From: Girardia tigrina
Taxonomy: Eukaryota
DNA length: 49,709 nt
Reading direction: 5' to 3'
Assembly: GCA_001938485.1 (NCBI GenBank)
Contig: MQRK01239110.1
Location: 35,460 to 85,168 of the forward strand
Shown: in pieces, positions 1 to 49,709 of the stretch
Layout: every line of letters starts with the position of its first letter
Position numbering within the stretch: position 1 is the first letter of the stretch
Notes under the pieces: generated by a model
Told to the model about the DNA's origin: nothing
Databases searched by the model: none
Seen by the model: only the letters and a program-made list of their open reading frames with translations
Translations under genes and position numbers: made by a program

Positions 1-60
1 ATATTATACATTCTATTTTTTGTAAATATATCATTCGTTTAAAAATTCTCATAATCTCTC

Positions 61-106
61 ATTACTGCGAACACACCGGTGGTCGGTGACTTTTGGTAGG
101 GCGGTG
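61..106. mobile_element. Probable terminus of a Tc1/mariner-type element extending left of the window
   Basis: The minus strand reads TA|CACCGCCCTACCAAAAGT, a Tc1-style TIR start, next to a TA run. The partner TIR is not in the window. Confidence 0.3.
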
Positions 107-240
107 TATATATATTTATCTATACATACGACAAACTTATTTGAAACGTATTCATTACTGTAAAAAAGCATTTCACTGTAAATATTTTAGGAAAATAAGA
201 GTCAGTGATGAATGTAGTGACCTACATTGTAGTGGGTTAA

Positions 241-241
<1 letters not shown>

Positions 242-292
<51 letters not shown>
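242..292. repeat. Compound (TA)n(TG)n microsatellite
   Basis: Direct reading. Other (TA)n tracts occur near 11645, 25926, 37020, 37770 and 38152. Confidence 0.95.
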
Positions 293-524
293 ATTATTTA
301 TAAATTATTATTATTAAATTGATTTCAATAGATTTCAAAAAATTTTGTTGGAATATTAAAACGTTTTTTTTGGATTTTAAAACGGTTTTTTTTCTTAGTT
401 CAAGATAAATTATGGCTCAATGGAATAGAAATAAAGAATTTTATGAACCACAACCGCGGAAGCGCGGGTTTAATGTGTTGAAAAGACAAGACAATTACGA
501 TTTTAAGGGAAAGTCAGTTTTTAA

Positions 525-604
525 CACGTTGACGGACAGTTGCGTCTATAGCCGTCAAGTTCAAGTTCACTTGACGCTTATAGACGCAACTGTCCGTCAA
601 CGTG
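525..604. mobile_element. 80-bp palindromic piggyBac-type MITE
   Basis: TTAA at 521-524 and 605-608. The element is a near-perfect fold-back (CACGTTGACGGACAGTTGCGTCTATA..CGTCAAGT and its inverse) with 2 mismatches and an 8-nt loop. Confidence 0.7.
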
Positions 605-899
605 TTAAAATGATTGAGGACCAATATGATCCTTAACAATGGAGTTTATATTTTAGATATATTATAAATATAATATAATTATATTATGATATGTAGAAAG
701 AAATTATAATAATTAATACTTAATCTCAGATCTGACGTAGTAATGGGAAGTGTTTTGTATTATAATAATGATGTCATTATAATTTTATTTTATGAGAGTG
801 ATATTATTATTATTATTATCGTTGAGACGCTAGACAAATAAACAATGTCAAAAGTGATTATCCGACGTGATCAAGCAAATAAAGTACAAATTGACTTAC

Positions 900-947
900 C
901 TCCATTCTTACTTGGATTCTTTAAAAAAGAATCCAAAACTCTATTAT
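900..947 (-). CDS. unc5: UNC5-like 48-nt micro-exon (Ig2-TSP1 linker)
   Basis: ttctttttttcag acceptor and GAG|gtaagt donor; phase 1-1 and open: (D)NRVLDSFLKNPSKNG(G). The ending fits the ..NGG that precedes the WSxW of UNC5 TSP1. Confidence 0.65.
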
Positions 948-1870
948 CTGAAAAAAAGAATTTGTTATTCATTGTTACAATGAAAAACTGTAGTGATTGA
1001 CACTTGAATTTTGATTAAAGTAGAAATTATACTCACATTATAATATACTATTAATAAGGTAATGGAAAGAGGTCGGAAACATTGGCTGTAGAACTATACA
1101 ATTTGGAGTGTCATTAGACAAATAGTATCAATAATTAATTTCTGATATAATCAGAATTTTTCTTCTATTTTTCCCATCCCAAAAAAAATACTTTCTCCAA
1201 TACATAAGATCATCACTCTCAACTAACTAATAAAAATTAATTTTTGGTTAATAAATGAATGAAAATAATGAAGGGAAAGCGATGGAACGACTCAAATGCC
1301 AGACTTGGATGATCTTAGAATGCTTTGCTCTTTCATCAATTATTCATAAAAGAAACATTTGTCTGTTCAATAAAGTAAATAATGAATAAAGAAAAATTCA
1401 AAAAAACATGATTTTATTTTTCAAAGACTGATTTAAAAAAGAATGTTTATGTCTGTTGTTTATTCTAATTTTTATTTTTAATAAATTTTTTCTTGAATGA
1501 ATATTCTTGATGATTTTTATAGTATATATTGGGAGAAATAAAATAATATTATACAAAAAATTCTTATTTAGAAAGATATTTGACACAGTTTCCTCGATCC
1601 ACCCGATCTTTCAAGTTTACTTGGGAAAGGTTTACCCCATTTATTCGGCAGAATCACGCCCGAATTTCTGCTTGTTTACAAGAGTATTGTATATCCATCG
1701 CCTGACGGCATATGAGGCTTTTGTGTAGTTTTGTTGCTTGGCTCTGTTTCCTTTTTTATGATGATGAGATATAATAGAAATTAGAATATAAATTTTTCTA
1801 TATATGTTTAATATATTTAGTAGTTTTATTTCATTAAAAATTGTTTTTATAATTATTGCTATGATATATA

Positions 1871-3181
1871 CCAATTTTTTTCTCAATTTCAACATTTATT
1901 AAAAAATGTAATTTTTTAAAATAAAAAATAAATTTATTAAATCATTATTTATTGATGATTATACGGTACTCTGACAGCACAATTAGTAATATTTTTTACA
2001 TATTACAAAAATAACCAACACCATCATTTGTCTTGATACTTCGAGATTCCAACAATATTAAATCTGCAAATATTCCCTCTTCTCGCATTCTAATTCGTGA
2101 TTTAATTCCATTCTTTATTTTTCCATGAGCGTCTTTAATTAGATTTAACATATGAAAATATGACGAAAGAAATTTAAATTCGAAATCATAAATTGATGTT
2201 ATTCTTTGAATATCTTCGCGCATTTGGATTCTTGCACTGTCAAATATTAAACACGCTCGAGAAATTTGAGCTACATCCCTTAAATAGATACACAATTCAT
2301 TAAAATACTCTGAAAAAATCACTGCATTTACAGTTCAGTCGCTTACTGTTTTTCAAAAACGCATTCCATTAATTACCATGCTCACCAGTAATGTGACCGA
2401 TCTTCCTCTTACTGTTGGAACGCTCACAAATGCACACGTTCCCTTTCTCGATCTAGCTTGAATTCGCTTCAGATGAAGGTTAAATGATGATTCATCAGCA
2501 AAAATAACTCAAGAAAAGTCGTTAAAATAATTATTTATCAGAGAAAATATTCTTTTCGAAGTTGCATTTTCTCTGGTAAATTTACAACATCAAATTCTTT
2601 ATGCGTCATTTTCATTGTAATCTCCACTTTTTGGAAACCCTTGTAGATTGCTGAGAGCGAAATCAAGAAATTTTCGATTTGATATCTCTCCTATAAAACG
2701 TTTTTAATTTCTCTGAGTGTTAAATGAGGATTTTCGGAAATAATGTCTTCTACAAAATTCAATACTTCTTCAGTAAGAACAGTAGATTTACTTCCAACTC
2801 TTTTCTGCTATTAGATTGCTCCGATTTTTTCATAATTTCTTATTATAGTTCTTGCAGGACTATAATTTAATTCCAAAGAAGTCGCTGCTTCTTTTATTGA
2901 CTGGCCTAGATAAAATACATTTCTAACAAGACTTTGCCTTTTCTCATTAGAAATTTTAGCATAACTTGTTTCATTTTGTGTTTTGAGATTTTCGATATTT
3001 TGAGATTCGTTCATTGAAAATGTAATTTTTATACGTTTAAATATTTAAAAAGAGCGAGAAAAAATGCACCATACAAACGAACAACACGTTACAGTCGTCA
3101 AATACAATATCGTTTATTATTTTATTTTCTAAACAAATGTTGAAATTGAAAAACAAAATGTTGAAATTGAGAGAAAAATGG
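1871..3181 (-). mobile_element. Degenerate IS630/Tc1-type (DD34E) transposon in an unc5 intron
   Basis: ~27-bp TIRs (CCAATTTTTTTCTCAATTTCAACATTT vs CCATTTTTCTCTCAATTTCAACATTT) with TA on both sides. Broken ORF from 3014 to ~1996 has an HTH N-terminus, IFADESSFNLH, VPTVRGRSVTL and IFDSARI, with the E position 34 aa later mutated to K. Confidence 0.85.
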
Positions 3182-3900
3182 TATATTATTTATATTTGTA
3201 TATATATTTATTATTAATTGCATTTCAAGACTTTTTTGAATTTATAAATTATAATTTCGAGTTAACAGTAACTTTGAAGAAATTATAACAGTTTGATTTT
3301 AATAAAAGTATATTTTTATGAAAAGATATATATATATATATATAACAAAAGGAATCAATTTTAAAATATATTTTTTAAATGGCAATATATTTTGACGGAT
3401 CAACAGTTATTTTCACTGACTAATTATTAGATTCATCTGTATATAAATGCAAATTGATGATTAAAATAATTAATGGTTACATGAATAACGTTAATCAAAA
3501 TTATCAATACGCAATGGTTGAGACTGTCGTTTGAATATTGATTTTTGGCAACCTTGCCTAATAAACACTGCTTCACTCGACGATTTCCAAACAACTATCA
3601 TAATAGTTACACATAATCTTGAAATAATCAAATTTAATATCACATTGACCTTTCTTCCTATGTTCAAATCAATATTGCTCTTGTCCTCTTTTCGACCACA
3701 TTCGTTATCTCTTCAATGTATGTGACATCGCAACCATTACATTTATATGCATGAAATATTGTGTTGAACACAGTGTAAATGGTGTATTAGATTTATTGCT
3801 GAAAATGTTTTGGATTTTTTAATTTAATTGATTCCTAGTTACTTTTAATATCAAACTTTTAAAATTTTTGAACCCTTCGGATAATTGTAATACAAATTTG

Positions 3901-4233
3901 GGACATTGTCTTTTTCCCTTATTGTCAAAACAGTTTTTTTATTTCCCTACTATAAAATAATCTTTTTTTCATACTTCTCGTTTGTTTTGGTCTGGATTAA
4001 CAAAAAACAGACTGTGGTTTAATTTGCTGATAGGCTCTCCATTCATCACTTCATTTATCTCAAGTTCAACAAATCCATTCAACAAATCCAATTCTAACCT
4101 AACCCTAATCATAGACCCTAACCGTAACCTAAACCTTAACAGTTCTTTTCCCCTAAATTTGTTTTTTTAACCGAATATTTTTTTAAAAATACTGTCTTTT
4201 TTTCCACATATATGGAAATAAAAGACAAAGTCC
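3901..4233. mobile_element. MITE with GG...CC ends and 8-bp TSD (Merlin-like)
   Basis: TIR GGACATTGTCTTTT / GGACTTTGTCTTTT; CAAATTTG at 3893-3900 and 4234-4241; internal degenerate (TAACCC)-like array at 4095-4140. The TSD is palindromic, so it could instead be part of the TIR. Confidence 0.6.
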
Positions 4234-4928
4234 CAAATTTGTTAAGTTCATAAAAGCTTCAATTTTTTACTACATCCCAGATCTGCAAGTTTCTCGAAAG
4301 TACTAAAAGTATTTAAAGACTACATAAAAGTTTAATAACGAAGTTTGTAAAAAATGTAAAATGCGTACTTTTATGATTTTATCTTTACCTATCGGATTTG
4401 GGGATATAGTTATATATTACTCTAAAAATAATACAAGATCATTTGAAAAAAAATCTGTTTCCAAGTTTATTTTCAATTAAAATCCCTTCAAAAGTCAAAT
4501 TTATTGCCATGATTGTCAATATTTACATTTCAAAATCGGAATTTTTTCTTTAATATTTGTTCTTTAATGTCGATTTTGTTTATTCTAATTATTTTTCCTT
4601 TATAGATTCGCTAACCCGTTCAATGTCTATCTTTTGTAAACTTTGTTCATTAAACTATTATTAGTATTAGTATTTATCAATTTTCATTGGAAAAACATTG
4701 TTATAAAGTTTCGAAGGTCTTACTTTCGCATTCAGTTTTTGAACATTGTTCCACTTCTTTAATATATTCTTTACAGTTTTCTTTATCATTGCAAGTTGCG
4801 GTTCGACTCTTTTTACAATTGCTATCACAAGTCGACCAGGCCGACCATACAGTCGATGGATAGTTATTTAGCGAATCTAAAATTTAAAAGCTTTTATCAC
4901 ACTTTTAATTTTATTAGCAGTGCATTAC

Positions 4929-5103
4929 CCTGTATCTTTACCACCGCTACAGGAGAGTATCTTATTTCATCAAGGCTCGTTGCAATACAACTATAGTTGC
5001 CGACATCAGATAGAACTGTATTTTCAATGATCAGTTGGTGTTCTTCGATAATTTTAATTCTATTATTGTTGTACAATTTTGTTTTGCCTTTTATCCATTG
5101 AAT
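4929..5103 (-). CDS. unc5: UNC5-like exon 4, remainder of Ig2
   Basis: Follows a 48-nt GT-AG intron (5104-5151). Encodes IQWIKG...QLIIENTVLSDVGNYSCIA...RYSPVAVVKIQ with the Ig W and DxGxYxC motifs; ends CAG G|gtaatg (phase 1). Confidence 0.85.
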
Positions 5104-5151
5104 CTGTATAATGAGAATCTCAAAAAAAAATAACAAACTTCAACTATTTAC

Positions 5152-5255
5152 CTTTGCTTTTGGTTTACTTTCTGGAGGAACACATGTTAAAATTAATGAT
5201 TCGCCTTTCCTTAATGTTTTTGATTGGGGATATTTCTTGAATTTAGCTTTGAAAT
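5152..5255 (-). CDS. unc5: UNC5-like exon 3, start of Ig2
   Basis: ttttttctag acceptor and AAG|gtaaat donor; 104 nt. (Y)FKAKFKKYPQSKTLRKGESLILTCVPPESKPKAK resembles UNC5 YLRKNFEQEP....LEQ...L.CRPPEG.P.AE. Confidence 0.85.
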
Positions 5256-6810
5256 CTAGAAAAAATGGATTAATTAATTATAATATGTTATGTTGACAAA
5301 TTTACACTCTTCATTTGCTTAAAGACCGAAAACTGTGTATAAAGTTTTTCTTGCGTAACAAAATGTTTAACCAATGTTTACACCATGATATTCTTACCCC
5401 TCCATCACCGTCATAATAAAAGTATTAATTCTAGGTATTTTATTAAAATAAAATATTTTGTAATACTTAATTAACGTATTTCATTCTAACTCGATATATT
5501 ACAAATCCCTTATAGAATAATGTATAAAGCTCAAGGTTTATGTATTTTGAATTGGGTCCTACAGTTGTAATTATTACTTCCCCAAATGGTAACTTAAGAA
5601 CTCTTAATCTTAAGTACTCTTAGAGAATTACCGTGTGATAGAAGCACCCAACTAATTATGGGCTCTGCAAATATGACTTTCCATATCCTAAATTGCAAAC
5701 CCTCATATTCTGCTACTACTGAATGGTGTTTCAGTAATGGAAGCTTTTTGGCACTTTATCCTAAAGATGGAATGTCAGCCAATCTCGTTTCCCATGAATA
5801 CTTCTTGGAAGTATGCTCAACTGGCTAACACAGCTATCCCCTTTTGATTTTATGATGTGTTACATTTTTAAAGCTTAGGAAATTCGTTCTTCTAACTGCA
5901 TTTGATGCTGTAACAAATGCTGACGGATACTAAATGGAAAATCTTTCTTATCTTCTGGCATCAGATTTTTTCTAAAAATTTATTTACTGAATCAATTTTT
6001 GTCTTTTCCAAAGAAAGCATAAGACAATGCAAAGGTTAAGGCGTGTTACATTTTTCAGTCCATTAAAAAGTGCTCAAGTTTGTTCAATGTTATTTCTTTT
6101 CATTGTAATTTCAATGAGACCATTTAGTTTTTATTTACTTCTTGATTATTAAAAATGTCTATCTTTAGGGGTAGCTCAACCATTTCAGGCCACTTACTGT
6201 TTAATAATCTTAAACAATATTCAACACAATTTACAATATTTTATTAGATTAAGTTTTGTAATTTAATTAAGTATGATAAATACAGACAAGTTTTATTTTT
6301 ATAAGAAAGAAAAAGTTAATACAAAAAAATTATTTAAAGTGATTAAATAAAATTAAGCCGCTAAGAAATTATTGTCCCTTTTGTCACTAAGTCTTTTAAT
6401 TCATAACTACTAAATCAAAAAAAAATTTATATCCATTCTTTATGCTGACAGAACTCTATTTTGTCAAGAGAATTTTTTGTTATTTGTTGTAGAAGGGAAA
6501 ATCACTATTACATTTATTAATATTATTAATATTTATTAATATTTGATTATCTTTATTTTTTGCGTAATATAAAATACTTGTAATTTATAAGTACATATTT
6601 TTCATTTAATATTGTTCAGGAACTCCAATGGGACCGTTTTTTCCCAATTCTGAGACCACAAAAAGTTTGTTTTGATCAATTTTTCACATAATCATTTATT
6701 CTCATCGAAAAGGATTGTGTGTGTGCAATGAGTAAAAAAAATGGAAAAAATTTGAAGATATTCACAATAATGGTTGATAAAATGTAGTTTGTTCGTAGAA
6801 AACATCTATA

Positions 6811-8159
6811 TTGGGTTGAGGAATAAGTTCCCGCCGTTTTTTGAAAAATTAAAATTTTATTTTTTAACAAAAAAGTTACTACAAATTAATCACAAATATA
6901 ATCTCCGCCATTGTTCACGACTTCTTCCCAACGTTAAACGAGTTTTTCAATGCCTCTTTGGTATAAATCGCCCGGTCTTGGCTCGAAGAATTCAGCCAAC
7001 CAAACTTGCAGTTCTCCATCATTGTTGAACGAAGCACCACGCAAAACGTTAGAAAGCGAACGGAAAAGATGAAAATCAGATGGAGCCAAGTCAGGTGAAT
7101 ACGGAGGGTGTGGTAATACTTCCCAACCAAGCGTTTGAATGGCTTCTTTTGTCATTCTGGCAATATGAGGACGTGCATTGTCGTGTTGCAAAATAACGCC
7201 ATGTTGTCGATCCGGATGTTTTTGTCTTATAGCGGCGTTGAGTCTATGCAGCTGTTAAACATAAAGTTCTGCATTCACTGTTTGGTTTCGAGGAAGCAAT
7301 TCATAATGAATAATCTCTTCCCAACCCCACCAAACGCATAGCATTGTCTTTCGTGGATGAAGATCCTGTTTTGCTCGCGGTGTCGATTGTTCTTCTCCGC
7401 TACGCCATTCTTTGTGCTGTTTCATGTTGACGTACAGACACCATTTTTCATCACCCGTTACAATTCGATAAAGAAATTGTTGCTTATGACCGTGAGCTTT
7501 GTGCTGTATACGGAGAAGGTGCTATAGCTGATAGAACCGCTCGTGATTGGTTCGCAAAATTTAAAATGAGGGGCAAGCAAACTCGCCGAAATTGTGGATC
7601 GCTGGTTTTTTTTCGGTCAAAAGAATTGGGACCCAAGCTCCCATTTTTTGAACTTTTCCCATTGATTTCAGGTGGTTCACGACAGTTTTTTTATCACAAT
7701 CCATTTGTTCCGCCAATTCTTTAGTGGTTTGACGCGCGTCTTCATGCAAAAATTTGTTCAAACGCTCTTCATCGAATTCATTTGGTCGTCCTGAACGAGG
7801 TACATCCTTGAGGTCAAAATTGCCAATTTTAAATTTTGCGAACCAATCACGAGCGGTTCTATCAGCTATAGCACCTTCTCCGTATACAGCACAAAGCTCT
7901 CGGACAGCGTCTGCGGCTTTGTCGCCTCGATTATACGCAAACAATAGATGGTGTCGGAAATGCTCATTTTTGTCAACTTGACACTCCATTTCAATGGTCT
8001 AAAAATTGACAAAATTAATCTGAATAAAAAAACAAAATACACCATTTTTAGAGCAAAACAATAGCTTTCAAATAACATTACATTACATCAAAAAATTTGA
8101 TTTAAATATTAAATTGATTAAAAATTCAAAAAACGGTGGCAACTTATTCCTCAACCTAA
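6811..8159 (-). mobile_element. Full-length mariner (DD34D) with inactivated transposase
   Basis: 35-bp TIRs (TTGGGTTGAGGAATAAGTTCCCGCCGTTTTTTGAA, few mismatches) and TA TSDs. ORF 7989 to 6886 has WVP, IVTGDEKW, HDNARPH and YSPDLAPSD motifs, interrupted by frameshifts, a stop and a 74-bp inverted insertion. Confidence 0.95.
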
Positions 8160-8676
8160 TATATAAAATAATTTGTTTGTTATAAAAAAAATTGTGAAAA
8201 TTAACAAAAAATTAAGTTTTCAGCCAAACTGTCGTATCGCACTGAATGATGTACAATATTTTTTGCCACATTTTTTACTAATTAACTGGTTGATAACAGT
8301 AAATATATTTACAATAATTGGCCTTACTCAAGCTTGTTTTCATGCGGTTCTTTTTTATACGATTTTATATTTGTACAATTATTTTATATTGCTAATCAAA
8401 AATAGTTTTTGAAACAAAAAAACGGAATAAAAAACAATAAAGTATATTTGTATATTATAATAAAAATGTGTAAAAAAATTGAATTTTTTGAAGATTTATA
8501 ATTTAAAAGAAAAAGAATTAATTTTAAAGTAAATAAGTAATTTGAAAAGTCATTTTTGATTAATGTAATAATGAAAAAGAAACATTATTTTTTAAAATAA
8601 CTAAAAAATATTATTTCTATTTTTTGTTAAATATTCAAAATATTTCTTGTTAAAAAAGCAATAGATAGAATAAAGT

Positions 8677-9435
8677 ATGGATGTTCGTGTCATGAACAAA
8701 TCATTGGTTTGATCCTTCACAATAACTTACTTGATTTTTACCAAAGTTGACTTTAAGGAGAAGCAGCACGAACAAAAAAAACAAAGTAAGGAAATGACGG
8801 ACGAGTCGTCAGAGGACATTTGACGTAAAAATGCACATTTAACAAAACAACTACGTTTTGAAGTACAGCGAGTCCTCGCACTCGACGAGAAGATGATCAC
8901 GAAAGACATAGTTAAACCCGTTCACGAGTTAATTCCTCAACCTCTGTATGTTTCGCATATATTAATAATGAAAGTGTCATTAAGAAAATAAATAATGACC
9001 AAATGGATTTTGTGTACTGAGCTTGCAATGCTCTTTATTTCGCAGATGAACGAACTAGAAATAATATGTATTTTACAACACGTTGTCAAAAGAGAATGAT
9101 TCAATATTATCAACTCTGATAGCGAAATCATCAATGGAAGCTTTGTATCTCTACTGAAAACAGAAAAGAACAAACATGATAACTTTTCCTTCAAATTCAA
9201 GCTTGAGCTATGTTTAATTCTTGCTTGCCATACTACCAATAATTCGGAACATGCTATGTCTGATCAGGATCAGAACAAATCATTCAATTGCCATTGTAAA
9301 CAGCCGGATTGTATATTGCTATAGCTTGAATTCTCGACAACGATAATTACATTAATCTGAGTCAGAAACTTTAATTTTCCTGAAGTGCAGACATGCAAAT
9401 ACATTTTTAACAGGTACTTTGAGCTTTTAAAATGA
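8677..9435 (+). mobile_element. Degenerate Helitron Rep/helicase N-terminal fragment
   Basis: From 9000 the frame reads QMDFVY*ACNALYFADERTRNNMYFTTRCQKRMIQ, matching the Helitron zinc-finger-like motif M...C..C.A..F..E....F..CC..G.I. An R/E/D-rich segment lies upstream. Boundaries are approximate. Confidence 0.5.
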
Positions 9436-11002
9436 CGAAATCTTACATATAAAATTTTCCCAAATATACTTATATTTGCATTTATAATAGCTGTAAAATA
9501 TATGCTTTTCCGGAAAAAATATCAACTCAAATTACAAATTTCCTTATCTTTATATTCTTGACCTAATGACACATCTAGAGCTTAAAAGAATAAAAGGAAG
9601 TTAAGAAACTTTTATTAGAGTAATGTGGCAATTCAGCAACTAATACATGTCAAGGATAGACGTTTTACAACGTTAAAAATTCAGTTAGGTAGATCATTAT
9701 TTGGTCATAGAAAGTTGAATGTTACGTTGTCAATGACATAGTCATTGCAATCTCTTAATATTCATTTTTCTGTAAATATTTTACTAACAAAAAATATCGT
9801 TTATAAAGTTCTTGGTTGAAATTATTCTTCAGTAAGTTGTATGAAGATCAAGCACAATTCTTAATGGCCGAAAATATTAGTCGTCCTTAAAAAATTGGTG
9901 TTTTGGTTTTATCATTCAAAAACTCAAAATATGTAAACTTCCAGTTGCAACTATTTTCATTATTACTGTTAACAGTATCGACACAATTACTATGCAAATA
10001 TTTATTACTATCACATTTAGACTCACCACAACTCTCGGAAGTTCTTTCACTATTTGTCGTCATTTTAGTTAGTGTTATTTCTGATTTTTTTAATAATGAT
10101 TATTCGAATAAATTTCCTAACATTTTTTATTATTTTAACTTTAAAATATTTCATAAAATTATAAACAATAAATAACTAATTTTAAAATTATTCAAATCTC
10201 TAAAATGTCTTTAATTAAAATATTGAACATGTTTATTTTAATTGTTGAAAAATATTACTTATATTAGAAATTGTGTTTTTATTTTATTGTTACTTTTTAA
10301 ATTTAAATTTTACCGGATTATTAAATTTTCCTCAATTTTAAAAATGTAAATAGTTTTCGAATGATCAATAATCGCAAATACAATAAAGCACCAAATTTCC
10401 GACTGGGTTGGAGAATCACAAATCCAATTTCAGTACACTCAAATGAGCACATCGCATCCATACACTATGTAATATTTTTCACAATTAAGAAGACCTTAAA
10501 AGATTATATGATTATATTTATACATAAAAATAATTATAATAAAATATATTGTAATTATATTTTCCGATGTAACTGAATAATAACAAACAAAACAAATGCT
10601 TTTTTGTCTAATTGAAACAAAAGTAGAACCTTGCGGAACGTCTTTCGCGTTCATAAAATAAATTGCTTATGGGGACGGAAAGAAATACATTTTAATACTC
10701 TTTATATTACAAATACTCTTTAGGCGGTCACCTGAATATTTTTAGATCCGAATTTCACTAAATATGTTTAAAAAGAAAACATTTCTGTAGATTAGATTTC
10801 ATTTTCTTCTTCTACTTACGTTTTAATTGTATTTTCAATTAAAGATTTATTCACTGTCTTATTCTTTTTAATTTAGATTTTTAATAATATTTTAGTAGGT
10901 TTTCTTACTTTAATTAGAGTTTTTCATTTACATAATTAATCACGTAACTTTTTTGAAAAAGTTAATTAGTTTTATTATTTATTTACAAAAAACGATTCTA
11001 AC

Positions 11003-11413
11003 ATGCTTCTTTGAAAATCCCAGGACGACTGTGAACCTTTTTAGCTAATCTCAAGGCGGGCACTTGGTTCCACGCTTCGCAGACACATGAAAATGTATTG
11101 AACCATTCCACTACTTGTTGATGTGTGATTTCCAAACTGAATTTCCATCTTGTACCTCCAGATTGATCTATTTGGTCAAATTTGTTCATTTTTGTTACTC
11201 GGAGAGTGCTTTCTGAAATTTCTCTGTCCATATAAGAGTAGACCTCTTTGTTACATATGATATTAACATGTGAAACTGGTTCAGCAATACACTCAATTTT
11301 TGCTGGTTTATTTTCGTATACATAATATATACTCTCTGGTTCTTTTATAAATTTTGGGATGCCTTCCAGTTTTGTTTCATTTGGTTTCACAAAATCGATA
11401 TCATCTTCATTTT
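11003..11413 (-). CDS. unc5: UNC5-like exon 2, first Ig-like domain
   Basis: tttttcttttag acceptor and T|gttag donor; 411 nt, phase 1-1. Encodes PKFIKEPESIYYVYENKPAKIECIAEPVSHVNIICNKE...SLEITHQQVVEWF...CVCEAWN...SRPGIFKEA, matching the UNC5 Ig1 pattern (P.F..EP...Y..KNKP..L.C.A.P..I...CN.E...I.V.RQQVE..F..Y.C.C.AW...KS....AY). Confidence 0.85.
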
Positions 11414-11663
11414 CTAAAAGAAAAACATTTATTAATATTGAGTTATAAACGTTCAAAAAATATTTATAAAGGAATTATAAAATTATCTTCGTGTAAATTT
11501 AAAGTATTTTCTTAATTTTTTTTGTTTTAAAACTATTACGATAGATGTAAATCATTCTAAATTAAATCTTTTAGAACCCTCTCAAATTGAAGTCTGTCGT
11601 TCAAATGTAATCTTTTAGAATTTTAATTTTATATATATACACACATATATATATATATATATA

Positions 11664-12874
11664 TGAGGTCTTCAAGTATGAAATTTTTAAAACTAAAGTC
11701 AAAGTGTACTGATAATTTACCAATACAAATATTTATGTCATTAATCAAAGTATCCACCCATATTATCGTCAAACTTTACATTTGAGTATTAGCTTGTTGA
11801 GATAATTAGAATAAAAATTTGGTGGGCAAGAATCTATTAATAACTGGAAGGCCATTTTACAGAATCTTCTGAATTGATTTTTCATATCAAAAAGTTGTTA
11901 AAATTGAGGAAGAAATGTTAGCCAGTTGGGGCTGGGTCTAGTGAGTGTGGAGGATAATGCTGAATTTCCAACTTAAGTTCGTATAGTTTTGTCACAGTCT
12001 TAAGTGCAGTATGTGGTTTTGCACTGTTTACTGTTTACTAAACGTGGTTGTTTCTCCTTCAGTTTTCGCATCGTATCTTCCAATAAGTTGCAGTAGACAT
12101 CTCTTGTGATCGATAAACTAGGATTCATAAAGTCATAACACCTGCGGCAGACCCCCAAACATTCATATTCAGCTTCTTTTGATGAATGTTGTGCTTTGCA
12201 TTTTTCTGTGTTTTGGTGCTCTATTTGAGTCCACCAAGTTTGATTAACGTTTTCTATTATCATTTTGGATCCACTTTTCATCACAAGTGACGATTCGATT
12301 AAAAACACTATCTCATTTATAGCAAGAAAGTATCATCAAGCAAGCATTCAAATGCTTTTGTTACTACTTTTCTTTTAATTCCCGTGGAATCCTTTTTATC
12401 CAAATTTTTCACTTTACCAATTTCAGTTAAGTGGTTCAATATTGTTTGCTTTGTAACAGCAAACGTTAGCGACAAATCATGAGCACTTTGTATTGGATCC
12501 GGCTCATTATTTAGGTTAAATTTCATTTCATGAATTTCCTAAACCAATTTGAAACGGTCTGCTACGTAGTTACAAACTACGTATCCTAATAAATATTGAT
12601 GTTTATTCATGGTTTCTGATGCTTAAGTTCCACTTAGTAACTCTTATTTCATTATAGTTCAAATTTCTGACTTTTCCATTTTTTTAAATAATGATTAATG
12701 ATAATAAAACGAGTTAACAATAATTTTAATTAATTTTTCTTGATATTTTCAATAGCCAATATATGTGGCAATCAAACAAAAACAATTGAGCAACAAAATG
12801 TTGATTGATCGTTAAATTATAACTATTTGAATTTATTGTAATCATGTCTACAAATTTCATACTTGAGAACCTGA
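11664..12874 (-). mobile_element. Old degenerate mariner, cecropia-like subfamily
   Basis: TIRs TGAGGTCTTCAAGTATGAAATTT / TCAGGTTCTCAAGTATGAAATTT with TA flanks. Relic ORF 12679 to 11741 reads MEKSEI...TILNHLTEIGKVKNLDK...PPHSLDPAPT...GGYFD*. Confidence 0.85.
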
Positions 12875-15800
12875 TAGTTATATATAATAGTTATATTTAA
12901 TTATACATTATTAAAAAATTAACTTCGGAAAACAAAAGAAACATAAATTATTTAAAAGAAATGTATCGTTTATAACTGATGAGATTGCGTTGTCTCGCAT
13001 CATTCAATGTTTCATTACAAAGTTTTGTTACAAAAATTAACTGAGCCACTCCTTTAACAAATACTACAAATGAGTGTTTTAATTTTATATTTAAATCGAA
13101 ATCATCTCAAAGCATTTATGTATAAAGCATTATTGTTTAAAGAGATTATTTATAAGTTGTATATAATGAAACCACTAGAAATGCACGTTGTAAAGGTTAT
13201 CGTTGAGTTAAACAGGGTAAACATTCAGAATCCTCTATTTTATTGATTTTGTTGTAAAAATATATCAGATAGATATGAGTTTTGATTATTATGGAATAGT
13301 AAATAAACATAAGAAAATGCAACCTTTCTTTGATGTCCTTATGAAGTCAGATGAAGTATTCGAACAGACGATGTTTAACTTATTTGTTAAAATAGTTTTT
13401 AACATCGCATTTTCTCTAAAATCTCTTACAATATTTAAAAAAGTAACAGTAAAAATATCTTGACAAAAATGATAATTATTTTAATCTTATTATTTGTAAT
13501 TATCCCCCCAAAATCGGCATTTTGGATATTCGTGATGAGTGATCGTTAGAATATGATTTACATTTTAAACTTCAACATTAGATACACAAAAATTTAAACA
13601 ATTAATACGAAATTATTAATTTTATTAAAATAAAAGTTTAAACTAAATGATTAAAAGTTTTAAAATAAAATCATTAAAATTAATTTAATTGTGTAAAATG
13701 GAAATCATTGTTCAAATAATTATTTTAAAACGATTCATTCTAAAATCTTATCAGTTTAGTTCGATTTCAACTGTTGAATGTTTTGTTTAGAGTTTTGTGA
13801 TTTTAATAAAAATGTTGGAAGTCATATTCGCGTTTTTAATAATCCTTTCTTTTTGTCGATCTAAGTACAGAGAAATGTAACTAAAAACACTCCCTACCAA
13901 ACACTAAATGGCTCTTTTAAGTAAAAGAAAGTTTTTTCTAGTAAATTTCTTGGAGTTTCTTCAAAAAAATCCAATTAGTGGACAAATAGTTGTCTCTGTC
14001 TGGATGCAATATTTACATAATTGGTTTTTATTAATATGGTTTTTTTTTAATTTCCAGGTGCTGATCGACTTTTTCCACGATGAATAATCACTTTGTTTCG
14101 CTTTTGGGTTTCGATTTTCGTTTTTTTTCCCAATCCAACTGATTGGCGATGGCCTTCAAAATTATAATTCCACAATAATTACGATATTTCTGTTGGAAAT
14201 GTTTGGGCAGAATTGATGATGCTAGTTAATTAGCAACAAAAGCATCTATGACACGAGGTCTCGACAGAGCCGGGCATTGGGCAACAGAAATTGTTATCAG
14301 AGAATCTGATCTCAAATTACCGGGGATCGGATTGTAAATTAAATAAATGTCAAAGGTGTAACACAATTATTTTTTATACATGAATTTCAAGTTTTCGTTC
14401 TCTACTATTTTTATAATCATTTTCTATCTCGATTTATTTTATATTAGATATTAATTTAATATTTTTTTTAAAAAAAAAAGAAAAAATCATGTTTAACATC
14501 GGGAATTATTAATAAATATTATTTATTTAAACATTATTCGGAAATAAATCGTTTTTCTTTTATAATGATCAATTGCCATTTTTTAATTATATTCAGGTAG
14601 TTTCATGTCAATTCTAATAAAAATAAATCCCACTGATGTCTAAAAGCAGTTGCTAAGACACATTTTTGTTAGATTTTTATCGGGAGAATGTGTACATTTT
14701 CCATCTTGTTCATTCATTTACACTGAAAATACATGAGCAATAAACAGAGGATGATACGCCAACCACAATATTTCCCTATACCAAGGTCAAAATAACATAG
14801 CTGATCTTGATCCATATTAAATGTGTTTGTCAATTTGTAATTGATGTTCATTATCATACAACAGATACTTAACGTTATCAAAAATCATTCGTTTAATTAA
14901 AAAATTAAAAAAGAAGATTTAACAGTGGACTTTTGTTGACGGAAAAGTAAAATTGTTCCAATTAACTTTAATTTTGTAGGAAGAAATGAAATTATAAATT
15001 TTTAATCACAAAAAAAGTTTAAGTCGAATCTTTCTATTTTATTTTAATATTTGAAAATTTTATTCAAATTAAATAATCATTTAGTTTTTCAATGCTATGC
15101 GAAATATTTCTCTTTCTGATTTCTTCGTGTCTCCAAAACTTGTAAGGCTAAATTTAAAATAATTAAAAGAAGGACACCGAAAAATTGAAAATTTTAGAAA
15201 ATGTTTATTATTGTATTTTTTGAATGCTAAAAATTTTAATTTTACATCATCGTGTTCAAGTTAAAATTTTGATAGAAGTCGTTTAGATGACGAAATACTA
15301 CACTACCGTTGATGATGAATGGCTTTAAGGATTTGGAATCTTATGAATAACTGACACTTCTCACAATGAAAGTGTTGTACTCAAGTTGTGTATTTCATAA
15401 ATTAGCCAGGAAGTGCCTCTTTCCTTTAAAAAATCGAAAGTTAGTTTATCGAGACCGAAAGTTTGTGTAGAATAATGAAAACCTTCGTTTTTTGAAAATA
15501 ATAAATGTTTTTTCCTTATATCGTGAGTCTTTGATTTGAATTTTTAATAAGCTATGTCTACAGTTTGAAAGAAAGATTTTTTAAGTTAAAGTGATAGAGG
15601 GAGATTCTTTTTATATCCTTTTAAAATTCGATGTTGAAGAGTACAATCATTTAACTGATCTAATTTAGCAAAAGATGTAAAAATTACTATAGAATTCCAT
15701 GGCTATATTTCATTTTAAAATCAAAATGATTTTTCCTCGAAATAGACCAATTATTCTTTTGAACAATTAATATGGAAGCAAAAAAATCAGCGCAGATGAG

Positions 15801-18800
15801 CTTCTTTTTGAGTACGCTTATTTTCGGGAAATCCGGGTAGGTCAAAAGTCTCTTATAAAACAATGAGAAAAGTTTAGTTCTTAGAAAATTATGTATCCAC
15901 AACAGAACTCAGAATGTGACAATTTTTATAATGATTGTCATAATGATACGCCATAAAACTAAAAATCCTTGCAGTACATTTAAATTGGATCGACTAAGAT
16001 ATATATATTCCATTATTACTTTTGAAAAAAATTTATTTCAGAAATTTCGTCACCCCCAAATCATCTTTTAAGATTTTGTAAATCGTTTAATTAATTAATT
16101 CCTAATTGATTAATCATTAAGAACAAAAACGTCAATTGAAGAAAACTGAAACGTGTAACACTAATCCAATAATATGTCCGGTTTTCAAAGTCATTTAACG
16201 ACAACAGAACTGTCTAGTATAAAATATACTTTAAAATGTGTAAAATCTAAATAAATTATAAATCCGATTTATATTTTAGACAGTTTTATTTCATTAATTT
16301 ATCTACCCCCCACTACTTTTTAAAATTCTTTCGTAGATTTTGATGTCATATGGAATCATAATTTGTTATAGATTTGTATATCCATCTATAAATTAATGTG
16401 TATAATATTTTATGTATCTAAAGGAAAATTTGAATTTTAAAAGAAATAATTTAAGAGCATATTTTTATCAACAAATATGGTGACCGTAAAGTAACTTAAA
16501 AATACTTTTTAGTTCAATTTTCATTGATGTTTTTCTTGACATCGTTAATGCTGAAGTTTAGCTCCATTAAAATATACAGTACTCAGAACAATTTGAGAGT
16601 AAAGAAAAGCAATAAATCGTTATTATTGCTTGATGCCTTTTTCTTATGAAGATATAATTATATATACAAAACCAGTTTTTTTCAACAAAAAATATGAATT
16701 TTAAAATTAATTAAACAATATTTTCCAATAAACAAGGAATTTAAAAAAAGTAATGGCAATATGAAAGCATTTAAAAAAAGCATTAAAAATTTTGAAAAAT
16801 TGCGTACAATATTTTAAACTATAAACAGTAGTTCAATTTGATAATGTGAATGACAATCGTTTTATTTTGATAAAAACTTCAAAGTCAATTTAGTTATTGA
16901 GTAAACGAAATTCAAAATCACAATTTATTACATTTTGATACATTAATATTATTTAATTTTGTTTAAATATTTCGAAGTTGTTTATGTTTGATATTTCAAA
17001 ATTTATCACTTTCACATTTTGAAATTTGTATGAGAAAGAAACGTTTTTCTTCAAATTATTAGCAATTAATAAATAATAAATTAGCACATAAATATCAGCG
17101 AAAACAACAAAAACATTATTTAATTTTTGAATTTCACTCGATCACCTTTATGTCTTTATTTTGGGATTTTATGACGTTTGGAAATAATAAAATAATAGGA
17201 AAATTCGTTTTTAGTTAATCTGTGTGTATGATTTGATCTTGCGGATTTCAGATATTTCATTACAAAAACATGAAATTAAATTAATTAATTTGTACAGAAA
17301 ATATTCAAAGTACAAATATGATTCAAGTATCGTTTAAAAACCAGCGGACGCCTTTTCTTGTCCAGAGTCTCAAAATGTAAGTTAAATATGCATACAAATA
17401 AGTGAAATTATCTTGTTGAAGCTGTATTAGTTTCAAAAAAAATAGTTTGGTTTAAATTTAAAAACTTACGATGTGAAAGCAAGCTCAACATGGAAAATAT
17501 AAACATACAGCTATTCTTGGTCTCCCAAGACATTTACTGGACTTTTCGTAAGAAGATTATTACAAATATCACCTTACGGAAAGTTTAGAATCTATCTATC
17601 TCACTTTTTTGTTTGTTACAGTCAAGGTGTGAATACTGTATTTTAAAAGTCATTCATGTTTTGAGGGGTTGTCGTTAATATTTTAAATACATTTTTTTTC
17701 AAAAGTGACTCAATGCTTTTACTTTAATGGTTTTTTAAACACTAAAATTAAAAATAATACCAATGCGGAAGTATCAATTTTAGTACTTTCAGTTTCCTTC
17801 ACTTTTACAAACGATTTTAATACTCAACTATTACTTTAAGAATCAAAACTTCATCTAAATTTTTTCTTTCTTGTCTTTCGAAGTATTTAATACTTAATAA
17901 ATAATACTTAATTTGGTAATTCAATTTGTAACTTCTGGACGTATTGTATAAGTGCAATAAAGTCACGAAATTGTGTCACAAAATAAATTGCTTCCCTTGT
18001 TCCCCGTTGGTATGAAAATGTGGATTTTATCTAACGTTTATCTAATATTAAAAACCACAAAAGAAACCTTTGGTTGATGAAAGAAAGTGTTGTGATTATA
18101 AAAGTTCCAAAATGGTGCGATATGCTTTAGGCATTCTAGATTAATTAAAATAACAAAAAACTATATTTTGCTCACTAGTTATTGATTTACTGTTTTCTTT
18201 ACTTCATCTTTATCTTCATTTATATTCATTCAAAATTTTATCAGTTTTCCTCAACATTCTTAATTGAGATTTTATCTAGAGATTTTATATTTATATAAAA
18301 TTTATAAGTGATTCGTTGTAAAAGTTTATTTTGCTCGTTTTTCTCATTTAACAATTCCATTGTGACATTTTACTGACCCAATTTTTATAATATATTTTTG
18401 TGTGATTCCCACACATCGCCATTTTCAGTAACACTAATTTCGTACTATCAAAAACTCGAATAATTTTGTTTATCAAAACAGAATTTGAAATTAAAATTCA
18501 TTTTTTTAATCATTTATAATGTCATTTTTCAATGTTTATTACATTTAAGAGTTTATTTGGCCAAGTCAACATCCTTATTTCCGTCCTACCTACAGTTTAT
18601 TTTGCGTATTATATACAAAGTCAATTATTTTATTGTCAAAATAATAGACTGAAGTTTATTATTAAATAATTTATATCTCATTAATATTAAAGCGTATTTT
18701 TCTTTAACTTGAAACGATTTAGTTTCGTAGAGTTTTTTTCTCAGACTCCCCACATTGATAAAATGACTTGACTTTTGATTGTTATCAGCAATGAATAATA

Positions 18801-19840
18801 ACAATTACTAATATATATATATATATGTATACATATGTTATACAAACACACACACACTCTCATGTTTATCAATCTACTCAAAGATGGCAGCCACTTATAA
18901 CATTTGAGTGCTTTGATTTTACAATCACTGTTCAAAAATTAGTTTCTGTGAACTAAATCTCAGAAAATTAATGACACAAATAATTATAGAAGCTAAAATA
19001 TTTTAATATATCATTTTTAAAGAGTACATTTTATCGCTTTTTTTATCGTTTTGATGTTTTATGTAGATTAAAATTTAATTGAAGAAAATCAACAGATATT
19101 AAAAGAAAAAAAATACAAAATCAATACTGAATAATAAATTATTTCCAAAATTTGAATATTAATATAATTTTAATTATTTTATCCTAATTAACTTATTATA
19201 AAATTGAAAAAAAATAAAAATTGTCTAAAATTTTAACATTTTTTTCGACGTTTTATTCTTATCTTTGAAACGAATTGTAAAAAAAATGTTGAAAGTGTTA
19301 AAAAAAAGTACAGAATATATTTGGGTATACGTAATTCTAAATCATTAAACAAATATTACTAGTTTATTAACAAAAAAAGATCCCTTCAAAACCGAATTCG
19401 ACATACATCAAAGAATAGAAATTCGAACAAATAATTCATACAGAATGTCAATTATCGTGTGTCAATAATTCTGTGTCAATGAACAAGAAATATCAAAATC
19501 GAAACATGTGCAAAATCAATAGTTATCGATTTTTATGTTTGTATTTTTGAAAAAAATGATATTTTGTATTATTTGCATTTTTTTAGTGTAAATAAAACCC
19601 GAAAGAATATAATTTTATTTAATTATTATGTAATATTTATGAATAATCGTAGATTGAATCAATACAAACCAATGGAATGATATCGGGTTTGATAACCCGC
19701 GAAAATTGGATCGATATTGTATTATTATTATGTATTATTATTATTATTACAGTGTAATAAATATTTAAAAATTAATAAAATCTATAAGAAATTTATTTAT
19801 ATATATATATATATTTATTTATTTATAAAAAATATTAAAA

Positions 19841-20112
19841 CTTATGGCCACCCNNNNNNNNNNNNNNNNNNNNNNNNNNNNNNNNNNNNNNNNNNNNNNN
19901 NNNACTGCTTTACTATAAAAATTCGTTGCTGAAGTGTTAATTGTCGTGCCATGCCAATATTGCCAACAACAATGAACAAAATGAAATAATTTAAAAAAAT
20001 TTTAAATAAATAATTATTAAAATAAAAAATTTTATCTGGTTTTTGTTTATAAATCATTTAAAATTTTGTGTTTATTGTTAAAACTGGGTAAAGCGACTTA
20101 TGGCCACCCCTG
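19841..20112 (-). mobile_element. 5' end of a Tc1/mariner-superfamily element (DD37D/DD41D-like) cut by an assembly gap
   Basis: TA|CAGGGGTGGCCATAAGT terminus at 20112; ATG at 19952 gives MARQLTLQQRIFIVKQ running into Ns (19854-19903). Confidence 0.5.
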
Positions 20113-20622
20113 TATATATATATATATATATAATTTAAATTTTGCTTATATAATGACTGGTAAACCATTTGTTAGTGGTACCTATCTCCCATTGTTACAT
20201 TTTTGTCGAATCTTTTGCTTTTTAAATTAATAACTGTAAAAGATATGCGATTTAAATTAAAAAACCCAATAAATATGTTCAAACTCAATATAAAAAATAA
20301 AATGGAGATCAGATGCATAACATAAATATCTTCTTTTTCTATAAATTTTGTAAAATCTTTGCTCTTTAGCTTGTTTAGTGTCTTCTTGTTTTTTTATTAA
20401 AATTTTTAAAACATTTTATAGTTTTATCATTAATCTTTGTGTAGTACTTTATCAATATTTACAAATAGTTCCAAATTGATTACCATTTTATATTTTTAAT
20501 ATATTTTCTATCAAATTTGATCACTAATTTGGTTTTTATAACAAATAATTCAACGTTTTACAACACAAGAATAAAATGTGTAAATTTAATAATTTTAAAT
20601 CACTTATACACCATAACGTCTA

Positions 20623-21198
20623 AAGTCAAACACATCTCTAACTCGAAATCCTCATTGAGTCGAACCTACTATTCTGGAAACGGAATTTAACTATAACTTA
20701 CACGCCCTAAGTCTAAAACATCTTCATCCTGCATCTCGGATAATTTTCTAGAAAAAGCACAATAGAAAATTATTTCTTTAAATAAAATAATATGTTAATT
20801 GAGAACTTCATCAAACAGAGACTCATTCCATCTGATAAAATGCAATCTTAAAATTAGATGAAAACTTAGCACTTTATTAATTAAATAATATTAAAATAAA
20901 TAATAACCTAACATAAAACCTAAACCTTACCCTAACCCATAAACTTAACAGTAGCTAAATTTTATACAAGAAAACTTAATACCAGAAAAAAATAAGAAAA
21001 CTTAAAATTAATAATTTTATTTTAAAATTTTTATTGGTATGTTAAAATGAAAATAAAATTTTAATCAAATAATATTAAAAAATAATAAATCCGGCCTAAT
21101 CCTTAAATATTTTAATATCATCTCTCTAACTCATACACCTTACTAAGTCGAAAACACTTCTTGTAACGGAAAGCGTTCGAGATTGAGAGGTTCTACAG
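20623..21198. mobile_element. Degenerate pogo/Tigger-type MITE
   Basis: Ends TA|AAGTCAAAC..TCTCTAACTCGAA and TTCGAGATTGAGAGGTTCTACAG|TA; repeated CTCTAACTC/TAAGTC subterminal motifs; internal TAACCT-like array. Confidence 0.5.
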
Positions 21199-24100
21199 TA
21201 TATAAATTAGTCTATTTAAGACAAGATTTATAAAGAGATGTTGGGAAAAAAATAAAGCCTGTATATTGGATCTGATTGATATGTTAAATACTACAGAAAT
21301 TCTATTTGAAATATTTTCATAATATCTAAGATTTATTGCTAGAAAAAACATTTTATTTCATACAAGTATTATTCATTTTTCTTAATTTATTATTATACAT
21401 CTTCGTTTTTACACTTTTCCTTTACTAGTTAACATTCTGATTTGCCACCTACCAATGAATTCGTAGTTTTTATTTTTTCCTGAACTTCCCTAACTGCGCG
21501 AGTGTCTTTAGTTGAAAAATTAGTAAATCGTTGGCGTCAGATGTAAGACGAAAATTAACCCGACATTACAAGATAAAAATATTTCAAAAATAATATTCAT
21601 AATGGCGTCTTGCACCGTTTTAGCGAAATTCGTGTGGTAATCGTATAAAAATATTACAAGATTAACCCATTGTATAACATTTTCATAAATAATTCCAATT
21701 ATGTTCTATGAATAAAATGATCGACTTAATTATGACTATATTATTATGGGTTATTAATAATTATATAAAATTATATTAATGGTTATATAATGCTTCCATT
21801 AAAAATATAAAAGCAAAGAAAAGATGTAAATGTTACATTTTTCAAACTATTCGCTATAACGAATACTTTTGTTAAATACTTTTGAATGGTTTTACTTAAA
21901 AATGTATCATTTTTAATATAAATAATATTTTTTAAGGATTATGAAATATTCTTCAAGATTATTTGAGAACACCAAAGTTAATTTATCTCTTTATCATTTT
22001 ATTATAACGTTTTCTTCTTTAGTTTTCTTCCGACAGAAAAAAAGAGTTTCAGTTTGGTCTTAAAATTCCTTCAATATTCAGAGGAATACTTGGAATGTTC
22101 ATGTATGTGTTGTTTGGAAGTTTGAATGTTGTACGCTGATTTGAGATTGTGTCTCTCCTACTCAGATGGATGATTAATATTTTAATTCTTATAATCTGAA
22201 AATGATTTATTCAAATTAATATTTAATATTCACATTTTTAATTTATTATTATTGTAAATTTTACATGATTTTATTAATTTTATTTTTTTTAATTTGTAGA
22301 TAATTAAATCCAATTAATATTCTTAAATGATTAATAGTAATTTTATTTTAATCAATAACATTTGAAGTAAATATTTTAAATGAAATATATAATTTCCAGT
22401 TAGTTTAGATTTTGGAATGAGAAGTTATTAAACATTGATTGATGTATATGAGTGAAAGCACTATTATGGATTATTGTAAAGATGATCCGAATGGTGATTG
22501 TAATAAATGTTGTAACAAATGTGTGAGTTCTCTTAACAAATATGTTAGAAAAAAATCGGATAATTTTTATTATTTTATTTATAATTATTATTTTTTTTGA
22601 TAAAATCGTTACTAAAATTCAAAATAATAATTAATAGAATTTATAGTTTTTTGGTTGTTTATAAAAAATATATATAAAATTTGCTTTTTATTGAAAATGT
22701 TAATTAAATGATAACCTAAACAAGTAAAGGACAGTTTCTTCATATCTCAGAATTTTAAATGAGTAAACCGTATTGTTTAATAAGTCAATTTTCATTAAAA
22801 TATATTCTTAAAATGATAAGTTAAGGAAAAAAATTGAAAAGTTAGAAACCAAACCGATATTATGTGTAAAATACTGTACTGTGCAGTAGTTAATTAATAT
22901 AATAAAATAAAATAGTGTACCACGCAAACACCATCAAAATACACCATATTTATCATGGAAAGAAATGATACCTCGGCGTCTATGTTGTAATTGAATTTCT
23001 CATAATATTGTGAATAATTATTATATCATTCATGAAATATGTTAATGAAGGTTATTCATACCTTATTAGCATAAGTTATATCATAGGTAACCAAACATCT
23101 AAAATGTTTTCAAAAAGAATTCAAATAAATTAACTGTCATTTTACAATTTGTAATTTAATTTTCTATAAAATCTGGATTTTATTTGGACAGTAAAAAAAG
23201 CTATTTAAAAGAAAATTAAAATAAAATTGTTTTTTATAACTGTTTTATAATTCGTTACCATTTTCTGTTTTTTTTTCATAATGAAAAAAAAACTAAAAAT
23301 CATCTTAAAATTTTGAATAAATTGAAAAAAATTCTCGGTTTTTTGTCAAATTTTGTAATGAATGATTTTGCTGTGGGATAAAAATCAAATAAAATCATTT
23401 TATTTTGATTAAAAAAGGAATTTAGTAAACAAATTAGATTTAATATCAATAATTGCACAGTAATCTTCTTTAATTTATCGGTTGACCAAAATCGGTGGAT
23501 AAATATAATGTTTAAAAATTGAAAAAAAATATATAAAAATAAATCATGGACGATAGATAAAGACTGAAAGTAATCGCGGGATGATACAGTCCCTCCCAAA
23601 CTGATAATAATAAAATAAGTAGTAGAGTCGATTTGTTGTGATTCATTTTTAAAGATGTTTGTGTCATTTAAAGATTCAAGAATCTTTCAAAAGGGTCGGA
23701 TTGTCTTTTATCAGTGTTTCAGAAATAAATAAAAGTACCAGATACAAAATAAGCGTTTAAAAATCTTTTCATCAAAACCTCATCAGTTCTTAACCCTTTA
23801 TATAAATAATAATTTATAAAAATAATAATTACATTTTTTGTAATTGTATTATACAGCTAATAATTTCTAAAACGGCAGTTGAAATAAAAAACCAAATCAC
23901 ATTAGTTTGTACTAAAATTTCATATGAGAATTTATGGCTGACATTTTACAATTTTTTATTCATTCATTAATAAAGGATTTTTCTAAAAAAACAAGTTTTG
24001 GTTGAAAAATTATTTATCATTTTTAATTTAATAGTTTTATTAATAATATATGTTGTTATTTAATAAAATTTTATATAAAACTCATAGATATTCGGGTTAT

Positions 24101-25084
24101 TAATCCATATTCAGATGACGCAATCTCACCTTATCGGTTACGTGTGTTGATTAGAATGATTCTGTAAGTCGCGGAAATCCTCGAATGTTTACACATCCAA
24201 GATAGCAACACAGTGTGAGATATTGATAAACCCGTGATTAAAATAACAAAATCATATGAATGATATTGTTTTTTTAAAGAGAAATTTAAATTTAATTTAA
24301 TTGAAAATATATTTAAAATAATTTATATAAAAATTTATTTAAAAATTATTTTTATACGTATACGGTAAAATTTCTTATAAGTTTTCCTTTTGAAAAAATA
24401 AGACGGAAATGACAAATAAATTTATTTTTAAAGTGCAGTGTCGTCTCTTTTGATGATCCACCAAAATCTCTATTTAGTAATTATTACTTATTCTTACGCG
24501 GAGTAATTTTTTTTATTACTTATATTAAGAATTAATAAGATTATTAGAAATTTTTAAAATAGCTAGAAAAATTTTGCAGGCCCAGAAATAATTCTTCAAT
24601 ATACAAAAAATAACAATACTAAAAGCGAATAAATAAATAAATTTAATGAATTTCTTAAAAAATAATAATCTATATTAACTAATTTTTATTAAAATATATC
24701 ATCAGAAAAAAATAATATAAAATTGAATTTATTTTTAATGAATTATTGTTTAAAAAAATCTCAGATTATTAATTATTCAATTTACAAAAATGAAATGCAA
24801 GTAATAAAAAATTAAATTAAATTATAGTTATGATGAAGTGGTTTTTTTAGACTGATATTTGATTGAATTATTTATTTTTAATATTAAAATGTTAATCATG
24901 TTAAAATAATAAAAAAAATAAATATTATACAAATAAAATACATAAAATAAAATATAAAAATATTTCAATGAAATTTTTTTTCTATTTTTAGATTAATTCA
25001 TATTTAATATTTTTTAAATAATAAATAAATTTTTAATTATAAATTATTAGTTCATACACAAATTAATAATAAATATTATTCTAC

Positions 25085-25196
25085 CTTTCACGTTCGCTTG
25101 AGCTCCTTTCCACTTATCGCCGAATATTTGAGCATTTAATTTGTCAATATAAAAATATTCAATGGTTAGAAACAGTATAAAAATATATCTCCACAT
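25085..25196 (-). CDS. unc5: UNC5-like netrin receptor, putative coding exon 1 (signal peptide)
   Basis: Reads taaaATG then MWRYIFILFLTIEYFYIDKLNAQIFGDKWKGAQANVK+G, with a hydrophobic N-terminus and an L-N-A|Q cleavage-like site. Ends AAG|gtag in phase 1, matching the phase-1 acceptor at 11413. Two CCAAT boxes lie ~200 bp upstream. Linkage across the 13.7-kb intron is inferred. Confidence 0.65.
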
Positions 25197-25394
25197 TTTA
25201 TTTTTTCGCAATATAAATTTCTTTTTATTTTGATATCTTTTTAAGAAAAAAAATTAAATTTTTTTAAAAGTAATATGTATATAAATTATCAATAAAAATT
25301 GACTAATTGATGTGCAGTCAGATTGTTTAATATACTAAAATACTACAATATCAATACCGATTAATTTGTGTGTTAATATCAATGAGCAAAGCAA

Positions 25395-25456
25395 TTTGAT
25401 TGGCTGTTAAACTGTTGAATTTTGATTGGTCACTTCAATGATGCAAATTTGGCGCC
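25395..25456 (-). promoter_or_regulatory. Putative unc5 promoter: two CCAAT boxes, octamer, E2F-like site
   Basis: ATTGG at 25399-25403 and 25425-25429 (agCCAATca and gaCCAATca on minus), ATGCAAAT at 25441-25448, TTTGGCGC at 25448-25455; all 200-260 bp upstream of the ATG. Confidence 0.45.
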
Positions 25457-28400
25457 TGTAATAATGGCGTTAATCATTTTCAAATGACTTTTGTGAACTA
25501 CGTTTATTAGTTTAATCGTGTATTTCTATTTCAAATAGAGAAAAAAAATCGTTTTTAATGAAAAAGTAGTTTAATCATTTAAAAAGCAGCAGTAGTGTAA
25601 AATAATTTTTTTTAAATCTTTTTGAACAGTTGCTGCAGTAATATATTACATAATTTTATTTTTATGAGGTCGTTGTTGATCATGAGTTTTGATCATAAAG
25701 TTTTATCGAAAATCATTATGTCATATGTGGTTGAGAAATAAAGATTTTCTTACAACAAAATTATGACATGAAAGGACAGGACAATAAAAGTTATATTACT
25801 ATGTCAAATTATTTATGGTAAAACAAGGAAGTCTTATGGGTGATGGGAAATATTAATAAAAATATAAATTATTCAATTTTCTACATTCCGAATTTTTATT
25901 AAATACTAAAATGAAAAGGAACAGTATATATATATATATATATATATATATACTTTTAATAATCAAAATAACTGAAAAAATTGTCATGAAAGTTTTACAA
26001 GGCTTCTCTGGGTTAAGGCTTTCGAAAATTACTGGCCCCATGGTTATAGCAGTTCAAATATGGTGACGCTTATTTTCAGCAGTTTATGATAATCTAAAAT
26101 ATATGTATGCCATTCAATATTATTTTTATATTGTTAATCTTTTTGTTCAATATTCAAGATTATTAGAATAATAGATCAAGTTTTTTAAATTCTTAAAATC
26201 TCTTAACTCTTTGAGGACCAAGAAACTAAAAAAGTAATAATAGAGTTGAACGAATTTAATAGGGAAAACAGAATTTAGTTTCAGAGGGTAAAACTATACT
26301 ATTTTATTTTAATAAGCTTTTATAAGGAAGACAATAATATTTTATAAAATAATCTAATAAAATAACAATTTACAATTGTAGAAAAAGAAATTATTATAAT
26401 GAGAATTATTTCAAAATCCAAATAATTTTTTGACGTTCAAAATTTTTGAAATTTAAGATTTTTTTCAATAATAAATTTGTTTGATTAATTTTTTTCAACA
26501 TATTTATACTGTTATAATATGTTTACATTTCTGTCGTCAAATATTAAGGTCTTTTTCATCAAAGTAATTTCTTTTTATAATTTAATTAGGATTTATGAAA
26601 TCAACGCCGACAAAAATATCATCCCTTTCTCCTCAAGGGACAACCGTTTTGTTTTTACCATTGTAATCTACCGCTTCATTTCTAAGAACTCTTTTATCTC
26701 CAGTTCCTTTTTGATTAAAATCTTTCAATTTCTCATACATCTTATCAATCTCATTATCGGTTCTATGAAAATCAGTCAATTTTGTTTCTTCTTTTTCCAA
26801 TCAACATTTTTCTCTAAAAAGACATAAAGAGAGATAAATTTCAAAAAATAAATAAAACATACTTTTTTGCAGTCTTCTTCTCTTCCTATACATACGATGA
26901 ATATTTTCTTCGTTATATCAACTCGTGTTGGCAATAAAACCAGTTTTTAATGCATTCTATGATTCATAATTGTCTGAGTTTTCTTAGGATTAATCAAACG
27001 ATTCTCTTTTGCAATTTTCTAAAATATATAAAACGATAATATCGAATAATTATGATATTTTCCTTGTGACAAAATTTATGCTTTGGTAATATTATATATT
27101 TGCCACAGTTTTCTTTCTTTATTTAAGAAATAATAAGGAAAACAAATTCTTTTCATATTTTCAATTTACGAGATTTACAAAAAGTACTTTATAAAAGAAC
27201 AAGAAAATGGTTATTAAGTTTTTGTAATTTTCTTGGAAATTTTCCATATTAGTAAATATGTACTTAAATTTTAGAATATATTCTTATTTCAAAGAGTTTA
27301 TAAAATTGAAACACAAAAAGTTTTAATATTAAAAAAAGTGTAAAAGTGAGTTGACAGATTAGATTTACATATAGAAATCTGTAAACCCATTTTTCACAAT
27401 AAAATTGACAATTAGAGTACTAGTTTTAAGAGAAGGGATTGAACTAAATAAATTTATAGTATAAATCGTTTTCTAAACAATAAAAAATTAAAATATAAAG
27501 TTTAGAATTATATATATTATAGTTATATTAGTCATAACAAACTGAAAACAGAAAGAATAAAAAACAGTTAACAGATCCCGATAAAATGAAAAGCCTTTTA
27601 GGAGATCGAAACTAAATAAATGAGTTACTTTATACGCGAATGTGAGAACAAATGTAAAATCTTGATAATTGGATTGCAGTGGATGGGCAGGTAATATGTT
27701 GGATCAAAAATCAAATATTTTGGTATTAGCACAAAAAGTTCTTGTTTCGCAATTAGTCAAAGATATACAGAATGATTTGCAGAACTTGATACCAATTATT
27801 TCGGTATTAGATTGTTAATATATTATTTCACGTCTGAAAATAAATATTCGAAACGAACTGTTGTACTCGGTACCCATTATTTCAGTAATATAGTATTGAG
27901 GAATCCTCTCAGCGTTAAAAACACTAATAACACGAATTTGTAATTTTATTTGAAATAAATTACTAACATGACTTTTTATCCAATTTTATAGGAGACATAA
28001 ATTTTATGTTTATAATCATAATTAATTCCCTTCTTTTTATAGATTTGCTTTCTTGCCATCTTGCCCCATATCCAGCCTCATTTTGCAATTTTAACCCACT
28101 TCCTGTGATGTTGCCGAGCTGAAATTTTCAGGATAGTTGTACTTTGCTATAACACATCGATTGAACGATCTTTCGAAATCCGCTGTCACCACTCAATCAA
28201 ACAAAAATTAACAAAACAAATCATATCACAATTTTTATCTCACCAATCGATAAAAATCGATAAATAAAAAAATCGTTTAATTGAATGAATCCGTCATTAA
28301 TCAATGAATCAGGTACTCAATAGAAAGAAGGGTTTTATAATTTTTTAATGTGTTATTTTTCATTTTTCAATTTAAATAAAAATTATCCATGACTATACCG

Positions 28401-29259
28401 AAAATTGATATAGTCATAGACAATTCAAAATTTATAATTTACTTAAATTATAATTATTATATGTAAAATTTATAAAAATTAAGAATACGCTTTTTTACTC
28501 TAAATCTACCCTTCTGGAGGCGATCACTTAGCGTATGACTACCCTATATGATCTGGAATGGAAATGGGAAAGCATAGCATAAATATCAAATAATAATTTT
28601 ATAATAATTATATTAAAATAACAATGTAATTTTAATATATATATAATTTAATGAGGTGATTATGCAAATAAAATTTTCTTCAAATAATTAATTTTTATTT
28701 AAAAGATTATTCTAGATTTATCTTCCTTAAGATAAGTTAAATAACAAAATAATTTGTACAGCATATGAAATTATGATCCACTACAAAAATTCTGTTATCA
28801 ACAAAGTCCATGATATCTGGATGGTTAGCGAACCTTGTGATAGTCTATTGTTTATTATACGTGGTGACACAATTTAACTATGATTGTATCTTTATATTCT
28901 TATTTATATAAAATTGTACAAGTAAATATACCTATTTACATGAAAGAAAAAAATGATGGAAAATAAAATAAAATAAATTTAAACTGATCATGAAACTAAG
29001 TGAAAAAAGAGCAAAATAACAATTTGAAGTCAAATTAAAGTTTAAATAACGAAATAAATTTTTAATTTTAATCTGAAGATCACCTTAAAATTTAAAAATT
29101 TATGACCGATCTAAATTAACTACACCAATACCAAGGTTTGCGTTGGTAATACGTTCCAGAAATACGCGTCACAAACTGAATCGATGTAATTCGGTATTAA
29201 AAATTGCATGAGATTGTTCTAAAATCAGGGAGATACGTTCCTAATAAAAAAAAAACTAC

Positions 29260-29623
29260 CAGAGCCGTAGTGAGGGCGGTGCGAGCGGTGCAACCGCACC
29301 GGGCGCATGAGCGCCAAAATCTGAAGGGGTGCCAAAATCACAAAATGACCAATTTTGACTGATCAGATCTCTGTAGGCTAATCACTTTATAATAATAATC
29401 ATAGTAGTCTTTTTTGTTTAATGGCAAAGCATCCATGAATTTATCCGAATAAATTGATGTTTTCTTATAGCTAGGCGATGCAAGTTTTAAGCATCAATGC
29501 TGCGTCATAGAGCATGTGAATACAAACGTCTAAAGTCAATTTAATTCTTTTAAGGCATAATTTGTAGTAGTGAATCTTTTTCGCGCTGGGGGCGCCAGAT
29601 TTGAACTTCGCACTACGACTCTG
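29260..29623. mobile_element. hAT-type MITE (364 bp)
   Basis: TIR CAGAGCCGTAGTG / CAGAGTCGTAGTG (12/13); perfect 8-bp TSD AAAACTAC at 29252-29259 and 29624-29631; GC-rich GGCGC subterminal motifs. Confidence 0.9.
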
Positions 29624-29863
29624 AAAACTACAATATTTTTTCTTGATTAAACAAAAGTTTATGCTTTTTAATTCTATGTCTATACTAGAAAAACATGTTA
29701 ATAGCAAAATAAAAATATTGTAGTTTACTTTATTTGTTAAATAAATATAAAATTAACAAAAAATAACATAATTTAAAAAATATCTACGTAAATAATTTCT
29801 TATTTAGAATTTTCACTGGTTCTTTTTCAGTAATTTCTGCATGTACATTGGTTGATGGCTTAA

Positions 29864-30105
29864 CTCTTTAGGTCCTAGCGGTTCATATATGCACCACAAA
29901 AATTAAAAATATCTAATAGTCAAGTTTGTTGCGTTAAACTGATGGAAATGTACCAGCCCGTAATTTTGTCTATTCTGTTTGCAAGTCTATAATTGCGGAC
30001 CGCCAGCTGTTCGTAAAGTTGATAACTTTTCATGCATTATATGAACATCAAAAATGCAAAAAAAATAACAAAATTATAGAATATTTGTATTCAGTACCGA
30101 AAGTG
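29864..30105. mobile_element. Degenerate piggyBac-type MITE
   Basis: TTAA on both sides (29860-29863, 30106-30109); ends CTCTTTAGGTCC / CACTTTCGGTAC (9/12); imperfect subterminal palindrome GCGGTTCATATATGCACCAC. Confidence 0.4.
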
Positions 30106-33100
30106 TTAAAATTATGGTGCAACGTTTGCTGGACTGATTTTCTTAATATTTTCATATTTGCCTTTAGCTTTATGCAATGCAAATTAAATCTACACAAATA
30201 AAGGTACATAAATTATATAAATATATTTATATTATATAGAAAATTATAACTAATTTATTTTTATTCAAATATATTCATTATTCGGTTTACATTTTGGATT
30301 TTTGAATTGAATTACTGCTAGTTATAGAGCTGTATTGGCCATCCACCAAGAAAATATATAACCACAGATACTATTTCAAACTCTGAAGAAAATCTAAAGA
30401 AGGTAAAGGACGATACCTTTACCATCCTGAAGTTACTTGTCAGTCTTGTACTCCTGATATATCAAATCAATTTAACGTTTCCGAAAGAACATAATGTATC
30501 CGAAAATTCACCTAAAAATTCAATTTTGAGTAGTTTTATTGTGAAATATTACAAAATTAAAATTGATAATTAAAATAATATTGCATAATCACTTAATCAG
30601 GTTTTCTAGATTTGTTATTATGTAATTCTGACCGGGTCAAGAATACGGTCAACCTTTTTTATTGTATTTTCCCTTTAAATTAAATTTTTATCAATTACTA
30701 ATAAATCTTTGCTCTTCGTGTAACCATGAAAATAGTTTACTTCCAAGAAAATGAACTATCATAAGTGAACGAAGCTTTTTTCAATCAACAATTTAAAAGA
30801 TAAGATTCAATTTAAAATGGAAATATTAAATCTGGGTTTTTAAATTATATGAACGTATTTTTTTGCAGTTTTTTCACATATAATTTCGTGTTCAATTATT
30901 TTTTTACCGTTCATGGCTTTTGTTAATAATAAAATTTAGGAGTAAGGGAAGCCAATGTAAATGCTTACAAATAGAGATCCCCCACACTCAGGGACACAAA
31001 AAATTGTACACTTTCATCAAGCCAAAAATATTAACTCAACCTTTTTAAATTTTTATAAATTTCCTAGAGAGACTAAAAGAAATTAACATATTGCGTAATT
31101 ATTAATTTGGATATTTTAAGACATCTATTATGTAATTATTACCGTCCGAGAACAATGTTAACCTTTTAACCTCTTTTCTATATTTTCATACATATAAAGT
31201 GTATGCAATTAGCAGTTTATGAAATAAAACTTAGTAACGAATTGCATTGTTCCAGCATTCCTCTGTGAGTCTTCCTTATTAAGAGACTGAATCTATGGAA
31301 TACAATCTAATTTTCGAATTATTTTCTAGATCAAGGGAAAGTGTCAAAGGTCAGTATTTTATTAAGTATTTAATGAAATTCTTACGAAAGCTGTATTTTA
31401 AATTATCAGAAAATCTAATTGTAAATATCAAGCATTATTTTTCGATGTTAGGAACCATAAATAATTAGCATCATAAATAGAGTACACAATAGTAACCTTA
31501 AGGATTTTATTGACTTCTTCAGTGACTGATGGATATCCTCATCAGTAACCTGCGTATTTAAAAACGCCTAAGACAAATACATTCGCATAAACTTAAATAA
31601 TGTTGAACGTAATGTCTAATAGGAAAATATTTGATTCTGTGTAATATAAATATACTGATGTTCTATTCCGATGAAGTAAATGTCCGATAACCATAAAAAA
31701 CTTGCCACTGCATCAAGTACTTTACTAGTAAAAACATGCTTTTTAGGAAGTTAATTGATCATACAATTAATGCATGATATATTCCTTCTGATTGGTTGAT
31801 AGTTCTGTTCCATCTTTAGTTCTATTTGGGGCGAAGAAACAAGGATCATCTGTGATATCGACTAGAGAGATAACTTCTCACCAGGGCAACAACTGAGATT
31901 GATGAACCTTTGTGCAGATGCTGCGCTAGTTGAAGAATGTCTTGTAGAAACAGGAATACTGTGCATAATTGAAATTGTATCTCAAGACAGAAGCAATCTT
32001 ACATTATTTATCAGAAGAAGATAGTTAGACATTTCCGTCAATTACTTTCATGTAATTATTCACTCAATTTATAGAGAAGTTTGGAAGGTGAAATGATTTA
32101 TATCACAATGTGTCGATTTCAAATAATATTTATGACACAAGAAAGACAGTAGTAGAAAAACATGGATGAGAAATTAAATTATTGTTGGAAATTTGATATT
32201 TTCTCATCAACGAAGACTCGATATCTGACATACTATTTTTATCCCTTCTCTTACATATAATTATTTAATTATAAATATTATTAGAATTTAAAAATTAAAA
32301 AAATAAAGATAATTGATTGCTACGCGGAAAGGTAGCAGAAAATATAAATTACAAATTAAATTTTATAATTGATGCATATCTAATCCATACCAGTTCAATT
32401 AACTATGGTCAAACGTTACCTGTTTTATAATTATCTGACGAAATATTAGCAAAATATTATCATATTGTTTTACTGTTATCAGCAGAAATATCAACGAAAT
32501 TTTACCAACGCATTCACAGTTGTGTTATAATATGACTACATGTTACCAACACAATGTAATATCAACCAATTATTTTAAGTCTTGGTCCTCACTGATCGGA
32601 TAGAGATTTCCCAAGTTATTTTGAACATTTATTATTGTTTTGTATAATATTAACTAATTATTATCCGATTTACATTACTTGATTTGACATCTAGATAAAT
32701 CCTATCAAATTGATTCACTATCACACCAATATTCCTTTCATTTAAATACATGTAACTATACTATTTTATCATTTTGTTGTATCTTTAATTCGTCATATAC
32801 TTTAATCCAGTATTGAATTTCCTCTCCTGATAAACGTATCTCTATCCTTATTAATAGATTTCTTCTAACATTATAGTAACATAACATTGAAATTACGGGT
32901 ATATTTTTTTTCTATTAACAAATTCATTTTTTTGTTATCTTAAATCTATAATAACATAGTAGTGAATATTATTGGCCGCTATCTATCACGAACAAGAATA
33001 TTACTACAGTTTTTATTAGTTTAGAAATGAGTTTTTTATTATCAACGTTCAAATGCTTCCCATCATCGACAATATCTTATGAGTTAATTGCTTGTATTAT

Positions 33101-33271
33101 TATGAGTTAATTAACATGTTTGGGTAGCATCTACCTTATGCTTAAAAGAAACTTATTTTTTTTAGTCGAACTATTGACAAGGGGCCTAAACATACAAATA
33201 AATTTAAATATTCCTTGAATTCCTTAAACATTGTTCTTGTAGTACTGGAAGTCATTATTATATATTTATTA

Positions 33272-34286
33272 GGTAAATGGACAGTACGGTCCCAAATCGG
33301 CATGGTGGAACATTACGATCCCCATTATCATTAATTAGCATTACACATATTCCTGAAGGTGTACGTGCATTGAGATGAGTTATCAGACCTGAAGCTGAAG
33401 AATTGTTGGACTCTTTCGATGCAACATATGTAACTGGCCAGTATAGGAACGTCATGAGAAATGGAATACATACATTAAGAAGAATTCCCTCATTATTTCC
33501 ACCAAATATCTGGAATGTTCACGATGTTACTTTAGAGGATGGGGAAAAGACCAATAACCTCGTAGAATGAAATAACAACAAATTTAGAATACTGGTAGGT
33601 ATCGATCACCCTAACATATACCGTTTAATTATAGCTCTTCGAGAATTAGAATCAAATGCTAGGACATTACGTGCACAAACCTTAGCTGGAGCTGAAACTG
33701 CAAGAAAAAGGTCACTAATTGCAGCACGTGTGCAAGAACGTCTCCGAACACTTTGTGAACGTTATGCAGCAGGAGATGTAAATATAATAGATTTTTTACG
33801 CGGCGTCAGCTACAACTTATCTTCGATGAAGAATTAAGGTTCTCAGTATAATAAATTAATTTATACTTGTATTGTAAATATACTGTATATTTACTTTTAT
33901 AATTTGCTTCTTTTTTTAAAAAAATATTTATTTTGACAATTTTAGGACATGAATTTATTTTGTATATATATTTATTGTAATGTAAGTTTTTATTTCTTTA
34001 ATTATTGTTTCTTCTTTTCAGAATATCGACAAGACCCTAAACCAGGTCATCTTTTCTCTAATTATTGAAATAATTATAAATTAAACTGATTATTTTTTTA
34101 ATTAAGGAACAGAGTCCTGGGAAAAACAGCAAATAAAATTACTATATTCATAACGTTTTATTATATATTTCATGTCTGATTACATTACAGTGTAAAAATA
34201 TATGGGGGACCGTAATGTCCCACCATGCCGATTTGGGACCGTACTGTCCGGGGCCGTAATGTCCGGGACCGTACTGTCCTAGATTC
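33272..34286 (+). mobile_element. Internally deleted Mutator-like element (MULE)
   Basis: 9-bp TSD TATTTATTA (33263-33271, 34287-34295); 44-bp inverted subterminal block (42/44) built from 15-bp GGGACCGTA(A/C)TGTCC units. 33340-33837 encodes a MULE C-terminus (FPPNIWNV...TNNLVE*NNNKF...VG..HPNIY.LI..L) with two TGA stops. Confidence 0.9.
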
Positions 34287-35190
34287 TATTTATTATTTAT
34301 TTATTTTGTTCATCGGTTTCATAATTTATCGTTATTCATTAATGTTTTGAAAAAATCAACTTCTTTAGATTTAATATCAAAATTTAAATATTAACTTATT
34401 TCGGGACCTTCATTAATTATCGGCCCGTTGTCTTAAAATTAAGATTTTTAATATTTACTAAAATTTAGTTTGAAAATTTCCCCGAAATTTATAAAAAAGT
34501 CAATATTTACGAAAGAAAATATAAAAAAATCTTTTAATTAATTTCAAAAATTATATTTTCTAAATTTAAAAGACAATTCTCCTGTTATCCAGTTATTAGA
34601 CAAAGTATAGTGTCTTAGTTAGCAAGATCTTAGAATTAGATTACTGAAGATTCTCAAAGGTGAACCTTGTAAAAGGAGTTTTACTTAAAGAGCCTCATTT
34701 ACGATTTTGTGTATTTTTAAAATGAAATGCGGCAATTAATTAGGAAAGCAAGTTTGTGGAATTTTTTTTGAGCTAAATAAAAAAAACAAATAAAATCAGT
34801 TAAATAAAGATTTATACTGCAGCAAGTATTATACATTAAAATGTGACCCCAAGTGCTGATATTGTAACTTTGTAAATATAAAAGGTATTCAAGCATCTCA
34901 CATAATTTCTCCAATTCTTCAAATAACAATTCCTTGTACTCAAAAAACAGGTGCAAAATTGGTATCAAATATAAAAAAATATAGTCAGATAGTTGCACAT
35001 TTAACTTTTTACTCTTATTCAAAAATTTTAAAAATAAATAAGTTTAGAAATGAAAAAAAATATAATTCGGGGTTTGTCTGAAATAAAGGCATACAAGTGT
35101 AAATTAAGAATTAAAGGGAAAAAAACGTTGAAGAACTCCGAAAAATAATTATAATACTTACTCATATTATGAAGGTATTAAAACATTTAA

Positions 35191-35261
35191 CCCTTTGAAC
35201 GCGTAAATCGACTATAGTCGCCCGGATTTAATGTTTAATAATGTTTAACGCGTTCAAAGGG
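35191..35261. mobile_element. 71-bp piggyBac-type micro-MITE
   Basis: TTAA|CCCTTTGAACGCGT...ACGCGTTCAAAGGG|TTAA, a perfect 14-bp TIR; internal palindrome CGACTATAGTCG. Confidence 0.85.
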
Positions 35262-35799
35262 TTAAGAAAATTATTTGCAAGGAAATATGTAGAAGACTTT
35301 TACTTTATTGTTTGAGTCAGAAATGTTCAGAAGATTGCAAAAGTACAGTTTGAGCTAGGAATTGGAGCAAAGATTGTGATTAATTTTCTCTTATACTTGC
35401 TAATAAAAAGTCGATCATAAACTGGTTCAAAGTCGATTTTTGTCAGATTGTTCTCGTTGATCATCAGGACAACTTCTCTCTTTATTTGTCTCAATTGTAC
35501 TATCCCTGCGGAAAATTCTCCACTAATTGAATGTAGCTGTTTCTATTCCCCTACAATACCTCTTGGTTAGGATGTACTCTTCCGTTTTTATTATCTTCAG
35601 TGCTCGATTACTTGATAAAATTATAGCCTTCCAGATAGGTCTAATATTCCAGGTTCCACTCTCATTTTTCTGAGTTTGTACCCAGTTTCGCCGGAACCTG
35701 TCAGAAGATTATTGACTACGAGTCCTGCAAGACTTCTTGTTTGGGTTTTGGTAGCTTTTGTAAATCCACAGACCAGATTTCTGGCAATTTAAGTTTCGT

Positions 35800-36990
35800 C
35801 TTCTTATTTTCATAGAGAATGTGACTCTAGTTCACAGGAAACACCACGAGGACGTAAGTAGACATTGTATCTCCTCTCCAATGTACAAGTTTTTTCACCC
35901 ATGACAATAAAATTTATGAATCAGATTCGCTCGTAATCATAAAATCAGTTTTGATCTATTTGAGAGAAAGCTTTGAACTTTGAAAGTCATTGAAACCACT
36001 TTGACACTACTTATAGTCTTACAGATACTCTTTTTAAATTCTTTAATAATTTCAGTATATGGTATTTTGATTATCTGTGTGTGTTATTTAATGTTTTCTT
36101 TCTTTAATTCTTTTTTAACCCGTGTTTATCCAATATAACCTTTATTTTTTTCATTTTTTTGTTTGTATACATGTAGGCTCTCAAGCGTCTTCTAAGAATA
36201 TTTAAACCATGATTTGCGATTAAAAACTTAGAAGACAAATTCCAAAATCTGTGAACTAACTCTATATATTTTTTTCTCACAAAAACTCTGTAGTGTTGTG
36301 TAGAGAAATGTATCACTTGTCTTTCTGTATAATTCAGTTATCTATTTTCCATTCATCCTAGTGACAAGAATGTCAAGAAAAGGAAGTCAGTTATTAACTT
36401 CCGATTCTGTAGTGAATTCAATATTAATATGAATACCATTCAAGATTCTTAAAAATGTTTCTATCAGATATTGGTTTCTAAAAACAAAAAGGATGTAATT
36501 TACATATCTCTTGTATAGCATAGGTTTTTCCTTATGGTATGTATCGATTTTATACCCAAGAGACGTCATACAAAATGATGCCAGAGTTGGTGCTGATGGG
36601 GAACCATTTGTGACTCCATCTTTTTTAATCTACCATTCATCACTCAAAAGAAATAGCACATTTTTAGTAGAAAATTTAAGAAATTCTTTCTCGTTATCTT
36701 TGATCATTGCCTCATTAGAATGGATTAAAGGAAGAATGCATTGAAGAACACAAACAAATAATCAAAATACTATATTATGAAGGATTTAAAGAATTTAAAG
36801 AATATTTTGGAGAAATATGAGCGACAATACTGGGAATCATTATTAATAAGACACTAAAAACCCATTAATATACATTGAAAATTCAAAAAAAAATCATTCT
36901 TTAAAACTAGCACTAAAACTTACAAAATATTAAATTAAAATTGCTGATGTTGGAATACGAAATTCCAAAACATGTTCAATAATCACGTTC
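35800..36990 (-). mobile_element. Degenerate Penelope-like retroelement (RT on minus, inverted EN tail/pLTR on plus)
   Basis: Minus strand: KDGVTNGSPSAPTLA, YKRYVNYI (YVDD relic), LNGIHINIEFTTESEVNN*LPFLDILVTR...TELYRK. Plus strand 36819-36869: ERQYWESLLIRH*KPI, the GIY-YIG C-terminal motif. Boundaries are approximate. Confidence 0.75.
36940..36980 (+). ncRNA. Decayed minimal type I hammerhead ribozyme (PLE-type)
   Basis: ATTG-CTGATG(t)-tGGAAT acgaa ATTCC-(a)AAA-CATG-TT-CAAT. Stem I, stem II and the palindromic stem III are present, with two core substitutions. Confidence 0.5.
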
Positions 36991-37015
36991 TTAAAAAGGT
37001 TTAAATAAAATTAAT

Positions 37016-37064
<49 letters not shown>

Positions 37065-38147
37065 CTTCTTTTTATATTTTGTCCGTTCATCTCTGGAAGA
37101 TCTTACTTTAAGTGATCATTCTAACAATTAAGGAAATTTATAATTTATACTAAAAATTAATATTAAAAATTATAATAAATTAAAAATCAATAAAAAATAA
37201 TTAAAATTATCAACTTACTATGGATGCAAAAGGAAATAAATTCATAATTATAGTTGAATAATTCAATGACGACAATTATCACTTGGTCCCGGGTCATTGT
37301 GAAAAGTTCTTATAACTGAACGGATACGAATATTTTTACCTAATCTTGAAGACTCGATATTGATAACTGAAACTGCATACCCGAGCGTTATCAAATATAA
37401 AAAAATTGAGAATACCTATTTCGTAAACGATTTGCAGTGATTTAATTTCAATTAAGCAATTATATTCATATCACTAACACCCAATTTGTGGTGACGCAAT
37501 TTCAGTTGATCAATTCTTTCCATTCATCCTAAGGCCACAAATTCTCTACATTATCCTCCGAAATTCCCAGTCCTTTACATTTGATTATCACCACTATTTT
37601 TCCGATTAAATCTTTCTGGACACTGTTTTCCACAATGAACTTCAACTCAATAATGGTTCGAACCGACATTATCTTAATTTTATTCCAAAGTTATTTGAGT
37701 CTGTAATCTAATGTCATCTAACTGTAAGTATAAATGTACATTGTTGTCTTTCTATGGAACTTTGTTTCTTATATATATATATATATACACACATATATAT
37801 ATATATATATATAATTTTTTTATAAAGTTTATTCAATAACATTTTATTGTTTACTGAAATTTCGTAAGCATTTGAAAAATGAAGAAGAAAATTTGTCTTT
37901 GAATCGTGATTTATAACTTTTTGACTTTATTATAATTAATAATTAATATTATGATGGATGATATATGAAGAATGATTAGGTAAATGTCAATAAAAGTGTT
38001 ATGCGTATTTCTTACATTCCTACTATATACTAATTTATATAAAAACTTATAATCATTTATAATTATTTTATTTACAATGACGATAGTTATTTTTGTCAGT
38101 CCCGTCTGACGAGTTTTTCTATAAAGAGCCATGTTAAGATGGGTGAC

Positions 38148-38197
<50 letters not shown>

Positions 38198-38461
38198 ATA
38201 ATATGTATTATTATAACTAATTTTACTTTCTGTTATTATTTGTTAACGGATATATGTATTTATCAGTATATCTATTTTGATACTACTAAAATTTGTCTTG
38301 ACAAATAAGGAATACGAATAATTATGACTGATGGTTAAAAAATTATTTCTATTCAAAATGATTCGAACAAATTTCTACATAAAAAAAGAACAAAAATAAA
38401 ACTATTCGATTACCGAACAACAATCATATTTATTTAGAAACTATTCTGTTTGGTTGCTGTA

Positions 38462-38499
38462 TAATTTCCACATCAAATTTCCACATCAAATTTCCACAT
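38462..38499. repeat. 13-bp tandem repeat (AAATTTCCACATC) x~3
   Basis: Direct reading. Confidence 0.9.
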
Positions 38500-38900
38500 T
38501 TATCACCTTACAATTTTTCTAATTGCCACAAAATATACTTGTAAAAAGATGCATACGATATGTTGATTTATTAACTCGTTTTAACAAAAGAAATATAAAT
38601 AAATATATAAATAAATTTCAATTTAGCAAACTATATTAAAAAATATTAAAGTAACTGAAAAATCACAAATGTTGTCTGCACAGTGAAACAGGAACAAAGT
38701 TTATTGTCAAATATTTGGGTCGTCAAATAACTGGTAGTAAGTGTTCAAATAATTCGAATTGCAATTGCAAATATTAGAATTATTAATCGAGCTTGAGAGA
38801 GATTCTTCGAGTAAAAAACGATGGTTGAGTTTTGTGGAATTATTATTATTGACAACTGCCGATGAAGACGAATGAGGATGGGAATTGATGAAGGGAAATC

Positions 38901-39522
38901 GATACTTGAGATAGCGCTGCCATATATTCAGGAACTTAACAACGTATCCTTTATTTACAAACATGATAACGCTCCAATAGATGTTCGTCGCAGTTCAAGA
39001 GAATGGTTTTCTGCGAATAATATCTCAACTTTAAATTGATCGGCTAAGTTTCCTGATGGAAATCTGGGCAATGCTGGTTTGATATTTTTATACCAATAAC
39101 ATGTAGTATTCGACGGTTTTAGATCTCAAAGAGGCGATTTCGAAGGCCTATGATGAAATAAACCAAAATGTGCTTCAAAACCTTGTTGAAAGCATGCCCA
39201 ATAGAAATTTTTAAGTGATTCATAATCTTGGTGGGTCGACAGATTACTAAAAAATTGATTTTCTTTTTTGTTCTTTTTATCATTTGATTTTAATAAACAT
39301 TTAGTGAAAGTGAACGTTTACTTATTTCCAGGTGAAAAAACTGCGCTTTTGCGAAGTTTCCTACTTTTTTCCTAAAAGCTCTTATTTTTAGTTTAAAATT
39401 GATATGGAAAGTAATAAACTAATGATTGTTGATCAATCAAACAGAGGAAAAAATTGCACAATGAGTATCAACATCCTTGGGTAAAGAAATGCATGTGAAC
39501 GTATCTTAATTTCCAGCACGGC
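38901..39522 (+). mobile_element. 3' fragment of a Tc3-like transposon with IR/DR-type end
   Basis: ILEIALPYIQE..FIYKHDNAPI..SSREWF..N*SAKFPD..IWAMLV..LQNLVESMPNR..GGSTDY* (stop ~39250). The direct repeat GTGAACGT..CTTA.TTCCAG occurs at ~39310 and ~39495, before a TA run. Confidence 0.75.
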
Positions 39523-40468
39523 ATATATATAATATAGTTTTTTCAATATCAAACAATTTCCATATTCCAAAAAGACCTACATTAGTTTTGGACTTCTTTT
39601 CTATGTAATTAAAGTAATTTATTCATTTTCGTTATCCATTCCATATTTTTTTTATTTTATTGTGACATCTTGTTACTCCTTCTTTTTAATCTGTCTGTTA
39701 ATTAATGTTAAAAATAATACAGTTATGAAATTATCATTATTTTTATTTTTTATAAGTTATTTATTGTATAAAATAGGATTTCGCGATCGACACTTTTTCT
39801 AAAATCCTTTTTTATTACAATTTATACAAAAATGATTATTGAAAATTATGATTGAACTAAGAATATCTTTTTTATTATGACAATAAGGATGTGATTATCG
39901 AAATAAAAGGACTTAAAAACTATTTTATGGGTAGATTATGTTACTTGTGGTGATAAAAATGATTTGTTCTCCTTATTAACACTAGTTAAAAACAACATAT
40001 TTGTCGACTTACTTTTGGTTTCCTTGTTTTTTTATTTAAAATACACTTTTAAAATATTGATACTGTTTTATGGTATATTTTGGTCACAATCTTTTGGTTA
40101 GAGAGATTTTGTTTCACCTGTTTAAAAAATTTTGTAGTAAAAGATAATATTTATATTTTGAAATTTATAACATCAAAAAACTAAATATTTTTATTTAGAA
40201 AAAAATTGCGATTAATTAACATTTTATTAAATCGAAACATTTAACAATTAATAATTTTTTATAGATAAAAACAAGTTTCATACCTAAATGCAAAGCTTTT
40301 GCATACCCTTAAAATTTATTTTATCGCACAAAAAACATAATTTTTGCTAAATATTTTACTTTTTGGGAAAGTTATTACAGTGGAACACCGTTATAACGAA
40401 GTGGACGGGACCGAGAAATTTCTTCGTTATAACGGGGTTTCGTTATAGCGAGAAGCAACCTGTTTTAA

Positions 40469-40695
40469 CCCTTAGAGGGTCTCTGGGGTCAGCGTATGAC
40501 CCCACGGTAATTTATCAAAGTTGACTGTGGAAAGAGGAAATATTCTGCAGCTTAATTTTTTTGTGACATTTCTTGTTACATGTTGTAGAAAATAAAACCA
40601 GAAGATGCACCTTATTCATTTTGTCATTGTAATAAAAAATGATTTTATTTAAAAAAATCACACTCAGGTTTTGTGGGGTCATACGCTGACCCCAG
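40469..40695. mobile_element. piggyBac-derived fragment nested in the Tigger 3' region
   Basis: TTAA|CCCTTAG left end; perfect 23-bp inverted repeat CTGGGGTCAGCGTATGACCCCAC (40483-40505 / 40673-40695). No right TIR or TTAA was found. Confidence 0.55.
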
Positions 40696-40887
40696 CCTAT
40701 AACTATATGTAAACTCATCTAAACCTCATTTCTTCGATGCAAACTAGTTGTTCCCACATGTATTCAACCAAGAAGCTTCTCATTTTGTACCTGAGAAAAA
40801 AATTGGTACAAAAATTTGTCATTTATTCACACAAGAATTATGACAAAACATCAGAAATAAGAAAACTATTTTAATAAAACCTTTTTG

Positions 40888-42536
40888 TCAAAACAACACC
40901 AAATGATCATTTTTAGTAGATATAGGGAAAAAATCGGTTATTTTTGACTGACGAGATATGTTACTCGTAGCCACAGCCTTCTCTACAATCTCCAAGGGTT
41001 GTAAAACGTCCAGTCCTCGCTCGGCACAGTAGCGTCGAAGTGTAGTCAAGCTTTCTAACATAGATGCAAGGGTCACGGGTGGAACGTTTTCCTCCATATC
41101 GTCACCATCTGATTGCTCATCCTCAACACAGGAGCCATGACGAATCTACAGAAACAAAGAATTACGACATCATACAATATTTGACACATGCTGTTACAGT
41201 ATTTACCAACCTTTTCGAGAATTTCAGAATCCTGAAGGATACCTTCCGTTGACACAAGTTCGTCCACTCCCAAGAAGTCCTCCAAGCAGCCGTCCATTCC
41301 AAAGTTGTGTGCGAGGAATGTGAAAATGTTCCTAGTCTCATTTAGAGTGGATTCAGATGTTCCAGTAGCAGAATTATCAATTGTTTCTGGAAATGGGTCG
41401 TGTTGGAAACCAGCATGATGAAAACAATTGACGATTGTCTGTGTATCCACTTCACTCCAAGCATGAGACGAAAGTTGAACACAGTCAAAGATTGTGATGC
41501 CAAACGACTGAAGATCCTTTTTTGCTTCCACCCAAAGGAGAAGACGGCGAAGAATTTTGGATCTGTATATCGTCTTGAAGGTCTTTATAATACCTTGATC
41601 TAGAGGTTGGATATGGATGGTTGTTGCGGGAGGTAGGAAAGCAAGCTCAATGGCATGCAGGTTTGTGACTGCTAAGGCCTTGTGGCTAGATACATTATCC
41701 ACAATTAATAGCACTTTTCTTCCAGGTAGCATCATATCGGCGTCAAATTTGCTCAACCACTGTTTCCATGTCTCAGAATCCATCCACGCTTTTCTGTTAC
41801 TGCAATATGTCACGGGGAGTGATTCCTTTTTGATGTTTTTGAAGCAGCGTGGTTTCTTAGAGTTGCCAATGAGAAGCAATTTTCTTTTGTCTGTTCCTGT
41901 CATATTCGTGCAGAACAGTATGGTAACTCTGCGTTTGCTAATTTTTCCACCAATGCATTTTTCACCTTTCAGAGCAAGTGTTTGGTTGGGGAGACATTGG
42001 TAAAACAAACTAGTTTCATCAGCGTTGTAGATGTCGTTTTCATTGTAAAGCTGCAGGTAGGTCGGGAATACATTTTGTCTCCATGCGATAGCAGCGTCTT
42101 CATTAGCTCCCATAGCTTCTCCAGACACAGTAAGGGACGTCAATCCATGTCTCTTTTTGAAGCGATTCAAGAAGCCATTGCTTGCTTTAAAGTCTGGAAA
42201 TTTCAAATCACATGCGAATTCCCTCGCTTTCTCTACAAGAATCACACCAGAGATTGGAATATTGAACGCCCGCTGCTGGGTAAACCATGTTTCTAAAGCA
42301 TGCTCAACATCTTCGACTGGACTTGAGCGNNNNNNNNNNNNNNNNNNNNNNNNNNNNNNNNNNNNNNNNNNNNNNNNNNNNNNNNNNNNNNNNNNNNNNN
42401 NNNNNNNNNNNNNNNNNNNNNNNNNNNNNNNNNNNNNNNNTTCATTTTTCTTTATCCCCTTGTCCACATCTTCTAATATAGAGAATTTCTCTTTCAAGTC
42501 TAATGCTTTTCTTTTACGTGGTCGACTTTGGTCCAT
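40888..42536 (-). CDS. Tigger (TIGD4/6-like) transposase, two exons: 42536-41211 and 41145-40888
   Basis: MDQSRPRKRKALDL start; CENP-B-type HTH (FKASNGFLNRFKKRH); YNADET, IVDN and QPLDQGII give DD32D. A 65-nt GT-AG intron joins an acidic tail and the QSKITDFF PIP box. Ns at 42330-42440 hide part of the N-terminus. Confidence 0.85.
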
Positions 42537-45500
42537 TGCAATCAGAAAATAATGCACTCGTTTAACACAACATCTCTTAAATAATCGAGACAGGCTAACC
42601 AGACAAACCCGTAGACACAGCAAAGAAAACCTATCCTACCCTCCTGTCTCAATTAAGAAACATGAGCTAAGCCATAACAACAGTCTNNNNNNNNNNNNNN
42701 NNNNNNNNNNNNNNNNNNNCATTAGCTTCGATTATTGCTTTCAGAAAAAAATGAAATGGTATTTGTGCTTGCCTTGAAACCCGTATTTTAAGGAACTGTA
42801 GCCAAGCCTGCAAGCCATCGTTACGATATCAATCAACCTACATTTTATCAAATGAGTACAGACAACGATGGCTCGGCCATAACAACAGTTTAATACCCAC
42901 TCACCCACATCCATCAATGAAACATGAACTCGCGGATTCAGTTGTGATAATTGGATTAAGAAAAGGAAATTGTAATTTGTGTTCGCGCTGGAAAACCTTA
43001 TTTTGAGGGACAGTATCCAAGCTTCGGTTTATCGTAATACAAATAACCCACCTTTTTCAAATGANNNNNNNNNNNNNNNNNNNNNNNNNNNNNNNNNNNN
43101 NNNNNNNNNNNNNNATTTGTGTTCGCGCTGGAAAACCTTATTTTGAGGGACAGTATCCAAGCTTCGGTTTATCGTAATACAAATAACCCACCTTTTTCAA
43201 ATGAGAATAGAGAGCGATGGCACGCCACAACAACAATCTATCACTCACTAATCCACTCAAACCTTATTCTAATTGAACAAGATATTTTTGTCTCTGTCAG
43301 TTGACGACAGACACTGACGTCTCTATTACTGAAAACTCACACACCCAGAAATGCAATTTATTCATATGGTTGCTTCCATATGAGCAGCATTGACTTNNNN
43401 NNNNNNNNNNNNNNNNNNNNNNNNNNNNNNNNNNNNNNNNNNNNNNNNNNNNNNNNNNNNNNNNNNNNNNNTTCGTTATAACGGGAGGGAAAATACATTG
43501 AAACATGTAGGATGCGGCAGGGACTACAAAATTCCTTCGTTATAACGAGAATTTCGTTATAACGGTGTTCGTTATAACGGGGTTCCACTGTATTTTATTA
43601 TTATTATTATTATTATTATTTTATTAGCTTATTTGCTTATGTTTAAAAGATTTAAAATTCGTTCAATAGTTATTACAAATGGGATTTTGTTACTGTTAAA
43701 AAAATATTCAAGTCGTTGAAAAGTATTAAAAGACGTATTATTTACCATTATTTTTCTTAAAAAAAATTTTTTTTTGAAGTTTAGGGGCCCTTTGCTAAGG
43801 GGTCCGTGTTGTAAAAAAGGTTTTAATGCACGATTATAAAGATAATTTTTAAGGGACTTTTTTGTTTTTAATTTTTGTTCCGTTTTTTTCATTTATTAAT
43901 TATAAAATTCATATATAATTAAAAAAATTTAATTTAAATTAATATTCGATTAAAATTTGATTAATTTAAAGGAAATTGTTTTAAAATTATTAGGAAACAC
44001 TTGTTCGGGAAAATGATATTATTTCATTAAAAACATTAAAATATTAATTAAAGCAATTAATAAATAAGTGTGGGAAATTATGCTTTTTTAATAAAGAAAT
44101 TGATAGAATGTCGAAGATATCGAATAACAAAGTGGTCGATGTTACATCACCGGTTACGTAAATATCCCACAAGAATTTTAGTCATTTTAAGTAAAATCAG
44201 AGTTATAAAATCTTTTCATTTTTTAATAATTTATTAATAATTTTAATTTTCTTTTAATATTTCATTATTTGATCGTTAAGAAAATAATCCATATTTTATT
44301 TTTAATTTTTTTTACAATTAAAATTAAATTTTTGATAGTGAAATAAAGAAGATTAAAATCATTTGAAAAAATAAAACCGATCCAAATTATTTAAAATTGG
44401 AATAAAAAGAAAAAGAAATATAAAAAAATATTAAATTCTATTATTATTTTATTTGTTTTTATAAATCATTACTTAAAAGGAAATTTTAAACTTAATTTTC
44501 AAAAAAAAATCCTATAACAAAATATATTAATTATTTATTTTAAACATACTTTAATTATCGGAAATTATCATCGCTGCTTTAATGTTATGAAAGTATAAAG
44601 TTATAAAAAATAATAAAAAACATACAATAATATAAAACTACTGCTAAAGTTCTTGTATTCCCTAATGGGAGATAATCTCTAGTATCTTCTTCCTTGTTTA
44701 TCTTTTTTTAAAAAATCTTTAAAGGGAATAACTGCCATTTTTTTGCTCATTAGTCTCACTTTTGAGTAAAGTGGAAATAATTGTAGATTGTAAAAATGCA
44801 AAACTCGGGAGTTTTTTATTATTCATGCTATAGAAAATATAGAAATGTAAGTGCTTTTAAAGTATTTTGTTAATAAATTTTAATTATACGACAGAGAAAA
44901 CAAAATAAAAGAATGTAAATCATCGAACAAGAAAAGAAGTTGATAATAAATCATCAACTGTTCGTAGATTTTGAAAACGTCTTGAATTAACGAACTGTTG
45001 ATATATAATTAGAAATAAGATAATTTTAATATTATATATTTTTTTATAAATTATATCAGATAATAATTTTAAAGAAATTTACTAAGTTTCATAAGATTTT
45101 TCACTGATCTTAAATAAAATCTCTCTGATTTTTTTGATTTTTTATCTCCATAATCAATATTTCTAAGTTTTAAAAAAATATTTTCGTCCCTTTTAATTAC
45201 CAAAATATTTAGTAAACGTGAGTACCACTTGAGAGTATGGCCTACCTTAACTTTTCCACTTTAGTTTACCGTGTACTTACAAATATTTGGCTTAAAATAT
45301 TGGGTTTTTGAACTGAAATAAGGCCGATTACTGACATTTTTATGTGCAATGCTATGTCAAAACACTATTATATTAATCTTGAAATGAAATTTTGGAAAAA
45401 TTTAACGATTCATTTTAAAAAATAACCTGCGACTGGATATTTAGGTTTCAAGGGGTACGAAATCTTTATGCTGATATAAATCAATCGACAAGAGATGTAT

Positions 45501-46796
45501 GATATAAAACTACTCATTGTTATAAAAATTTTTGGATAGTTATTTTAACACATTGTACTCGGATAACGTATTAATACGTTTTTAGCAAATTAATGCTAGA
45601 GAGCGGATCACGTATTTATACGTTTTTGATAGATTGTTAGTGGAGCGCGGGTCACGTTAAAATACGGGTTCCAATATACTTGAGTTTTCGCTATATAGCG
45701 TCTGTAGGGTTGTAGCCATGTAGGTAAAAACCTTTTGAGAACAATAGATGGGGTGTACGATGGGTACCGAGGTAGTGTTATTCATCACAAAAATAGTCGA
45801 AGATAACGGTACATGTAACGGTCTACATGCAACACTAAGACGAAAAATAACAATTTTTTAGTTTATTTCACTACTCTTTGGTGGTCGGACGTTTCTAAAA
45901 GCTAAATATCGAGTACACACATATATATATTATATATTATATAGATATTATATATATATTCCTACTTTATGTGAAGTTCTTCACTAGTTTAACGATGAAG
46001 AATACATTTCTAAATATAATAAAATAAAATGTAATAAAATAAATAATTTGCAAAAAGAATTATTGAAATCAAACAAATATTTTTGAAGTTATCGCAATTT
46101 TTCTAGATGTCTACGTTAGCGCGAAATTAAGCGAAAAATCACCCGTTACCAGCACTAGTACGCGGCCGAAAACTGCCCGATCACACAATGTGTTAATCAT
46201 ACCTTAATCATATTAATTTAAAAGTCCTGAAAGAATCCATAAGAAATGTATTTGATATTTCTTAGTAACACAATGACTAAAAGTAAATAATGTGTTTCAT
46301 GAAATTAAGACTAAAGCTGGTAAATATGTAGAACTGTAGATCAAACGTCATATAAGCACTTAAGGATGTTTATGTTAACCAAGAAGTATAAAAAAACATT
46401 ATGTGTTAAATATATTCACGAATTATACAAACAAGAATAGAATGGATAGTAGTAATTCAGGAGAGCCGTTTGATCGATGGCTTTCCTTTTTCCTTTTTAA
46501 CTAGAGACAGAATTCCAGTTACGACGTTGTAATTACCATTATATAAAGGAAAAAAATATATTAATTTCAAAAACAAATGCAACTTTACATATAATATTTC
46601 AAGTTCAATTTTGGTTTTATAAAAGTCAACTTGGAAGCAGTCAGATTCAGTTTGGAATTAAACCCTTTCGCTTCTTTTGATGAGTGAGACATTTGTGTTG
46701 TTTTCAAAGCCAAAATATTAACGAGCCATTTTCTTCACTTCGAAATTTATAATAAATAGTCTTCGTTAATATAAGTATATAAAGTTATATATATAT

Positions 46797-47778
46797 AATG
46801 CGTCTCAAATTATTGAGAACGGTTGTATTTCCGAGAATGTTGCATGAGTGCGATCTTGCTTGCCTGTTCAGTATTTTGTTTGTACAGTATTTTATATCAA
46901 CATAATTGATAATGCTCTTCGACCATCAGCTGATTTGTGGTTCCCACAGGGGCATTGGGTCTTCTAACAGGACAACGCTCCCTGCCACGCATCCATAAAG
47001 ACAAGTCAGCACCTCGACAACTACGGCATCCATTGCATGGAATGGCCGCCAAATTCATGTGACATGAACCCCATAGAAAATCTTTGGACACATTTAAAGC
47101 AACAGGTTTACCAGAGGCCAACTGCAAATACAGAGGAACTCAGTGCACGCATTAAGCACATTTGGAAAATTGATGCCTATTTACAGACTCTCTGTAAAGC
47201 ACTCGTTAAATCCATGCCACGTAGACTATAGGCTTATATTCGCAATCGTGGTTCTGCTGTACACAGTTACTGATTAAGTGTCTTTCTTTTTATTCTCAAT
47301 ATAGTGATCCTTTGATCTTATAAGGTTTAAACTTGAGGCTTTTTAGGAGGTCTGAGACGCTTATGGCTTTAAAAGGCACTCCTCCCATGCGGGGATTTAC
47401 ATGCCTAAGCTCCACCGGCGAACCACCATCACAACACACCTCACCAAGATTAGAAACCTTGGATCATTGAGATGTAATCGATGACGCGACGGCAGGGACA
47501 CTACTCCCTGCAGCCTGACACTCAGTTTTTGAAGCAGGGCCTTCAAAATATTGGTTTGCTAGTCCAATATCGATACATCGGCTGCCGACCTTTCAAACAG
47601 CAAATGGCTCAAATCAGGACGCTTTAGCCTAGAGAAGAGAGCTCTAGTTTCGCAGGGATACCACGCGGAGGTACGTCCAATCTGGCCTTGCACTCAGAGA
47701 TCCCTGTCTCAAAGTAGTACTTTTCAGTAATAAGCATGCATTTTTATCACCGTTCTGAGTAATATATAAACGCTTTGT
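46797..47778 (+). mobile_element. Internally deleted Tc1 (DD34E) carrying a nested non-coding insert
   Basis: Degenerate TIRs (AATGCGTCTCAAATTATTGAGAACGGT vs AAAGCGTTTATATATTACTCAGAACGGT) beside TA runs. 46893-47272 reads WVF*QDNAPCH...EWPPNSCDMNPIENLW...LVKSMPRRL*AYI..RG...Y*. Confidence 0.8.
47617..47706 (-). ncRNA. Candidate HDV-like self-cleaving ribozyme
   Basis: In order on the minus strand: P1 CAGGGAU, J1/2 hairpin, P2 GGACGU, P3 ACC, L3 UCCGCGU, P3' GGU, P1' AUCCCUG, CGAAA, P4 CUAGAG/CUCUAG, J4/2 GCUAA(A), P2' GCGUCC. Confidence 0.7.
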
Positions 47779-48939
47779 ATATATATATATATCACCTACT
47801 TCTATAAAAACATGTAGAACAATTTATAAAAACTTAAAATATAAAAATTGAAAAAAAATAATCAAAAATTCTGAAATAACTAAGACAAAAACGTATAACT
47901 AAGAAACTACAAAAAGAGAAAATTTATTTCCAGAAATAACAAGTGATGTAACTTTTTTCGAAAAATTCGATCCGCAATAGTTTTTTCAGCTCATCAGTCT
48001 ATCAGTGGACAATCTTTTTTATATTGAATATCAAATTATGCAAAAGGAATCACTTCAATCATAAAACTCTTAGAATAGTTTCGTAAAATTGAGTTCATCC
48101 CTGTACCTCGAAGGGTTATTAAACTTAGTACTATCCAACAATCGAATTCGTCTTCAGACTAAAACAAATCTATTGTTGTTTGTACGGAAATTTTAACGTT
48201 ATTACTTTTTGTTTTAAAAAACCTTCTACGAATTTCTTCTATATCCTTTTTATAGTAATTTTTTCAACTTTCTTCTTCTTTCTTCTAATTCTTTGTTCTC
48301 TTCCCATTTGTAATTAATTGATAATATATTAGTATTTAAATTAACTTTGGTTATTTATTATTATACACAGCTAAGGAGCCTTATAAAATTAATTAACGTA
48401 TTGTCAAGTCGCTTAAACAGCTATTCGGAAAAGAAACTTTAGTTTAGTATATTATGAGCATACTTTTCAGAGAGGTATTCAATAATATAAGTAAAGAACA
48501 AACTGAATGGACTTCATGTGCATATAAAAATAAATAAATCGGAGGTCAAAGGATTATTGAAAATCATTCCAGAATTTATCAGAATCATATTGCAACTTTT
48601 ATCATTTCTGATTTTTATTTTTATCATTAGAAATTATATTTTAAATTGTTGGGACATTTATATTAATTTTAACTTATTTTTCTTGAATGAATATTTATGT
48701 GAAACAAGATTTCTCCAGCTTTCGCTTTCAGAGTTTTTTAGCTCTTAGTTTTAAAATATTTCCTCTGACAGTATTATACAGAATTAAAAGTAAAACAATT
48801 GATCAACATTTATACGTTAATTCCCAAATACACAAATAATAATTGTCAACATACCTTTCTTTAAAGACGACATAACTCTAAAATTGAATTTCAGAACATT
48901 CTGAATGATCTATTTGACATCTTTTTTGTCTGTGAGCAA

Positions 48940-49510
48940 AAGTACCCGGTTGTTAGATTAATTCATTCGCATCATCTTTCGGGCCGAAGCCGTCCTCAAC
49001 AAGTGCCCTAGTTTTCACGGGGTTCTTTACTCACGGCATCCACCGAACCCTTCATTTGGGTGATCGTTTCCGCCAAGCCCGACACTTCTACTCATCACCT
49101 TATCAACTCATCATCAGAGGATAATTCTTCCTCCCATGATGTGTTGTTTTCATCCTCAGACGAGTCTGCAACCCGCATCCTATAGGGGTAGGAGACTTGT
49201 GCTTCATCGTCAGATGATTCGTCATCCTGGACTTGATCTTTTTTACCCCCTGATGCACTCGATTCCTAAAGTTGTATGACTGTAAAAGTGCATCCAGGGT
49301 GACTGGATCAAAATCCTTGGTGTCCTCACGCTGTCCATGCTCATAATCTCTTTCTTCCATCATGAACATCGATTCTGAGGTTCTTCTATGTCCTCTATCA
49401 CTGTATCTTATTATCACTATCTTTTCTGAGTCCTACTAAGGATCACACATTCCCGGTGATACGTCCTTTGTGATGCCGAGTATTTAACATTTTATACAGG
49501 ACAGCCAATT
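48940..49510 (-). other. GC-richer degenerate coding-like segment of unknown (probably mobile-element) origin
   Basis: Clear compositional shift; 104-aa ORF; a second frame gives the acidic DQVQDDESSDDEAQ...SSEDENNTSWEEELSSDDE; TATAAAA upstream near 49490. No family recognised. Confidence 0.3.
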
Positions 49511-49599
49511 GCAATTCGTCGTATCACCTAATCAAAGCAATCGTTTTAAACCGTCGAAATAATCATAAATAGTTTTGAATAAGTTCTTAACAGTATATA

Positions 49600-49709
49600 C
49601 AGGGTGCGGCAGCTATTTGAGAACACGTAATATAGACACCATATCTTTTTGTGTGTTATAATTACATAATTTTATTTTTGCTGGTAGACATGGCAGAAGC
49701 TACTCTTAC
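49600..49709. mobile_element. Left terminus of a Tc1/mariner-superfamily element running out of the window
   Basis: TATA|CAGGGTGCGGCAG start, typical of CAGGGTG-ended DD37D/DD41D-type TIRs. Confidence 0.45.

Follow-up and report, generated by a model that had tools for sequence, protein, structure and literature searches.

A candidate family of short non-autonomous retroelements with an HDV-like ribozyme at the 5' end in the flatworm Girardia tigrina

Introduction

Ribozyme-headed non-autonomous retroelements are already known, and the flatworm family described here is a further example. They include the R2 SIDEs (PMC3414825) and the NARTc and SIDER elements (PMC4035085, PMC5814959), and some genomes are described as holding hundreds of HDV-like copies whose downstream sequence is conserved while the upstream sequence differs (PMC6765202). 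NARTc, RIME and SIDER, non-autonomous derivatives of L1Tc/ingi in trypanosomatids, are short, noncoding and dispersed, with an HDV-like ribozyme as their exact 5' end (PMC3185411, PMC4035085, PMC5814959), and the flatworm family shares these features. The L1Tc ribozyme, L1TcRz, cleaves 5' of a C (PMC3185411), as is predicted here, and NARTc, RIME and SIDER have target-site duplications (TSDs) of similar length (PMC4035085). The flatworm family differs from them, however, in its lack of poly(A), in a longer J1/2 that extends P2 and in its animal host, and its P1.1 is two pairs where that of L1TcRz is one (PMC3185411).

The R2 SIDEs and R2/R1 hybrid SIDEs of Drosophila likewise combine a ribozyme head with a 3' end that serves another element's machinery for target-primed reverse transcription (TPRT) (PMC3414825), and their P3/L3 core is nearly identical to that of the flatworm element. 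They are called rare in that source and lie in rDNA, whereas the flatworm family is high-copy, dispersed, outside rDNA and has C1 in place of G1. Within flatworms, the Schistosoma RTE elements SR3 and Perere-3 offer 10-12-bp TSDs, a short-repeat tail and a TSD that adjoins the ribozyme cleavage site (PMC1291365, PMC8501958); the ribozymes of Perere-3, though, are twister variants whose P1 borrows from the TSD (PMC8501958), while the flatworm family has a self-contained HDV-like fold and no ORF. The bipartite derivatives of RTE and Vingi (Bov-A, RTESINE, WALLSI3 and the Vingi-1_EE derivatives) also lack an ORF and join conserved 5' and 3' parts through a variable middle (PMC5786205 section 23). 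Their ends are homologous to LINEs, whereas the flatworm family is set beside them by layout alone.

Here, we analyze a 49,709-nucleotide stretch of Girardia tigrina DNA (contig MQRK01239110.1, positions 35,460 to 85,168 of the forward strand; hereafter, the window), in which a first-pass annotation had proposed an HDV-like ribozyme at the head of a structured insert in a Tc1 relic. No account of the family appears in the literature we searched; Repbase, Webb 2009, Ruminski 2011 and the Dugesia supplements (bioRxiv 10.64898/2025.12.11.693146) are beyond the scope of that search and may list it.

Genomic setting

Most of the window is 20-30% GC. Exons of an unc-5 netrin receptor gene lie at 4725-11474 on the minus strand; for one exon the closest of 10 relatives is 78% identical, and 9 tapeworm and fluke relatives stand at 38-45% identity. 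These relatives mark the host as a flatworm, and the low GC, together with the divergence from the parasitic species, suggests a free-living planarian. The insert at 47.5 kb would be sense to unc-5 if it falls within the transcript of that gene. Several other mobile elements are present. A mariner relic at 6934-7998 on the minus strand (HTH_48, Transposase_1, DDE_3) contains an internal 81-nt inverted duplication at 98% (7487-7567/7826-7906), and at 41073-42635, also on the minus strand, there is a Tigger/pogo-type transposase frame that is nearly intact apart from an N gap and runs to about 520 codons (DDE_1 E=1.8e-40, HTH_Tnp_Tc5). An element of about 970 bp at 33279-34249 is bounded by terminal inverted repeats of 50 nt that are 92% alike; its 88-codon frame had no Pfam match. 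At 42975-43204 an exact 90-nt direct repeat flanks an N gap and is probably an assembly overlap.

Boundaries of the element and its landing site

The copy that we take as reference is the minus-strand insert within an internally deleted Tc1 relic (Table 1). This relic retains a DDE fragment at 46968-47273 (DDE_3 E=3.5e-9) and terminal inverted repeats (TIRs) that are alike in about 21 of 30 columns by hand count, and the insert lies between its stop codon and its right TIR, as originally described. The description of the insert as GC-richer and free of ORFs also holds, since its GC content of 49% compares with 41% and 31% in the flanking Tc1 parts, and its longest stop-free stretch of 53 codons leaves no coding capacity.

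The limits of the insert were drawn from contigs of four public runs (X1, X3, X7 and X9, one per organism code), aligned at 80% likeness; 11 runs contain part of the stretch. Among the 15 of 21 joints listed, empty Tc1 sites are seen as a 47305-47721 joint in 4 X1 contigs and 1 X3 contig, as 47305-47720 in 1 X1 contig, as 47285-47721 in 2 X1 contigs, as 47275-47721 in 1 X1 contig and as 47285-47707 in 1 X7 contig. Because Tc1 copies without the insert exist, and because a 12-mer that is single in the empty site is double in the window, the insert can be fixed at 47306-47706, which replaces the span of 47330-47720 given to it at first. The two 12-bp copies are identical at 10 of 12 positions and constitute the TSD that the first-pass annotation had failed to find; 13 of 4,000 random position pairs were as good at the exact spacing, and 140 of 4,000 with 3 nt of slack. 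The ends of the element, read directly, show no terminal inverted repeat, and this, together with the 12-bp duplication, rules out MITE and Helitron readings.

On the minus strand, the first base of the insert is nucleotide 1 of P1. Among the 24 of 480 loose ends listed, 5 X3 and 5 X7 contigs break off directly behind 47706 with an agreement of 0.53 and 0.56, which indicates unrelated flanks, and one X7 contig ends at 47705. The notion that copies always travel inside this Tc1 is contradicted by these run contigs, in which the flanks of the element are unrelated to one another, and the suggestion that the insert hitch-hikes in a DNA transposon is not supported, given Tc1 copies that lack the insert. 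The reference copy landed once in the Tc1 3' UTR, and Tc1 is its landing site rather than its vehicle.

Table 1. Positions in the window of the element, its predicted ribozyme, the host transposon and two older relatives.
Feature	Position	Strand	Description
Whole element	47306-47706	minus	401 nt, GC 49%, no ORF; from empty-site joints, loose ends and TSD scan
TSD copy next to P1 nucleotide 1	47707-47718		12 bp
TSD copy next to 3' tail	47294-47305		12 bp
HDV-like ribozyme core (P1, P2, P3, L3, P1.1 position, P4, J4/2)	47617-47706	minus	from descriptor, base check and covariance models
Predicted cut	5' of C47706	minus	before P1 nucleotide 1
P1	47706-47700/47659-47653	minus	7/7 Watson-Crick
P2	47678-47673/47622-47617	minus	6 pairs
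P2 extension	47600-47691	minus	47691-47679 (in J1/2) pairs with 47615-47600, 6+3+4 bp
P3	47672-47670/47662-47660	minus	3/3
L3	47669-47663	minus	7 nt
First J1/4 base	47652	minus	C in reference copy, G in family
P4	47647-47642/47634-47629	minus	6/6
J4/2	47628-47623	minus	catalytic-C equivalent C47627
Variable middle with hairpins	47490-47615	minus	lowest depth; internal deletions in other copies
Conserved 3' part	47306-47489	minus	short imperfect 8-nt tandem tail; highest X1 depth
Host Tc1 relic, internally deleted	46796-47777	plus	TIRs ~46796-46825 and ~47748-47777
Relative C	35501-35875	minus	375 nt; second match of covariance model, 35798-35873, E~0.09
Relative B	5505-5842	minus	338 nt, in unc-5 intron, sense to gene; E 0.37

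The ribozyme core

A base-by-base check of the reference copy found every helix of the original proposal at the positions claimed (P1, P2, P3 and P4, along with L3, J4/2 and C47627), and added a P2 extension of 13 further pairs that the proposal had lacked. P2 can also be drawn in an alternative register of a U-A pair, a bulged G and 5 pairs, which is the register of the metagenomic relatives described below. Judged against the element sizes given for HDV-like ribozymes in PMC3774820 (section 16), the reference copy has the strand order P1-P2-P3-L3-P3'-P1'-P4-P4'-J4/2-P2' of the class, and its parts agree with the limits of 6-7 bp for P1, at least 5 bp for P2, 3 bp for P3 and 7 nt for L3.

How often such an arrangement arises by chance was gauged with an HDV descriptor composed post hoc, from a sequence already seen. 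When the 391-nt insert was dinucleotide-shuffled 20,000 times, the descriptor matched 2 of the shuffles with a strict L3 and 49 with a loose L3; across shuffles of the whole window (60 each), there were on average 0.05 strict and 1.15 loose matches per window. The real window contains 1 strict match, the reference copy, and 2 loose ones. The loose match at 29414 is what the chance rate predicts. Covariance models gave a divided answer: an Rfam search up to E 10 returned only chance-level matches to unrelated families and none to an HDV-like model, whereas custom models built from metagenomic cores had the reference copy as their best match in the window, one at 34.6 bits (E~7e-8) and another at 19.1 bits (E~0.02), scores that are partly circular, as the training set was picked by a pattern from the reference element, so that the motif positions are circular and the P2 and P4 pairs are not. 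Folding of the ribozyme portion by itself, with a folder that does not model pseudoknots, gave z = -0.99. Taken on the sequence as it stands, we consider the HDV-like fold of the reference copy to be real.

The annotation had flagged the C at position 1 as a caveat, and the C is indeed there: the first pair of the reference copy is C1-G37, where a purine at position 1 would be usual. This is not disqualifying, because the active L1TcRz ribozyme cleaves to a C1 end (PMC3185411, Fig. 5 legend), and a purine at this position is therefore not defining.

A second caveat, that P1.1 is one pair at most, is correct for the reference copy but not for the family. P1.1 of HDV-like ribozymes comprises 1 or 2 bp, and the one pair of the reference copy is within that range. 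At 47652, however, the family has G in 97.6-99.5% of depth across four runs (95, 28, 27 and 26 contigs), which provides a GG that pairs with the CC of L3 and thus a two-pair P1.1, so that the C is a mutation of the reference copy. In the minimum free energy (MFE) fold of the reference copy, L3 is paired with the mutated 47652 base in place of P1.1. Since it has lost one P1.1 pair, the reference copy would probably be impaired, and on these sequence grounds it is probably a weak or dead member of a once-active family. Position 47652 is the only variant within the core among the 16 element variants listed; as these come from 40 of 285 variant rows, they do not establish that the rest of the core is invariant.

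Downstream of the ribozyme

Folding of the whole insert gave z = -2.80 for the minus and z = -1.67 for the plus strand. Downstream of the ribozyme the sequence folds more stably than its shuffles (z = -3.32), the 3' 185 nt alone less so (z = -1.38). Among the 16 listed element variants (within 40 of 285 variant rows, so that partners may be among the rest), 12 fall in MFE pairs and the pair is kept in only 4 of these 12, for which reason we do not regard the downstream fold as established. The near-perfect enclosing stem of the first-pass annotation is present as complementarity and lies outside both the MFE and the centroid folds. Two variants on an arm of this stem, at 47475 and 47482, keep G-U pairs by hand check, while several variants break the alternative helix of the MFE, a pattern compatible with a predicted enclosing stem.

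Size and layout of the family

The loose ends at 47706 and the depth profile describe a dispersed, multi-copy family with its 5' end at the predicted ribozyme cleavage site. In X1, word depth summed and set against that of the flank comes to about 1,540 for the core, about 360 for the middle, and about 1,370 and about 2,950 for the 3' part, as compared with 130-240 for the Tc1 body. Relative word depth is a rough guide and not a copy number, and as such it indicates a family that numbers roughly a thousand copies and exceeds Tc1 several-fold, its ends being conserved and its middle variable. The ratio of insert to Tc1 depth is 7.4 in X1, 7.8 in X3, 21.4 in X7 and 15.2 in X9; X3, X7 and X9 are RNA by guess only and were used as contigs, and these ratios carry no inference on expression. 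Internal deletion joints in other copies, at 47515-47587/8 and 47529-47617, bear out the variability of the middle. The 3' tail amounts to about 1.6 imperfect 8-nt units, with no poly(A), and the conserved 3' part that it ends is the presumed binding site of a partner reverse transcriptase.

A sister subfamily is also visible in the loose ends, with a longer J1/2 and a different sequence after P2'. It is represented on one side by 27 X1, 5 X3 and 6 X7 contigs and on the other by 2 X3 and 7 X9 contigs; its arms could pair to extend P2, but each was read from different contigs and they are unphased. Two of three motifs of this subfamily had no match in the window. At 35736-35752, there is an exact 17-nt match to an X3 loose end of the subfamily (1 of 100 shuffles at 2 mismatches), opposite in orientation to the RNA of relative C, described next; it may represent a hairpin's second arm.

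Older relatives in the window

Two decayed relatives, B and C, were missed by blastn of the element against the window and were found by covariance models and nhmmer. Relative C has 7 of 7 pairs in P1, 7 of 8 in P2 and 2 of 3 in P3, in sequences that differ from those of the reference copy, and has lost the catalytic C. An 11-bp TSD, identical at 9 of 11 positions (35876-35886/35490-35500), adjoins nucleotide 1 of its P1. None of 500 shuffles aligned as well as its head to the reference copy; the body was not significantly alike (19 of 200 shuffles as good, and 257 of 300 for the last 150 nt). Relative C, which shows the same layout at a site of its own while its P1 and P2 differ in sequence, argues for the reading of a ribozyme-headed retroelement. 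It interrupts a YIGET-like motif in a relic (about 36800-35350) that we take to be Penelope-like from its RT-like and GIY-YIG-like motifs; frames near relative C had no Pfam match. A candidate fourth relic on the plus strand at 35600-35800 was rejected, with 143 of 500 shuffles as good.

Relative B aligns end to end with the reference copy (0 of 200 shuffles as good; 3 of 300 for the last 150 nt). It keeps the GG and has 3 of 3 pairs in P3, including a compensatory pair, as well as two compensatory P2 pairs; its decay is evident in P1 (5 of 7 pairs), in two lost P2 pairs and in the loss of the catalytic C. We do not claim a TSD for it, as the candidate (9 of 11, lying 11 nt from P1) is a product of a wide search. 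Compensatory pairs thus occur in P1 and P2 of relative C and in P2 and P3 of relative B, within two decayed relatives only. The 3' ends of the three copies (47306-47313, 5505-5511 and 35501-35508, all minus) are within a base of GGAT, and each resembles the 5' strand of its own P1, at 6/8 in the reference copy, 6/7 in B and 5/8 in C.

Metagenomic relatives of the core

Exact patterns from the element had no match in JGI metagenomes, prokaryote genomes or viral contigs. A degenerate pattern of the P3/L3/J4/2 core, scanned in the JGI metagenomes, gave at least 122 matches in at least 120 loci (L001-L120). Among the matches listed, 78 distinct P1' sequences occur, and for 52 of them a perfect 7-bp P1 was present 13-40 nt upstream; with P1' swapped, the mean was 1.9, and the core can therefore be taken to mark true HDV-like folds. 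In 13 cores of equal spacing P1, P2 and P4 covary, with 90% of cells paired and 0 of 500 shuffles as good, P1 pairing being one of the criteria by which these 13 were selected. These loci share the P3/L3/J4/2 core, the topology and the P2 register with the flatworm element, and the 13-sequence model finds the reference copy. They differ from it in having no blastn similarity to the element, a J1/2 mostly of about 4 nt and, for 47 of the 52 distinct relatives among the matches listed, G1; C1-G37 occurs in 1 of these 52, the family of L101 and L102.

Of the 79 long ORFs near metagenomic cores, 31 were scanned, yielding 2 RTs and not thereby a partner for the flatworm element. One locus, L019, has a ribozyme near 3001-3052 (minus) about 1 kb upstream of a same-strand RT frame (ORF 2-1981 minus) and is likely a ribozyme-headed LINE. 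In L050 and L054, the HDV-like core lies just past PIF1 helicase frames, which suggests a link to Helitron-like elements. L018 and L089 have two HDV-like cores each, about 870 and about 310 nt apart, and in L018 the downstream sequence is repeated, as in a tandem or circular unit.

Origin of the element and alternative explanations

We think it very probable that the insert is a short non-autonomous non-LTR retroelement, SIDE- or NARTc-like, with the HDV-like ribozyme as its 5' end. The first-pass annotation offered this reading beside that of an orphan retrotransposon 5' UTR; the TSD, the 5' end at the predicted cleavage site, the many dispersed copies and the lack of an ORF speak for the former, and the latter is dismissed because the element has a conserved 3' part of its own and a duplication on both sides. 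If this is correct, then transcription of the element would either read through from the host DNA around it or start at a putative internal Pol II promoter. The ribozyme would fold as a nested double pseudoknot and cut 5' of C47706, as the chemistry of its family and the genomic 5' ends suggest, and the freed RNA would have a 5'-OH and retain the whole ribozyme. The endonuclease/reverse transcriptase of an autonomous LINE would presumably bind the conserved 3' part and insert a copy by target-primed reverse transcription, which would leave an 11-12-bp duplication, as observed at two loci. A TSD that adjoins the cleavage site is the mark of an inserted cleaved RNA in the logic used for Perere-3 (PMC8501958), and R2, R4, L1Tc and RTE are reported to be cut where the element begins, at the 5' junction (PMC3774820 section 17).

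The partner LINE is most likely of the RTE clade, which we hold to be moderately probable, with a non-specific R2, an R4 or another element a considerably smaller prospect and Ingi/Vingi the smallest of these. An RTE partner is favored by the length of the TSD, by a short-repeat tail without poly(A) and by the abundance of RTE in flatworms, and also because ORF-less bipartite derivatives are reported, in PMC5786205 (section 23), only for RTE, Ingi, Vingi and R2. RTE-clade elements have a short-repeat 3' tail instead of poly(A) and TSDs of about 10-20 bp (PMC2887409, PMC1291365), among them Schistosoma SR3 with its 10-12-bp TSDs and short-repeat tail (PMC1291365), and Dugesia genomes show an RTE expansion (bioRxiv 10.64898/2025.12.11.693146). 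The flatworm element has the RTE-type lack of poly(A) and TSDs of 11-12 bp, while its tail is short, with some 1.6 imperfect units of 8 nt. The search for a partner LINE found none, and two RT queries gave no tblastn match in the window.

An unlikely alternative would make the element an Ingi/Vingi-type derivative, the animal counterpart of NARTc, RIME and SIDER, whose head may double as an internal Pol II promoter like Pr77. It would share the C at position 1 with L1TcRz (PMC3185411), TSDs of 7-11 nt are the screen applied to that clade (PMC4035085), and both Ingi and Vingi produce bipartite derivatives (PMC5786205 section 23). The element has no 3' poly(A) tract, though, unlike L1Tc and the derivatives of Ingi/L1Tc, and the active sites of such ribozymes converge across lineages (PMC3774820 section 19), so that the head does not place the clade. 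Somewhat less likely again is a SIDE of a restriction-like-endonuclease element without target specificity, of R2NS-like, R4 or NeSL type. The P3/L3 core is one base off the conserved R2 motif and Schmidtea mediterranea has a non-specific R2 family (PMC5035012), and R2 does make SIDEs (PMC3414825). Yet the upstream cleavage reported for planarian R2 is in 28S rRNA, while the three copies here sit in a Tc1, in a Penelope-like relic and in an intron, with no rRNA match in 45000-49709 that would represent the 28S rDNA target of an R2 SIDE, and target bases at R2 junctions are usually lost rather than duplicated (PMC3774820 section 17). A classical SINE with a tRNA, 5S or 7SL head is rejected, as there is no tRNA, no Rfam match and no Pol III box without a mismatch.

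Circular or tandem RNA would be the basis of an HDV-type retrozyme, in which the last 7-8 nt repeat the first 7-8 nt as the enzyme runs round the junction. First and last bases do agree at 6/8 in the reference copy, 6/7 in B and 5/8 in C, and the element is structured and about 400 nt long, but no head-to-tail joint is found among the 15 of 21 joint rows and 12 of 14 between-letter rows listed from the contigs, the flanks at 47706 are mutually unrelated, and the X1 tail consensus resembles a tandem of 8 nt, with a poorer fit to P1; we regard this as very improbable. A broader version, itself quite improbable, sees a ribozyme-headed SINE class without a single LINE parent, composed of a conserved C1 HDV-like head in which P2 is extended, middles that can be exchanged, and a tail repeating the substrate strand of P1. 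Its RNA would be able to recut or circularize and so spread through flatworms in the manner of an HDV-type retrozyme; of its roughly one thousand copies many would lie in introns, and an intact one there would cut the pre-mRNA of the host. That the structured RNA spreads as cargo inside a DNA transposon is already largely refuted and hardly credible: the insert does lie between the Tc1 stop codon and right TIR, but empty Tc1 sites, a TSD of its own, about 7 times the Tc1 depth in X1 and unrelated flanks all stand against it. It is just as hard to credit a SINE-like repeat that looks HDV-like by chance. The lack of an Rfam match and the post hoc descriptor would be expected of such a repeat, but not a boundary on nucleotide 1 of P1 at two independent loci and in 10 contigs, a family base at 47652 that completes P1.1, or the compensatory changes in B and C.

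Implications

A ribozyme-headed non-autonomous retroelement in this flatworm would add a high-copy animal example to a small set, in a phylum whose one studied RTE element has a twister rather than an HDV-like ribozyme. The family could show how a ribozyme functions when its first pair is C1-G37 and its P2 is extended. A family this large is also a natural mutational scan that bears on whether cleavage is required for copying, through the 5' ends at nucleotide 1 and the activity that old copies have lost. Copies that lie in introns in sense orientation, as B does, pose in turn the question of whether host pre-mRNA is cut.
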